A stretch of DNA of 64,000 nt. Origin: Candidatus Cloacimonadota bacterium (GTDB lineage Bacteria > Cloacimonadota > Cloacimonadia > G963667145). Below are positions 1 to 64,000 of this stretch, in pieces (position 1 is the stretch's first letter; every line of letters starts with the position of its first letter). The DNA is taken from contig OY762940.1 of the NCBI GenBank assembly GCA_963667255.1, forward strand, positions 256,001-320,000, read 5' to 3'. The translations under genes were made by a program, and so were the position numbers. Below the pieces are notes generated by a model, which saw only the letters and a program-made list of their open reading frames with translations, made no database searches and was not told the DNA's origin.

Positions 1-1558
1 CGAGTGCTTTTTGAATAAGATGTTCATTTTCCGGATCGGTAAACGCTGTGGCTTCGTCCAAAACTACGATGGGAGCGTCCTTTAAAATTGCACGAGCCAA
101 AACAATTCTTTGTTGCTCTCCTCCCGAAAGATAGGTGCCTTTTGTGCCAATTTGGGTGTTCAGTCCGTTTGGTAAATTGTCAATGATTTCTTTGCATTGT
201 GCCATATCAACTGCTTGGTTAACCTCGTCCAAAGTGGCATTGTGATTGCCGTATTTGATGTTTTCCAGCAAAGTAGTTTTAAACAATTTTGTGTTTTGGA
301 AGACAAAAGAGATGTTTTTCATCAACTCTTTATGGGGAATATTCTTTACATTCTCTCCTCCTATAAAAATCTCCCCATCATCAACATCCCAAAATCTGGG
401 AACAAGTTTGGCGATAGTGCTTTTCCCGCCTCCTGAAGCTCCAACTAAAGCCACCGTTTTGTTTTGTGGAATGTCAAAGCTGATATTGTTAATAACCTTT
501 GCCCCAGATTTGAGATAAGAAAAAGAAACATTTTTAAAAGTAATATCAAATTTGCTTATAGATTTTGGATTTTGTGAAGTAGGCAAGGGGTCTACTGACA
601 ATAAATTATCTAAGCGATCAACTGCTTCTCTTGCTTGCCAGAAGGCGTGATTTATACGCATACTCCGTATAATACTTTGCGAAAATACCGGAGCTATCAG
701 AATGTAAAGAAACATATTCAAAATAGTGAGGGAAAGATTGCCGGAGTGTGAAATGAGCAGAATGGCAGTAGGAACGATGAAAAAAGAAAATCCGTTGATT
801 AGCACAATATATAGCGACATCGGGCGTTGCCACAAATTGGTAAATTTAATCACCATTTTTTTGTAGCGAATTATGCTATTATAAAAGTTTTTGAACGAAA
901 AAACTGTTTGTTGAAAAACTTTCACTACGGGAATCCCGCGAACATATTCAACAGCTTCTGTATTCATATCTTCCAAAGAATCCATATACATTTTCATAAA
1001 TTCTTGACCTGTTTTACCCATCATAAAAAACATAATAGTCATGGAAAAAACTATCGGTAAAAGGCATGCGACCCCCAGCCTCCAATCGAAAACAAAAATT
1101 AAAATTCCTGCTGTGATGGGCATAACAACTGTTGATGCAAAATCAGGTAATTGATGTGCCAAAAAACTATGCGTAATACTGGCGTTGTCATCAATGATTT
1201 TGCGAATGCGACCAATGGTGTTGTTCTCAAAAAAACCAAGTGGCAAATTTACCATTTTTTTCATTGCTCTTCTGCGGATATTTGTTTCCGCTCGAAATGC
1301 CGCCAAATGTGATAGTGATAAAGCAGCAAAATAAAACAATACGCTGGCTACGGCAAATCCTGTTGCCAAAAGAGCGTAAGTTTGCACTGACAAAAGGGAA
1401 GAGTCATTTTTCCCAATCAGAAATTCCCTAATAATGAACCACACCAAAACAAATGGTGCCATTCCTGATAAGGCACTCAAACCCGAGAGAAACAACGATA
1501 GTGAAAAAAGCATTTCTCGTCCGGTCATATAGATTTTCAATCTCGATAAAGTATTCAT
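1..1558 (-). CDS. ABC exporter, fused permease + ATPase (MdlB/MsbA-like), 3'-partial (runs off the window start)
   Basis: Not in the ORF track. Manual translation from ATG 1558 (MNTLSRLKIYMTGRE...) stays open through the TM region to Walker A GASGGGKS near 420; LSGGEQQR and VVLDEAT are readable near 50-130. Confidence 0.9.
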   Translation of the reverse strand, partial: MNTLSRLKIYMTGREMLFSLSLFLSGLSALSGMAPFVLVWFIIREFLIGKNDSSLLSVQTYALLATGFAVASVLFYFAALSLSHLAAFRAETNIRRRAMKKMVNLPLGFFENNTIGRIRKIIDDNASITHSFLAHQLPDFASTVVMPITAGILIFVFDWRLGVACLLPIVFSMTIMFFMMGKTGQEFMKMYMDSLEDMNTEAVEYVRGIPVVKVFQQTVFSFKNFYNSIIRYKKMVIKFTNLWQRPMSLYIVLINGFSFFIVPTAILLISHSGNLSLTILNMFLYILIAPVFSQSIIRSMRINHAFWQAREAVDRLDNLLSVDPLPTSQNPKSISKFDITFKNVSFSYLKSGAKVINNISFDIPQNKTVALVGASGGGKSTIAKLVPRFWDVDDGEIFIGGENVKNIPHKELMKNISFVFQNTKLFKTTLLENIKYGNHNATLDEVNQAVDMAQCKEIIDNLPNGLNTQIGTKGTYLSGGEQQRIVLARAILKDAPIVVLDEATAFTDPENEHLIQKAL

Positions 1559-1623
1559 TTAAAGCTCCTTTTAACATTCTCCCGTAAGAGAAATTTATAT
1601 TTTTATTTTTCTTCTATTAAAAA

Positions 1624-1695
1624 AGAACGGTGTTCTATAAGGAGCAGAATTTAATCCGCAGTATTTTTGTCAACTTAAAAAAAGGAACAGCGTTC
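1624..1695. promoter_or_regulatory. Two GAAC-N3-GTTC palindromes flanking a TTGACA -35 (1668-1673, minus strand); probable TetR operators
   Basis: AGAACGGTGTTCT at 1624-1636 and GAACAGCGTTC at 1685-1695, between the TetR gene and the ABC exporter. Confidence 0.55.
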
Positions 1696-1713
1696 AGAAA
1701 CGAACAAAAAAAA

Positions 1714-2331
1714 TTACTCCCCTATCTCCATAACCTTTTTCCAGCCTGCGACGGAGTAGTGCATATACTCGCTTACAAATCTTTCAACTTCTTCGCTGGA
1801 CAAGTCGTGCATAACCAACTCAGCGACACTGCTGATGAACCATGAACTCATGGTGTGAATGAAAAATTTCGAAACATTTCCATTGATGGAAGGGTATTTT
1901 TGTTTTACCAATTCGATAAACTCTTTACCTGTTTTAGTGTGAACTTCGATACATTTTTCGCGATAATCTTCGAGTTTTGAGCCAGCGGATTTGAAAAAAA
2001 GCAAACGAAACTCCTCTTTGAACTCATCAACAAGCTGAATAAACATCTTAATTTGCTCTCGCACATACTTTTCCGTATCGTTGACATAGAGCTCGATGTC
2101 GTTATTATTGTTGTGCTTTTTTATCATATTGTCCAAAACAAGGAGCAGGTCAGCCACAATCTCACAAAAAATTTCGTCCTTATTACTAAAATAGTTGTAG
2201 ATATTGCTCAAGTTCACTTCGCTTTTTTTAGCAATAGTTCGCATCGAAGTATCTTTGAACCCTTTCGCAATAAACTCACTGCGAGCAACTTCCAAAATCT
2301 TCTTTCTGATACTATCTTTCTGAATTTGCAT
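1714..2331 (-). CDS. TetR/AcrR family transcriptional regulator
   Basis: N-terminal HTH: ILEVARSEFIAKGFKDTSMRTIAKKSEVNLSNIYNYFSNKDEIF; ATG 2331 follows a purine-rich RBS. Confidence 0.93.
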   Translation of the reverse strand: MQIQKDSIRKKILEVARSEFIAKGFKDTSMRTIAKKSEVNLSNIYNYFSNKDEIFCEIVADLLLVLDNMIKKHNNNNDIELYVNDTEKYVREQIKMFIQLVDEFKEEFRLLFFKSAGSKLEDYREKCIEVHTKTGKEFIELVKQKYPSINGNVSKFFIHTMSSWFISSVAELVMHDLSSEEVERFVSEYMHYSVAGWKKVMEIGE

Positions 2332-2478
2332 AACTCTTCCTCTCAACTACTTGCAATCCAATAAATATAAATTGCATTAATCGTCTATTTTTTTTTGAAT
2401 TTTGCAGGAGAGATTGAGGGAATCTTTTTGTTAAGAAAAAAGTTGGCTTATAATAGAGTATGAAGAAAACAAGGCTTA

Positions 2479-3516
2479 CTACGATTTTATGATATGCACA
2501 TTCTCAGCTTTGATGTGAGCGAAGATTTTGCCGTCCTTCTTCAATTGATGGTAATCGAGCACATTTTTGCTTATGTTCAGAGAGAGTCTGAAATTCTCTT
2601 TCCCCAACACCAAATCTACCGCCGTCCCTTTTGTCTCGATTTTCTCCAAAGTCAGCTCCAAAGCGTTTTCCATCTTCTCCTTTTTGCCAGAGAGGAAAAT
2701 ATTTTCCGGACGGATAGCGATGTTTAATTGGCTCTCCTCGAATTTTTCTTGAGAAAGGAGCTTAACTCCTTGGCAATCATAGGAATGCAACTCTTCCATT
2801 TTGCCACAATAGCTACCTTCCAAAAATATCGTATTGAGGAAATTTGCGATGAACGGTGTTTTCGGCTTGCAAAAAATGTTCTCGCTTGTGTCGAATTGCA
2901 AAAGATTCCCATCTTGCACGAAAGCAATTTTGTTCGCCAAACTCTTGGCATCCGCTATGTCGTGTGTGATGAGGATTACCGTGATGCCAAACTCAGCGGA
3001 AATATCGTGCAACACCCTCCGCATACATTTTTTGGTAAGGGTGTCCAAACTGCTAAAAGGCTCATCCAAGAGCAGTAGTTTCGGCTTGGCAGCAAGAGCT
3101 CTGGCGAAAGCGACTCTCTGCTTCTCTCCGCCCGACAGCCTTTTGGGATTTCGAGTGAGCAGATGAGAGATAGTCAGTTTCTCGGCAATTTTGAGGATGC
3201 TCTTTTCATCTTTGCTTTTCAGACCATAAGCGATATTTTGATGCACAGTCATATGTTGGAAAAGAGCGTAATTTTGAAAAACGACCCCGATGTTGCGGTC
3301 TTGTATTCGCTTCTTCGTTATCTCCGTGCCGTCCAAAAATACCGAGCCGTCATGCGGATTTCTAAACCCGATAATGAGGTCAAAAATTGTGCTTTTCCCT
3401 GCACCGGACGGTCCGATTATCGTCAAAAAATCTTTTCGCTCCAATTGGAAATTGACATTTCTTAAAGCAAAATTTTCGTATTTTATCGTCAGGTTTTCCA
3501 CAGAAAAGAAACTCAA
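2479..3516 (-). CDS. modC: Molybdate/tungstate ABC transporter ATP-binding subunit with C-terminal TOBE-like region
   Basis: GPSGAGKS, LSGGEKQR, LLLDEPF; in an operon with modAB. Confidence 0.8.
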   Translation of the reverse strand: MSFFSVENLTIKYENFALRNVNFQLERKDFLTIIGPSGAGKSTIFDLIIGFRNPHDGSVFLDGTEITKKRIQDRNIGVVFQNYALFQHMTVHQNIAYGLKSKDEKSILKIAEKLTISHLLTRNPKRLSGGEKQRVAFARALAAKPKLLLLDEPFSSLDTLTKKCMRRVLHDISAEFGITVILITHDIADAKSLANKIAFVQDGNLLQFDTSENIFCKPKTPFIANFLNTIFLEGSYCGKMEELHSYDCQGVKLLSQEKFEESQLNIAIRPENIFLSGKKEKMENALELTLEKIETKGTAVDLVLGKENFRLSLNISKNVLDYHQLKKDGKIFAHIKAENVHIIKS

Positions 3517-4292
3517 AACTTCACCTCGATTTTTTCGATTAAGTATATGGTAACAAAAGAGATAAGTATGAGCAAAACTCCGGCACTAATCGCCATGTCG
3601 ATGTTCCCGTAAGAAAGGTTCAGATAGAGAGTGATGGGCAGAGTTTCCGTTTTCATATAAGTTCCACCGGCAAGAATGAGAATAGCTCCGAAACTGCCGA
3701 TTGAGCGAGTGAACGCCAAGACTGTCGCTGCCAAAATTCCGTTTTTCGCCAATGGCAGCGAGATTTTAGTAAATGTGGTAAAATATCCGTGTCCCAAGCT
3801 GTAGGAAACCAACTCTTGATGCTCATCGATGTAGTCGAAAGTCGATTTGACGGTCTTCACGGAAAAAGGCAAAGCCGTGAAAAATTGTGCTGCGATTATT
3901 CCGAGTTTGGAGAAAATCACAGAGATGTGGAAAAAATTCAGAACGGCGACAACATTGTCCAATCCAAAAAACAGCAACAAGCACAGCCCCAGCAAAACCT
4001 GCGGAAACGCTATGGGCAAGTCTATTATTGCTTTGACGATTTTGCTCCCGAAGAACTCAAACCGCGATAAACTGTAGCCGATGGGAATTGCGAAAATCAT
4101 AACCAAAATCGTGGAGATTATTCCGGTCAAGAAGGACAATTTAATGGAAAAAAGGATTTGCGGGTCTGTAAAATTTTTCACCATAACAGTTGGATTTATC
4201 AAGAAAATGAACGAAAAAATCATCAAAACAAAAGTTATGGTGAAAAAGTAAGAAATTGTTAGAAATAAGATTTTGAGCGGATTTCTCATCAA
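3513..4292 (-). CDS. modB: Molybdate ABC transporter permease
   Basis: DLPIAFP, AQFFTALPF, FTRSIGSFGA, TETLP motifs of ModB/CysT permeases; 4-bp overlaps with both neighbours. Confidence 0.85.
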   Translation of the reverse strand: MMRNPLKILFLTISYFFTITFVLMIFSFIFLINPTVMVKNFTDPQILFSIKLSFLTGIISTILVMIFAIPIGYSLSRFEFFGSKIVKAIIDLPIAFPQVLLGLCLLLFFGLDNVVAVLNFFHISVIFSKLGIIAAQFFTALPFSVKTVKSTFDYIDEHQELVSYSLGHGYFTTFTKISLPLAKNGILAATVLAFTRSIGSFGAILILAGGTYMKTETLPITLYLNLSYGNIDMAISAGVLLILISFVTIYLIEKIEVKF

Positions 4293-5038
4293 TCAGCCAT
4301 TTTAAAATTCCACTTTTGCCAAATATCTTTTCTCTCTTTCAGATACTTATTAAACTTTTCTGCCAACTCTTTGTTCTCCGATTTTTTAGTAATAGCGGAC
4401 GGCACGGTCTTGATGACATTGTTATCAATCGTAATCGTCTTGATTTTGCCTTGACTCTCAGCCCAAGAAGCCATATCTTCCCAAATGATAGTAGCGTCAA
4501 CGGTTTTTTGGGTAATGTAAATAAGCAATTGATTTACTGATGCGGTCTCCACTGACACATTTCCCCTCACGGCATCGTAGATTTTGTTTTTTTGGAAAAT
4601 GGACTGAGAAATTTTACCGATTGCCGGACCCTTTTCCGCTCCAAGAGCAAGCTTAATTCCTTTCTTGGTAAAATCTTTAATTCCTTTAATTTTGGCGGGA
4701 TTGTCTGCTGGCACAGCTATCACAGGAATATGAAGCACGATTTTTTGAACACTCGACTCAACTATCCAACCTTTTTTTACCATATCGTTAAGAGTTTTTT
4801 CACTCCCCGGCACATACACATCACAAGGTTGTCCAGCTACATAGCGACCGTAGAGATTGCCCGAGCCGTCATAATAAACATCAATTTGCGTGTTGTTTTC
4901 CTTTTCAAAATTTTGGATAATTTCGTTCATCGGTTTGATGAGTCCTGCTCCCGAGAACACCGTCAGCTTGTCTTTCCCCCACAGAAATGACAGGGAAAGG
5001 ATGAAAAGCAAAAATATTTTTTTCATTTTTTTCTCCAT
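4289..5038 (-). CDS. modA: Molybdate ABC transporter substrate-binding protein
   Basis: Signal peptide; VFSGAGL, YDGSGNL, DVYVPGS, PAIGK motifs. Confidence 0.85.
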   Translation of the reverse strand: MEKKMKKIFLLFILSLSFLWGKDKLTVFSGAGLIKPMNEIIQNFEKENNTQIDVYYDGSGNLYGRYVAGQPCDVYVPGSEKTLNDMVKKGWIVESSVQKIVLHIPVIAVPADNPAKIKGIKDFTKKGIKLALGAEKGPAIGKISQSIFQKNKIYDAVRGNVSVETASVNQLLIYITQKTVDATIIWEDMASWAESQGKIKTITIDNNVIKTVPSAITKKSENKELAEKFNKYLKERKDIWQKWNFKMAD

Positions 5039-5047
5039 GCGTTTTCT

Positions 5048-5080
5048 TCCGTTGTTTTTTTAGAAACATATCGATGTCAA
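5048..5080 (-). promoter_or_regulatory. modABC promoter (-35 TTGACA 5075-5080) with a degenerate ModE-like operator
   Basis: The minus strand reads TTGAC-ATCGATATGTT-TCTAAA-AAAACAACG; CG-N20-CG spacing and the left arm resemble the ModE box, the right arm is weak. Confidence 0.35.
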
Positions 5081-5260
5081 GAACTTTCTTGCTGAGGAAA
5101 AATATTGTATGAAAAAAGCAGGGATTATTTTTTAGTAACTTGACTTTGGATGTGACCAGTCCTATATTGAACTGTCAGACGATTTTGAGGATAACTCTTG
5201 ACACACAACGCTAAAATTTGACCATTGCGAAGTCAGTTTGATTATAAGCAAAAGGGGGGA

Positions 5261-5443
5261 ATGATGTCATTAGATGAATTTGTGGATAAGTATTCTAAAG
5301 AACCTTTGAATATTTCCAGGGAAGAGAGTGTGCAGATAATGAGAGAAGCCAAGATTATAGACGAAGATGGTTTTTTGAATCCTCTTATGTTTTCCAAGGA
5401 GACTGTGAAGGAGAATAGAAGAGCGAATAAGCCTTTTATATAA
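5261..5443 (+). CDS. Small (60 aa) protein, putative antitoxin/partner of the downstream ART
   Basis: GGGGGGA RBS before ATG 5261; its TAA directly abuts the next ATG; TTGACA at 5198-5203. Confidence 0.65.
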   Translation: MMSLDEFVDKYSKEPLNISREESVQIMREAKIIDEDGFLNPLMFSKETVKENRRANKPFI

Positions 5444-6037
5444 ATGTATACTACTAAGCCTGCTTTTGTCTATGGGTTTCATGGGACGGATAAAGAGCTT
5501 GCTTATAAGATTTTAAATAAAGAAAAAGATTTTACGCCAAGCGATAACAGTTATGACTGGTTAGGGTTTGGCGTTTATTTTTGGGAAAATGATGTGGATA
5601 GGGCTTTGGAGTATGCCAAGGAGAGTATGGGTCGCTCGAAGAATGAAATCAAAAATCCTTTTGCTCTTGGTGCTGTGATTGATTTGGGGACTTGTTTGGA
5701 TTTGCTGAGTCAGAAGTATCTGATGGTTGTTTCTTTGGCTTATAATGAAGTGAAGAAAGATTATGAGAGCAAGGGTTTGCCACTGCCGACGAACAAGGGT
5801 TTTGGGAAGAACGATTTTGATTTTAGGAATAGGGAACTGGATTGTTTGGTTATCAATTACGCTGTGAGATTGCTGAAGAGGAATGGTGTGGAGGTGGATA
5901 CTGTAAGAGCTGCTTTCTTGGAGGGTGTGCCTCTGTATGAGGGTGCGGGGTTTAAGACTAAGAACCATATTCAGATTGCTGTGCTGAATACGGAATGCAT
6001 AAAAGGGGTGTTTCTGCCTCGAGAGAAGAAGTTTTAA
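5444..6037 (+). CDS. Putative PARP-like (H-Y-x clade) ADP-ribosyltransferase-fold protein
   Basis: YGFHGT, DWLGFGVYFWE and HIQIAV match the three core strands of H-Y-E ARTs, with Q at the third position. Confidence 0.6.
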   Translation: MYTTKPAFVYGFHGTDKELAYKILNKEKDFTPSDNSYDWLGFGVYFWENDVDRALEYAKESMGRSKNEIKNPFALGAVIDLGTCLDLLSQKYLMVVSLAYNEVKKDYESKGLPLPTNKGFGKNDFDFRNRELDCLVINYAVRLLKRNGVEVDTVRAAFLEGVPLYEGAGFKTKNHIQIAVLNTECIKGVFLPREKKF

Positions 6038-6124
6038 GAGAAAGCCCATTAGATACTGCCTTCCCTAAAAAACCAAAATCTTTTTTTATATCCCCCATTA
6101 ATAATTTAACCTTTCTGAGTCAAG

Positions 6125-6817
6125 TCAAAACTCTCTCCCTACATTCACCAAATAATCCGCTTCCGTGTGCCTATGCCAAATTGTTGTAAATTGCAGAAAC
6201 CATTTTTTGACGGTGAATTTAATTCCCGAGGCAAGCTCATATTTTCGGAGAGAGATAGTTAACGAGGCGAATTTGTTTAGCGGGTTTTCTGTGGCAACAA
6301 GAAAATTCTCCTGCTCAAGCCGAAGCACCAAGAATTTCTCCTTGCGAGTCTCGACAGCCCATTCATTGTCCGAGACTGACGAACAAATAAGGTAGTGACT
6401 CATTCCCCAAAAGTCCACACCAGCAGAAACGGAAGCGTCTTTGTCAATATTGTCTTCGGAATCTTGTCGGTAAGTCAGATAGCCACCAATCGAAAAAATC
6501 TTTTGCTTGTAGCTGAGTCCACCGGAAAAGCCAACTTTCTTGTAATAAGTGAAATACAGATAATCGCAATCGGCAAAATAGCAAAAATTCTTGTGCTTTG
6601 TGGAGAGCGAAAGATTGTAATTCATTACTTCGCTTTTGCCGTTGTAAAACTTTGCACCGAGAGAAAGGGCGGAGTCTTGCAGAGCTGGATTGAACAAAAA
6701 AGAGCGTGCCGGCTCCAAGTAGTGAAAATTTATTGCCCGTAAAGAAGAAGGAGAAAACAGGCAAAAGATTAATGAGAAGTTAACCAAACCGACACGCAAA
6801 AAGGTTCGTTTACTCAT
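6125..6817 (-). CDS. Hypothetical exported protein, probable outer-membrane beta-barrel
   Basis: Signal-like N-terminus, NPA motif, alternating aromatic/polar strands, C-terminal Phe. Confidence 0.55.
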   Translation of the reverse strand: MSKRTFLRVGLVNFSLIFCLFSPSSLRAINFHYLEPARSFLFNPALQDSALSLGAKFYNGKSEVMNYNLSLSTKHKNFCYFADCDYLYFTYYKKVGFSGGLSYKQKIFSIGGYLTYRQDSEDNIDKDASVSAGVDFWGMSHYLICSSVSDNEWAVETRKEKFLVLRLEQENFLVATENPLNKFASLTISLRKYELASGIKFTVKKWFLQFTTIWHRHTEADYLVNVGREF

Positions 6818-6912
6818 TGTAAGTTTATTTAGTTCACCTATTTCTGAACCAAATATTTGTCAACACTTTTTTTGCGATTCCACAAGCACGGATAGTTGAC
6901 TTTCCCATAACG

Positions 6913-7722
6913 CTAATTCTTCATTTTCAGTTTGATTTTGTAATATTTTTCCAGAGATTTGACATTGAGCTTTCTCGCTACATCCATAAATACTGCGGAT
7001 AACATCGCCAAAAAGTAGAAAAATTTTTGTCTTGCGGAGAGCTTTTTTAATTTGTTGGAAATCATGTAGTTAGCGTAATTGCTCTGCAAGAGGCTTTTTG
7101 TGGATGCTCCGCCTTCGGCAAAATTAGCGATAACTATGGGAAGATAGCGGAACGATTTTTTTTGTAAATACATTTTGTAGATAACTTCGTAATCGGCATT
7201 CAGCGACTCCAAGGAAAATCTATTCTCCTTTTGCAGAGTGGTTTTCACGAACATACTTTGGTGGCAAAACCTCATTCCTCGCCAGAGGGTTTCTATTGGT
7301 TTGGTCTTTTTGATGTATTGAAATTCGGGAAAAATCCGTTTGGTCAATCCGTAAACGACATCCGCATCGATTGGTTGCGAAAAAATTTTTGCCAGAACTG
7401 TCTCGTCAAAATACGAATCTCCTGCGTTCATAAATCCTATCCACTCCCCCGTGGCAACAGCGGTTCCCTTGTTCATCGCATCGTAGATTCCGCCGTCTTT
7501 TTCGCTCGTCCAGTAACTTATTTTGTGTTCGTATTTCTTGATGATGTCAATAGTTCCGTCGGTCGAACCTCCGTCTATCACGATGAACTCGACATTCGGA
7601 TAGGTTTGACTAACGATGCTCCGAATAGTTTGCTCCAGCATATCCACACCGTTGAAGACGACCGTCACTACGCTAATTAAAGGCAAATCACTTTTCGGAG
7701 AGGTTGTTGTCATTTTTTTCAT
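6913..7722 (-). CDS. Glycosyltransferase family 2 (WcaE/WfgS-like)
   Basis: ISVVTVVFN, IDGGSTDGT, SEKDGGIYDAMNKG, FMNAGD, HQSMF. Confidence 0.92.
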   Translation of the reverse strand: MKKMTTTSPKSDLPLISVVTVVFNGVDMLEQTIRSIVSQTYPNVEFIVIDGGSTDGTIDIIKKYEHKISYWTSEKDGGIYDAMNKGTAVATGEWIGFMNAGDSYFDETVLAKIFSQPIDADVVYGLTKRIFPEFQYIKKTKPIETLWRGMRFCHQSMFVKTTLQKENRFSLESLNADYEVIYKMYLQKKSFRYLPIVIANFAEGGASTKSLLQSNYANYMISNKLKKLSARQKFFYFLAMLSAVFMDVARKLNVKSLEKYYKIKLKMKN

Positions 7723-7854
7723 AAACTTACTCTCGTTTCCCTATATTTTTCGTAAAGTAAAGATTTGTTTTTCTTCGACCACTGACAAAGAAAAATCGCC
7801 GTCAACCACACAAATTGTTTGACAAAACAACGACAAAAATCGGGGAAATGAAAT

Positions 7855-8520
7855 ATGGAACAAACAGATAGCGACCAAAAAAACGGCAAAATCGTTACCC
7901 CGAAACTCTATCAATATCTATCGGAGATATCGCCGGAAGAGCATCCATATTTGGCGAGACTTCGCAAAGAAACCGTAGAGAGAGTTCGTCAATCGCATTT
8001 TCTGATTAGCGTAGAGCAAGCCCAATTCTTGCAATTCCTCATCAAATTGATAAACGCCAAAAGCTGCTTGGACATCGGGACATTCACGGGTTACAGTGCT
8101 CTGCTTGCCGCTCTCTCCATTCCTGAAGATGGCAAGGTCGTCACTTTGGATTACAAAACTGATTTGGAAGCAATCCGCCAAAAGCACTGGGAAAACGCAA
8201 ACGCATCGCACAAAATCAGGCAGATAATCGGATTAGCCGAAGAGAGTCTGAAAAATCTCCAAGACCAAAAGTTCGACTTCATCTTCATCGATGCGGACAA
8301 AATCAACTACTCCAAGTATCTCGCACTCTGTCTGCCGATTTTGAACGACAACGGTCTTATCGTGGTGGACAATCTTTTGCTCTCGGGAAGAATATTGGAA
8401 GACGACAATCGCACTGCTCCCAAACTGCGACAATTCAACGCTTCTCTCAAGTCTATGGAGAACATCAACTACTCCATTTTGTCCATCGCCGACGGACTCG
8501 CACTCATTCAAAAAAGGTAG
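7855..8520 (+). CDS. SAM-dependent O-methyltransferase (CCoAOMT/MdmC family)
   Basis: LDIGTFTGYSAL, FDFIFIDADK, GLIVVDN, ADGL. Confidence 0.9.
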   Translation: MEQTDSDQKNGKIVTPKLYQYLSEISPEEHPYLARLRKETVERVRQSHFLISVEQAQFLQFLIKLINAKSCLDIGTFTGYSALLAALSIPEDGKVVTLDYKTDLEAIRQKHWENANASHKIRQIIGLAEESLKNLQDQKFDFIFIDADKINYSKYLALCLPILNDNGLIVVDNLLLSGRILEDDNRTAPKLRQFNASLKSMENINYSILSIADGLALIQKR

Positions 8521-8631
8521 TATTTCAATCAATTACATTTCAACTCTGTCAAATTTTTTCGGCTTTTTACCTTGACACCCCCCCCATTTTTTATCTTCAC
8601 CAACAAATTTATAAAAAATAGGAGATGAAGA

Positions 8632-9282
8632 ATGAAAAGATACGCAGTCATATTTCTTTTGCTGAATTTCTTTGCAATATGTTCACTTTCAGCAGAAGAA
8701 CAATCATCAGAAAATTTCAAAAAAAAGAATTTTTCTATAATACTCGGAGTAGGGACTAACGAACTCAAATCATCTGGAACAAATGATGACAGTAAAGAAG
8801 AAACCAGTGTATTTATTGGAGTTGGCTGGGAATATAGATTTAGCAACAAATGGTTTTCTATAGAACCACAATTTTATGAGATATCTAAAAACTACAAGTA
8901 TGAATCTACTGCTTATACCTTTACTGATAAGAGTAGCTATTTTGAAATTCCTGTATTAGCAAAATTCTCTTACAATTTCAAGAATATTCCAGGAAGAGTT
9001 TATTATGCTGTTGGTCCCCAAGTTAGTTTTTTATTTTGGCATTCTACAGACTTTAAAAACGGGACAACTACACTTACTGAAGCAGACAAAACTGAAATGG
9101 AAAAAAGACTTAAGCCTATTTCTGTAAATGGTGGTGTTGTTTTAGCAGTAGGTGGAGTTTATAAAAAATTTCTTATAGAAGTTAGAGCTGATATTGTAGG
9201 TGGAGACATTTTGGATTACCCAACCTTTACTAATAAATACCATTACTCATCTGGGCATCTAACTCTCGGCTATATTTTCTAA
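8632..9282 (+). CDS. Outer-membrane beta-barrel (porin family) protein
   Basis: Signal peptide; YFEIPVLAKF, YAVGPQVSFL; C-terminal LGYIF. Confidence 0.75.
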   Translation: MKRYAVIFLLLNFFAICSLSAEEQSSENFKKKNFSIILGVGTNELKSSGTNDDSKEETSVFIGVGWEYRFSNKWFSIEPQFYEISKNYKYESTAYTFTDKSSYFEIPVLAKFSYNFKNIPGRVYYAVGPQVSFLFWHSTDFKNGTTTLTEADKTEMEKRLKPISVNGGVVLAVGGVYKKFLIEVRADIVGGDILDYPTFTNKYHYSSGHLTLGYIF

Positions 9283-9300
9283 TTTTTTGAATACATTTTT

Positions 9301-9333
9301 AGAGAGGGTTTCTTCCGAAACCCTCTCTTTTTT
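9301..9333 (+). terminator. Intrinsic terminator
   Basis: 12-bp perfect stem AGAGAGGGTTTC/GAAACCCTCTCT followed by a T-run. Confidence 0.85.
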
Positions 9334-9402
9334 ATTGCTCTCTATCTTTTGTCTTGACATTTTTTTGCCCGCCCTTTCAATTAGCAGAAAAAACTTTAGG
9401 AT

Positions 9403-10929
9403 ATGGTTATGGAAAGAAACTCGGTCGCCATAGAGATGCGGAATGCAACCAAAATCTTCGGTTCTTTCGTGGCAAATGACAAAATCAATCTGAAAGTCAT
9501 GAAAGGTGAGATTCATGCCATTCTCGGAGAAAACGGAGCTGGGAAATCGACTTTGATGAATATGCTTTACGGTCTCTACAGCCTCACCAGCGGCTCTATC
9601 CTCGTCGAAGGGGTAGAAAAAAAATTCAAATCTCCATCTGATGCGATTGCTTGTGGTATCGGGATGGTTCATCAGCACTTCATGCTCATCAAGCCGTTCA
9701 CTATAACGCAGAACATCATTCTCGGGTCGGAAGTTACCAAGAGATACGGGATTTTGGACTATCACAAAGCTAAAGAGAAAATCGTAGAACTTTCCCAAAA
9801 ATACAGGTTAAACATCGACCCCGATGCCAAAATCAACCAAATTTCCGTGGGAATGCAACAGAGAGTCGAAATCTTGAAAGCTCTCTACCGCGATGCCAAC
9901 ACCCTCATCTTGGACGAGCCAACCGCCGTGCTAACCCCGCAGGAAATCACGGAACTTGGCAAGATTATGAAATCGCTGACTGCCGAAGGGAAAAGCATCA
10001 TTTTCATTTCTCACAAGCTGAAAGAGATAAAAGAGTTGGCGGATAAATGCACAGTAGTCCGCAAGGGAAAGGTAATCGACACAATAGATGTAGCGAACGC
10101 CTCCATCCAAGAGATGGCAACTATGATGGTCGGACGACCGGTAATCTTGAATGTGGACAAGGGCGAAAAACCGCAAGAGGAAATTCCTCTGCTGGAAATC
10201 AAGAATCTTTGCGTTAGAAACGAAAAAAATCTCTTGGCTGTTGACCATCTCAACCTCACTGCATACAAAGGCGAAATCTTGGGACTGGCTGGTATAGACG
10301 GAAACGGGCAAACGGAATTTGTGCAAGCTCTCACCGGACTGATGCCGACAGAGAGCGGACAAATATTAATCAACAATGAGGATATAACTGGCTGTTCTCC
10401 CAAGGAAGTGAATGTCCACGGCATCGGGCACATCCCTAGCGACAGACAAAAGCACGGGCTTGTTTTGGAATATTCGGTGCAAGACAACACAATCCTGCAA
10501 TCTTACAACTCGGGGTTGTATTCAAAAAAATGCATCCTGCAAAAAAATGTCATCAAAGACCATGCGAAAAAACTTATCGAGAGCTTCGACATCAGACCAA
10601 CGGACGAGAACAAAGCAGCTCGTGACCTCTCGGGCGGTAACCAACAAAAAGTGATTTTGGCGAGAGAGATAGACTCTTCTCCCGATTTGCTGATAGCCTG
10701 TCAACCTACCAGAGGACTGGATGTTGGTGCTATTGAGTATATCCAAAAATCTCTAATCGAACACAAAAAAGCGGGCAAAACCATTCTCTTGGTATCCCTC
10801 GAATTGGACGAAGTTATGAACCTGTCCGACCGTATCGCCGTTATCCATTCCGGAAAAATCGTCGGAATAGTTGACGGAGACAAATGCGACAGAAACCAAA
10901 TCGGCTTAATGATGTCAGGAGGGTGTTAA
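9403..10929 (+). CDS. Nucleoside ABC transporter ATP-binding protein (NupO/YufO-like, two NBDs)
   Basis: GENGAGKS, GMVHQHF, VGMQQRVEILKALY, LSGGNQQK, QPTRGLDVGA. Confidence 0.9.
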   Translation: MVMERNSVAIEMRNATKIFGSFVANDKINLKVMKGEIHAILGENGAGKSTLMNMLYGLYSLTSGSILVEGVEKKFKSPSDAIACGIGMVHQHFMLIKPFTITQNIILGSEVTKRYGILDYHKAKEKIVELSQKYRLNIDPDAKINQISVGMQQRVEILKALYRDANTLILDEPTAVLTPQEITELGKIMKSLTAEGKSIIFISHKLKEIKELADKCTVVRKGKVIDTIDVANASIQEMATMMVGRPVILNVDKGEKPQEEIPLLEIKNLCVRNEKNLLAVDHLNLTAYKGEILGLAGIDGNGQTEFVQALTGLMPTESGQILINNEDITGCSPKEVNVHGIGHIPSDRQKHGLVLEYSVQDNTILQSYNSGLYSKKCILQKNVIKDHAKKLIESFDIRPTDENKAARDLSGGNQQKVILAREIDSSPDLLIACQPTRGLDVGAIEYIQKSLIEHKKAGKTILLVSLELDEVMNLSDRIAVIHSGKIVGIVDGDKCDRNQIGLMMSGGC

Positions 10930-10933
10930 TATT

Positions 10934-12067
10934 ATGGAATTTTTTAAAAGAATAAAATCGTTCATCAGTAGCAACCCGAAACTTTTTCCCCTCATCTCCA
11001 TCATCATAGGACTCGTAAGCGGAGGCATCGTGCTATTGCTGGCGGGATACAACCCGTTCCAAGCGTATGGCGTAATCCTCTGGGGAATTTTCGGCAAAGT
11101 CAGCTACCTCAGCTACACCATCGTGAAAGCGACTCCGCTCATTCTCACCGGCTTGTCCATCACCTTTGCTTTCCGCACGGGACTCTTCAACATCGGCTCG
11201 GAAGGACAATTCATCATGGGCACCATCGTAGCTGCAATCTTCGGCTCAATGTTTTCCATGCCAATTTATCTGCACATCCCTTTTATCCTGATAATGACTA
11301 TCGCCATCACGGGATTATTCGGAGCTGTTATCGGCTTTTTGAAAGCTCGTTTCGGCGTGCACGAGGTCATCACATCTATCATGATGAACTGGATTGCCCT
11401 CTACCTCAGGAACTACTTCGTCAGGGTCTCTTGGTTAGCCAAACCCAATAGCGAACAAACGAAATTCATTTTCGATTCCGCTGTGATTACATTTTTTGAC
11501 AAGTTCAAGATGAGTAATGAAGGTATCGAGTGGCTTCGTCATCATCCGTTTTGCAAGGAACTGCTCCGAGCTCCCACCAATGCAGGCATCCTCATCGCCA
11601 TCGTGGCGGTCATCGTAGTTTTCCTCATCCTCAATAAAACCACCTTGGGTTACCGCCTCAAAGCTGTGGGTTTCAATCCCGACGCAGCCAAATACGGCGG
11701 AATAAATGTCAATAAGAGTTTCGTAACCTCAATGTTTATCGCAGGCTCTCTCTCGGGATTAGCCGGAGCGTTGCAAGTTATGGCAGTTTCCCACAATATC
11801 AGCATTTTGTCCGTGATGGAAGGTTACGGATTTGACGGTATCGCCGTGGCTCTGATAGGCGGTAGCACAGCCCTCGGCAACCTCTGGGCAGGTATATTTT
11901 TCGGGGCACTCAAATACGGTGGCACCAAGCTGCAACCTATGATGGGTGCACCATTCGAGATTATTAATATTATGATAGGCGTAATCGTTTTCTTCGTCGC
12001 TATGCCCAAAGTCATCCCCTATCTTATTTCGCTTTTCGACAAAAAAGGAGAGAAAAATGCTAAGTAA
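10934..12067 (+). CDS. Nucleoside ABC transporter permease (NupP/YufP-like)
   Basis: GLFNIGSEGQ, HEVITSIMMNW, GFDGIAVAL. Confidence 0.9.
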   Translation: MEFFKRIKSFISSNPKLFPLISIIIGLVSGGIVLLLAGYNPFQAYGVILWGIFGKVSYLSYTIVKATPLILTGLSITFAFRTGLFNIGSEGQFIMGTIVAAIFGSMFSMPIYLHIPFILIMTIAITGLFGAVIGFLKARFGVHEVITSIMMNWIALYLRNYFVRVSWLAKPNSEQTKFIFDSAVITFFDKFKMSNEGIEWLRHHPFCKELLRAPTNAGILIAIVAVIVVFLILNKTTLGYRLKAVGFNPDAAKYGGINVNKSFVTSMFIAGSLSGLAGALQVMAVSHNISILSVMEGYGFDGIAVALIGGSTALGNLWAGIFFGALKYGGTKLQPMMGAPFEIINIMIGVIVFFVAMPKVIPYLISLFDKKGEKNAK

Positions 12068-12998
12068 TATTGCTCTTATTATCGGCACGACTTTTATGTA
12101 TGCAACTCCTTTGATTTATTGTGCATTGGCAGGAGTAGTAAGTGAAAAATCAGGTGTAGTGAACATCGGACTAGAAGGGATGATGACCATCGGTGCTTTC
12201 ATCGGTGCAGCCTGCGGAGTCTATATGGGTGACCCGTTCCTTGCTTTTCTTTTTGCGGGAATAGCCGGCGGTCTGATGGGCTTGCTCCACGCTTTAGCCT
12301 GTGTGAGCTTCTCCGCCGACCAAGTAGTCTCCGGTGTTGCCATCAACTTCCTCGGTCCCGGGCTTGCTCTTTTCCTCTCTAGATTAATGTTCCACGGTGC
12401 TACGACAACGCCTTCTGTTACTCTATCAGACAAAATGCCTAGAATTTTGTCTGGCGTTTTCCCCGGAAAATCTTTCCTCTACTACATCTTCGACAATATG
12501 TATGCGACAACATACATCGCTCTACTTTTGGTTGTCATCACTTGGTTCGTCTTAAATAAAACCGTATTGGGACTGAGACTCTGTGCAGTCGGAGAACATC
12601 CTGCAGCCGCTCAAACTGTCGGCATCAATGTCCTCAAAATCAGATATTGGTCGGTAGTAACTTCGGGAATTTTGTCAGGTTTCGGAGGTGCATCTCTCAG
12701 CCTTGCCATAGTTTCCAACTTCCGTCCGACTCTTGTTTCCGGACAAGGATTTATCGCTCTGGCAGCCGTGATTTTTGGGAAATGGAAGCCTTTTGGTGCT
12801 CTCTGGGCATGCCTTTTGTTCGGATTTGCACAAGCTCTGGTAATCTTCCTCGGGCAATATCACCAACTAAACCTTCCGACCGATTTATTGAATATGCTTC
12901 CGTATGTTTTGACCATTGTCATTTTGGTCTATTTCGTCGGAAAATCTGTAGCTCCATCCGCTGACGGTGTTCCTTTTGAAAAAGAACAAAAAATATAA
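12057..12998 (+). CDS. Nucleoside ABC transporter permease (NupQ/YufQ-like)
   Basis: SEKSGVVNIGLEG, AVGEHP, GFIALAAVIFGKWKP, LPYVLT. Confidence 0.9.
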   Translation: MLSNIALIIGTTFMYATPLIYCALAGVVSEKSGVVNIGLEGMMTIGAFIGAACGVYMGDPFLAFLFAGIAGGLMGLLHALACVSFSADQVVSGVAINFLGPGLALFLSRLMFHGATTTPSVTLSDKMPRILSGVFPGKSFLYYIFDNMYATTYIALLLVVITWFVLNKTVLGLRLCAVGEHPAAAQTVGINVLKIRYWSVVTSGILSGFGGASLSLAIVSNFRPTLVSGQGFIALAAVIFGKWKPFGALWACLLFGFAQALVIFLGQYHQLNLPTDLLNMLPYVLTIVILVYFVGKSVAPSADGVPFEKEQKI

Positions 12999-13007
12999 GG
13001 AGGTAAA

Positions 13008-14624
13008 ATGAAAAAAATATTTTTACCCATTGTTTGTATTCTTTCCTTAATTCTTGTAAGTTGTGCAGGAATAAGTGCTAATGCAAGCAACCCAAAAAAC
13101 GAAAATAAACTGGTAATTTTGCACACCAATGATCACCACGGACACCCTTTAGCTTTTTATGATTATCCATGTCCCGACCAAGGCGGATTGCCGGCAAGAG
13201 CCACATTTATCAAAAGTGTTAGAGATGAATACTCTAATGTCTTGGTATTGGATGCCGGAGATATCAACACTGGAAGAGCAGAGTCTAATTTCTTTGACGC
13301 TCAACCGGATATAATCGGCTACAACTACATCGGCTACGATGCCATGGCAGTGGGAAATCATGAATTTGACCCGTCTCCTGCCAAAATGCAAAAGCAAATT
13401 AAATCTTCCAAATTCCCTTGGCTCTGTGCCAATATTAGCAAAGACGGCAAACCTCTGGCAGGGATAGAACCATACATTATCAAAAATGTAAATGGCACAA
13501 AAGTGGCAATTTTAGGACTTATCGACCCTAATACCTACATGACGGGAAACCCACAAAATATCAAAGACATAGAATTTGCTGACCCTGTAGAAACTGCCAA
13601 AAAATTAGTTCCAATACTAAAAACTAAAGCCGATATCATCGTCGCTTTGGTTCACCTTGGGACTTACAATCCGTTTTTCACCAAAGAAAAAGCAACCGGT
13701 AGCGTTCTCTTGGCACAAGAGGTAAACGATATAGATTTGATTATTGACGGGCATTCTCACACCAAAATGAAAGAGCCGCTCGAAATAGAGAACAAATACA
13801 GCAAGAAAAAAATTCCTATCGTGCAAGTCGGATGTTGGGGATTGTATGTCGGTAAAGCCATTTTGACTCTTGACGAGCAAAAGAAAATTTCCTCTATGAA
13901 CTGGGAACCTTGCCCAATTAATGTTCAATATGTAGAAAAAAAAGACGGAAAAAAGATTACTCTTTATGCCGGAGAAAAAATCGAAAAAGACCCTGTATTA
14001 TTAAAAAAATTGTCTAAATACAAAGAAAAAGTCGATGCTTTTCTTTCCAAGAAAATTGGTGTTGCCAAAGAGACTTTTTCAAACAAAGAATCTAGAGAAA
14101 AAGAAACCGCTTTAGCAAATATGGTTTGCGATGGTCAAATGTGGTATTTGAACTCAATCGGCATCAAAAATGTCCACTTCTTCTTCCAAAACGGAGGAGG
14201 CATCAGGACAACTCTCGGCAAAGGAGATATCCAAAAATCTACTATCTATGAGATTTTGCCGTTTGACAACACCATCGTAACTCTCAAAATCAAAGGCGAA
14301 GATTTGCTCAAATTCTTTGAACAAGCCGCTACCAACATCGGCAAAGGAGCTATGCCACAAATTTCCAAAGAGGTTAATTTGGTAATCAATAGTGGGAAAC
14401 TCGTTTCCGCTACCATTGACGGCAACGAAATTCATGCCGAAAGATTCTACACCATAGCAACGAACTCATATATCGCTGCTGGTGGTGACGGCTATAGTAT
14501 TTTGAAGGAAAAAGGATTTGATAACTACGATACCTCTGTTATGCAAAGAGATGCGATTATTGAATACATTTCCGCTCAAAAAGAAATTATACCAAAAACT
14601 GATAATAGAATCAAAACCAATTAA
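13008..14624 (+). CDS. 5'-nucleotidase/UDP-sugar hydrolase (UshA-like) lipoprotein
   Basis: Lipobox LVSC; HTNDHHG, DAGD, GNHEFD, GHSH; C-terminal NGGGIR, LPFDN, GGDGY. Confidence 0.92.
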   Translation: MKKIFLPIVCILSLILVSCAGISANASNPKNENKLVILHTNDHHGHPLAFYDYPCPDQGGLPARATFIKSVRDEYSNVLVLDAGDINTGRAESNFFDAQPDIIGYNYIGYDAMAVGNHEFDPSPAKMQKQIKSSKFPWLCANISKDGKPLAGIEPYIIKNVNGTKVAILGLIDPNTYMTGNPQNIKDIEFADPVETAKKLVPILKTKADIIVALVHLGTYNPFFTKEKATGSVLLAQEVNDIDLIIDGHSHTKMKEPLEIENKYSKKKIPIVQVGCWGLYVGKAILTLDEQKKISSMNWEPCPINVQYVEKKDGKKITLYAGEKIEKDPVLLKKLSKYKEKVDAFLSKKIGVAKETFSNKESREKETALANMVCDGQMWYLNSIGIKNVHFFFQNGGGIRTTLGKGDIQKSTIYEILPFDNTIVTLKIKGEDLLKFFEQAATNIGKGAMPQISKEVNLVINSGKLVSATIDGNEIHAERFYTIATNSYIAAGGDGYSILKEKGFDNYDTSVMQRDAIIEYISAQKEIIPKTDNRIKTN

Positions 14625-14638
14625 GATAAGGAGAGAAC

Positions 14639-15664
14639 ATGAAAAAAGTACTCATTTCTTTGTTACTGGTAGTTTCTTTGCTTTTTGTCTTCGGCTGTAA
14701 AGAAGAGAAAATCGCAGAAGAACCGGTAATAAAAGTAGCAATGGTAACTGATGTAGGAGGAGTTAACGACCAATCTTTTAACCAATCAGCTTGGGAAGGT
14801 CTGAAAAAAGCCAAAGAAGATTTGGGCATAGAGGTCAGCTATGTAGAGTCTAAACAAGATGCCGATTATTCGTCTAACTTGGAAACAATGTTGGATGCCA
14901 AAAACGACATCATCTGGGGTATCGGGTTCAAAATGGCTGATGTCATTATGGAAGCTGCTACCAAAAATCCTGACCAAAAATACGGGATTATCGATTTCAG
15001 CTATGGAGATAAAGCTCCCAGCAACATTATCTGTGTGATGTTCAAAGAGCAAGAAGCCAGTTTCTTGACCGGTTACATTGCTGCCAAAATGAGCAAAACC
15101 AAAATTATCGGTTTCGTCGGCGGCATGGATGTGCCTGTAATTCACCGTTTCAAATACGGATTTTTAGCCGGTGCAAAATACGCTGATCCTACCATCACTA
15201 TTTTGGACCAATATGCAGCCAGTTTCTCCGATGCTGCCAAAGGCAAAGCTATTGCCAACCAAATGTATAAAAACAATGCCGATGTCGTAATGCACGCAGC
15301 AGGCGGAGTTGGTGACGGCGTAATCGAAGCTGCCAAAGAGAAAGGCAAAATGGCTATCGGCGTGGACAGAGACCAAAACGACTTGGCTCCTGAAAATGTC
15401 ATTACATCCTCTATGAAAGAGGTAGGAAAAGCTATCTATAATGTTAGCGAAGCCTATACCAAAGGCGAATGGGCTGGCGGTCAAACCGTGCTTTACGGTA
15501 TAAAAGAGCAAGGCGTTGATATTGCTCCTACCACCGATAAGCATGTTCCCGCTGAAATTCTCCAAGAAGTAGAGAGCATCAAAAAAGAGATTGTTGACGG
15601 CAAAATCGTTGCTCCGGCTTCAGAAGAAGCTTACAACGAATTTTTGAAAACCATCAATAAATAA
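14639..15664 (+). CDS. BMP family (PnrA/TmpC-like) nucleoside-binding lipoprotein
   Basis: Lipobox VFGC; GGVNDQSFNQSAWEG, AIGVDRDQ. Confidence 0.92.
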   Translation: MKKVLISLLLVVSLLFVFGCKEEKIAEEPVIKVAMVTDVGGVNDQSFNQSAWEGLKKAKEDLGIEVSYVESKQDADYSSNLETMLDAKNDIIWGIGFKMADVIMEAATKNPDQKYGIIDFSYGDKAPSNIICVMFKEQEASFLTGYIAAKMSKTKIIGFVGGMDVPVIHRFKYGFLAGAKYADPTITILDQYAASFSDAAKGKAIANQMYKNNADVVMHAAGGVGDGVIEAAKEKGKMAIGVDRDQNDLAPENVITSSMKEVGKAIYNVSEAYTKGEWAGGQTVLYGIKEQGVDIAPTTDKHVPAEILQEVESIKKEIVDGKIVAPASEEAYNEFLKTINK

Positions 15665-15680
15665 GAAGTTTGCAAATCTC

Positions 15681-15713
15681 AGGCAGTAACCAAATCAGGT
15701 TGCTGCCTTTTTT
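15681..15713 (+). terminator. Intrinsic terminator of the nucleoside uptake operon
   Basis: AGGCAGTAACC/GGTTGCTGCCT stem followed by a T-run. Confidence 0.8.
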
Positions 15714-15802
15714 ATTGTCGCTTTCCCCATTTAAAAAAAGTAATCCCAATTTCCTCTTGACTTCGTTCCAAATCTGAAAATCTTCGGGGCGGTTTAGAGA
15801 AG

Positions 15803-17554
15803 ATGAAGAACTATTTTTACAGAAGCACAATTATTTTTTTATCTTTTGTATTTTTTGTCGCACTTTATGCCGAACAAAATTCCGAAGATTATGAGACACC
15901 TGAATACAATTCACTGCTATACTACGAAGTTTTCCCCTTGGATATTCGTTCGGCTACAGTTGATGACTGGGAAAATTTCTATTTCCTATCCGCAGAGCAA
16001 ATCAAAAAGCTTTCATCGTCCACATTAAGCGAAAAATCCGACCTCTACAAAATCGGTTTGGATTCCGCAACTGTCGAGGAATTATTGCCCTACATCACAA
16101 CCGATTTGGGCTCTATCTATTTGCTGACCAGAGCCGTAAACCAAGAAAATAAGCACGACTATTCCAGCTATGTGGCAACGAGCGAAAAGCTATTTTTCAG
16201 TTTCAAAAATTCTCGCTTCGGCTTCCTCGCCCAAAAAGATGCAGGAGAAACAAACTGCCTCGACTACAAAAACTGGTTCTTCCAACAAAAAGAGCTGCCC
16301 TATATCTCCAATGTAATTTTCGGCTCATACAAAATGCGGTTGGGTCAAGGAATCGTTTTCGGAGACCGCTACGCCAACACAATCTCAGCACTTTCCACAC
16401 AATCTCCTATCGTCTCCTCCGACAAAATCGCACCCTACACTTCCTTCACAGAGCAATGGTATTTGCACGGACTCACCTTCACCGGCAAAATCGCCAACTT
16501 CAGCTTTTCTCCATACTACAGCAAAAGCAAATTGGACATCAACCTCAAAAACGACTCAATCAGCTCCTTCGACGAATCCGGCTACCACGACAAATCTTCT
16601 CCAACCACCAACTTTGAAATCTTGGGACTCTACTCCCAGTGGACAACCGACTACTTGGGAATTGGCTACAATACTGCCGATTTCAGCTTTGGCAAACCAT
16701 TTTACGACAATGAGAAAGCCCAAAAATATCAAGCACACGCTTTGGATTTCCGCTACAAATTGGGCAACTCAATATATTTCAGTGAATACGCCGAAATTGA
16801 CGATAAAACCGCCAAACTCTTTGGTCTAAAGACAACTCACGACAACCTCACACAAACACTAATCTACCGCAATTATCAAAAAGGATTGCCGACATACCTC
16901 GGACGACCTGTCAGCCAAACTACCAGTTTTGACAATCAAAAAGGGATTTACTACGGATGCCTGTGGGAGCCAATCGCAAAATTCAAGCTAAACTTCTATC
17001 TGGACTTGTGGGAAACACCCGAAACCTCCAACGAAGCTGAGATGCCACTCAGCGGACAAGAGTATCTCATCTGGGCTCGCTACCAATCCAAAAGAAACTA
17101 TTTCAGCATAGAATACAAAAATCAAGAAAAAGGGCAACTCCTCTCCACTGACAAAATCGGCGACCAAAAAATCTCCAATTACAAAATAGATTTTCATCAC
17201 GAACTAAACAAATATTGGAAATTCAAAATCCGCTACAACTACCGCATTTTTCAGGAAACAGAATCCCAATCTGGTTACCTCACTTACGGAGAAATCATCT
17301 TCCGGCTCAAAAAATTATCCCTACACCACCGCATCTGCTATTACAACTCAAACACGCTCGTCTATATGTATCAGCAAGGCGTGGACGGAACGATGCTCAC
17401 CTCCAGCTACAAAGGCGAAGACATCTATTACTATTTCCTCGCCAGTAGCAAAATTTTGCCCCTCACCAAATTGCAAGTCAAATACTCAAACTACCGCACC
17501 AAAACAAAATCTAAAGAGTTTACTTTCCAACTCCAATTGTCAAAAAACTTCTAA
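15803..17554 (+). CDS. Exported protein with ComEA-like helix-hairpin-helix region and probable beta-barrel
   Basis: Signal peptide; LDIRSAT...FLSAEQI...DLYKIGL...LLPYI; QKDAGE, GSYKMRLGQG; strand-rich C-terminus ending in Phe. Confidence 0.65.
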   Translation: MKNYFYRSTIIFLSFVFFVALYAEQNSEDYETPEYNSLLYYEVFPLDIRSATVDDWENFYFLSAEQIKKLSSSTLSEKSDLYKIGLDSATVEELLPYITTDLGSIYLLTRAVNQENKHDYSSYVATSEKLFFSFKNSRFGFLAQKDAGETNCLDYKNWFFQQKELPYISNVIFGSYKMRLGQGIVFGDRYANTISALSTQSPIVSSDKIAPYTSFTEQWYLHGLTFTGKIANFSFSPYYSKSKLDINLKNDSISSFDESGYHDKSSPTTNFEILGLYSQWTTDYLGIGYNTADFSFGKPFYDNEKAQKYQAHALDFRYKLGNSIYFSEYAEIDDKTAKLFGLKTTHDNLTQTLIYRNYQKGLPTYLGRPVSQTTSFDNQKGIYYGCLWEPIAKFKLNFYLDLWETPETSNEAEMPLSGQEYLIWARYQSKRNYFSIEYKNQEKGQLLSTDKIGDQKISNYKIDFHHELNKYWKFKIRYNYRIFQETESQSGYLTYGEIIFRLKKLSLHHRICYYNSNTLVYMYQQGVDGTMLTSSYKGEDIYYYFLASSKILPLTKLQVKYSNYRTKTKSKEFTFQLQLSKNF

Positions 17555-17809
17555 ACTCGTTTTTCATTGAAAACAAGTGAAATACATTTTTCTCTTATTT
17601 CCTTAAATTTAGTTTTTCAGTGCCGTATCTTATTTATATATCGACAAATAACGAACTCAGAAAAAAGTAAATTTCTCTTTACATATTTTCGTAAAATATT
17701 CTTTTCGTAATATCTGACTATAAATCAATAAATTAGCAAGATAAAAAATAAATTTAACCTTTCCGTAATATTTCTTAACTTATTGAATTTTAAAGGAATA
17801 AAGAGAAGA

Positions 17810-19006
17810 ATGATTTTCCGTTTGAGAAAAGTTTTAACAATCGTTTTTGTTTTGGGATTTTCACTCCTTTCCGCAGGAGCTCTGAAAAAAATTGATTACT
17901 CTCAATCTCCCGTTTTCAAAGACGATATGAACTATAAAAATTTGCGGACATCTATCTGCCAAAGCTTGAACTATTTGGACAGAATTCCCGAGAATGTGAG
18001 ATTCCGTTTTGGTAGCGATGTTTACACCTCTGCTCAAATGAAATCTTCTCTCAGATTTTTCTTGGAATACTTGGAAGGCAGCCCGTTGCCCGAGCAGATG
18101 AGCGACTTCATCAACGCCTTTTACAATATTTATGTGTCAACCGGTCAAAACGGCAACGAAGATATGCTCTTCACCGCCTATTGTCAACCAGTCATCAAAG
18201 GCAGCTTGACCAAAACCGAAAAATACTCCGTGCCAATTTGTTCCAAGCCTGCCGACCTTGTGCAAAAAAGAGTCGATGGCAAATGGAGAGTGGGTCGCTA
18301 TTCCCAAAACGGCGAATTTGTGCCTTACTACACCAGAGCACAAATCAACGAACTGAACATCTTGGAAGAAAAAGCCACTCCAATCGCATGGGTCGAGACA
18401 AAATTGGACAGACTGTATTTGGAAATCGAAGGCTCAGGAGATATCCTTTTGCAAAGCGGAAATACGCTCCATGTGCAATATCAAATCAAAAACGGACACC
18501 CATACAGCAGTGTCGGTAGATATATGATGAAATACAAAAATTTGCCTGCTAACCAAGTCGGCATCTTGCACTTGAAAAAATACTTTACCCAACATCCCGA
18601 TGAACTTCAACAAATTTTGAACATAAACAAAAGTTTCGTATTCTTCACAAGAGGCAACGGGACATCCATCGGATGCCTTAATGTCCCTATCACTCCCGGC
18701 AGGACTATCGCCACAGACCGCTCTATATTTCCGGCTGCAGCACTGGGATTTATCCAAAGCAAAAAGCCGATAGTCGATAACCAAAACAATGTAAAAGGTT
18801 GGGAAAGTTTCGGCAGATTTGTGCTAAATCAAGACACAGGCGGAGCGATAAAAGGTGCAGGTCGCGGAGATATTTATTTCGGTGGCGGTCAATATGCCGA
18901 AATCGCAGCAAGCACTCTGAAACATTCTGGCAAAATGTATTTTATGGTTCTGAAGCCTCACATCGATTTGGCAAAATATTCAAGCGAGTTGTTGGTGCAA
19001 AAATAG
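17810..19006 (+). CDS. mltA: Membrane-bound lytic murein transglycosylase A
   Basis: FTAYCQP, EIEGSG, NGHPY, SFVFF; 3D domain QDTGGAIKGAGRGDIYFG. Confidence 0.9.
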   Translation: MIFRLRKVLTIVFVLGFSLLSAGALKKIDYSQSPVFKDDMNYKNLRTSICQSLNYLDRIPENVRFRFGSDVYTSAQMKSSLRFFLEYLEGSPLPEQMSDFINAFYNIYVSTGQNGNEDMLFTAYCQPVIKGSLTKTEKYSVPICSKPADLVQKRVDGKWRVGRYSQNGEFVPYYTRAQINELNILEEKATPIAWVETKLDRLYLEIEGSGDILLQSGNTLHVQYQIKNGHPYSSVGRYMMKYKNLPANQVGILHLKKYFTQHPDELQQILNINKSFVFFTRGNGTSIGCLNVPITPGRTIATDRSIFPAAALGFIQSKKPIVDNQNNVKGWESFGRFVLNQDTGGAIKGAGRGDIYFGGGQYAEIAASTLKHSGKMYFMVLKPHIDLAKYSSELLVQK

Positions 19007-19014
19007 TTCCCCAA

Positions 19015-19854
19015 TCAAAAGTGTAGTCGCTCTCCCATATGGAATTTCTTTTGCATCGTCTGAAAAAATGTAACCTTTCCCAACTTCACAAGTTTAACTT
19101 TTTTTGGCGACTTCGTAAAAACAATCCTGTCTCCATCTTGCAAATACAAAAAGTTCTCCCCATCTAACTGCAAAGTCGATTCTTTGCCCACATCTTTCAC
19201 TCTGAACTCAAAAACATCTCCCGCATCAAAAACCATCGGTCGGACAGTCAACAGATGCGGATTTATAGCGTTGACAACCACAGAATCCATCGTCGGATTC
19301 AAAATCGGACCACCAGTAGAAAGATTGTAGCCCGTTGAGCCAGTAGGCGTGGAAATCAAAATCCCGTCAGCACGAGCCTTATAAACGAAATCCTCGTTAT
19401 CAAAAACTTCTACTTCAATCAATTTAGCGTTATGAGCCCTATGAATCACCGCATCGTTCAGCACATGTTTAGTGCCAATGCACTCGGAATCTCTCATCAC
19501 TTTCACTTCCAAAAGCATCCGCTGTTGCAAAGTGAACTCTCCGCTCATCAAAGACAAAATAGCCGATTTCAAATCGTCCAAAACTATCTCCGATAAAAAC
19601 CCCAAGCTGCCAACATTAATCCCCAGCACAGGCAAATCGAATTTCAGAGCTAATTGGCTGGAATATAACATAGTGCCATCTCCTCCGAAAACCAAGAGAA
19701 AATCGACTGGTTCGGAAGATAACTTGATAAATTCGGGATAAATTTCAGATTCGTCGAAACGCACAAATTCAAACTCGTCTTTCAATTCTGACAAAGCCTG
19801 TAACGCCATTTTGATAAACCTGCTATCCTTATTCAACACAACCGCAAATTTCAT
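19015..19854 (-). CDS. nadK: NAD kinase
   Basis: GGDGT, GSLGFL, LND, DGILISTPTGSTGYNLS. Confidence 0.95.
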   Translation of the reverse strand: MKFAVVLNKDSRFIKMALQALSELKDEFEFVRFDESEIYPEFIKLSSEPVDFLLVFGGDGTMLYSSQLALKFDLPVLGINVGSLGFLSEIVLDDLKSAILSLMSGEFTLQQRMLLEVKVMRDSECIGTKHVLNDAVIHRAHNAKLIEVEVFDNEDFVYKARADGILISTPTGSTGYNLSTGGPILNPTMDSVVVNAINPHLLTVRPMVFDAGDVFEFRVKDVGKESTLQLDGENFLYLQDGDRIVFTKSPKKVKLVKLGKVTFFQTMQKKFHMGERLHF

Positions 19855-20105
19855 TTATCTTAACTCCAAAATAAAATAACACCACTTCAAGCTACTATTC
19901 CACTACAACTCCTTACAAAAAACAATCATTCCCAATAGTCAATAAAAACATAGCAAAAAAAATCACATTTCAAAATTGGCTAAACAACAATTCCAACACA
20001 AAATAAACATTTTTTATTTACTCAAACTTCTTGACTAAAAAGATGGTTACCGAGTTTTAAAATTGTATTTTGAAAATTAAAAAAATTTATTTTTAGGAGA
20101 AAAAA

Positions 20106-21290
20106 ATGTCTGTTTTAACTGAAAAAATCGCCGCTTTAGATAAACTAAATATCGATATGTTCGGCAAAGATTTCCTACTTACTTGGGAAAAATCCTTGGA
20201 TGATATTAAGGCTACTATGATTACCGCTGAAATCATCAAAGAGATGCACAAACAAGGCATCTCAACCAGAATTTTTGATAGCGGATTGGGAGTGTCCATC
20301 TTTAGAGACAACTCCACCCGAACTCGCTTTAGCTTCGCTTCCGCTTGCAACGCTCTCGGACTCACAGTGCAAGACCTTGACGAAAACAAATCGCAAATAG
20401 CACATGGAGAGACAGTAAGAGAAACCGCCAACATGGTTAGCTTTATGGCTGATGTTATCGGTATCCGTGATGACATGTATATCCACGAAGGCGACAGATA
20501 CCAAAGAGAAGTTTCCGAGGCTGTAAAATTCGGCAACAACGAAGGGATTTTGCACCAAAGACCAAATGTTATCTCTCTGCAATCTGACATCGACCACCCA
20601 ACACAATCTATGAGTGACTTGTGCAAAATCAAAGATTATTTCGGTTCATTGGAAAATCTGAAAGGCAAAAAACTTGTTATGTCTTGGGCTTACTCTCCGA
20701 GCTACGGCAAACCTCTGTCAGTTGCTCAAGGAATGATTGGACTTATGTCCAGATTTGGAATGAACATCACACTTGCTCATCCAGAGGGCTACGACCTTCT
20801 CCCCAATGTTTTGGATATTTGCAAGAAACAATCTGCCGAAACCGGCGGCTCATTTGAGGTTGTTCACAATATGGCTGACGCAATGAAAGGTGCTGATGTG
20901 GTTTGTCCTAAATCTTGGGCTTCTTTTAGCGTTATGGAACGCCGTCGCGACCTCCTTCACGCTGGAGATCAAGCAGGCTTGAAATCTCTTGAACAAGAGT
21001 GTTTGGCTGAAAACAAGAAGTTTGTTGATTGGGAATACGATGCAAAAATGGAAGCTCTTACCAATGATGCTCTCTATATGCACCCACTTCCTGCCGACAT
21101 CACTGGTCTTTCTTGCAAACAAGGCGAAGTTACCAAGGACATTTTCGACAAAAACCTTAAAGACACATATCATCAAGCCAGCTTCAAACCTGTTGTGATT
21201 GCTGCAATGATTTTGCTGTCCAAGAGCAAAAACCCTGTTGCCACTTTGAAAAAACTTGTGAACGCCAACAAAAACAGAATCGAATTGTAA
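20106..21290 (+). CDS. ygeW: Knotted carbamoyltransferase YgeW
   Basis: FRDNSTRTRFS, DHPTQ, WAYSPSYGKPLSV, PKSWA. Confidence 0.92.
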   Translation: MSVLTEKIAALDKLNIDMFGKDFLLTWEKSLDDIKATMITAEIIKEMHKQGISTRIFDSGLGVSIFRDNSTRTRFSFASACNALGLTVQDLDENKSQIAHGETVRETANMVSFMADVIGIRDDMYIHEGDRYQREVSEAVKFGNNEGILHQRPNVISLQSDIDHPTQSMSDLCKIKDYFGSLENLKGKKLVMSWAYSPSYGKPLSVAQGMIGLMSRFGMNITLAHPEGYDLLPNVLDICKKQSAETGGSFEVVHNMADAMKGADVVCPKSWASFSVMERRRDLLHAGDQAGLKSLEQECLAENKKFVDWEYDAKMEALTNDALYMHPLPADITGLSCKQGEVTKDIFDKNLKDTYHQASFKPVVIAAMILLSKSKNPVATLKKLVNANKNRIEL

Positions 21291-21328
21291 TCTATTTTCC
21301 ATATTGGAATAAATATTAAGGAGGAACA

Positions 21329-21880
21329 ATGAAGAAATTGATGTCAATGATTTTGGCTGTGGTTTGCTTGTTCATTTTCGCCTGTTCATCTGCTCCCAAA
21401 GAAGCGGAAAAACCTGAAGGATTTGAAAAGGTTTACCGCCCTGACTGGTTCGATGAGCAAAACAGTGACAAATTTTTATACTTTTTCGGCAATGCGGAAA
21501 AGCATAACGAGAATTTAGCTTATGACGCTGCTGTTGCCAATGCCCGATTGGAGTCTGCTAATTATGTAGAAGTCTATGTTAAAGGCATGGTGAAAAACTA
21601 TTTGGAAGAGGTCGGAACTGACGACCCAACCATCACTGCTCTCACCAGCAAAACAGTGAGAACCGTAGCCAATACAAAATTCAGCGGAACTTTTGTCAGC
21701 AAGAGAGAAATCATCGTCAATGAAGGAGTTTACAAAGCGTTTATCCGCTTGTCAGTTCCCAAAGATGTCATAGAAAAAACTCTTGCCGGAGAAATCAAAA
21801 AAGAAGAGGCTCTTTACAACGCATTTAAAGCATCACAGAGTTTCCAAGAGCTCGACAAACAAACAGAAAAAAGTGAATAA
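21329..21880 (+). CDS. Lipoprotein (LPP20-like)
   Basis: Lipobox IFAC; RPDWF; AYDAAVANAR helix. Confidence 0.6.
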   Translation: MKKLMSMILAVVCLFIFACSSAPKEAEKPEGFEKVYRPDWFDEQNSDKFLYFFGNAEKHNENLAYDAAVANARLESANYVEVYVKGMVKNYLEEVGTDDPTITALTSKTVRTVANTKFSGTFVSKREIIVNEGVYKAFIRLSVPKDVIEKTLAGEIKKEEALYNAFKASQSFQELDKQTEKSE

Positions 21881-21897
21881 CTTTTAATTTACTAATT

Positions 21898-21934
21898 ACT
21901 TCCTTCACCTTGTATAAAGATGGAGGAAGTTTTT
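21898..21934 (+). terminator. Intrinsic terminator
   Basis: ACTTCCTTCA.../...TGGAGGAAGT stem followed by a T-run. Confidence 0.65.
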
Positions 21935-21953
21935 GTTATTAATCCAAAAAATC

Positions 21954-23648
21954 ATGAATAAAACCAAAATATTTTTCGACAAACACAAAGTCACTCTGTT
22001 CTTCAGTTTAGTCTTATTTCTCGCAGGATTAAAATATTCTTATGGGCTCTCATCCTTGATAGACATAGGTTTATACGACGAAAGTGGATATCTCGGCTCG
22101 GGAGTGAATCTTTTGAAAAACGGCTTTCCCTCAGCAGATTGGGCACCACTATACTCATTATGGTATTTCTTCCTATCTTTCCTCACCTCGGACAATATAA
22201 ATTTATACTACTTCAACTACAATTTCCAAGTCATCTTCCTTCCACTTCTAACTTTTATCTTCCTGAGAACAAAAAAAGTTAATATTTATTTGAGTTTATT
22301 TTTCTCTTTCTTCCTCTTGATTTCCTATGCAAACTTAGTAATTTGGCCGAGAGTTTCAAATTTTGCTTTGCTTGTTCTTCTCTTTTTTTTCATTATAGCT
22401 TCCCTTGTTAAAAAAACAGAGAATAAACTTATAATATACACGCTGGGACTATTTCTAACAAGTTATGCAAGACCTGAATTTTTTCTCGCCTTTATCCTTT
22501 TGTTCGTGTATTCAGTATTTTTCATGGTAAAAAATAAGAAATTCAAACCTTTTATTTTTCTGACTGTTTTGACTTTCATAATTGGCATTTTCATTTACTG
22601 GGGAAATCCTTTCGGAGGAGGACGCAATTCTTTAGCTTTCAGATTGTCTTTTTCTATTAATTGGGTAGCTTGGACCAACAGCAATTATAGTTCATGGAAA
22701 GATTCCGAAATAATCATAAATCATGTTTTTGGTAATGCTAACAGCTTTCTTGAATGTTTTATTGCCAATCCCACAGCGGTTTTCAAACATATATCATACA
22801 ACTTTTGGAATTTATCAAAAATAGGTTTCGGGGAATTTTTTATCCACTCAAGTATTCTTCTGCCCGTAAAATCTTATCAAAACGAATCTATTTTTGCTCT
22901 TTCCAATTTCCAAAAACTATCAGTTGACCCCATGTTTATGATAGAAGGAATTATTTTCTTTTTAAGTATAATAGTTACTCTTTTTTTCTACTTTCGAGGT
23001 AAAAGCATAAGCCTATTTTGGGAAAATTTTAAACAAGAAAAACAAACTATTTTTGTTCTTGCACTTTCAATTATCCCTTCTCTAATCTCTTCAATATTAA
23101 TATTCCCTAGACCTCACTATCTGATTGTCACTTTCTTTTTTTTATTCATAATACTAACTCTAATTTTCGGGAAGAAAGATAAAAGTTTTACATTCAAAAC
23201 ATCCTACTATCTCATAGGATTTTTCATTGTTCTCTTGGTTCCAAACAAAACTGTTTTGCATGCTATCCCTACCAAATATAACGGCAACAATGTTACCACC
23301 ACAATCCGTGTAATGAGGAGGCTAAATTTAACTAACAAAATCAAAATTACGGCAGCGGAAGGAAGCTATTCAACATATTTGGGAGAAAATTTCATTGATG
23401 TTTGTCCATATAGCAAAAAAGAATACAATTTTAGTGATTTCTTAGAAAAAGAAAATCTTGATATTATAGTAGTTACCCCTCGACTAATCAATAGCAGAGT
23501 ATATTGTGATGACAAATCTTGGAAATCATTTATGAAGAATTATAAAAATTACGGATACACCAAAATCCCCATCTCAAATTTACAAAGATATTTGTTGGTT
23601 AAAACTGATTATTTGAAAAAAGGTGCCTTCAATAACGATTTAAAATAA
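21954..23648 (+). CDS. Polytopic membrane protein, probable GT-C (ArnT/PMT-like) glycosyltransferase
   Basis: Many TM segments; YDESGY after TM1, then WAPLYSL and ARPE; soluble C-terminal domain; very AT-rich. Confidence 0.55.
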   Translation: MNKTKIFFDKHKVTLFFSLVLFLAGLKYSYGLSSLIDIGLYDESGYLGSGVNLLKNGFPSADWAPLYSLWYFFLSFLTSDNINLYYFNYNFQVIFLPLLTFIFLRTKKVNIYLSLFFSFFLLISYANLVIWPRVSNFALLVLLFFFIIASLVKKTENKLIIYTLGLFLTSYARPEFFLAFILLFVYSVFFMVKNKKFKPFIFLTVLTFIIGIFIYWGNPFGGGRNSLAFRLSFSINWVAWTNSNYSSWKDSEIIINHVFGNANSFLECFIANPTAVFKHISYNFWNLSKIGFGEFFIHSSILLPVKSYQNESIFALSNFQKLSVDPMFMIEGIIFFLSIIVTLFFYFRGKSISLFWENFKQEKQTIFVLALSIIPSLISSILIFPRPHYLIVTFFFLFIILTLIFGKKDKSFTFKTSYYLIGFFIVLLVPNKTVLHAIPTKYNGNNVTTTIRVMRRLNLTNKIKITAAEGSYSTYLGENFIDVCPYSKKEYNFSDFLEKENLDIIVVTPRLINSRVYCDDKSWKSFMKNYKNYGYTKIPISNLQRYLLVKTDYLKKGAFNNDLK

Positions 23649-23695
23649 CTTAAACGAACTATTTCAAAACATTTTTAGCAGAGTTTTATAAACTT

Positions 23696-24433
23696 TTACC
23701 AATTTTTCTTAAAATCACCTCTTGAAAAATATTTTTCTATAAAACAATAGCATAGTATAAAAAAATATCTGCTTCCCATTTCCCTGATTTTAAGTTTTGA
23801 CTCTCCGTATTTCCTGTTTGTCCACGAATTTGGTAAAACAGTGTAAGAATATCCCCTGATAATAGCTTTAAGAGGTAATTCTATCGTAAGGTTAAAATGT
23901 GGTGCTATGAAAGGTTTGACACCTTCAATTGTTTGGCGATTATATAATTTAAAAGCATTTGTTGCGTCATTATATTTAATGTGCATGACCAGTTTAATAA
24001 TGAAATTTGCGATTCTATTAACTATTTTTTTTACAGGCGGGTAATCTATTGTTTTTCCACCTTTCATAAAACGGCTACCGAACACACAATCATAATCTCC
24101 TTCCACCATTTTTTTGTAAAACTTAACAAGATCGTCAGGGCCATCGGATAAATCTGCCATCATAACAGCCACACAATCTCCCGTAAAGCGTTCCAATCCG
24201 TAACGCACGGCATAGCCGAATCCGTTTGGACCTGCATTGGTTTCGTATCTAATTGAAGGATTCTTCTTGCTTAATTTTTCTAAAACAGCTACTGTATTAT
24301 CTTTAGAATTGTCATTAACAATAAATATCTCGTATTCGATATTGTTTTTCTCTAATGTGAATTCTATGACAGTAACGGTTTCTTCAATAGATTCTTCTTC
24401 GTTATATGCGGGAATTACTACGCTTAATTTCAT
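23696..24433 (-). CDS. GT2 glycosyltransferase, DPM1/GtrB-like (polyprenol-phosphate sugar synthase)
   Basis: LSVVIPAYNEE, VNDNSKD, MADLSD, VFGSRF, DATNAFK, RKYGESK; ATGA overlap with the upstream gene. Confidence 0.88.
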   Translation of the reverse strand: MKLSVVIPAYNEEESIEETVTVIEFTLEKNNIEYEIFIVNDNSKDNTVAVLEKLSKKNPSIRYETNAGPNGFGYAVRYGLERFTGDCVAVMMADLSDGPDDLVKFYKKMVEGDYDCVFGSRFMKGGKTIDYPPVKKIVNRIANFIIKLVMHIKYNDATNAFKLYNRQTIEGVKPFIAPHFNLTIELPLKAIIRGYSYTVLPNSWTNRKYGESKLKIREMGSRYFFILCYCFIEKYFSRGDFKKNW

Positions 24434-25083
24434 TTTTCTGCTATTAATAAAAACTGTTTCCCCATGATTCTCCATGTGAAAGGTAACTTTAAATAGAGCT
24501 CTATCATAAAACTTTTAATTGGTAATGAACCATGACTCCTAAAAGAAAGAGGTAAAAATTTAGAATGGACTTCTTTAATTTCAAAACCTGCTCCATATAA
24601 ATGTTCTGCTAAACTTAATTCTGTTAAGATAACATTATGGTCGGCAAAGTCAAAATATTGTTTTGAAGCATATTTAAAATTTGGACCCATAATGGCAATT
24701 CTTCCTCCTTTTTTTAATTTATCATACAATTTTGTTAATAAAACAGATACAGCCTCTTGAGAATCTAAATGTTCCAAAAAATTTGAGATAAAAACACCAT
24801 CAAAATAGTTGTCTTGTAATTCAACTTCAACATTGCTTCCGATTATTTTTTTTACATTTTTATCAGCATGTTTAGAAAGAAAATCTTCATTTAAATCTAT
24901 TGCCCAGCGTTCATCCGACTCAATGTTATTAATGAATTCACAAAACCCGGCAGCTGGATCTAACATAACTTTAGGGCAACCAAGTTTTTTATATATGAAT
25001 TTAGAAACATGTTTCCATACAATTTCTTTCTTATTCACATTAACATTTTGGAAACGATAGTTATATATTTTTTGATAATTCAT
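24430..25083 (-). CDS. Class I SAM-dependent methyltransferase
   Basis: LDPAAGFCEF, FDGVFISNFLEHL, LKKGG. Confidence 0.85.
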   Translation of the reverse strand: MNYQKIYNYRFQNVNVNKKEIVWKHVSKFIYKKLGCPKVMLDPAAGFCEFINNIESDERWAIDLNEDFLSKHADKNVKKIIGSNVEVELQDNYFDGVFISNFLEHLDSQEAVSVLLTKLYDKLKKGGRIAIMGPNFKYASKQYFDFADHNVILTELSLAEHLYGAGFEIKEVHSKFLPLSFRSHGSLPIKSFMIELYLKLPFTWRIMGKQFLLIAEK

Positions 25084-25084
25084 T

Positions 25085-26149
25085 TCACAGTGTTATTTTG
25101 AATTTATAATAGATTTGGGTTAAAATATCCATAATCCCATATTCATAATCCCATTCAGGATAATGTTTTTTAAATTTACTGACATCACTAATCCACCAAA
25201 TGTGATCCCCTATTCTATTATCTTCGGCATAAGTATAGTTCATTTTTTTGGAAGTAATTTCTTCACACAAAGCGATTGCTTCTTTCATGGAACAATTTGA
25301 AAAACGGCTACCTCCGGCATTATAGACTTCTCCTTGTCGCGGATTTTGGTGATAATTCCAAAACATATTTACCAAATCGTGGCTGTGAATATTGTCTCTG
25401 ACCTGTTTGCCTTTATACCCGAAAATTGTATATTCTGTTCCTGTTACGGCACACTTCATAAGATATGACAAGAAGCCGTGTAATTGTGTTCCTGAATGAC
25501 TCGGACCTGTTAAGCAACCTCCTCTAAACACACCGGTATTCATTTTAAAATATTTCCCGTATTCTTGCACCATAACATCGGCAGCCACTTTTGAAGCACC
25601 GAATACTGAATGTTTCGTGTGGTCAATGCTCATTTTTTCATCAATACCGTTTTTAAAATACGGATGCGATTCGTCTATTTCCCATCTGCTTTCCAATTCC
25701 ACCAACGGTAAATAATTCGGAGTATCTCCGTAAACTTTATTTGTTGAAGTAAAAATAAATGTTGCTTTAGAACAATATTTTCTTGTCATCTCCAGCATAT
25801 TTAAAGTGCCGTTAGCATTTACCGTAAAATCAGTTATAGGCTCTTTTGCAGCCCAATCGTGGCTGGGTTGTGCCGCAGTGTGGACAACCAATTGGATATC
25901 GGAACCGTAAAGATTAAATATTTTTTCAAGTTCATCAATATTTCTGATATCGGCAGTATGATATTCAAAATTTGTGATTTCTTTCGTCAACACCTTAGTA
26001 TTCCACTCTGTTGATGCGTTTTCACCGAAAAAATAAGCTCGCATATTATTATCTATACCTATTACTTTATCAAATTTTTCGGAAAAAAATCTAACTGACT
26101 CGCTACCAATAAGTCCTGCAGAGCCAGTAATCAAACATATTTTATTCAT
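25085..26149 (-). CDS. NAD-dependent epimerase/dehydratase (RfbE-like extended SDR) with FxxxK in place of YxxxK
   Basis: [30 protein letters not shown]. Confidence 0.88.
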
Positions 26150-26175
26150 GATTCCCCTTTTTATAATTGAAATAA

Positions 26176-27237
26176 TTAATTTAACACTTTTTTAAGTTTT
26201 GCTTCATTTTTATTTATCCATTTGAAAATATCTTCAAATGTGTTTTTAACATCTTTTTTGGGGCTCCAGCCAATTTCATTTTCAATTTTTGAATTGTCTG
26301 TTATATAAATTCGCAAATCTGCTTTTCTGGTTTCCGCATCAGAATCTATTCTAATTCTATTTCCAGTTACTTCTTCACATATTTTTGTCATCTCCTGAAG
26401 TGAAGCACTGTTTTTGATTCCACCTCCAGCATTAAATATTTTCCCGTGAAATTTCTCGGTTTCATGAATTTGCAAATCTATTAATCTAACCAAGTCACCT
26501 ATATGTAAAATATCTCTTACTTGTTTCCCTTGTCCGCCGTAACCGATATATTTTTGCGATTGTTTCCAATAATGCTTTGCCATCCACAATGTAACAACAC
26601 CTTGGTCTGTTTTACCCATTTGGCGAGGACCGGCAATTACTCCGAACCTAGTTATTGCGGAAGACAAATTGTAAAATTCGGCATATTCTTGAATAAAAAG
26701 TTCCGATGCAAGTTTAGTTGTCCCGTAAAAAGAACGAGCACCTGCAAGACTTAAATTTTCCGAAATTCCCAATTTAGATATGCCTGCATTCTTTTGTTTA
26801 TCACTGAAAGAAAAACGAGTAGGCTCTTCAATAAAATTAGCATTTTCTATGGGATTTATAGGATATACTCTGCTTGTGGAGAGAAAAATAAGTTTCGCTT
26901 TGTATTTTAAACAAGTATTGAAGCAATTGATAGAACCGTTTAAATTGTTGTTTATGACATAACTTGGATTAGAATCCAATCCTGCCATTACGGAAGGTTC
27001 TGCCGAAGCCTCAATTAACACATCAAATTCTTTCAAAGCATCCAAGTCTTCTACATTTCTTATGTCTCCGTGAACAAACTCAATGCCATTTTCTCTCAAA
27101 TCCGTAAGATTTAGTTCCGAACCTCTTCTCCTTAAATTATCAAAAGCGGTTATTGAATATACAGGATATTTTTCTTTAAGTTGAAGACATAGAGAAGAGC
27201 CAACAAAACCTGCTCCTCCTGTTATTACTATTTTCAT
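26176..27237 (-). CDS. NAD-dependent epimerase/dehydratase (RfbE-like extended SDR)
   Basis: [26 protein letters not shown]. Confidence 0.88.
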
Positions 27238-27309
27238 GCTCTCACATCCAAAGTTATTTCACAATTACTAATTATCTCAATTCTATTTAAAATCAGTTAC
27301 AATTGAACT

Positions 27310-29106
27310 CTACTTCTTGTAATGCCTTCGTCTTTCGTGTTCCGTTAGATATTTCTTTCTAAGACGAATATTTTTGGGAGTGATTTCCACATATTCATCT
27401 TCTTTGATGTATTCCAAAGCTTTTTCCAAAGTAATTTGAATTGGCGGAATTAACATAATCGCATCGTCAGCACTGGAAGATCGCACATTGGTCAGCTTTT
27501 TCTCCCTTGTGGCATTCACGGTAAGGTCTTGCCCTTTGGTCGATTCGCCCAAAATCATTCCCTCGTAAATTTGGATATTGGCTGAAATGAACAAAGGTCC
27601 TCTCTCCTGCAATTTCCAAAGTGAATAAGCGGTGGCTTTGCCTGTCTCACCGGCGATAAGAGAACCTGCTTGTCGCTTCTTGATTTCGCCATAATACGGA
27701 GCCATTTTGCTGAAACTGCTAAATAAAGTCCCTTCGCCTTTGGTAACAACAACAAAAGTGGAACGAAAGCCCAAAAGCCCTCTGGAAGGAATTTCAAACT
27801 CCAAAGTTGTATGCCCATTTTCGCTACTCATATTCAGCAATTCGCCCTTTCGTTGGGACAAGAGATTGATAATCGCACCCGAATAAGTTTCCGGAAGATT
27901 TATCACCACATTTTCCACCGGCTCCCAAATTTTCCCCTCTTTTTCCTGCATAATCACTTCCGCCTGAGAAACTTGCAACTCGTAGCCCTCTCTTCGCATA
28001 TTTTCGATTAAAACCGCCAAGTGCATCTCTCCTCTACCCAAAACTTTTATTCTGTCGGAATTTTCCGAGACTTCCAATTTCAAACCAACATTCGTTTGAA
28101 TTTCTCTAAAAAGTCTCTCTTTGATGAGGTTTCCCGTTACAAATTTCCCCTCTTTTCCGGCAAAAGGCGAGTTGTTTACCATAAAGTTCATCGCCAAAGT
28201 TGGAGGATCGATTTCAGTAGCCTTAATGGCTGGTGTATCTTCAAATTGAGCAATGGTTTGCCCAACATAAATGTCGCTAATTCCCGCAATCGCCACAATG
28301 TCTCCGGCACTCACCGACTTTACCTCAACTCTATCAAGCCCTTGATGAGTGAAAAGTCTTTCGATTTTCCCCTTTTTCTTACCATTTGGAGTGTTTACCC
28401 AAACCTCATCTTTGGTATTGATAGTTCCCTCAAACACTCTACCGACAGCTATTCTGCCCAAAAAATTGTCATAATCCAAAGTGGAAGGTTGCATCCTAAA
28501 AGGAGCTTTTGTATCACACGGAGCATCGGGAGCATATTCCAAAATAAAATCCATCAGCGGAAAAATGTTTTCCTTTTTGTCGTCCAAATTCTTGATGGCG
28601 ATAGACTCTCTGGCGATAGCATAAATATAAGGAAAATCAAGCTGTTCGTCGCTAGCACCCAAAGTTACAAAGAGGTCAAAAAGTTTATTGATAACCCAAT
28701 CAGGTCTGGAAGTCGGCTTGTCGATTTTGTTGATAACCACCAAAATTTTCTTGCCTTGCTCAATCGATTTTTGCAAAACAAATTTCGTTTGTGGCATCGG
28801 TCCTTCTTGAGCATCCACCACCAAAACGGTAGCATCAATACTTTTTAAAACCCGTTCAACCTCACTACCAAAGTCCGCATGTCCGGGAGTGTCGATAATA
28901 TTTATCTTGTAATCTTTGTAATTAACCGCCGCATTTTTGGCATAAATGGTGATGCCTCTTTCTTTCTCTTGAGAATCGGAATCCATAACTCTATCCACCA
29001 ACTCTTCTCTTTCATCAAAAGTTCCTGTGGCTCTCAAAATAGAGTCCATCAAAGTCGTTTTCCCATGGTCAACATGAGCAATAATCGCAATATTTTTAAT
29101 TTTCAT
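27310..29106 (-). CDS. typA: Translational GTPase TypA/BipA
   Basis: AHVDHGKTT, DTPGHADFG, NKID, GRGEMHL, EYVEITPKNIRLRK; ATG 29106 overlaps the rarA stop (ATGA). Confidence 0.97.
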   Translation of the reverse strand: MKIKNIAIIAHVDHGKTTLMDSILRATGTFDEREELVDRVMDSDSQEKERGITIYAKNAAVNYKDYKINIIDTPGHADFGSEVERVLKSIDATVLVVDAQEGPMPQTKFVLQKSIEQGKKILVVINKIDKPTSRPDWVINKLFDLFVTLGASDEQLDFPYIYAIARESIAIKNLDDKKENIFPLMDFILEYAPDAPCDTKAPFRMQPSTLDYDNFLGRIAVGRVFEGTINTKDEVWVNTPNGKKKGKIERLFTHQGLDRVEVKSVSAGDIVAIAGISDIYVGQTIAQFEDTPAIKATEIDPPTLAMNFMVNNSPFAGKEGKFVTGNLIKERLFREIQTNVGLKLEVSENSDRIKVLGRGEMHLAVLIENMRREGYELQVSQAEVIMQEKEGKIWEPVENVVINLPETYSGAIINLLSQRKGELLNMSSENGHTTLEFEIPSRGLLGFRSTFVVVTKGEGTLFSSFSKMAPYYGEIKKRQAGSLIAGETGKATAYSLWKLQERGPLFISANIQIYEGMILGESTKGQDLTVNATREKKLTNVRSSSADDAIMLIPPIQITLEKALEYIKEDEYVEITPKNIRLRKKYLTEHERRRHYKK

Positions 29107-30362
29107 TTCTTTTCTTTTTCTTTCTTTTTTAGATTTTCCCACCAATCCAGTCTCTTTTTAATCTCGCTTTCAAAACCAAATTTTGAAGGAATATAATATT
29201 TTTTTTCTTTCATCTCATCAGGAAAATATCTCTGATAAGCATAAGCATTGGGGAAATCGTGAGCATACTTGTAGCCATCGTTATATCCCAAATCTTTCAT
29301 CAATTTTGTCGGTGCATTGCGAATATGAAAAGGCACTTTTTTTTCTTTAGTCGCATTCGCATCAGCCTCCGCCTGTAGCCAAGCAATTTCAATCTTGTTG
29401 CTTTTGGGAGCAGTCGCCAAATAAATCACCGCTTGAGCCAAACAAAGACTCGCCTCTGGCATTCCCACACAATCTAAAGCCCGCTGAGCACTCACCGCTT
29501 GCACCATAGCCTGTGGGTCAGCAAGCCCAATGTCCTCACTGGCAATCCTTATCATCCTCCGAGCGATAAACTTCGGGTCTTCTCCGCCTTGCAACATCCG
29601 AGCAAGCCAATACAAAGCCGCCTGCGGGTCGCTGCCTCTCACCGATTTGTGAAAAGCAGAAATCAAATTGTAATGCTCCTGCCCATTTTTGTCGTAAGTC
29701 GCTACTTTGGACTGCAAAATCTTTTTGGAGCTCTCAAGGTCAATCTTTTTAACAGTGCTGTTCAAAAGCAATTCCATATCTCGCAAAGCAACTCTAGCAT
29801 CGCCCTCACTAATTTTTGCAAGATACCGCAAAACCTCTTCTTCAATGTTTTTGCCATCTAAATCAACTTTGCAGGTAATCTCAAAAATTTCATTCTCGCT
29901 CAAACTTTCCAGCACAAAAAGATGGCATCTTGAAAGCAGAGCGGAAATCACTTCAAAAGATGGGTTTTCGGTAGTCGCCCCAATTAAAATTATCGCTCCA
30001 GACTCAATATATGGCAAAAAAGCGTCCTGTTGAGCTTTGTTAAAGCGGTGAATTTCGTCAATAAAAATAACCGTCGCTTGCCCGTTCAGCTCAAAAAGTT
30101 TCTCCGCTTCCAACATAAAAGCCTTAATCTGTGTGATGCTGGAATGCACGGCGGAAAATTGCCTCCAAGGAAGCTGGCAATTTTGCAAAACAATTTTGGC
30201 AATCGTGGTTTTTCCGCAACCGGGCGGTCCCCACATAATGAATGACGACAGATATTTGCCTGCCATAAAATCGCCAAGAACAGGGGAGTCTTGCAAAAGT
30301 TTTTTTTGCCCAACTATCTCGCCTGGCTTAGTCGGTCGTTGCTGCTCGGAAAGTGGTATCAT
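29103..30362 (-). CDS. rarA: Replication-associated recombination protein A (RarA/MgsA)
   Basis: WGPPGCGKTT, DEIHRFNKAQQD, ATTENPSF, ISAFHKSVRGSD, ASEDIGLAD. Confidence 0.96.
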   Translation of the reverse strand: MIPLSEQQRPTKPGEIVGQKKLLQDSPVLGDFMAGKYLSSFIMWGPPGCGKTTIAKIVLQNCQLPWRQFSAVHSSITQIKAFMLEAEKLFELNGQATVIFIDEIHRFNKAQQDAFLPYIESGAIILIGATTENPSFEVISALLSRCHLFVLESLSENEIFEITCKVDLDGKNIEEEVLRYLAKISEGDARVALRDMELLLNSTVKKIDLESSKKILQSKVATYDKNGQEHYNLISAFHKSVRGSDPQAALYWLARMLQGGEDPKFIARRMIRIASEDIGLADPQAMVQAVSAQRALDCVGMPEASLCLAQAVIYLATAPKSNKIEIAWLQAEADANATKEKKVPFHIRNAPTKLMKDLGYNDGYKYAHDFPNAYAYQRYFPDEMKEKKYYIPSKFGFESEIKKRLDWWENLKKKEKEKK

Positions 30363-30763
30363 TCAGGTTTGGCAACACTTATGTCGATATTGTCCAGATA
30401 ATCTATACCGCTCTGGGTTATCCTGCGACGGAAATAAGTCAACTCACTGGAGTCACACGGCAATCGCCAATCAAAATATTCCATACCGCTAAAATATTGG
30501 TAAAAAGGATTTTCGCTCCAACGATTGACCACCACCTCATCGGAAATATCGTAAACTCTCTTAAGAATAAGCAGAGAGGACAGCAATTTGATCGGCTTGG
30601 AGCCTCTGCCTAAATCGGAATAGTAAGGCTCGAACTCCTTGTCAATCGCCTCCCAGTCTATCTGCCGAGCAAGTTTGCACAAAGGATGGCTCTTATCAAG
30701 CATCTCAAATAAAAACGGTCTGAAAATGTCTATTTGCTTTGTATCAGGAGACTTATGACGCAT
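30359..30763 (-). CDS. IS5-family transposase N-terminal domain only (DUF772/InsH-N-like), no DDE domain
   Basis: HPLCKLARQIDW, LLILKRVYDISDE, WSENPFYQYFSG, SELTYFRRRI; intact 134-aa ORF with GAGGTG RBS and ATGA overlap onto rarA. Confidence 0.8.
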   Translation of the reverse strand: MRHKSPDTKQIDIFRPFLFEMLDKSHPLCKLARQIDWEAIDKEFEPYYSDLGRGSKPIKLLSSLLILKRVYDISDEVVVNRWSENPFYQYFSGMEYFDWRLPCDSSELTYFRRRITQSGIDYLDNIDISVAKPE

Positions 30764-31031
30764 CTGCCCACCTCGCTTTCTATGTGAATATTTTTATGAA
30801 AAAAATTAGCAATGGTTAAAATGTCAAGAATTTTAAAATATCACAAATTCAGAAAAAAGAAGTTGACGGGAAATGGCAAAAAATTTCTGATTGGGGTTGT
30901 GAGCAAATAAGAATTAAAGAAAAGCTAATGAGAATAAAAGAACTTGTAGCTTAATTATAATTCTTGAGATACTAAATATAGTAGTGTAATTGGGAATCGT
31001 ATGCAAGCAAAAAAGATAGTAGCCCTATCAA

Positions 31032-31655
31032 ATGACAAATTTAAACAAAAAATATCTGTTTAGGATGACGCATATTGAAAATATTCCACATATCCTTCAA
31101 TATGGAATTACTCATTCATCGTCAAATAATGCCAACCCAAATTTCAAACCAATTGGAGACAATAGTTTAATTTCAACTCGCAATGACTTTACATTAAATA
31201 ATGGGAAACATTTAGGAGAATACATCCCATTCTATTTTGGAGCAAGAATGCCAATGCTATATGTAATTCAACACGGATTTAATATGGTATCACCAACAAA
31301 TGCAGAAGAAATCATATACTGTGTTAGTTCTATTCAAAAAATAATAGATTTACAATTAGAGTTTATATTCACAGATGGTCATGCTGTTGATGGATTTTCA
31401 TCTCAATATACAATAAAAGACATAGAAAATATTGAGAAAATTATTGATTGGAAATCTGTTAATGCAAAATATTGGAAAGATGAAAACGATTTAGACCTAA
31501 AACGCAGAAAAGAAGCAGAATTTTTAATTTTAGGAGATGTTTCAATGGATGCAATTTTAGGATACATTGTATCAAATGAAAATGCAAAGCATAGATTAAT
31601 TGATTTTGGCATAAATGAGAATAATATCCTTATTAAACCAAATTATTATTTTTAA
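31032..31655 (+). CDS. darT: DarT DNA ADP-ribosyltransferase toxin (DUF4433)
   Basis: RMTHIENIPHIL, YIPFYFGARMPMLY, FTDGHA, RRKEAEFL (catalytic Glu retained). Confidence 0.92.
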   Translation: MTNLNKKYLFRMTHIENIPHILQYGITHSSSNNANPNFKPIGDNSLISTRNDFTLNNGKHLGEYIPFYFGARMPMLYVIQHGFNMVSPTNAEEIIYCVSSIQKIIDLQLEFIFTDGHAVDGFSSQYTIKDIENIEKIIDWKSVNAKYWKDENDLDLKRRKEAEFLILGDVSMDAILGYIVSNENAKHRLIDFGINENNILIKPNYYF

Positions 31656-31657
31656 AT

Positions 31658-32692
31658 ATGATACATTATATAAAAGGCAATTTGTTTGAAAGTGAAGCTG
31701 AAGCTTTAGTTAACACTGTTAACACTGTAGGTGTAATGGGGAAAGGAATAGCCTTGCAGTTTAAAAATATGTTTCCTAGTAACTTCAAAATTTATTCTAA
31801 TGCTTGTAAGAATAAAGAGTTAAAAGTTGGACAGCTTTTAGTTACAGAAGAAGCAACATTATTAGCAGGAGAAAAAATTATAATAAACTTTCCCACAAAA
31901 ACAAATTGGCGATTACCTTCGGAATATAAATATATCGAAGATGGTTTAGTAAAATTAACAACTGTTATAAAAGAAAAGAATATAAAGTCTATTGCTATTC
32001 CTCCATTAGGTACAGGAAATGGAGGTCTAAATTGGAATAAAGTTAAACAAATATTAGAAAATCATTTGTCTAATGTTAATTGTGAAATATTTATATATGA
32101 GCCAAATTCGACGATCAAAGAAGCATTAAAAAAAGAAAGAGTAAAACTTACACCTGCAAGAGCAATGCTTCTTTCTGTTTTATATGAATTAGTTCGTAAC
32201 GGTGAATTTGTTTCTGAATTTGCAGCAGAAAAAGTTGCATATTTTCTTCAACGCTTTGGAGCAAAAGAAACTTTCAAATTAAATTTTCAACCTAATTTTT
32301 ATGGACCCTATTCTGGGAAAGTAAAGTTTGTCTTATACCATCTAAATGGCAGTTACATTATGGGGTATAGCTCTAAAGATAAGAAACCTTTTGAGGAATT
32401 AGGACTTGTTTGTGATGCAGAAAAAGATGTTGATGATTTTTTAAATAAACTGGAAAATGCAGAAAATAAAATGATTGTTGAAAAAACGAAAAAATTCTTA
32501 ACTGGGTTTTATTCTCCATTTGGATTAGAACTTCTTTCAACAATTGACTTTATTACTACAGAAAAAAAAAATAGCAAACAAGATGAAATTACTCAAGAAT
32601 TAAAGAATTGGAGTAACAGAAAAAAGACATTATTTAATAATCCGAAATTTATACAAGTAGCTACACAACATATCCATCTACATATTAAATAA
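31658..32692 (+). CDS. darG: DarG macrodomain antitoxin
   Basis: NTVNTVGVMGKGIALQF, NFPTK, PPLGTGNGGL; C-terminal YGPYS and GLELLST; starts 2 nt after darT. Confidence 0.93.
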   Translation: MIHYIKGNLFESEAEALVNTVNTVGVMGKGIALQFKNMFPSNFKIYSNACKNKELKVGQLLVTEEATLLAGEKIIINFPTKTNWRLPSEYKYIEDGLVKLTTVIKEKNIKSIAIPPLGTGNGGLNWNKVKQILENHLSNVNCEIFIYEPNSTIKEALKKERVKLTPARAMLLSVLYELVRNGEFVSEFAAEKVAYFLQRFGAKETFKLNFQPNFYGPYSGKVKFVLYHLNGSYIMGYSSKDKKPFEELGLVCDAEKDVDDFLNKLENAENKMIVEKTKKFLTGFYSPFGLELLSTIDFITTEKKNSKQDEITQELKNWSNRKKTLFNNPKFIQVATQHIHLHIK

Positions 32693-32955
32693 AAAATTAT
32701 AGGCATTATTTCCCATCAGCAATGGTATAAAATGCAAATTGTAAAATCTGTATTTTACCTAAAATTTTATCAAAATTGAAGAATTAACATAATACAAACC
32801 AACCTCTTCTCTTACATTTTCTTGTCATCAATAATTTCTCCAAATAACACGCCTTAAACTCTCCAGCCTTATTCCATTTTATCATTGACACCAAAGCACC
32901 TTTTCTTTCCTTTGCACGAAATATAAACTCAATAATACGAAAAGGAGTTACAATC

Positions 32956-34188
32956 ATGGAATCAACCTTTAGCAAAATCGGACAATGCCTCAGCAACTTC
33001 CAAGCTGGTCTCAAACAGCAAGGAATCACACTGGAAGAGTATATAAACGACAATTACAAAAATAAATGGCTTTCCGACGAATTGTATCATATTTTCAAAA
33101 TCAAAACAACTTTTATGAACGCAGCCACTCAATTTTTGGCAAACGAAGGCTTGATAAATTTGGAAAAACTCCTGATGAGCGTGGTTACAGACCCGTTGGC
33201 TCACGATATCGAGCACACACCGACTATCTCTTACAAAGGCAACAGCTATGTGACTACTCACTCAATGATTTACAGCAAATTCCTCGCTTGCTCCAATCCG
33301 AAAATTAAGGGCGTTTTCGTGGACTCTCCGAATATCCGTTTGGAGCTGGAAAGCCCGACTCATCAACAAAGAGGTCGCTATCTGATTGACTTTTCGCAAA
33401 TCGACATCGAGATGAAAAGAGACCGCTATGTTACTTTGGACGAATATTTTTCCAAAGAAGATGAAATCTTGGAGCTCATCAAGAACGATAGTGCCAAAGC
33501 CAGAAATTTGTTCGAAAGAATGATAAAGCACATCTGCGAGGAGCTCAACAAATATAACAAAGAGGATATGGACGCACTTGATGTGCAGTTCCCTGTTCCG
33601 GCTGTCCCTTTCCCCGAATACACCTACGACTACGCTGTGGGTAAATATGGTAAAAAAACAGGCGAAGAAGAGGTTGGCAACGAAACTGACGACCAATTCT
33701 TTTGGATTACAGGTATCAAACGCGAGAACTACGATTTGATTTACCCGTTCCACAAAAAGGATGGCTCCAGCGTTTCCTTGGAAGATGTTACTTCCGAAAA
33801 CATTTTCAACTACGATTTGGTGGCTAAGACCGTGAAAAAAGACGGCACGAGGCTCACTGCTAAAGAGATTTTGTCTGGCGGAGTGAGAGAGTGGCTCTAC
33901 GAACCGATTGTGCAAAGAATTTTGGCAAACAAAGTCTTGAATGTTCGCCCAAATATCAAAGACGGCTACTTAGAAAATATCGAAGAGATGGCAGGTTACG
34001 GACCGTTTTTGATGTTCGCCAGCATGAAAAAGGACGACGGCACTCCGGTATTCCCCTCAACCATGGGCGGAGGACTCGGTGTGGAGAGATTCCTCTTCGC
34101 TACACTTCGTGGCGACAATATCCAAAAAATCGACGATGTAACCTTCTTCGGGAAAAACCCCGATTCACATTCACTATATCTTTTCTAA
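32956..34188 (+). CDS. Asparagine synthetase A, archaeal type (class II aaRS catalytic domain without anticodon-binding domain)
   Basis: VTDPL, THSMI, SPNIRLE, GRYLIDFSQIDIE, EILSGG.RE, GGGLGVER. Confidence 0.75.
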   Translation: MESTFSKIGQCLSNFQAGLKQQGITLEEYINDNYKNKWLSDELYHIFKIKTTFMNAATQFLANEGLINLEKLLMSVVTDPLAHDIEHTPTISYKGNSYVTTHSMIYSKFLACSNPKIKGVFVDSPNIRLELESPTHQQRGRYLIDFSQIDIEMKRDRYVTLDEYFSKEDEILELIKNDSAKARNLFERMIKHICEELNKYNKEDMDALDVQFPVPAVPFPEYTYDYAVGKYGKKTGEEEVGNETDDQFFWITGIKRENYDLIYPFHKKDGSSVSLEDVTSENIFNYDLVAKTVKKDGTRLTAKEILSGGVREWLYEPIVQRILANKVLNVRPNIKDGYLENIEEMAGYGPFLMFASMKKDDGTPVFPSTMGGGLGVERFLFATLRGDNIQKIDDVTFFGKNPDSHSLYLF

Positions 34189-34209
34189 TAAGTAAGCAAA
34201 ATTATGAGA

Positions 34210-34242
34210 AAAGGCTGAGAAAATTTCTCAGCCTTTACTTTT
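34210..34242 (+). terminator. Intrinsic terminator
   Basis: AAAGGCTGAGAA/TTCTCAGCCTTT stem with a T-rich tail. Confidence 0.8.
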
Positions 34243-34383
34243 ATTTCAAAAATCTAAACGACCAATTTTATCTCTCTATTTTAACTTAAACCATTAATCT
34301 TCAAATTTATTTCATACATAAATACCATTTAATTTAACTTTACAAATAAATACTCCTATTTATTTTTGTTTCGGAGGCATAAT

Positions 34384-35415
34384 ATGAAATTTACCAAAGA
34401 AATTGTGGGAGCAATTAAGCGATTCATAATAGAAAATATAGAAGCACACCCTAATGATATTTCCTCTGTTGTTGTGGGGCATTTTGAGATAACAAAACCA
34501 ACCTCATTAAAATATATTAATGAACTAATTGAAGATGATATTATTGAAAAAACAGGCAAAGGAAAATACCCTGCTTATATGCTTAAAAATAAGTCTTTTG
34601 AATTGAAGATAAAAATAACCAAAGAGTTGGAAGAAGATGCAATATGGCGAGAAGAAATTTCTTCTAAAGTAAAAGATTTGCCGGAAAATGTCAGGAAAAT
34701 CTGCCAGTATGGGTTTACTGAAATGGTAAATAATGTCATAGACCATTCTGATGGAAATTTTTTAACAATAACCCTTATAACTAACGCTAAAAAAATAGAA
34801 TTTTTGATTAGAGATGATGGAATAGGAATTTTCAACAAAATACAACAAGACCTTGAATTGGATAACCCAAAACATGCTATTTTAGAACTGGCAAAAGGAA
34901 AATTTACCTCTGACCCCAAAAACCACACAGGAGAAGGAATATTTTTTACTTCTAGAATGTTTGACTCATTTATGATTTTATCTGATGAACTCTACTTCTC
35001 AAGCAATAAAAATTCAGAAGACTGGCTATTTGAAAACAAAAAAGACAAAATAAACGGAACTTTTGTGTTTATGGCAATATCAAAAACATCAACTTTAGAT
35101 ATGATAGATGTTTTTAACGAATATGCAGACCCAAATAAAGTGCCGGGCTTTCATCGAACTGTAGTTCCAGTTAAACTCATGGAATACGAAGGAGAGTCGT
35201 TACTCTCAAGGTCTCAAGCAAAAAGATTAATAAATAGATTTGACCATTTCTTAGAAGTTATTCTTGATTTTGAGGGAGTAAAAATGATTGGGCAAGCATT
35301 TGCAGATCAGATATTTAGAGTTTTTACAAATGCACATCCAAATGTTAATCTTGTAGCGATAAACACAATTGATGAAGTGCAAAATATGATAAATTATGTA
35401 AAATCGAATAAGTGA
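34384..35415 (+). CDS. wHTH + HATPase_c + STAS-like (DUF4325) protein
   Basis: TEMVNNVIDHS, DDGIGIF, HTGEGIFFTS, SRSQAKR, LDFEGVKMIGQAFADQIF; GGAGG RBS. Confidence 0.8.
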   Translation: MKFTKEIVGAIKRFIIENIEAHPNDISSVVVGHFEITKPTSLKYINELIEDDIIEKTGKGKYPAYMLKNKSFELKIKITKELEEDAIWREEISSKVKDLPENVRKICQYGFTEMVNNVIDHSDGNFLTITLITNAKKIEFLIRDDGIGIFNKIQQDLELDNPKHAILELAKGKFTSDPKNHTGEGIFFTSRMFDSFMILSDELYFSSNKNSEDWLFENKKDKINGTFVFMAISKTSTLDMIDVFNEYADPNKVPGFHRTVVPVKLMEYEGESLLSRSQAKRLINRFDHFLEVILDFEGVKMIGQAFADQIFRVFTNAHPNVNLVAINTIDEVQNMINYVKSNK

Positions 35416-35437
35416 TTCTATTAGCTTTTTTTACAAA

Positions 35438-36148
35438 TCAACTACCCGCCACCGTCTCCAACGCAACTTCCATCATATTGGTGTAAGTGTTTTGTCGGCT
35501 CTCGGGGCTGTCGGCTTCGCCTGTCACCAAGCTGTCGCTGACGGTCAAAATTGCCAGTGCCTGCACTCCGAATTTGGCAGCAATAGTGTATAGTGCGGCA
35601 GCTTCCATCTCCACAGCGAGAACCCCAAATTCAGCCCACTTCTTCCACGCGTTCGGGTCGTCCTCATAAAAAATATCACTGGAAAAAATATTGCCGACCT
35701 TTGTTGGAACATTCTTCTTTTTCGCCTCGGAATAAGCCTTTTGCAGAAGGTCAAAATCGGCTGTAGGTGCAAAGTCAGCTCCACCGAAACGCAGTTTATT
35801 TACCGCCCAATTGCTTGAGGCAGCCATAGCCATTACCAAGCTACCCAACGGCAAATCGGCTTGCATACTCCCGCAAGAACCGACTCTTATCAACTTCTTC
35901 GCTCCAAACTCCTGAATAAGTTCCGTGGCATATATGCTGAACGAAGGCATCCCCATACCGGAGCCTTGCACTGAGACAGGTTTCCCCTTGTATGTGCCGG
36001 TGTAGCCCAGCATCCCTCTGACATCGTTGTGAAGAACAGCGTTATCCAGATAATTTTCGGCAATGAATTTGGCACGAAGAGGATCGCCCGGCATCAACAC
36101 CGCATCGGCGATTTTGACTCCACTTTTACAAGAAATATGCACTCCCAT
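35438..36148 (-). CDS. deoD: Purine-nucleoside phosphorylase
   Basis: PGDPLRAKFIA, GMGMPS, RVGSCG, VEMEAA, TVSDS. Confidence 0.96.
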   Translation of the reverse strand: MGVHISCKSGVKIADAVLMPGDPLRAKFIAENYLDNAVLHNDVRGMLGYTGTYKGKPVSVQGSGMGMPSFSIYATELIQEFGAKKLIRVGSCGSMQADLPLGSLVMAMAASSNWAVNKLRFGGADFAPTADFDLLQKAYSEAKKKNVPTKVGNIFSSDIFYEDDPNAWKKWAEFGVLAVEMEAAALYTIAAKFGVQALAILTVSDSLVTGEADSPESRQNTYTNMMEVALETVAGS

Positions 36149-36151
36149 ACT

Positions 36152-37828
36152 TTACTCCTTGATTTTTTTCAGAGACTGAGCAATGTTCAAAGATTTGTCT
36201 CCGATATGCTCAAAAATTTGCAAGAGATCCATATAAATAAGCTCGCCGCGGATGTTTATCTCCTCGTTTTTTTCCAATCTATATTTGGAAGCCTTCCTGA
36301 GTTTATTCCGCAAACCGTTAATCTTGTCCTCTATCTCGTAGGCTCTTTTCAAATCCCGTGAATGCAATTTTTGCATAGAAATGTCCAAATGCTCTTTGAG
36401 GAAGTCGATAAATCCACCGACAATGCCAGAATAAACTTCCAACTCCCGCTTGGCTTTTTCATGAAATCGATACTTCTTCCGCTTAATCTTTTCCGTAAGA
36501 AAAACAAGCTGATAGCAATAATCGCAAATGCTCTCTATCTCGTTGACTACCCTCGTCATTATCAAAATATTGTTGGCAGTATCTTCGCTGATGTTTTCGC
36601 GATTACATTTATTCAGATATTTGGAAATCTCAATCTGCATCTTGTCAGACAAATCTTCTTGCTTTTTCGCATTATCAAGAGCCTTGCTCAAATCCTCCGT
36701 ATCATCAAAATACGCCTGTTTATAATTGCCATACATCTCGCCAGCAAGCACCAACATTTTGCGAATCTCATTCTTCGCCGTAATCAACTCCAACTCGGGA
36801 GCTTTTTGCAGATTAGTGGAAAGGTATTGCAAAGAGTATCCGTATTTTTTCTCCTTCTCGGATTTGAAAACCAATTTGGAAGAAACAACCGCAATATATT
36901 TAACCAAAAAGATGCAAATACAAGTGTTAACGATATTAAACAAAGTGTGGAACAAGGAGACATTGAGAGGAAAATTCGCCAATAAACTGGAATCCCAAGG
37001 GGTAATCTTTAGGACAAATTCAGAAAACGGACGGAACAAAACCAGCATCCACATCACACCGAAAACATTAAACAGAAAATGTGCTCGTGCCGCTGTTTTC
37101 GCCACCTTATTAGTCGTGATGGCAGCCAAATTGGCGGTAATGGTCGTTCCGATGTTTTCCCCCAAAACCATAGCCATAGCCAAGGGAAGAGGTATCCACC
37201 CTTTGTATAGCATAGTCACGGTAATCGCCATAGATGCGGAGGAAGACTGAACAACCAAAGTAAGAATAGTGCCTACCAAAACAAAAAGAATAATAGAGCC
37301 AAAACCAAATCCTGTATAAGCCGACAAAAAACTCATAACTTCCGGACTATGCTTGATGTCGGGAACAGAATTTTTGAGATAATCCAACCCGATGAACAAC
37401 AACCCAAAGCCGATAAGCAAACTGCCAATATCTTTCCATTTTTGATTTTTCATGAAAGAGAGAGGGAAACCGACACCAACTATTGCCAAAGCGATAGCGG
37501 AAATTTTGAACTTGAAGCCGAAAAAGGAGACAATCCAAGTCGTAACAGTAGTGCCGATATTGGCACCCATTATCACACCGATAGACTGTATCAGAGTCAG
37601 CATCCCTGCGTTAACGAAGCTAACCACCATCACCGTGGTAGCAGAAGAAGACTGAATAATCGCCGTCACCAAACAGCCGGTCAGCACACCCATAAAGCGA
37701 TTATTGGTCATGTAATTCAAAACCGTTTTGAGGCGACTGCCTGCGACTCTCTGCAAAGCATCGCTCATAATCTTCATTCCAAAAAGAAAAATTCCCAGTG
37801 AACCTAACAATTCCAAAAATTTTAACAT
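36152..37828 (-). CDS. Na/Pi cotransporter family protein with PhoU-like C-terminus
   Basis: QSSS twice; GANIGTT and GENIGTT. Confidence 0.92.
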   Translation of the reverse strand: MLKFLELLGSLGIFLFGMKIMSDALQRVAGSRLKTVLNYMTNNRFMGVLTGCLVTAIIQSSSATTVMVVSFVNAGMLTLIQSIGVIMGANIGTTVTTWIVSFFGFKFKISAIALAIVGVGFPLSFMKNQKWKDIGSLLIGFGLLFIGLDYLKNSVPDIKHSPEVMSFLSAYTGFGFGSIILFVLVGTILTLVVQSSSASMAITVTMLYKGWIPLPLAMAMVLGENIGTTITANLAAITTNKVAKTAARAHFLFNVFGVMWMLVLFRPFSEFVLKITPWDSSLLANFPLNVSLFHTLFNIVNTCICIFLVKYIAVVSSKLVFKSEKEKKYGYSLQYLSTNLQKAPELELITAKNEIRKMLVLAGEMYGNYKQAYFDDTEDLSKALDNAKKQEDLSDKMQIEISKYLNKCNRENISEDTANNILIMTRVVNEIESICDYCYQLVFLTEKIKRKKYRFHEKAKRELEVYSGIVGGFIDFLKEHLDISMQKLHSRDLKRAYEIEDKINGLRNKLRKASKYRLEKNEEINIRGELIYMDLLQIFEHIGDKSLNIAQSLKKIKE

Positions 37829-37857
37829 TTTCTTTTCTCCGTTAAATTAGTCCAAAC

Positions 37858-38586
37858 TCAGATTCCCAAAACTTTGTCCAAAAACTTTTTAGTTCTCTCA
37901 TTTTGAGGATTGCCAAATAACTCTTGCGGAGTGTTTTCCTCTACGATAACGCCATCATCCATAAAGACCACACGGTCGGAAACTTCGTTGGCAAATCCCA
38001 TCTGATGAGTCACCAAAATCAGTGTCATCCCGTGATTAGCCAGAGATTTGATAATCTCCAAAACTTCCCCGATAACCTCAGGGTCGAGAGCGGAAGTCGG
38101 CTCATCAAAAAGCATAATCTCAGGCTCCATAGCCAAAGCTCTGGCGATAGCAACCCGCTGTTTTTGCCCACCGGACAGTGCGGAAGGATAAACATCTTTC
38201 TTGTCATCAAGCCCCACTTGCCCAAGCAGCTTCAGAGCCAACTCCTCAGCAACTTTGGGGTCAATTTTCTTCACTTTTCTCGGAGCCAATGTGATATTTT
38301 GCAAAACTGTCAAATGAGGGAAAAGATTGAAATGTTGGAAAACCATCCCCACCTTTTGTCTCATCTCCACCGGATTGTTGCTCGGGTCCAAAATATCCAT
38401 GTCCTTGATGTAAATATGACCACCTGTCGGCTCTTCCATCAGATTGATGCAGCGAAGAAATGTAGATTTGCCGGAGCCGGACGGACCTATTATGCAAATC
38501 GTGTCTTTCTCTTTAATATCGTAATCGATGCCTTTCAGGACCTGCAAGTCTCCGAAAGACTTTTGCAAATTTCTAACTTTAATCAT
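37858..38586 (-). CDS. Polar amino-acid ABC transporter ATP-binding protein (GlnQ-like)
   Basis: [33 protein letters not shown]. Confidence 0.93.
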
Positions 38587-39253
38587 TATCCAACCTTTTC
38601 TCTAAATAAGATACCAATTTGGAAATAGCAAAAGTCATAACAAGATAAACTAAAGCCACACCTATATAAACCGTAAACGCCTCAAAAGTAACCGACACAT
38701 ACAATTGCCCCTTGCGAGTCAGTTCGGTAACGCCTATCACAGACAAGAGGGAAGTGTCCTTGAGCAAAATTATGAACTCGTTACCCAGAGGAGGCACTAT
38801 CCTTTTGAAAGCTTGTGGCAATATCACCAATCGCATCACCATTCTCGGAGGCATTCCCAATGATTTGGCGGCTTCCCACTGACCCTTGGCAATAGAAACT
38901 ATCCCCGCTCTGAAAATCTCCGCTACATACGCTCCACTATTGACAGAGCAAACGAAAATGCCCGCAAACATAGGCGACAAACGGATAGACTGCCCGAAAA
39001 TATCCGAGCAAAGAGACGGGAATCCAAAATAAACCAGCAATATCTGCACAAACAGAGGAGTCCCCCTGACCACATCTACATAAACACTAGCCGGATATCT
39101 TAAGAATTTACTGGAAGAAAGCTTGCCGAGACTCGTGAATAGACCGATAAGAACACCGAAGAAAACCGAAACACTGGTAATCTCTACCGTCAATATCGCC
39201 CCATCCAAGAGGCTCGGCAAAACATCTAAAAAAACACTAAAACTTTGAATCAA
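38579..39253 (-). CDS. Polar amino-acid ABC transporter permease
   Basis: [36 protein letters not shown]. Confidence 0.93.
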
Positions 39254-39268
39254 AACAAACCCGTCAGA

Positions 39269-40003
39269 TTAAAAGTATTTAGCCATAATTTTGTCATACT
39301 CACCGCTTTCGATAAGATTAGCAAGACCCTTATTCACTTTGCTCAAAAGCTCTTCGTTCTTCTTATTCATAGCAAAGCCGTAGCTTTCGCTTGTCAGAGT
39401 GCTACCGACCATCTTAACATCATCAGGTTTTTTGGAGACATACACTTTGGTTACAGGCAAGTCGTTGATTACAGCTTCCACTCCACCATTGACAAGGTCA
39501 AGCATCGCCATATCGATAGTATTGAAAGTAACTATTTTGCCGATTTTGCCCTCAGCTTGCAACTCTTCAGCTTTGATAGCCCCGGTCGTGCCGATTTGCA
39601 CACCGACAGTTTTACCTTGCAAATCGTCCACAGATTTGGTTACATCGTCATTAGCCTTCACAGCCAAAGCAAGACCTGCGTTTATATACGGCGAAGAGAA
39701 AGAGACCTTTTTCTCTCTTTCCTCAGTAATGGTCATCCCCGAAGCAGCGATGTCGATATTGCCGGCTTCCAAGGCAGGAATGAGCCCGTCAAATCCAAGA
39801 CCTTTGATTTCCACCTCAAACCCTTGGTCAGCAGCAATAGCTTTGATAAGGTCAATGTCAAATCCAACTATCTCTCCCGAAGATTTGTCAATATACTCAA
39901 ACGGGGGGAAAGTGGACTCTGTGCCCACAACCACAACAGATTTTTTCTTCGCACATGACAAAAGTGCAAAAGCAACTAGCACAAAACACATTATTTTCTT
40001 CAT
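39269..40003 (-). CDS. Polar/basic amino-acid ABC transporter substrate-binding lipoprotein
   Basis: Lipobox LLSC; FPPFEY, GFDIDL, GMTITEER, VGVQIGTTG. Confidence 0.93.
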   Translation of the reverse strand: MKKIMCFVLVAFALLSCAKKKSVVVVGTESTFPPFEYIDKSSGEIVGFDIDLIKAIAADQGFEVEIKGLGFDGLIPALEAGNIDIAASGMTITEEREKKVSFSSPYINAGLALAVKANDDVTKSVDDLQGKTVGVQIGTTGAIKAEELQAEGKIGKIVTFNTIDMAMLDLVNGGVEAVINDLPVTKVYVSKKPDDVKMVGSTLTSESYGFAMNKKNEELLSKVNKGLANLIESGEYDKIMAKYF

Positions 40004-40101
40004 TATTTTTCTCTCCTTTGGCGGACATGAAGAGGACTCCGCCTACATATTTGTGATTCCCATCTTTATCTCCAAATGAAAGCCGTCAAATAAAAATAAT
40101 G

Positions 40102-40130
40102 AAAAAGGCAGAAACAAAAGTTTCCGCCTT
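40102..40130 (-). terminator. Intrinsic terminator of the oxidoreductase operon
   Basis: Minus strand AAGGCGGAAAC-TTTT-GTTTCTGCCTT-TTT. Confidence 0.75.
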
Positions 40131-40155
40131 CATTTATACTTAAGCATGTTATAGG

Positions 40156-40695
40156 CTATTCTTTGGCAAACTCCATACCTTTCTTTATCGCTTGCATATT
40201 AAGCTCCAACAAATCAGGATTCTTTTCCCCCATAAAAGCTACCAAATCTTCTTCCACAGATTCATGTTTGACCACTTTTGTAGCTTCTATGAAAATACCT
40301 ATTGCCAACATATTTACAATTTTCATACTTCCCATATCACTGGCAACCCTGCTCATGGGCATTTCTATTACTCTGATATCTTTCCGCTTTGTCCCGTTCG
40401 GACACATATCGGAATTCACTATCAAAACTCCGCCTTTTACTACCAGAGGTTCAAATTTATCAACGGAAGGTTGATTAAGAGCTATAACCACATCGGGAGT
40501 ATTGACTATCGGAGAAGCTATCTCTTCATCAGAGAAAATTACCGAGCAATTCGCTGTCCCGCCTCGCATAGCCGGACCGTATGAGGGTAACCAAGTAACC
40601 TCTTTCCCCTCTTTCATGGAGGCTTTAGCCAAAAATTTACCGATGGTCAATGCGCCTTGACCTCCGAAACCGGAACAAATTAATCTTACTTTCAT
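40156..40695 (-). CDS. 2-oxoacid:ferredoxin oxidoreductase gamma subunit
   Basis: GFGGQG, PSYGPAMRGGTA. Confidence 0.92.
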   Translation of the reverse strand: MKVRLICSGFGGQGALTIGKFLAKASMKEGKEVTWLPSYGPAMRGGTANCSVIFSDEEIASPIVNTPDVVIALNQPSVDKFEPLVVKGGVLIVNSDMCPNGTKRKDIRVIEMPMSRVASDMGSMKIVNMLAIGIFIEATKVVKHESVEEDLVAFMGEKNPDLLELNMQAIKKGMEFAKE

Positions 40696-41438
40696 TATTT
40701 TGCCCCCTTATCTCTTATCAATCCTATAGGGTAAACAGGCAACATCTCTTTTTTTGCCCAATTCGTTGCTTCCACAGCATCTTTGCCCCAATTAGTCGGG
40801 CAAGTTGAGATGAGTTCTACCAAGGAAAACCCCTTCCGCTCTTTATTGTATTGCAGAGCTTTTTTCACCGCTTTTTTAGCTTTGATAATGCTTGGGGCGT
40901 CCAAAAGTGAAACTCTCTCTATAAAAACTGGAGCTTCCAAAGAATCTATCAGTTCACACACTTTGATAGGATAACCCACATCATTTACATCCCTACCATA
41001 TGGAGAAGTCGTAGCTTTCATTCCTGCCAAAGTAGTCGGAGCCATTTGTCCGCCCGTCATGCCATAAATAGCATTATTGATAAAAAATACGGACATATTT
41101 TCGCCACGATTGGCAGCATGAATAATCTCGGCAGTGCCTATAGCTGCCAAATCACCATCTCCCTGATATGTGAACACAATAGAGTCAGGTCTGGAGCGAG
41201 ATATTCCCGTGGCAACAGCAGGAGCTCTACCATGAGCAGCAGAGGTAAAATCACAATTAAAAAATCGGTAAGCAAATACAGAACAACCTACCGGACAAAC
41301 TCCAATACATTTTTTCGTAATGCCCAATTCGTCCATACTCTCGGCAATCAACCTGTGAGCAACACCGTGTAAACACCCGGGACAGTAGGTAAATTGTCTG
41401 TCAGAAAGAGCTTTAGGTCTTGTAGCAATGATTTTCAT
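40695..41438 (-). CDS. 2-oxoacid:ferredoxin oxidoreductase beta (TPP-binding) subunit
   Basis: YCPGC, PVGC, HGRA, GDGD, YGMTGGQ, CPTNW. Confidence 0.92.
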   Translation of the reverse strand: MKIIATRPKALSDRQFTYCPGCLHGVAHRLIAESMDELGITKKCIGVCPVGCSVFAYRFFNCDFTSAAHGRAPAVATGISRSRPDSIVFTYQGDGDLAAIGTAEIIHAANRGENMSVFFINNAIYGMTGGQMAPTTLAGMKATTSPYGRDVNDVGYPIKVCELIDSLEAPVFIERVSLLDAPSIIKAKKAVKKALQYNKERKGFSLVELISTCPTNWGKDAVEATNWAKKEMLPVYPIGLIRDKGAK

Positions 41439-42526
41439 TATTTCACCTCCCCAAGCTTACTATCTACATAATTCTTTACATCATCGGGAGTAAAAACCAT
41501 GCCTCCACTTCTGCCGTAAAAATCGACTTTTGTCATTCCTTCAATAGCCAAACGCACATCCTCTACCATTTGCCCTTTGGAAAGTTCAACAACAAAAACC
41601 TTTTTGACATTTTTGGCAGCTTTTTTGATGGCATTATAGGGGAAAGGCCAAAGAGTTTTGGGACGAATGAGACCTACACTTTTCCCTTCTTCTTTATACA
41701 TCTCAACAACTGTCTTAGCTATACGACCAGATGTCCCGTAAGCAACAAACAGGATTTCGTTGTCATTGCTAATGTTATCTTCCTCCCAGTCAGTTTCATT
41801 TCTGGCAATAACATCGTATTTCTTATATAGTGCTTCTACATTTTCTTCAAGTTTTTGGGGGTCAATCTCAAAAGATTTGATAACATTTTTGTCACTGTTG
41901 TCTTCTTCATCTCGCGGATGCATACACCAACTTTTATGCTGTTCCCTCAACGCCTTAATCTCATCGTCAGTCTTCATCGGAGGGAAGTCCGTCGGCTCCA
42001 TCATCTGCCCAATAAGACCATCAGTCAATATCATCACGGGAATCCTATACTTATCTGCCAAATCAAAAGCTTTGAACATCATATCCGCAGACTCTTGCAC
42101 AGATGCAGGTGCTAAAACTATCAAGTGATAATCTCCATGTCCACCACCCTTAGTAGCTTGAAAATAATCGGATTGAGCAGGTTGTATATCTCCAAGTCCT
42201 GGACCACCTCTAACCACATTTACAAAAACAAATGGCAAATGAGCTCCAGCACAATAAGAGACTCCTTCCATTTTGAGAGAAATCCCTGGGGAAGAAGAAG
42301 AGGTCAAACACCTAATACCGCAACCGGCAGCACCGTAAATCATGTTGATAGCAGAAATCTCGGATTCCGACTGTATAAATTTGCCTCCGCACTTTGGCAA
42401 CATTTTAGCCATATATTCAATAAGTTCACTTTGAGGAGTTATAGGATATCCAAAATAATTTCGACATCCGGCTCTCAAAGCAGCCTCTCCCAAAGCTTCA
42501 TTGCCTTTCATCAATACCTTAGACAT
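41438..42526 (-). CDS. vorB: 2-oxoacid:ferredoxin oxidoreductase alpha subunit (VorB-type)
   Basis: KGNEA, GYPITP, SSSPGISL, RGGPGLG, KGGGHGD. Confidence 0.85.
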   Translation of the reverse strand: MSKVLMKGNEALGEAALRAGCRNYFGYPITPQSELIEYMAKMLPKCGGKFIQSESEISAINMIYGAAGCGIRCLTSSSSPGISLKMEGVSYCAGAHLPFVFVNVVRGGPGLGDIQPAQSDYFQATKGGGHGDYHLIVLAPASVQESADMMFKAFDLADKYRIPVMILTDGLIGQMMEPTDFPPMKTDDEIKALREQHKSWCMHPRDEEDNSDKNVIKSFEIDPQKLEENVEALYKKYDVIARNETDWEEDNISNDNEILFVAYGTSGRIAKTVVEMYKEEGKSVGLIRPKTLWPFPYNAIKKAAKNVKKVFVVELSKGQMVEDVRLAIEGMTKVDFYGRSGGMVFTPDDVKNYVDSKLGEVK

Positions 42527-42534
42527 TTTCCCTC

Positions 42535-42738
42535 CTATTTTTCTATAGTTATTGCCACATCAGGACAAACCTGATAACACATCTTACAGGCAATACACTG
42601 AGACTGATCTGTGCATTCCGCATAATGATAGCCTTGTTGATTTATACCTTTGGAAAAAGAGATTAACTTCTTAGGACATGCCGCCATACACAGACCACAT
42701 CCCTTGCAATAAAAGGGATCAACTGTCATTTTCGCCAT
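42535..42738 (-). CDS. 2x[4Fe-4S] ferredoxin-like delta subunit
   Basis: CKGCGLCMAACP and CIACKMCYQVCP; GGAGG RBS. Confidence 0.92.
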   Translation of the reverse strand: MAKMTVDPFYCKGCGLCMAACPKKLISFSKGINQQGYHYAECTDQSQCIACKMCYQVCPDVAITIEK

Positions 42739-42873
42739 ATTATCCTCCAATACTCAATTAAAATCTGCCTATCTTTTGGATTACTAATGTGAAAATGTCA
42801 AGTCAATATTTTTTGAATTTACATTGTGGAACTAATTTTATACAGCTAATTAATTGATTTTCTTGGAGATATC

Positions 42874-42904
42874 AGAAAGTTCTCATAAGAGAACTTTCTT
42901 TTTA
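42874..42904. terminator. Perfect 11-bp hairpin downstream of recX, terminator-like
   Basis: AGAAAGTTCTC-ATAA-GAGAACTTTCT; the T-run is on the + strand, so direction is ambiguous. Confidence 0.55.
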
Positions 42905-42916
42905 TCAAAATATAAA

Positions 42917-43555
42917 CTACTGTAAATTCCCCGAACTCTCCGCTATTTTTTTGCCCAACAAGTAGGCAACCTGCTCAAAACGGAAACCTCTGCGATGTAG
43001 CCAAGCAAGGCATTTTTGCTTCATTTTTGCCTTAGGGAATCTGCCGTATTTTTTGACAGCTTTTTGCACAGCCAACTCGACCACCGATAATTCATCTTTG
43101 TAAACTTTCGCCAGTGCCTCTTCGCACAGAGAAAACTCCAATCCGAAATATTCCATCCGCAAAAATGCCAACCCTTTAGCAATATTTTTGGCTTTGAGAG
43201 AGCGGGCAAAAGAGTAGGCAAACCGCTCCTGATTGATGAAGCCCAATCTTGACATCTCCCGAACCAAATCTTCGGCAATTGTCATATTGAGAGGCAACCT
43301 TATCAGATACTCAAGCGACTGCTTTTCGCACCGCTCCTGATAGCTGAGATATCGCAGAACTCGCTCTTTGGCAAAAGCGTAAGCCTCCTGTCGCAATTCT
43401 AACTCTTGGCTCGGAGAGACATCCCCCTGACGACTGCAGATAGCAAACAATTTATCCTGCGGAATCACGCCCAAAACAGCACCGTCCAACTCCACCTGCC
43501 ACAGCGTTTTCCTGCCAGCTTTCAGAAAGTAATTTACTTTGCTCAAACCAAACAA
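42917..43555 (-). CDS. recX: Regulatory protein RecX
   Basis: Directly downstream of recA; LRYLSYQER, GFINQERFA, LHRRGF; start uncertain. Confidence 0.8.
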   Translation of the reverse strand: MFGLSKVNYFLKAGRKTLWQVELDGAVLGVIPQDKLFAICSRQGDVSPSQELELRQEAYAFAKERVLRYLSYQERCEKQSLEYLIRLPLNMTIAEDLVREMSRLGFINQERFAYSFARSLKAKNIAKGLAFLRMEYFGLEFSLCEEALAKVYKDELSVVELAVQKAVKKYGRFPKAKMKQKCLAWLHRRGFRFEQVAYLLGKKIAESSGNLQ

Positions 43556-43566
43556 ACTCCGTGGAA

Positions 43567-44583
43567 TTACTCCAATCCCATCAGTTGTTTCACTTTAGTT
43601 TCCAACTCGGCAAGAAGTTCGGGATTTTCACTGAAGAACACCTTAACCTTCTCCATGCCCTGACCGAGCTTGACATCGCCGTAAGAAAACCAAGCACCAC
43701 TGCGTTCCACCAATTTCTCTTGAATTGCCTTTTCCAAAAGAATGTCCACATGCGAAATGCCCTCGCCATAAATGATGGGAAAATCAACCGTTTTGAAAGG
43801 AGGAGCTAACTTATTTTTGACAATCTTTACTTTGGTCTCCGCACCCACAACATCGCTGGAATTGGTGGCATCTTTTATCGCTTTGCCTTTTCGCACTTCC
43901 AGTCGCACAGTCGAATAGAACTTGAGTGCGACACCACCCGTCGTGGTCTCGGGATTCATATACGGATTAATCATTCCACCGATTTTCATCCTGACCTGAT
44001 TGATAAAAATGACCGCCGTTTTCGACTTGCTGATAGCACTGGTCAACTTGCGAAGAGCCTGACTCATCAATCGTGCATGCAAACCCACATGAGCGTCGCC
44101 CATTTCGCCCTCCAACTCTGCACGAGGAACAAGAGCAGCTACGGAATCCAAGATTATCAAATCGAGCGAATTGCTCCTGACCAAAGCCTCCATAATCTCC
44201 AAAGCCTGTTCCCCGCAATCGGGTTGCGACAACAAAAGCTCTCCGACATTCACACCGATTTTGCTCGCATAACTCGGGTCGAGTGCATGCTCAGCATCGA
44301 TAAAAGCAACCATTCCACCCTTCTTTTGAGCTTGTGCAGTGATATGCAGAGATAGCGTGGTTTTGCCCGAAGCCTCCAATCCATATATCTCGGTAATTCG
44401 TCCCTTGGGAATACCCCCAATGCCAAGTGCTGCATCCAGATTGAGTGCTCCCGTAGAAATGAAGTCAACTTTGCTTACAGCAGCCTCATCTCCCAGCCGC
44501 ATAATCGCTCCGGCTCCAAATCGCTTCTCCAGTTGTGCCAAAGTTTCGTCTAAATTATCTCTACCCATATTCTCTCTCCTCAT
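43567..44583 (-). CDS. recA: Recombinase A
   Basis: [47 protein letters not shown]. Confidence 0.98.
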
Positions 44584-44594
44584 TCCAATTTTTT

Positions 44595-44626
44595 CAGTAT
44601 ATGAAATACTGCCAAAAATTTGTCAA
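44595..44626 (-). promoter_or_regulatory. recA promoter: TTGACA (44621-44626) and palindrome CAGTAT-N5-ATACTG (44595-44611)
   Basis: Perfect 6-bp inverted repeat over the expected -10 region. Confidence 0.45.
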
Positions 44627-44692
44627 GCGTTAATTCTTGACAAGTGAGTCAAATAATAAATTTTTAGCAAAATGCTCTATATGGACTGAGAA

Positions 44693-45712
44693 ATGAGAAG
44701 AATATTGGTATTCGCTGTGTTAACTTTTGTCGGCAATTTATTTGCCTCGGATATCATTTTCCCAAAAAATGCTGAAGAGATTTTCTGCACAGTGATTGGT
44801 ATCTCCTCAAAAAAAGTGACTTACTATCAAAAAGAGTCCAAACTTCTGTATCCGATTTTCACAATTCCCAAATACAAAGTTAAGCATATTATGCTCGAAT
44901 CTGGGGAAAAAATAGTCTTCAAACAAAAGGTTCGCAAGCCAAAACCAAAGCCAAAGCCGAAACCTAAAATTGTTATAGATACTTTGCCCGTTGACACAAT
45001 AAAAATCGATACCATTGCAGCTAAAAATTTAATTCTTGATAGCATCAGACGAGTTGACAGCATAGAGGTTGAAGAGATTTTGAAAATCGAGATTCCCAAA
45101 AAACGAGAGCCGATAACTTGCCAAAATAGACGATTTTATTCCTTCTTTGCTGGATACGGAATTTCCAACTCTTCTTTTGAACAGTCTGGTGGCAACTATT
45201 CGTCACCCCTTAGCTCTTTTACGGCAGGAGCTTATCGCAATTTCAAATTCAAATCGCCCTTTGTCCTAAAATTTGGAACATTTCTCACCTATCGCAAGGG
45301 AGAATTTGAGGAAACAATCACCAATACTTCCGCTTCTTATTCTTACACCAAAGAAACCGTAACCGTTTCTGCACTTGATTTAGATTTCCCTGTGCTAATC
45401 AATTTCAGCTTCGATGCGGGTGAGTCCAAAAACTTCAGAATTTACACAGATTTGGGAGCAAGGCTCGGTGTTTCCTTGCTTCGCAAATATTCCAGTGATT
45501 TACTGGCAAAAAACTTTGCAACCGCTACTCCGAAGTATGCAAAAAACGAATTGAGCCTATTCAATGCGGGTGGAATAATCTCGCTTGGAGCGGAAATCAA
45601 TGGCAAATATGTAGTGGAAACCAAATACGATTTCGACATCACGAACAGATATAAAACAGATAACAAATGCAAATTCCAAAGCGGTTGGTTGGTGATAGGC
45701 TACAAATTCTAA
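44693..45712 (+). CDS. Outer-membrane beta-barrel protein with N-terminal domain and Lys-Pro linker
   Basis: Signal peptide; KPKPKPKPKPK; LDFPVL; C-terminal IGYKF. Confidence 0.7.
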   Translation: MRRILVFAVLTFVGNLFASDIIFPKNAEEIFCTVIGISSKKVTYYQKESKLLYPIFTIPKYKVKHIMLESGEKIVFKQKVRKPKPKPKPKPKIVIDTLPVDTIKIDTIAAKNLILDSIRRVDSIEVEEILKIEIPKKREPITCQNRRFYSFFAGYGISNSSFEQSGGNYSSPLSSFTAGAYRNFKFKSPFVLKFGTFLTYRKGEFEETITNTSASYSYTKETVTVSALDLDFPVLINFSFDAGESKNFRIYTDLGARLGVSLLRKYSSDLLAKNFATATPKYAKNELSLFNAGGIISLGAEINGKYVVETKYDFDITNRYKTDNKCKFQSGWLVIGYKF

Positions 45713-45789
45713 TCCAAATTGTAAAAAGCACTTGACCAAATTTTTGCTACTCCCAATTTTTCAGCAACAAATTTCAAGGAGTTAATCTA

Positions 45790-46272
45790 ATGAACATTAT
45801 TGTTGAAAAAATCAAAGTTCCCAACGAAACAAATATCATTTTCGGGATAAGTCACTTCATAAAATCGGTGGAAGATTTATACGAAGTGATAGTCAACACA
45901 GTGCCGACCGTGAAATTCGGTCTCGCCTTCAACGAAGCCAGCGGTCCGTGTCTGGTGCGTTTCGATGGCAACGACGAAAAGCTGATAGAGGTTGCCAAAG
46001 AAAATCAGAAAAGAATCGGAGCGGGACACACTTTCCTCATCGTCCTCAAAGACGCTTTCCCTATCAATTTTCTGCCGGGCATCAAAGCCTGTCGCGAAGT
46101 TGCCACTGTGTTCTGTGCTACTGCCAATCCCGTGCAAGTCTTGCTCGTGGAGAACGACGGAGGTCGCGGAGTCATCGGAGTTATCGACGGACTCAGCCCC
46201 AAAGGCATAGAGCTTGCACACGAGAAAAAGGAAAGAATTGACCTTTTACGCAAAATAGGCTACAAGAGATAG
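45790..46272 (+). CDS. Adenosine-specific kinase / DUF355 family protein
   Basis: SHFIKSVEDLYE, FNEASG, GAGHTF, FCATANP, GVIDG. Confidence 0.88.
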   Translation: MNIIVEKIKVPNETNIIFGISHFIKSVEDLYEVIVNTVPTVKFGLAFNEASGPCLVRFDGNDEKLIEVAKENQKRIGAGHTFLIVLKDAFPINFLPGIKACREVATVFCATANPVQVLLVENDGGRGVIGVIDGLSPKGIELAHEKKERIDLLRKIGYKR

Positions 46273-47844
46273 ATGAGCAATTATCGCGAAATCCCAGTCT
46301 CCAACCACATTCGTTACGGCAAAATCTACTCCTACTCACTGCTGGGGATAGATGCTTACCCTATCCAAATCGAAAGCGACATCAGGATTGGAATTGTTAA
46401 ATTTTCCATCGTCGGCTTGCCCTCATCGTCCGTAAAAGAGAGCAAGGAACGGGTCGCCGCAGCTATCAGAAATTCGGGATTTGAGTTCAAACCCTTCATC
46501 TACACGGTCAACCTCGCTCCTGCGGATTTGCCCAAAGACGGTGTCGCCACAGACTTGCCCATCGCCCTGTCCATCCTGCGAGCGTCCAAGCAGTTTCACT
46601 ACTCCAAGGACAAGAAATTTGCTTTTGTCGGAGAGCTTTCTCTGAACGGGAAATTGCGACCGGTCAAAGGTATCTTGCCCATGGTGATGCAAGCCAAAGA
46701 GAACAAACTCGATGCTATCATTATCCCCAAAGACAACGCCCGCGAGGCTTCCATCGTAAAGGGGGTCAACATCATCGGTGTGGAATCTCTGCGTGAGTGC
46801 GTGCAGTTTCTCCAAAAGGAAATCGTCATCGAGCCGACACCATTCAGCTTGGACAATACAAACCGTGCAGACCCGTATTTGCCAGATATGTTCGATGTGA
46901 AAGGGCAATTGCAAGTGAAAAGAGCTTTGGAGATTGCGGCTGCCGGTGGACACAATGTCCTGATGATAGGACCTCCCGGCTCGGGGAAAACTATGCTTGC
47001 CAAAAGGCTCACTTCCATTTTACCCGATATGGCTCTAGAGGAGATTTTGCAAACAACCAAGATTTACTCTATCGCCGGCAAACTGGTGAACAAAAACCAA
47101 AACATCATCTACTCCCGACCGTTCCGCTCGCCTCACCACACCATAAGCGACATCGCCCTCATCGGCGGAGGCTCGTATCCCAAACCAGGGGAGGTCTCTT
47201 TGGCTCACAACGGAGTTCTCTTTTTGGACGAATTGCCAGAGTTCAAAAAGAATGTTCTGGAAGTTTTGCGACAACCGCTTGAGGACGGAGAGGTCAGCAT
47301 CGCTCGTGCCAACTGCTCTCTCAGCTTCCCTGCCGATTTTATGCTCGTCGCCTCGATGAACCCCTGTCCGTGCGGATACTACGGCAGTAACATTCCCGGG
47401 CACGAATGCTCTTGCTCTCCGCTAGCTATACAACGCTACCGCTCCCGCATCTCCGGACCGCTCTTGGATAGATTTGACATTCACATAGAGGTCGGTGCTC
47501 TCAAGTATGAAGAGCTGGCTGCTCTGCCCAACGGCGAGAGTTCCGAGAAAATCAGAGAGCGAGTGAACAATGTCCGCCAAATGCAACGAGACAAGCTGGA
47601 AGGGATTTTCTCTAACTCCCAAATGTCCCCCAAACACATCAAGAAATATTGCCAAATCGACAAAGAAAGCTCCAAAATCTTGCAAACCGCCATCGAGCAA
47701 ATGGGACTGTCTGCCAGAGCTTACGACAAAATCTTGAAAATCTCTAGAACCATCGCCGATATGGAGGGCAAAGAGAACATCGAAGCTCATCACATCTCCG
47801 AAGCAATCCAGTATCGGAGCTTGGACAGGAAATTTTGGGAGTAG
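46273..47844 (+). CDS. comM: YifB/ComM Mg-chelatase-like AAA+ ATPase
   Basis: NLAPAD, GELSLNG, GPPGSGKTM, RSPHH, PGEVSLAHNGVLFLDE, NPCPCG; uninterrupted. Confidence 0.95.
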   Translation: MSNYREIPVSNHIRYGKIYSYSLLGIDAYPIQIESDIRIGIVKFSIVGLPSSSVKESKERVAAAIRNSGFEFKPFIYTVNLAPADLPKDGVATDLPIALSILRASKQFHYSKDKKFAFVGELSLNGKLRPVKGILPMVMQAKENKLDAIIIPKDNAREASIVKGVNIIGVESLRECVQFLQKEIVIEPTPFSLDNTNRADPYLPDMFDVKGQLQVKRALEIAAAGGHNVLMIGPPGSGKTMLAKRLTSILPDMALEEILQTTKIYSIAGKLVNKNQNIIYSRPFRSPHHTISDIALIGGGSYPKPGEVSLAHNGVLFLDELPEFKKNVLEVLRQPLEDGEVSIARANCSLSFPADFMLVASMNPCPCGYYGSNIPGHECSCSPLAIQRYRSRISGPLLDRFDIHIEVGALKYEELAALPNGESSEKIRERVNNVRQMQRDKLEGIFSNSQMSPKHIKKYCQIDKESSKILQTAIEQMGLSARAYDKILKISRTIADMEGKENIEAHHISEAIQYRSLDRKFWE

Positions 47845-47868
47845 TGGACATAATGAAAATAATTGCAT

Positions 47869-47922
47869 TTAGAACACTCATTTGGGTAACTAAATTTAAT
47901 GTGGCTTAGATGGTAGTTAGCA
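47869..47922 (+). repeat. Decayed short attC-like site
   Basis: TTAGAAC...CATTTGGGT / GCTTAGATG-GTA-GTTAGCA; the arms pair only with several G-T wobbles. Confidence 0.35.
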
Positions 47923-47942
47923 CCTATTTAGAAAAACAGAAC

Positions 47943-48518
47943 ATGAAGCTACCTATATTAAAAATAGAAAATTCGGATTTAGTTGAATTCATTAGTTATT
48001 GGTCAAAGCTCTATGACTACCCATTAGAATCACTGTATAACGAAAGAATTTCAAAAAAAGAATTCGATAACGAAGACCTTCAACAATTATTTATATGGAA
48101 AAATGGAATGAAATTAAGTACTGGAAAGCAAAAGTCATTTGAGGAGAAAATTTTATCTAAACGAAAGGTTATAAATGACTTAAAAGCAAAAGAAAACATT
48201 GAGCTAAAAGAATTTCAAAACCATTTCAACAACCTTTCTGCTGTTTGGAAAATATTCCTTCTACATATAATCAGACCAAACAAATTTCCGATTTATGACC
48301 AACATATTAATCGAGCATTTAACTATATTCATGGACTTGCCTTTCATAATATCTCTGCGAATTCAATGACCAATAAAAGCAAAGAAGAATTTTATTTCAA
48401 TACATATTTAGGATTTATTGAATCATTGGATGGTATTGATTTAAAAGCATTAGATGAAGCTTTTTTTGCATTTGGACAATTTATAAATACAAAAACATAT
48501 ATTCAAATGATTAATTAA
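47943..48518 (+). CDS. Hypothetical protein, possible HhH-GPD/OGG-like DNA glycosylase fold
   Basis: AT-rich ORF with LFIWKNG, FLLHIIRPNKFPIYDQHINRA, LDEAFFAFG. Confidence 0.5.
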   Translation: MKLPILKIENSDLVEFISYWSKLYDYPLESLYNERISKKEFDNEDLQQLFIWKNGMKLSTGKQKSFEEKILSKRKVINDLKAKENIELKEFQNHFNNLSAVWKIFLLHIIRPNKFPIYDQHINRAFNYIHGLAFHNISANSMTNKSKEEFYFNTYLGFIESLDGIDLKALDEAFFAFGQFINTKTYIQMIN

Positions 48519-48592
48519 TAACAGCCCCTAACAATTTGTAAACACAATTAAAGTAATATAATAAAACAAACTCAACCCCACAGGAGACCTCA

Positions 48593-49222
48593 ATGACCAC
48601 ATATTTGTATGTATTAGACACACTCGCTGACTGGGAAATCGGCTACATCACCGCTGAGCTGAATAGTGGTAGATACCTCGACAAAACAAAACCGCCAGCA
48701 CAGATAATCAAAATCGGCAACACCACCGAGCCAATCAAAACGATGGGCGGAATGGCTATTACCCCTGATGCAAGTGTCAGCGAAATTGCTTTTGAAGACG
48801 GAGATTTGCTGATTTTGCCCGGAGCAGAGACTTGGGCAGACGAGAGCCACACCAAAATTCTGGATATGGTCCCCGATTTGCTGAGCAAAAATGTAATCGT
48901 CGCCGCTATCTGCGGTGCTACTATCGCTCTGGCGAACAAGGGGCTTTTGGACAATAGAGCCCACACAGGCAACGACAAAGAGGTCTTGAAGATGTTTTGC
49001 CCAAATTATGCAGGCGAGAAGTTTTACATCGACAAGCCTGCAGTGACAGATGGAAACTTGATAACAGCCTCAGGACTTGCTCCGCTTGAGTTTGCCTACG
49101 AAGTATTCAAAAAAACATCCGTGATGAGACCGAAAACTTTGGAAGCGTGGTATCAACTATACGCAACCAAAGAAGCCAAATATTTCTTCGTTCTGATGGA
49201 GTCGCTGGGAGATGGGAATTAG
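48593..49222 (+). CDS. DJ-1/PfpI family (class I glutamine amidotransferase-like) protein
   Basis: ADWE, LILPGA, AAICGA, DGNLITA; AGGAG RBS. Confidence 0.92.
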   Translation: MTTYLYVLDTLADWEIGYITAELNSGRYLDKTKPPAQIIKIGNTTEPIKTMGGMAITPDASVSEIAFEDGDLLILPGAETWADESHTKILDMVPDLLSKNVIVAAICGATIALANKGLLDNRAHTGNDKEVLKMFCPNYAGEKFYIDKPAVTDGNLITASGLAPLEFAYEVFKKTSVMRPKTLEAWYQLYATKEAKYFFVLMESLGDGN

Positions 49223-49579
49223 ATGAGCAACATCAAACAATACAATCAACTCGACTTTTACACCAAAGTAGCTAATTTGCTGAAAGAATCTCGTAAAAGC
49301 GTTGTTCAAACTATCAACAAAACAATGGTTTGCACCTATTTTGAGATAGGACGAATGATTGTAGTAGAAGAACAAAACGGGAAAGAGCGTGCCGAATACG
49401 GGAAACAACAGACAGTGTCTGCTAAATCTGAAAATGCAATTATTTCAAAGGACAATTTGCAATTAAGCTGGTCTCATTATTTGTTGCTGATGCGAATAAA
49501 TAACTCCAACGAAAGAAAATTTTATGAAATTGAAAGTATTAATAATAATTGGAGCTTAAGAGTTAAAACAATTGATTGA
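49223..49579 (+). pseudogene. YhcG/DUF1016 pseudogene (N-terminal part, internal deletion, frameshift)
   Basis: Matches 51021-52043 at EQNGKERAEYG, LSWSHY and NWS.R, but lacks the GKGFS..N...MR segment and loses frame after SLR. Confidence 0.8.
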
Positions 49580-49712
49580 AAACAAGATGAATGAATAACT
49601 TTTCAATTGCAATTATTATCGAATAGAGAAAATCGGTTGACGGCTTTGTCCAACTTATGAATATCAACAATCGGATAATTAAATAGCTTAGAAACGCAAA
49701 AGGAAACCCATA

Positions 49713-50060
49713 ATGAAACGGAAACTTTTTTTAATCATCACGCTTTCTTTGTTCACACTGCTTTTCGCACAACAAGCCGGTAGCACCATCGGCAACAAGC
49801 AAATCGGAGACATCAATTTATACAACTATCGCAAAGCAGCCATAGTCCAGTTCCCGTCAAAGATTTTGGAAGTCGGCTCGGAAAATTTAGTCTTAGACCC
49901 CAGCACCGTAAAGTTCATGGACAAATATCTTATCTTTGCGAGCAAAGCCAAACTCAGCGGTCAACTCTTTTACATCTTGACCGAAGAGAAAGCCTACTAC
50001 TATTATATCTCAACATCTTACAACGATAAATTTCCGGTTATACTGGAGATAGAAGATTAA
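49713..50060 (+). CDS. Hypothetical exported protein
   Basis: Signal peptide, AAGGA RBS, TTGACG at 49637-49642, host-like C-rich codons. Confidence 0.6.
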   Translation: MKRKLFLIITLSLFTLLFAQQAGSTIGNKQIGDINLYNYRKAAIVQFPSKILEVGSENLVLDPSTVKFMDKYLIFASKAKLSGQLFYILTEEKAYYYYISTSYNDKFPVILEIED

Positions 50061-50081
50061 ATTCGATATAAAGGAAAATAA

Positions 50082-50147
50082 ATGCAACTACGTTTAGACT
50101 GCCAATTTGGACAAATAAACACAATTAAGGTTATGCGGAAGTTGTGT
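50082..50147 (+). repeat. Decayed short attC-like site ending in the core site that starts the next cassette
   Basis: ATGCAAC...GGTTATG-CGGAA-GTTGTGT; GTTGTGTGTA (50141-50150) is the exact reverse complement of TACACACAAC (50790-50799). Confidence 0.5.
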
Positions 50148-50205
50148 GTAATGCAATAAAAACACAGAAAACACTAAATACATAGACAAGAAGAAATTAC
50201 CTTAT

Positions 50206-50772
50206 ATGGAATACCAAGAAACTGGAAGATTTGGAAGAATAACAAAAAATCTCAGAAAACAAGGATTTGAATTAGAGATGAAAGAAATTCTTTACGACTC
50301 AAAAGATTTTCCTAAATTAAACAAGAAACTCCAAACAAAATACATTGCAACTGTAATGGATAGAATGGAAAATTCAATAGGAAAGAAAAATACGAAAAAT
50401 GTTTTGTTTTCTTGTGGAGTGCAATGTTGTGGAAAATCTTGGTCTAATTTTGTTAACGACATTTGGAAAAAATCTGAATCAATAGAAGAATTTATTAAAA
50501 ACTTAAATAAAGCAGAAGAAAAATACAGTACTTGTTTTTCATTTGACCGAATAAATAATTCAATATCAGTTTATAGAAAGAAGTGCATATGTGGCTTAAT
50601 AAATAAAGGAAACCATTTTGATGGCAATGCAAATTATTGTAATTGTAGCATTGGTCATATGTCAAAATTTTTCAATTCGGTTCTTCCCATTGATAATATC
50701 ACATTGAAACAAACAATTTTTAATGGAAACGACAAGTGTGAATGGGAAATAAAGATAATAAAACAAGAATAA
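50206..50772 (+). CDS. Cys-rich hypothetical protein (DUF6144-like)
   Basis: CGVQCC, KCICGL, YCNCSIG, CEWEI. Confidence 0.6.
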   Translation: MEYQETGRFGRITKNLRKQGFELEMKEILYDSKDFPKLNKKLQTKYIATVMDRMENSIGKKNTKNVLFSCGVQCCGKSWSNFVNDIWKKSESIEEFIKNLNKAEEKYSTCFSFDRINNSISVYRKKCICGLINKGNHFDGNANYCNCSIGHMSKFFNSVLPIDNITLKQTIFNGNDKCEWEIKIIKQE

Positions 50773-50792
50773 AGAAACAATAAAGCACATAC

Positions 50793-50923
50793 ACACAACA
50801 ATGTGTCATACGTAATGGCGGCGAAAGTGCAAACATCAAGTTTTGACTCTCGCATCAACTTCATCTCGGTTTGAAAATGAGGTGCTCCGAAATCCGCCAC
50901 TACGCATACACTAACCGTTATCT
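50793..50923 (+). repeat. 131-bp attC-like site A
   Basis: ACACAAC...GTTATCT; outer stem GTGT[C]ATACGTAATGGCGG / CCGCCACTACGCATACAC with an extrahelical C. Confidence 0.75.
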
Positions 50924-51020
50924 GCAAGCGGAAAACCAGCGACACAATCAACACAAAAAAAGATTTATTAGGAGTCGAAAAAAATAAAGTAACTTTGAAG
51001 ACTAAAATTTCGGAGAGCAT

Positions 51021-52043
51021 ATGACTAAATCAAATGATATAAAAATTGTTGCAGATAATTATGACAGCTTAGTTTCCCAAATATCTGATACATATTTACA
51101 AGGGAAAGATAATGCCGTAAAAGCAGTAAATTTAGAAATTGTAAATACCTATTGGAAAGTAGGAGAACATATCATTGAATATGAACAAAACGGAAAAGAA
51201 CGTGCGGAATATGGAAGTAAATTATTAGAAAAACTTTCAAAAGATTTATCATTAATGCACGGTAAAGGATTTAGCGTTAGCAATATTCAAAGAATGAGAC
51301 AATTATACGATGAATATCCAATTTATGCGACACTGTCGCACAAATTGAGTTGGTCACATTATGTTGAACTTCTAAAAATTGATGATAAGTTAGAAAGAAG
51401 CTTTTATGAAAAGCAAAGCATTCTTGAAAATTGGTCTATTCGTGAATTAAAAAGACAAAAGAAAACATCATTATTCTTGCGACTTGCAGCATCTAAAGAT
51501 AAAAAAGGAATTTTAGAATTAGCAAAACAAGGACAATTTGTTGAAAAGCCTGAAGATATAATTAGAGAACCTTACGTTTTAGATTTCCTACAAATTCCAG
51601 AGCCATATAATTTCAGCGAATCTGAATTAGAATCACGAATTATTGATAGCCTACAACATTTTTTATTGGAATTAGGAAAAGGGTTTGCTTTTGTTGGAAG
51701 ACAATACAGAATTACACTTGGAAACAGACATTTTCGAGTTGACTTAGTTTTTTATCATCGTATTTTGAAATGTTTTGTTCTTATTGACCTAAAAAAAGAA
51801 GAGGCTGGATATGAAGATATTGGGCAAATGAATATGTATATGGGATATTTTGAAGCCGAAGAAAATTCAGAAGGAGATAATCCTCCGATAGGAATTGTCC
51901 TTTCAAAAAACAAAGATGAATTACTTGTGAAATACGCAATGAACAAGGTAAATTCTCAATTATTTGTTTCAAAATATCAACTTTATCTCCCGAATCGAGA
52001 TGAATTAAAAGCATTGATTGAAAAACAATTAAATGAAGATTAA
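51021..52043 (+). CDS. YhcG/DUF1016 family PD-(D/E)XK nuclease-domain protein
   Basis: LSWSHY, REPYVLDFL, FLLELGKGFAFVGRQ, VDLVFYH, IDLK, GQMNMY. Confidence 0.93.
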   Translation: MTKSNDIKIVADNYDSLVSQISDTYLQGKDNAVKAVNLEIVNTYWKVGEHIIEYEQNGKERAEYGSKLLEKLSKDLSLMHGKGFSVSNIQRMRQLYDEYPIYATLSHKLSWSHYVELLKIDDKLERSFYEKQSILENWSIRELKRQKKTSLFLRLAASKDKKGILELAKQGQFVEKPEDIIREPYVLDFLQIPEPYNFSESELESRIIDSLQHFLLELGKGFAFVGRQYRITLGNRHFRVDLVFYHRILKCFVLIDLKKEEAGYEDIGQMNMYMGYFEAEENSEGDNPPIGIVLSKNKDELLVKYAMNKVNSQLFVSKYQLYLPNRDELKALIEKQLNED

Positions 52044-52074
52044 AAATATTAATATAGTGAACGAAACCGCCAGC

Positions 52075-52205
52075 ATAGAACATTTTGTATAAGCGATAGC
52101 GGGTGAATGCTCAATTCGTAGGTTTGTAACCCGCCCGAGCATTTTCTCGGTTTGAAAAGTTTAACTCACGAGAACCGCTACGCCACATACCGCCAACCGT
52201 TAACA
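52075..52205 (+). repeat. 131-bp attC-like site B
   Basis: ATAGAAC...GTTAACA; stem GTATAAGCGATAGCGG / CCGCTACGCCACATAC; shares TCTCGGTTTGAAAA and AACCGTTA with site A. Confidence 0.7.
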
Positions 52206-52218
52206 AAACATTTTTTAG

Positions 52219-52842
52219 GTGAATAAGATGGAAAATTTATTTCTTGACCAAAAAAAAACACTTCACACTTGCAAGGAAGAAGATTGCAAAAATTGTAATG
52301 TATCAAAAGATATTAACTGTCATTTCAACTTAAAGCAGTTACTAAACTTTTTACTTATTGCTCTTCCCCCATTCATTATCGGTGGATATACCATTTATAC
52401 TCATAATTGGATATTTTTAGCAATTTGGATAGTAATTATTCTCTTATATTTCGGCTTAGTTGAAATTAGGGTAATGTGTTCTCACTGTCCGCATTATGCT
52501 GAGCCAAAACTAAAAACTCTCAAATGTTGGGCAAACTATGGTGCACCAAAATTGTGGAAATATAGACCGGGACCAATGAGCATAGCAGAAAAAACTATTT
52601 TTTTATTTGGAATGAGTGTTGCGTTTTTATACCCTATTATTTTCCTCGTCATAGTAAAAGAATGGTTTTTATTATTTATCTGCATAATGACCACTATCGC
52701 ATTTTTTGCCACTCTAAAAAATTTTTTGTGTGCACATTGTATAAATTTTGCATGCCCATTCAATACTGTTGATAATGATACAAGAAATAAATTCTTCGAT
52801 AAAAATGTGGTTGTAAAACAAGCATGGAAAAAAGAAGATTAA
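52219..52842 (+). CDS. Cys-rich hypothetical membrane protein (about 4 TM)
   Basis: C-x4-C-xx-C-x7-CH, CSHCPHY, CAHCINFACPFN; start is 52219 GTG or 52228 ATG. Confidence 0.7.
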   Translation: MNKMENLFLDQKKTLHTCKEEDCKNCNVSKDINCHFNLKQLLNFLLIALPPFIIGGYTIYTHNWIFLAIWIVIILLYFGLVEIRVMCSHCPHYAEPKLKTLKCWANYGAPKLWKYRPGPMSIAEKTIFLFGMSVAFLYPIIFLVIVKEWFLLFICIMTTIAFFATLKNFLCAHCINFACPFNTVDNDTRNKFFDKNVVVKQAWKKED

Positions 52843-53387
52843 TAATTGTAGGTGGAGCTAATGGTGTAGGCAAAACAACTTTTGCTTATCAATATCGAGA
52901 TGAATACAAAATTGATTATCTTGGAGCTGATGAAATTGCTTTGAGAATCAGCAAGACAGAAAAAAAAGATGTTGAATTAAAAGCAGGCAAAGAATTTTTC
53001 AAAACTCTTGATGAATATTACAATAAAAACAGATCAGTAATTATTGAATCAACTCTTTCTGGAATTGGATTATCAAAAAAACTTAAAAAATTTAAAGAAA
53101 ATGGTTTTACTATCCATCTACTGTATGTTTTTTTGGACGATATAAATTTATGTAAAAGTCGTGTTGCTGCAAGAGTCAAAAAAGGCGGACACGATGTCCC
53201 TTCTAAAGACATTGAAAGAAGATATTATCGCAGTTTTGCAAACTTAAAAAAAATATATCTTCCATTAGCAGATACTTGGCAAATTATATATAATGGATTG
53301 AAAAGACCTATTGAAATCGCTATTTCCGATAATAATTCAGAAATGATAGTTGATGAAGAATATTATAAAAAATTTTGGGAGCTTTAA
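52824..53387 (+). CDS. Zeta-toxin-like P-loop kinase/ATPase
   Basis: GGANGVGKTT, ESTLSG, RVAARVKKGGHDVP..DI.RRY. Confidence 0.85.
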   Translation: MEKRRLIIVGGANGVGKTTFAYQYRDEYKIDYLGADEIALRISKTEKKDVELKAGKEFFKTLDEYYNKNRSVIIESTLSGIGLSKKLKKFKENGFTIHLLYVFLDDINLCKSRVAARVKKGGHDVPSKDIERRYYRSFANLKKIYLPLADTWQIIYNGLKRPIEIAISDNNSEMIVDEEYYKKFWEL

Positions 53388-53389
53388 AA

Positions 53390-53548
53390 ATGAATAAAAG
53401 TGATTTAAAAAAGACAAAAAAGAAAATCAGTGCTAAAGCATTGCAACAATTCGCTGACAATAGACGGATTTTTAATAAAGCCGTAGAAAAAGCGATTGAA
53501 GAGAACAAGAAAGCAAAAATATTAACTGAAAATCTTTATGCTAAATAG
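53390..53548 (+). CDS. Small basic protein (52 aa), probable partner of the zeta-like protein
   Basis: Below the ORF-track cut-off; manual translation MNKSDLKKTKKKISAKALQQFADNRRIFNKAVEKAIEENKKAKILTENLYAK; starts 2 nt after the upstream stop. Confidence 0.55.
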   Translation: MNKSDLKKTKKKISAKALQQFADNRRIFNKAVEKAIEENKKAKILTENLYAK

Positions 53549-53575
53549 TCCTTTAGAGAAAACCAAACCACCCTA

Positions 53576-54907
53576 TCATCGTCTCCGCAATCCCTTCGGT
53601 AAATAGTTGTTTAGTCTGCCGTTAGCGACCTTGCCCCAGCCAACTCCATAACCATCAACCGTAACCAAGCACCAACCTTTGGGCAAATGGACACTCAAGC
53701 TCTCACCTGCCAAATAGTCCGCCAATCCCAAATCACTACTCTCAAAATTCAAGCTGTTTACCACATCATTCGCCGTGAGATGCAAAGCCAAAGCATGCGA
53801 AGGCTCAAATCTATTCTTGGCGACTCCGCCCAAATGAAGCCCGAAATTTAGCACCCGCAAATCGCTCAAATCAAGATTTTGCTCAAAATCGTTTAGATAC
53901 AAATTGTCGTTCAGCAGGCACAACCGACCCGATAAACTCTCTCTCAAAAATTCTCGCTGGAATCCCTCCCACAGCTCATTTTTCTTGATACTCTTGGGGA
54001 ACTCTCTTTTGGATTTGGAAACAAATTTAGACGATTCATTCTTTTGCAAAACAGCCACAAAATGCCCCTCTCCCTTGTGGATATGCGGATAAATTTGCAG
54101 GGAGCTGAACTTGCCAAAGCAATCAACATTCTCAATCTCACTCCTAACAAAATCGGGATGTTCTTGCAAAAATTCGTCAATCTGTTTCTCGTTCTCCTCT
54201 GGGGCGAAAGTGCAAGTGGAATACACCAACCGACCACCATCGGCAAGCATCTTCGCTGCTTCGTGCAAGATTTGCTTTTGCCTCTTCGCACAACCGAGAA
54301 CGCTCTCTAAACTCCACTGACTTGTTGCTTCGGGATTTTTGCGAAACAACCCCTCTCCAGAGCACGGAGCATCCACCAAAATCTTATCAAAAAACAACAG
54401 GAATTTCTTCCCTAACTCCTCAGCCTCGTTATTGGTAACTATCGCTCTTCTTGTGCCAAACCGTTGCAAGTTTTCCCGCAAAATCTTCGCTCTGGAAAAC
54501 ACAACTTCGTTGGCAATAAGCAGTCCGCTATCCCCCAATTTGCTCGTTATCTGCGTAGATTTCCCCCCGGGAGCAGCACACAAATCAAGCACTCTCTCAC
54601 CCACTTTGACATCCAAAGCCTCCACCGGCAACATAGCCGACGGCTCTTGCAGATAATACAAACCCGCTTGATGATACGGATGCAAACTCGGACGAAACCT
54701 CTCCTCAAAATAGAATCCCTCATTGCACCACTGTATCTGCTCCAGCTCAAATTCATCTTTCAGAAACGGCAATCTATCCTTTATCTTCAGAGAGTTAACC
54801 CGCAACCCTTTGGTATGCTTACAATTATAACTATTCGAAAATTCCGAAAACTCCTCATCTCCGAGCTGCTTCTTCATCCTCTCCAAAAACAATTCAGGTA
54901 ATTTCAA
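53576..54907 (-). CDS. RsmF/NOL1/NOP2/Sun family rRNA m5C methyltransferase
   Basis: YYLQEPSAM, LDLCAAPGGKS, DAPCSGEG, YSTCT; C-terminal RFEPSHALA and N.LPKGLR. Confidence 0.92.
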   Translation of the reverse strand: MKLPELFLERMKKQLGDEEFSEFSNSYNCKHTKGLRVNSLKIKDRLPFLKDEFELEQIQWCNEGFYFEERFRPSLHPYHQAGLYYLQEPSAMLPVEALDVKVGERVLDLCAAPGGKSTQITSKLGDSGLLIANEVVFSRAKILRENLQRFGTRRAIVTNNEAEELGKKFLLFFDKILVDAPCSGEGLFRKNPEATSQWSLESVLGCAKRQKQILHEAAKMLADGGRLVYSTCTFAPEENEKQIDEFLQEHPDFVRSEIENVDCFGKFSSLQIYPHIHKGEGHFVAVLQKNESSKFVSKSKREFPKSIKKNELWEGFQREFLRESLSGRLCLLNDNLYLNDFEQNLDLSDLRVLNFGLHLGGVAKNRFEPSHALALHLTANDVVNSLNFESSDLGLADYLAGESLSVHLPKGWCLVTVDGYGVGWGKVANGRLNNYLPKGLRRR

Positions 54908-55501
54908 CTAATCCTCGATTTTGTCATTTTTAATTCGTAGCTCATTCATGACATTCAGAAAATCTTCCTCAATCTCAAGCGGAATAGCAACTTTCGCCGT
55001 AATCTTGTCCGAATACTTCGTGTCAAATATCTCCAAATTCAGCAAATTCAACTTGTAATTCAAACTATCCAAAAGACTGTAAGCCAACTCCACAGAGTAG
55101 GTCACCTTGCATATCAACTGCTCCAAACCGACAGTCTCCACAGCCTCCTCGGTCACAGAAGAATATGCGTCAATCAAGCCGGAAATCCCCAGTTTTACAC
55201 CCCCAAAATATCTGGTAATCATCACACACACATTCGTGATATTCTTGGAAAATAAAACTCCCAAAATCGGCTTGCCGGCTGTCCCTGACGGCTCTCCGTC
55301 ATCAGAAGAATGAAAAATCTCGCCATCAGCACCCACGATATACGCCCAGCAATTGTGACTGGCATTCTTGTGAGAGCGACTAATCTCCGAAATTCTCTCC
55401 TTCGCCATTTGGGCATCATCGACACAAAAAAGGTGAGTTATGAACTCGGAGCGTTTAATTTTAACACTCTTAGTCAACTCACCTTTCAATATATACTTCA
55501 T
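54908..55501 (-). CDS. yigZ: YigZ/IMPACT family protein
   Basis: ASHNCWAY, SDDGEPSGTAG, RYFGGVKLG. Confidence 0.92.
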   Translation of the reverse strand: MKYILKGELTKSVKIKRSEFITHLFCVDDAQMAKERISEISRSHKNASHNCWAYIVGADGEIFHSSDDGEPSGTAGKPILGVLFSKNITNVCVMITRYFGGVKLGISGLIDAYSSVTEEAVETVGLEQLICKVTYSVELAYSLLDSLNYKLNLLNLEIFDTKYSDKITAKVAIPLEIEEDFLNVMNELRIKNDKIED

Positions 55502-55508
55502 CTAATTA

Positions 55509-57971
55509 TCAGAAAATTTGCTCCTGTTCCATCACATCCGGCTCCTCTTCCTGCACAATCTTGGTAACATCATACACAAAATCTTCGTCCTGCAAACTAA
55601 TCAACCGCACGCCTTGTGTGTTCTTGTTAAAGATGGAAATCTTTTCCACAGACTGACGATTTATTATCCCATTTTTGGTCACGATAATGATGTTGTCATC
55701 ATCAGCCACTTCCAGAAGTTTCACCAATTTCCCGTTCCGTGCAGTCGTCTTGATAGTGATATATCCCTTGGAAGCTCTACGGGTTTTCTTGTAATCGTCC
55801 GCATCAGTTCGCTTGCCATAGCCATTACCACATATGGAAAGAAGAGTTACATTTTCTCTCTTCAAGATAATCATCGAAACCACTTCGTCGCCATCTCGCA
55901 AAGTAATGCCACGCACACCTTTGGAGTTCCGCCCGACAGTCCGCACCTCTTCCTCGCTAAAGCGGTTGGAGTAACCGTTGGTAGTCGCCAAAAGCACATC
56001 GTTGGTGCCATCGGAAATCGCCACATCCACCAGTCTGTCGCCTTGAGTAAGATTGATGGAGATAATTCCGTTAGCTCTCGGCTTGGAAAAACTGCTCAAA
56101 GCAGACTTCTTCACTATTCCGTCTTTGGTAGACATTATGATGTTTTGCGAATCGGAGAACTCGGAAACATTCAAAAACGCCTGTATCTTCTCGCCAGTCT
56201 GCAACGGCAACAAGTTAATTATCGGTCTGCCCTTGGCTATTCTGCTACCCTGAGGCAAATCGTAAACCTTTTGCCAGTAGCACTTACCTGAGTTGGAGAA
56301 GAACAAAATGTAGTCGTGAGTGGAGGCAACAAAGATGTTCTTGATGAAATCGTCCTCTTTCAGAGTAGAGCCGGACAGTCCGCGACCACCTCTATTTTGC
56401 GTGCGGTAAGTATCCGCCGGAATCCTCTTGATGTAGCCCTCGTTGGAGATAGTAACCACAACCTCTTCCTTAGCAATAAGGTCTTCGATTTTCATATCAA
56501 CCGTATTTTTGCCAATCATCGTCCGACGGTCATCACCAAACTTGTCTTTGATTTCCAAAGTCTCATCTTTGATGATGTTCATCCTCAACTCTTTTTTCCC
56601 CAAAATCTCTTCCAACTCTTTTACCAAAATCAAAGTCGCTTGGTAGTCAGATTCGATTTTATCCCTTTCCATTCCGGTCAAGCGTTGCAATCTCATTTCC
56701 AAAATGCTCTTGGATTGTATCTCGCTCAAATTGAACTTGGTAATCAATTGCTCTTGTGCTTCACTATTCGTAGCCGAAGCCCTGATAGTGCTGATAACCT
56801 CGTCCAGATTGTCCAAAGCAATCTTAAATCCTTCCAAAATATGAAGTTTATGTTTGGCATTTTTCAGCCTAAACTGAGTTCTCCGCTCCACAACCTCATG
56901 CCTAAATTCGATGAAATTTTGAACTAACTCAGGCATAGAGAGAATTTTCGGTTCGCCGTTTACCAAAGCCAAATTGATAACGCTGAAAGTCTGTTGCAGT
57001 TGCGTATATTTGAAGAGCTTATTTAGCACCACATCCGCATTAAAGCCTTTCTTCACCTTCACAACCAAACGCATTCCCTGACGCCCACTCTCATCTCGCA
57101 CATCAGAAATATCTTCGATTTTTTTGGTTTTCACAAGCTCCGCTATCTTCTCTATCAGCAAGGTCTTATTCAGTTGATAAGGTATCTCGTGAATAATAAT
57201 TTGTTGCTGATTGTTGGGCTTGTTCTCGATAAACGCCTTGCCTTTCAGCTTGATTTTGCCTCTACCCGTAGCGAAGTATTCATCAATCCCCGATGTTCCT
57301 GCGATAATGCCGCCGGTCGGGAAATCAGGACCTTTTATATATTTTCGCAAATCTTTGTCGTCCAACTCGGGATTGTCCACTTTGGCAATGATGGCATCAC
57401 AAATCTCCTTGATATTGTGAGGAGGCATAGATGTCGCCATACCCACGGCGATACCGGAACTCCCGTTCACCAAGAGGTTAGGGAATTTCGTAGGGAATAC
57501 TTCTGGCTCTTTTTGAGTCTCATCGTAGTTAAACTTGAAGTCAACCGTCTCTTCGCCCAAATCTTCCAAAAGCTCCATAGCAGCTTTTTGCAATTTCGCC
57601 TCGGTGTAACGCATAGCAGCTGGTGGGTCGCCATCTATCGAGCCGAAGTTTCCTTGCCCGTTAACCAACATATAACGCATAATCCAAGGTTGTGCCAAAC
57701 GAACCAAAGTCGGATAAACCACTTGCTCACCGTGAGGGTGGAAGTTACCCGATGTATCTCCGGCAATCTTGGCACACTTCCTAAATCCGCCACCTGGTCG
57801 CAAATTCAACTGCTCCATGGCGTATAAAATCCTGCGTTGCGAAGGCTTAAGACCGTCTCTAATATCCGGCAAAGCCCTTGCCACAATAACGCTCATGGAG
57901 TATTCCATGTAGGACTTTTTCAGTTGATCTTCTATCTCTACATTTACTATCTTGGAACTTTCATCAAACAT
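55509..57971 (-). CDS. gyrA: DNA gyrase subunit A
   Basis: RDGLKP, HPHG, AAMRYTE; GyrA-box QNRGGRG. Confidence 0.97.
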
Positions 57972-57995
57972 ATTATCTACTTCCTTTAATCTATC

Positions 57996-59969
<1,974 letters not shown>

Positions 59970-59976
59970 TCAAGCT

Positions 59977-60020
59977 AAAAAAAGAAAAACACCATTAAAA
60001 AGCGTTTTAATGGTGTTTTT
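59977..60020 (-). terminator. Intrinsic terminator after tyrS
   Basis: 16-bp perfect stem AAAAACACCATTAAAA/TTTTAATGGTGTTTTT with a T-run on the minus strand; next to the gyrB TTGACA (59968-59973). Confidence 0.8.
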
Positions 60021-60156
60021 CAGTATTTTATGTTTTTTAAAGTCCCTACCTTTCAAAAAATGAAATTCCCTGAAATAACATAAATTTCAAATCTTTTTCT
60101 ACAAGTTAGCCCAAAATTTCAGAAAATTCACCTTCAAAAAAAGCATAACTAACTTC

Positions 60157-61386
60157 TTAGATTACCTTTACCAAGAAGTATCTTTTTTTACCAGCTTTCA
60201 AAATAATTTGCCCATCTTTTATCATCTCTTTGCCAACAATAGCTTCTATATCGCTTATCGTTTCCTCGTTGATTTTAGCTCCGCCCTGCTCTATCAGCCG
60301 TCTGGCAGCAGATTTGGATTTGCACAAATCGGTCATCGCATACAAATCGGTCACCTTGAAATCGGCATTTAGTGCAGACTCGGCAATCTCTGTACTCGGC
60401 ATCCCCTCCAAATCTACCTCACCACCTGCGGAAAACATCGATTTGGCAGCAGACAACGCTTTGTCAGCTTCATCTTGCCCGTGAATTATTTTGGTCTGCT
60501 CATACGCAAGCAACTCTTTTACCCGATTAAGCTCCTGACCTTGCAAATCCTCATACTTGGCTATCTCTTCCAAAGGCAAAAAAGTGAACATCTTCAAAAA
60601 CCTCACGGCATCTTCGTCAGGCACATTTCTCCAATATTGGAAATACTCATACGGAGTAAACTTGTTCGCATCCAAAAAGACAGCACCTTTTTCGCTCTTG
60701 CCCATCTTCTTGCCGTCAGCTCTGGTAATCAGAGGAAATGTCATCCCAAAAGCCTCTTTACCCGAAATCCTCCGAATCAAATCCACTCCGGCAACGATAT
60801 TGCCCCACTGGTCGTCTCCGCCCATCTGGATATTGCAACCGTAATCCCTATTCAACACCATAAAATCGTAAGACTGCAAAAGTTGATAGTTGAACTCAAT
60901 AAAAGACAACCCCTTCTCCAAGCGAAGTTTATACGCCTCAAAAGAGAGCATCTTGTTTACGGAAAAGTGCTTGCCAATATCTCGCAGAAAATCGATATAA
61001 TTCAAATCCGCCAGCCAATCTTTGTTGTTGGCAGTTTGAGCTGTCTCTCTGGTAAAATCAACCACTTTCCCCAACTGCTTAATAATTTTTTGGGAATTGG
61101 ACGCAATCTGCTCTTTGCTCAACATCTTACGCATCTCAGTTTTGCCAGATGGGTCGCCTATCATCGCAGTGCCTTCGCCCAAAAGCACGATAACCTTGTT
61201 ACCGCCCTCTTGCAAATGATGAAAAGCAAAAAAAGGAACAATGTGCCCGATGTGCAAAGAATCTCCGGTAGGGTCAACGCCAACATAAACCGTTGCCTTG
61301 CCACTATTTAACAAATCCCTAACCTTCGCTTCGTCTGTGCATTGTTTAAAAAAACCTCTCGCTTTCAAAGTCTCAAAAACTCCCAT
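60157..61386 (-). CDS. tyrS: Tyrosine--tRNA ligase
   Basis: HIGH, YQLLQSYDF, QMGGDDQWGN, KMGKS; S4-like tail. Confidence 0.97.
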   Translation of the reverse strand: MGVFETLKARGFFKQCTDEAKVRDLLNSGKATVYVGVDPTGDSLHIGHIVPFFAFHHLQEGGNKVIVLLGEGTAMIGDPSGKTEMRKMLSKEQIASNSQKIIKQLGKVVDFTRETAQTANNKDWLADLNYIDFLRDIGKHFSVNKMLSFEAYKLRLEKGLSFIEFNYQLLQSYDFMVLNRDYGCNIQMGGDDQWGNIVAGVDLIRRISGKEAFGMTFPLITRADGKKMGKSEKGAVFLDANKFTPYEYFQYWRNVPDEDAVRFLKMFTFLPLEEIAKYEDLQGQELNRVKELLAYEQTKIIHGQDEADKALSAAKSMFSAGGEVDLEGMPSTEIAESALNADFKVTDLYAMTDLCKSKSAARRLIEQGGAKINEETISDIEAIVGKEMIKDGQIILKAGKKRYFLVKVI

Positions 61387-61434
61387 TTCTACCTCACAAA
61401 TTATTTTTTCTAATCTATATTACAAAATCAACCG

Positions 61435-62538
61435 CTAACAGGCACTCTTTACCAAGAAGCCTCTAACCAACTTCGCCGTCTCTTCCGAAGCAGATTTGTC
61501 CCCGATGTTTTCCCTAATCGCATCTATATCCGCCTTCAGCTTGTCGTGATGTTTGCCCTCTTCCAAATAATAGTCGATATTCTTGCAGATATTCGCAAAA
61601 CTCACCTCATCTTGTAGCAACTCCGGCACAACCAGTTTCCGCATAATGATATTGGGCAAACCGACATAATTGAGCTTCACGAACTTTTTCGCCAAATAAT
61701 ACATAAAAAAATCGGCGATGTAAACTATGACAAAAGGCGTTTCGCACAGAGCAGCCTCCAAAGTGGTCGTTCCCGATTTTACCACCAAAAAGTCGCTGTA
61801 TTTCAGCACATCATAGTTGTTGCCCCTCGCCAAAGACACATTCTCCATATTTCTAAAAAATCCCGAATCCACAGAATCGCTGACAGCTATGATAAATTCG
61901 TAATTCTCATAAGCCTTGCAAACCTTCTTAAAAACAGGCAACAACCTCTTAACCTCCGAATTGCGACTCCCCGGGAACAGCCCGATAACTTTTTTCCCCG
62001 ATGCCAAATGGAACTTCTTTCGGAAATCTTCCTTGCAAAACGACGGAGTCAACTGCTCAACTACAGGATTGCCGACATACACCGAGTTTATGCCCTTTCT
62101 CTGCAACAAATCGTATTCAAACGGGAAAATGGAAGCCACAACATTCACATACTTCTTAATATCCTTCAACCGCTTGGCTTTCCACGCCCAAAATTTCGGA
62201 CAAATATAATAAACAACCGGAATCCCCAACTCGTGAGCGTATTTCGCCAAAATCATATTGAACCCGGGGAAATCCACCAGCACCACCAAATCGGGGCGTT
62301 CATATTTGAAAATCGTTAATATCTTTCGCTTGAGTTTCCAAAAAGAGACGAATTTTTTCAGCACATCGACAAACCCCATCACACTCAAAGAATCGCAATT
62401 TTTGATGAGCTTGCACCCCGCTATTTCCATATTAATTCCACCCAAACCGAAATTGCGAAAGCTGGGAAGCCGCTTGATAACATAGCTGGCATGCACATCG
62501 CCGGACTTCTCTCCAGCAGACCAAAAAATGCTCTTCAT
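61435..62538 (-). CDS. lpxB: Lipid-A-disaccharide synthase
   Basis: AGEKSGD, DFPGFN, FWAW, FPFE, YVGNP, PGSR..E, SGTTTLE. Confidence 0.95.
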   Translation of the reverse strand: MKSIFWSAGEKSGDVHASYVIKRLPSFRNFGLGGINMEIAGCKLIKNCDSLSVMGFVDVLKKFVSFWKLKRKILTIFKYERPDLVVLVDFPGFNMILAKYAHELGIPVVYYICPKFWAWKAKRLKDIKKYVNVVASIFPFEYDLLQRKGINSVYVGNPVVEQLTPSFCKEDFRKKFHLASGKKVIGLFPGSRNSEVKRLLPVFKKVCKAYENYEFIIAVSDSVDSGFFRNMENVSLARGNNYDVLKYSDFLVVKSGTTTLEAALCETPFVIVYIADFFMYYLAKKFVKLNYVGLPNIIMRKLVVPELLQDEVSFANICKNIDYYLEEGKHHDKLKADIDAIRENIGDKSASEETAKLVRGFLVKSAC

Positions 62539-63527
62539 CGAATTCTCCTACATATTTTGACTACAATAGTTCGTAGCACGACCCGCTGATTTATGGTGGA
62601 ACTTTTCAGCAATCTGTCCGCTTTTTGCAATAACAAAAAAATCTGCAAAATCTCTTTTTTCGTGTATCTCCGCCCATACTGCAAGTAGTCTTTGCGATAA
62701 TACGCATGCACATCTCCCAAGTGATTTGCCAGAATTTCCGCATCGCTGGTCTTCCCGCTCAAAGCAACCACTTTGAACAAAGCGTTAAAAAATTTGAACA
62801 AAACACCAACTATCATCACACCGGAGACACCATTTTCCAAAATCTGCTCCAGGAACAGCAACGCCTTCCCACATTTCCTCTCGCCCAAGCAATTTTGCAT
62901 CTCAAACACCGAATGCTCCCGCGAACCAAGCAAATACTTTTTGATATCCTCGTCAGTTATAATCTCTTTCTTGCCAAACAACAAAAAAAGTTTTTCGCAC
63001 TCTTTGGAAATTTGTGCGTAGTCGAGCTCCACACTTCTGGCAAAAATCTGCAAAGCATCGTCCGTAAATCGCAATCCTGTTGACTTCAAATATTTGATAA
63101 CCTCGCCCGAATTGTAAGGCTTCTTGCAACTAACCTCAAGATAATCTTTGCACAATTTCGCACAATTTTTGTCTCTCTTGTCAAATTTGTCGGCGGTAAT
63201 CACCACACTGACATTGGTAGGCACACCTTGTGCAAGGTATTGTAAAATATTGTCTTTGTCCGATTTGGAACCGATTTTGTTGAAATAGCTGAGCAAAACA
63301 AATTTGTCGGAAGAAAAAAAGGAGATGCTCTCCAGAGCAGAAAAAAACTCCTGTGCCACAGTCTCATCGCCATACAACCTCACAAACTCCGTCGCCTTGG
63401 CATCGCACAGAGATTCAGCCCTCTTCACCACTCTATCCATCAGATATGTGTCGTCTCCATTCACCAAGGTAAGAGGAGCACTGACGAGTGTTTTGTCTTT
63501 TAAATATTTATCTGCATAAATCAACAT
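62535..63527 (-). CDS. holA: DNA polymerase III subunit delta
   Basis: GDDTYL, ISFFSSDK, KECEKL, HSVFEM; C-terminal ADRLLKSS. Confidence 0.8.
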   Translation of the reverse strand: MLIYADKYLKDKTLVSAPLTLVNGDDTYLMDRVVKRAESLCDAKATEFVRLYGDETVAQEFFSALESISFFSSDKFVLLSYFNKIGSKSDKDNILQYLAQGVPTNVSVVITADKFDKRDKNCAKLCKDYLEVSCKKPYNSGEVIKYLKSTGLRFTDDALQIFARSVELDYAQISKECEKLFLLFGKKEIITDEDIKKYLLGSREHSVFEMQNCLGERKCGKALLFLEQILENGVSGVMIVGVLFKFFNALFKVVALSGKTSDAEILANHLGDVHAYYRKDYLQYGRRYTKKEILQIFLLLQKADRLLKSSTINQRVVLRTIVVKICRRIR

Positions 63528-63534
63528 TTTGCAT

Positions 63535-64000
63535 TCAATTTCCCGACAATATCAAAACGAAACTAAGCAAAGAAAAGCAAAAACAATAATAAGCAAAATA
63601 TTTCAGCTTGGCAGCCGAAATCATTTTTAACAATACGGATATCACCAAATAACCACTCACAAAAGCAAAACACGCTCCCAGCAAGCAATCTGCCAAACTG
63701 ACGGAAGCGGAAATTTCGTCCAATTTCAAAAAAAACGCTCCACCAATGGCGGGTATAGACAGCAAAAAAGAGAATCTGGCAGCATCTACCCGGTTAATCC
63801 CCAAAAATACGGAAGTGCAAACCGTGAGTCCGCTTCGGGAAATCCCGGGGATGATAGCCAAAGCCTGTGCAATCCCAATAAAAAATGCTCTACCGAAACC
63901 CATACTTCCTGCATCCAATTTCTCCCAGTTCACTCTGTCCGACAGCAAAAGCACGGCACCCGTTACAAGCAACATACCGCAAACAAGCAACGGCTTGGAA
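63535..64000 (-). CDS. uppP: Undecaprenyl-diphosphatase, 5'-partial
   Basis: AQALAIIPGISRSG, AARFSFLLSIPAI. Confidence 0.93.
   Translation of the reverse strand, partial: SKPLLVCGMLLVTGAVLLLSDRVNWEKLDAGSMGFGRAFFIGIAQALAIIPGISRSGLTVCTSVFLGINRVDAARFSFLLSIPAIGGAFFLKLDEISASVSLADCLLGACFAFVSGYLVISVLLKMISAAKLKYFAYYCFCFSLLSFVLILSGN

Follow-up and report, generated by a model that had tools for sequence, protein, structure and literature searches.

Two intergenic elements in a 64,000-nucleotide stretch of a Candidatus Cloacimonadota genome (contig OY762940.1; hereafter, the window) raise the question of whether genes can be gathered as integron-type cassettes in a genome without an integron integrase. 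The host genome (G000) is a single contig of 1.59 Mb that is 98.9% complete, and the elements, sites A and B, lie in an interval whose gene content differs in all five congeners examined (Table 1). A sequence-only reading had proposed that they close true cassettes inserted at G|TT, that they may belong to a poorly described integron-like system, and that no integrase is found near them. The last point holds for the entire genome: a PF00589 search returned two genes, both XerC/D-like and both distant from the window, neither IntI nor the recombinase clade described below was found in the host genome, and tblastn detected no recombinase remnant there.

Table 1. Features of the locus, in window coordinates.
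Feature	Coordinates	Strand	Description
comM/YifB-family gene	46273-47844	+	left flank of the variable interval
variable interval	47845-53575		comM/YifB-family gene to RsmF-family gene
attI-like docking element (likely)	50064-50143	+	ends in crossover triplet G50141|TT; 7 dispersed genome copies
25-codon reading frame	50082-50159	+	extends from within the docking site to cassette 1; uninterrupted in 4 of 7 copies
cassette 1	50142-50917	+	one gene plus site A; 97% identical in G207, both ends G|TT
cassette 1 gene	50206-50772	+	188 aa, DUF6144-like
site A	50793-50923	+	131-bp attC-type site; one extrahelical base (top C, bottom G); putative crossover G50917|TT
cassette 2	50918-52199	+	one gene plus site B; boundaries deduced from offset complementarity
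cassette 2 gene	51021-52043	+	340 aa, YhcG-family PD-(D/E)XK nuclease
site B	52075-52205	+	131-bp attC-type site; no extrahelical base; outer stem partly mismatched
RsmF-family gene	53576-54907	-	right flank of the variable interval

Both elements run from AAC to GTT exactly where the reading had placed them, and the two motifs that they share also lie where reported (TCTCGGTTTGAAAA only at 50864 and 52145, AACCGTTA at 50913 and 52195); overall, A and B agree at 74 of 130 positions. The AAC and GTT cores surround an imperfect palindrome downstream of a gene, the arrangement expected of attC. Searching the host genome with A and B alone initially returned these two copies only, and broader family models added two further, weaker sites. 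Since both were recovered in a whole-genome search with a profile of 81 sites taken from other genomes (E values of 1.3e-22 for A and 3.5e-12 for B), the two sites are not chance sequences. The folding claims fared less evenly. The extrahelical C of site A is genuine, and single sites fold better than shuffled sequences, but modestly so (z -1.5 to -2.75). The branched interior described for both sites was found in B (z -2.7 for the top strand and -2.9 for the bottom strand, with both named hairpins in the predicted fold) but not in A (z +0.4 and +0.05, with one of the two named hairpins in the interior fold). The extra length of the right spacer depends on the placement of the L box, with site A lying within one base of canonical geometry; by our own count, it is one base off the aadB attC site, on the left. 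Rfam gave no match in 47500-54000 at E values up to 1, a blank that is uninformative on attC detection since Rfam also missed the canonical attC sites in the plasmid locus L160. Identity with the Flavo-1 RNA (RF01705) was rejected, given this result and the lack of any match to it at gathering score in nine family loci, where Rfam returned nothing besides one RNA-OUT.

Sites A and B are genuine cassette-end (attC-type) sites of a large family whose members occur mainly in Bacteroidota and related phyla. A search of genome contigs with the pattern of the right arm returned 120 stretches, with ~930 estimated in the whole collection, and the record titles of the 120, by reading and without a count, mostly name Bacteroidota or related groups. 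The family profile, in part derived from these same stretches, matches 116 of the 120, and site lengths cluster at 126-135 bp. The loci with flanks number 80 and hold 190 sites; in all 42 loci with multiple sites, every site lies on one strand, and the reversed sequence yields none. The exact pattern has no match in five congeners of the host, and a covariance model found family sites in all four congeners searched with it (G208 was left out). The family model matched none of the canonical attC sites in the plasmids L160 and L004. In viral contigs, the sole match to the shared 14-mer pattern aligns poorly and was set aside as probable chance. Many defence genes are among the cargo of family arrays. 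Typical anti-phage components, namely a Sir2-like and HerA pair and a SMODS nucleotidyltransferase, are among the cassette cargo in L153 (G207, 2297-4944) and L277 (G169, 1065-2830). On the Persicobacter psychrovividus plasmid pPP2 (L005), at least nine family sites occur within 16 kb between hypothetical genes, and one of them, 84% identical to site A, is followed by a cassette start identical to that at 50141.

One member of this family is already known as an attC site, that of blaVEB-1, a connection that the sequence-only reading had missed. With site B as query, 40 plasmid records were matched, mostly of clinical genera, with 72% identity in the 30 listed; in the three records that were opened the match sits between blaVEB and aadB, and site B is 72% identical to the blaVEB-1 attC over 114 nt. 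The veb1 attC is 133 bp long and has a single extrahelical G; IntI1 recombines it with an efficiency ~50 times below that for the aadB attC (PMC3518468). It resembles the family in its long terminal part and in L boxes that are off consensus, and its extra base is placed as in site A; the passages of that paper on veb1 treat it as a single odd, inefficient class 1 attC and make no link to a family or to another recombinase. A blaVEB cassette also occurs in a Melioribacteraceae MAG behind an attI-like site (L322, G232:C98, 557-1630). It is 99.6% identical to the clinical cassette over 1,083 nt in a genome that has nine family sites, and this locus points to an origin for the blaVEB cassette. 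A search of that genome, whose completeness is not stated, for the recombinase clade gave two weaker matches only. A 231-aa gene with a penicillin-binding/transpeptidase fold follows the blaVEB cassette in this locus.

We analyzed site structure in a set of 63 sequences that comprised 60 sites dereplicated at 85%, A, B, and veb1. The outer stem is paired in 92.7% of cells, compared with 28-48% in slid controls, and compensatory changes occur in 16 of its 19 pairs, a level reached in none of 500 shuffles; the search pattern fixed some right-arm stem columns and so biased the pairing counts upward, with the strongest covariation falling at free columns. The stem covariation that the reading had asked for is thus strong in the outer stem, and stem positions vary freely among the cassettes of one array while their pairing is kept. 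Two A.C mismatches, which are G.T on the bottom strand, are kept in 61 and 53 of the 63 sites, and the bottom strand folds more stably in 55. The extrahelical C is present in five sites (A, veb1, and three others), absent from 57, B included, and unclear in one. The interior measures 71-75 nt in all but one of the 63 sites, has no consensus fold across them, and folds better than z -2 in six, which include B but not A. The branched interior is therefore not a defining feature of these sites.

Cassette 1 is mobile. The window from 50141 to 50919 is 97% identical to a segment of the congener G207 that starts and ends at GTT triplets and is preceded by another family site and followed by a different cassette, while the adjoining comM genes of the two genomes are only 75% identical. 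In addition, runs X3 and X4, which come from two other studies, contain cassette 1 from exactly 50141 with the G207-type neighbour. Its gene matches PF19641 with an E value of 1.7e-6 and 28.6 bits, against a cut-off of 28.8, and Atlas matches it to DUF6144 at 0.93. The cassette 2 gene matches PF06250 (E 1e-57), PF17761, and PADLOC PDC-S02 (E 7e-135) and is a candidate anti-phage gene. A search of 232 genomes of the phylum did not recover cassette 2 as a unit. No joints of circular forms (50917-50142 and 52199-50918) were present in the contigs of the source runs X1 and X2, a type of data that drops rare forms.

If exchange takes place between G and TT, the left end of a cassette's terminal site should be complementary to the first bases of that cassette. 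The complementarity of the left end at 50790 to 50141 (10/10) and of that at 52067 to 50917 (11/15) was reproduced as the reading had given it. Beyond the triplet, the left end of site A matches the start of its own cassette at 7 of 7 positions and its own right end at 4 of 7, and for site B the corresponding values are 4 of 7 and 0 of 7. Among 22 consecutive site pairs, the fit of the left end to the previous start exceeds that to its own end in 19 cases, falls short of it in two, and equals it in one; the mean number of matches out of seven is 4.9 for the previous start, 2.5 for the own end, and 2.2 for random sequence, with the caveats that the pairs are not independent and that the left-end register slipped at several AACAAC sites, which lowered the matches. 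Taken together, the exact ends of the G207 copy, the X3 and X4 runs, and the offset complementarity bear out the proposal of true cassettes inserted at G|TT.

A tyrosine recombinase that co-occurs with the element, which the reading had named as a check, was found in G207. There, the equivalent of the variable interval carries a co-oriented 282-aa recombinase (C1:942149-942967) directly after comM, a GTT site 69 nt past the recombinase stop, and three family sites downstream in an array that includes cassette 1. Tyrosine-recombinase matches occur in 10 of the 80 family loci: seven are array-heading recombinases of one clade, six of them co-oriented, one is XerD, and two were left out. When the seven were compared with the integron-integrase model TIGR02249, matches were obtained in two stretches, below the cut-off. 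In alignments with IntI1, ~40 residues of the IntI-specific insertion are missing from six of six recombinases, and the G207 enzyme has an equally short segment at the insertion position. Clade recombinases contain PF13495 and PF00589 and are closer to IntI than to XerC/D; in a quick tree, the clade and IntI1 split from three XerC/D rows with an SH-aLRT value of 100, with IntI1 on a long branch. The closest structures to an AlphaFold model (pLDDT 88.9) are the Vibrio integron integrase 2a3v and the archaeal XerA, which tie. Many clade members, the G207 enzyme not among them, have an extra N-terminal domain of ~90 aa, for which we obtained one HARP match below the cut-off (E 0.029) and a best Z of 7.0.

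Within the phylum, the clade is present in 39 of 232 genomes and in one of five congeners (G207). Decayed clade recombinases head other arrays in G207 and G206. In searches from the recombinase side, 28 loci had 1.3 kb or more of downstream sequence (mostly 1.5 kb), and only three of them showed a family site. Ten extended recombinase loci in the phylum include one with full sites and one with a partial site, and three of the four extended loci scanned for repeats have other repeat families instead. Arrays with different repeat families are headed by clade recombinases in L272 (G220), L276 (G182), and L278 (G225), and the repeats of L272 and L276, like several heads of the same subgroup, end in ACATT. 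Tandem pairs of clade recombinase genes occur in 13 genomes of one family (G134, G135, G142, G147, G150, G151, G154, G163, G179, G182, G186, G188, and G193).

The reading had also missed what lies upstream of the first cassette. The 78 bp before 50141 are one of seven dispersed attI-like elements in the host genome, and based on its position and its homology to integrase-adjacent heads, the GTT at 50141 likely ends such an element. It is an imperfect inverted repeat around CCAATTTGG; blastn located it at four other places in the genome (E 8e-15 to 3e-7), a two-sequence profile added two more, and the mean column identity of the seven aligned copies is 78%. A model of the seven copies matches the DNA right after the recombinase in three of 54 heads at E <1e-4 (G183, G169, and Algoriphagus). 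Across these 54 recombinase loci, an automatic anchor, doubtful in some cases, puts a GTT or ATT a median of 95 nt past the stop, with cassette-start sequence next. On the matrix from these heads, the 33-base stretch up to 50143 scores 10.5, compared with a leave-one-out median of 11.0; this exceeds 47% of the heads, but among the 53,490 GTT sites of the genome 160 score as high, and the six homologs elsewhere in the genome are the stronger evidence. By itself, the docking element of the window matched none of the 54 heads in blastn. It also has no match in G207's own head, so the window platform is not simply that of G207 minus the gene. The 25-codon frame that crosses the docking site could possibly encode a leader peptide.

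Family sites within 6 kb downstream of the seven copies are clear in two cases, weak in one, and absent in four. The six other copies end at G000:C1 250034+, 347431+, 485399-, 592905-, 685507-, and 1228190- and have no integrase; TTGAC-type hexamers, identified by eye, precede them, and lower-GC co-oriented genes follow. Three of the six head DNA methyltransferase modules. A family site with a decayed right end, at G000:C1:253835-253965, forms the end of a methyltransferase module 2 kb ahead of the window, and another family site lies at G000:C1:667073-667199. Six exact copies of one 16-17 nt piece of the docking element fall inside another repeat that reads like a transposase gene and were treated as chance. 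The attI-like element also occurs inside arrays, between cassettes, in L284 (G128:C18, 14671-14596 and 12747-12672), L313 (G204, 8209-8285), and L076 (3358-3285); in G128, the mid-array element belongs to a duplicated block of ~400 bp. The remnants in G207 and G206 support the repeated arrival of whole platforms that then decayed, by which the seven docking sites may have spread. Since the recombinase gene lies just before a co-oriented docking site, the two could move together like a cassette, and their orientation and the mid-array copies suggest that this unit may have done so.

We consider it likely that the two cassettes were inserted successively at the docking site by an insertion-less, IntI-related recombinase that has since been lost from the genome. 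Each site would fold as a single-stranded hairpin, probably from the bottom strand, with an outer stem of ~19 pairs presenting AAC/GTT. Circular cassettes would enter the docking site by exchange between G and TT, the newest coming first as in integrons. The 71-75 nt interior would serve as a fixed-length spacer rather than as a conserved branched fold. Because 57 of the 63 sites lack an extrahelical base, recognition would rely on the asymmetric spacer and the two conserved mismatches. The recombinase gene would originally lie upstream, co-oriented and ~70-130 nt before the crossover point; once it decays, the docking site and cassettes would remain and the array would freeze. In IntI, the insertion binds the extrahelical bases; an enzyme lacking the former fits sites lacking the latter.

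Alternatively, the locus could be an ordinary CALIN of classical long-attC cassettes, in which a canonical IntI acted in trans at a secondary G|TT (attG) or was later lost, and the insertion-less recombinases are bystanders. By the family model, which was built in this analysis, the locus does hold at least two attC-type sites with no integrase nearby. Two-site CALINs are common, insertion at secondary GWT positions has been shown (10.1101/2022.09.11.507474), and IntI1 recombines the veb1 attC, a family member (PMC3518468). Site A, moreover, has its extrahelical base, and its left spacing falls one base short of the canonical value. We nevertheless regard this explanation as unlikely, given that all seven array-heading recombinases fall below the TIGR02249 cut-off and that those aligned with IntI1 lack the insertion, that so few sites have an extrahelical base, that the upstream site is a repeated 78-bp element rather than a bare GWT, and that the family model passes over the canonical attC sites of L160 and L004.

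A somewhat less probable possibility is that the clade recombinase acts like Xer on double-stranded sites or extruded cruciforms, such that the palindrome provides two binding arms and not a folded strand. Compensatory changes alone do not distinguish a hairpin from two binding sites in inverted orientation, the fold search places XerA level with the integron integrase, and the insertion that the clade lacks has been termed essential for integron function in passages of PMC8138268. Working against Xer-like action are the stem positions that vary freely within one array yet stay paired, the strict orientation of the sites, and the conserved A.C mismatches, which favour one strand. It is very improbable that MITEs, terminators, or chance hairpins account for the elements and that the genes arrived by homologous exchange of the variable interval: the interval is variable in all five congeners and single-site folding is modest, but the exact G|TT at both ends of cassette 1 and the offset complementarity already contradict this explanation, and the one-strand arrays and the presence of a published attC within the family also speak against it.

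The locus appears to work like an integron cassette array and passes the tests for cassettes that concern cores, mobility, and offset complementarity. It does not fall within the classical integron family, since the enzyme linked to these sites lacks the IntI insertion and its gene is missing from this genome. Relative to CALIN and SALIN, which are attC clusters and single sites without an integrase (10.1101/2022.09.11.507474, PMC9024848), it is similar in having two sites in an integrase-free genome but differs in that its array is headed by a seven-copy attI-like element and its sites belong to a separate family. Sedentary chromosomal integrons, especially the Treponema type in which intI is co-oriented with the array, have the same layout of recombinase, docking site, and array, the same AAC/GTT cores, co-oriented cassettes, long conserved sites, and loss of the integrase leaving the array (PMC3607928). 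Unlike them, the family has a linked recombinase without the IntI insertion, in many cases with the ~90 aa N-terminal domain, and most of its sites have no extrahelical base. A subgroup of integron-like tyrosine recombinases (Smyshlyaev et al. 2021, PMC8138268; NCBIfam NF040815) includes members without the full insertion, to which the pertinent passages of that study assign no cassette arrays. We found no description of the present system in a literature search that took in few subscription papers, in keeping with the suggestion that it is poorly described.

More tentatively, at a little below an even chance in our estimation, the family may constitute a second integron class that extends across Bacteroidota and related phyla, with an insertion-less recombinase and hairpins mostly without extrahelical bases, in which the gene-plus-site unit moves like a cassette and seeds docking sites (seven here) and from whose pool the clinical blaVEB cassette would derive. 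Integron recombination is considered to be made possible by the IntI insertion and by the extrahelical bases of attC (PMC8138268, PMC5027507), and a cassette system without either would revise that view and offer a natural comparison for the evolution of hairpin recombination from Xer-like enzymes. It could also explain why complete integrons are nearly absent from Bacteroidetes in IntegronFinder surveys (PMC9024848) despite integron-integrase-like genes being common in Bacteroidota (PMC13597742, citing PMC8138268). The locus lends itself well to testing, as an intact recombinase, a docking site, and the same cassette are available from a close relative.

Several further observations concern the rest of the interval. 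A third cassette 3' of site B was considered and rejected: a start at 52199 scores like 34% of the GTTs in the genome, no terminal site follows downstream, and the G206 homolog also has no site. A candidate empty site in G204 was likewise discarded, as the 115-aa gene has a homolog there yet the DNA past its stop is unrelated, leaving no clean empty site. A promoter and terminator scan was at chance level, with 22 promoter-like sites compared with 24 in shuffles. At 52824-53548, an AAA_33/zeta-toxin-like gene is followed by a 52-aa frame, possibly as a two-gene toxin-antitoxin-like pair. Finally, a truncated 118-aa DUF1016/YhcG-like gene lies at 49223-49579, 1.8 kb upstream of the intact cassette copy.
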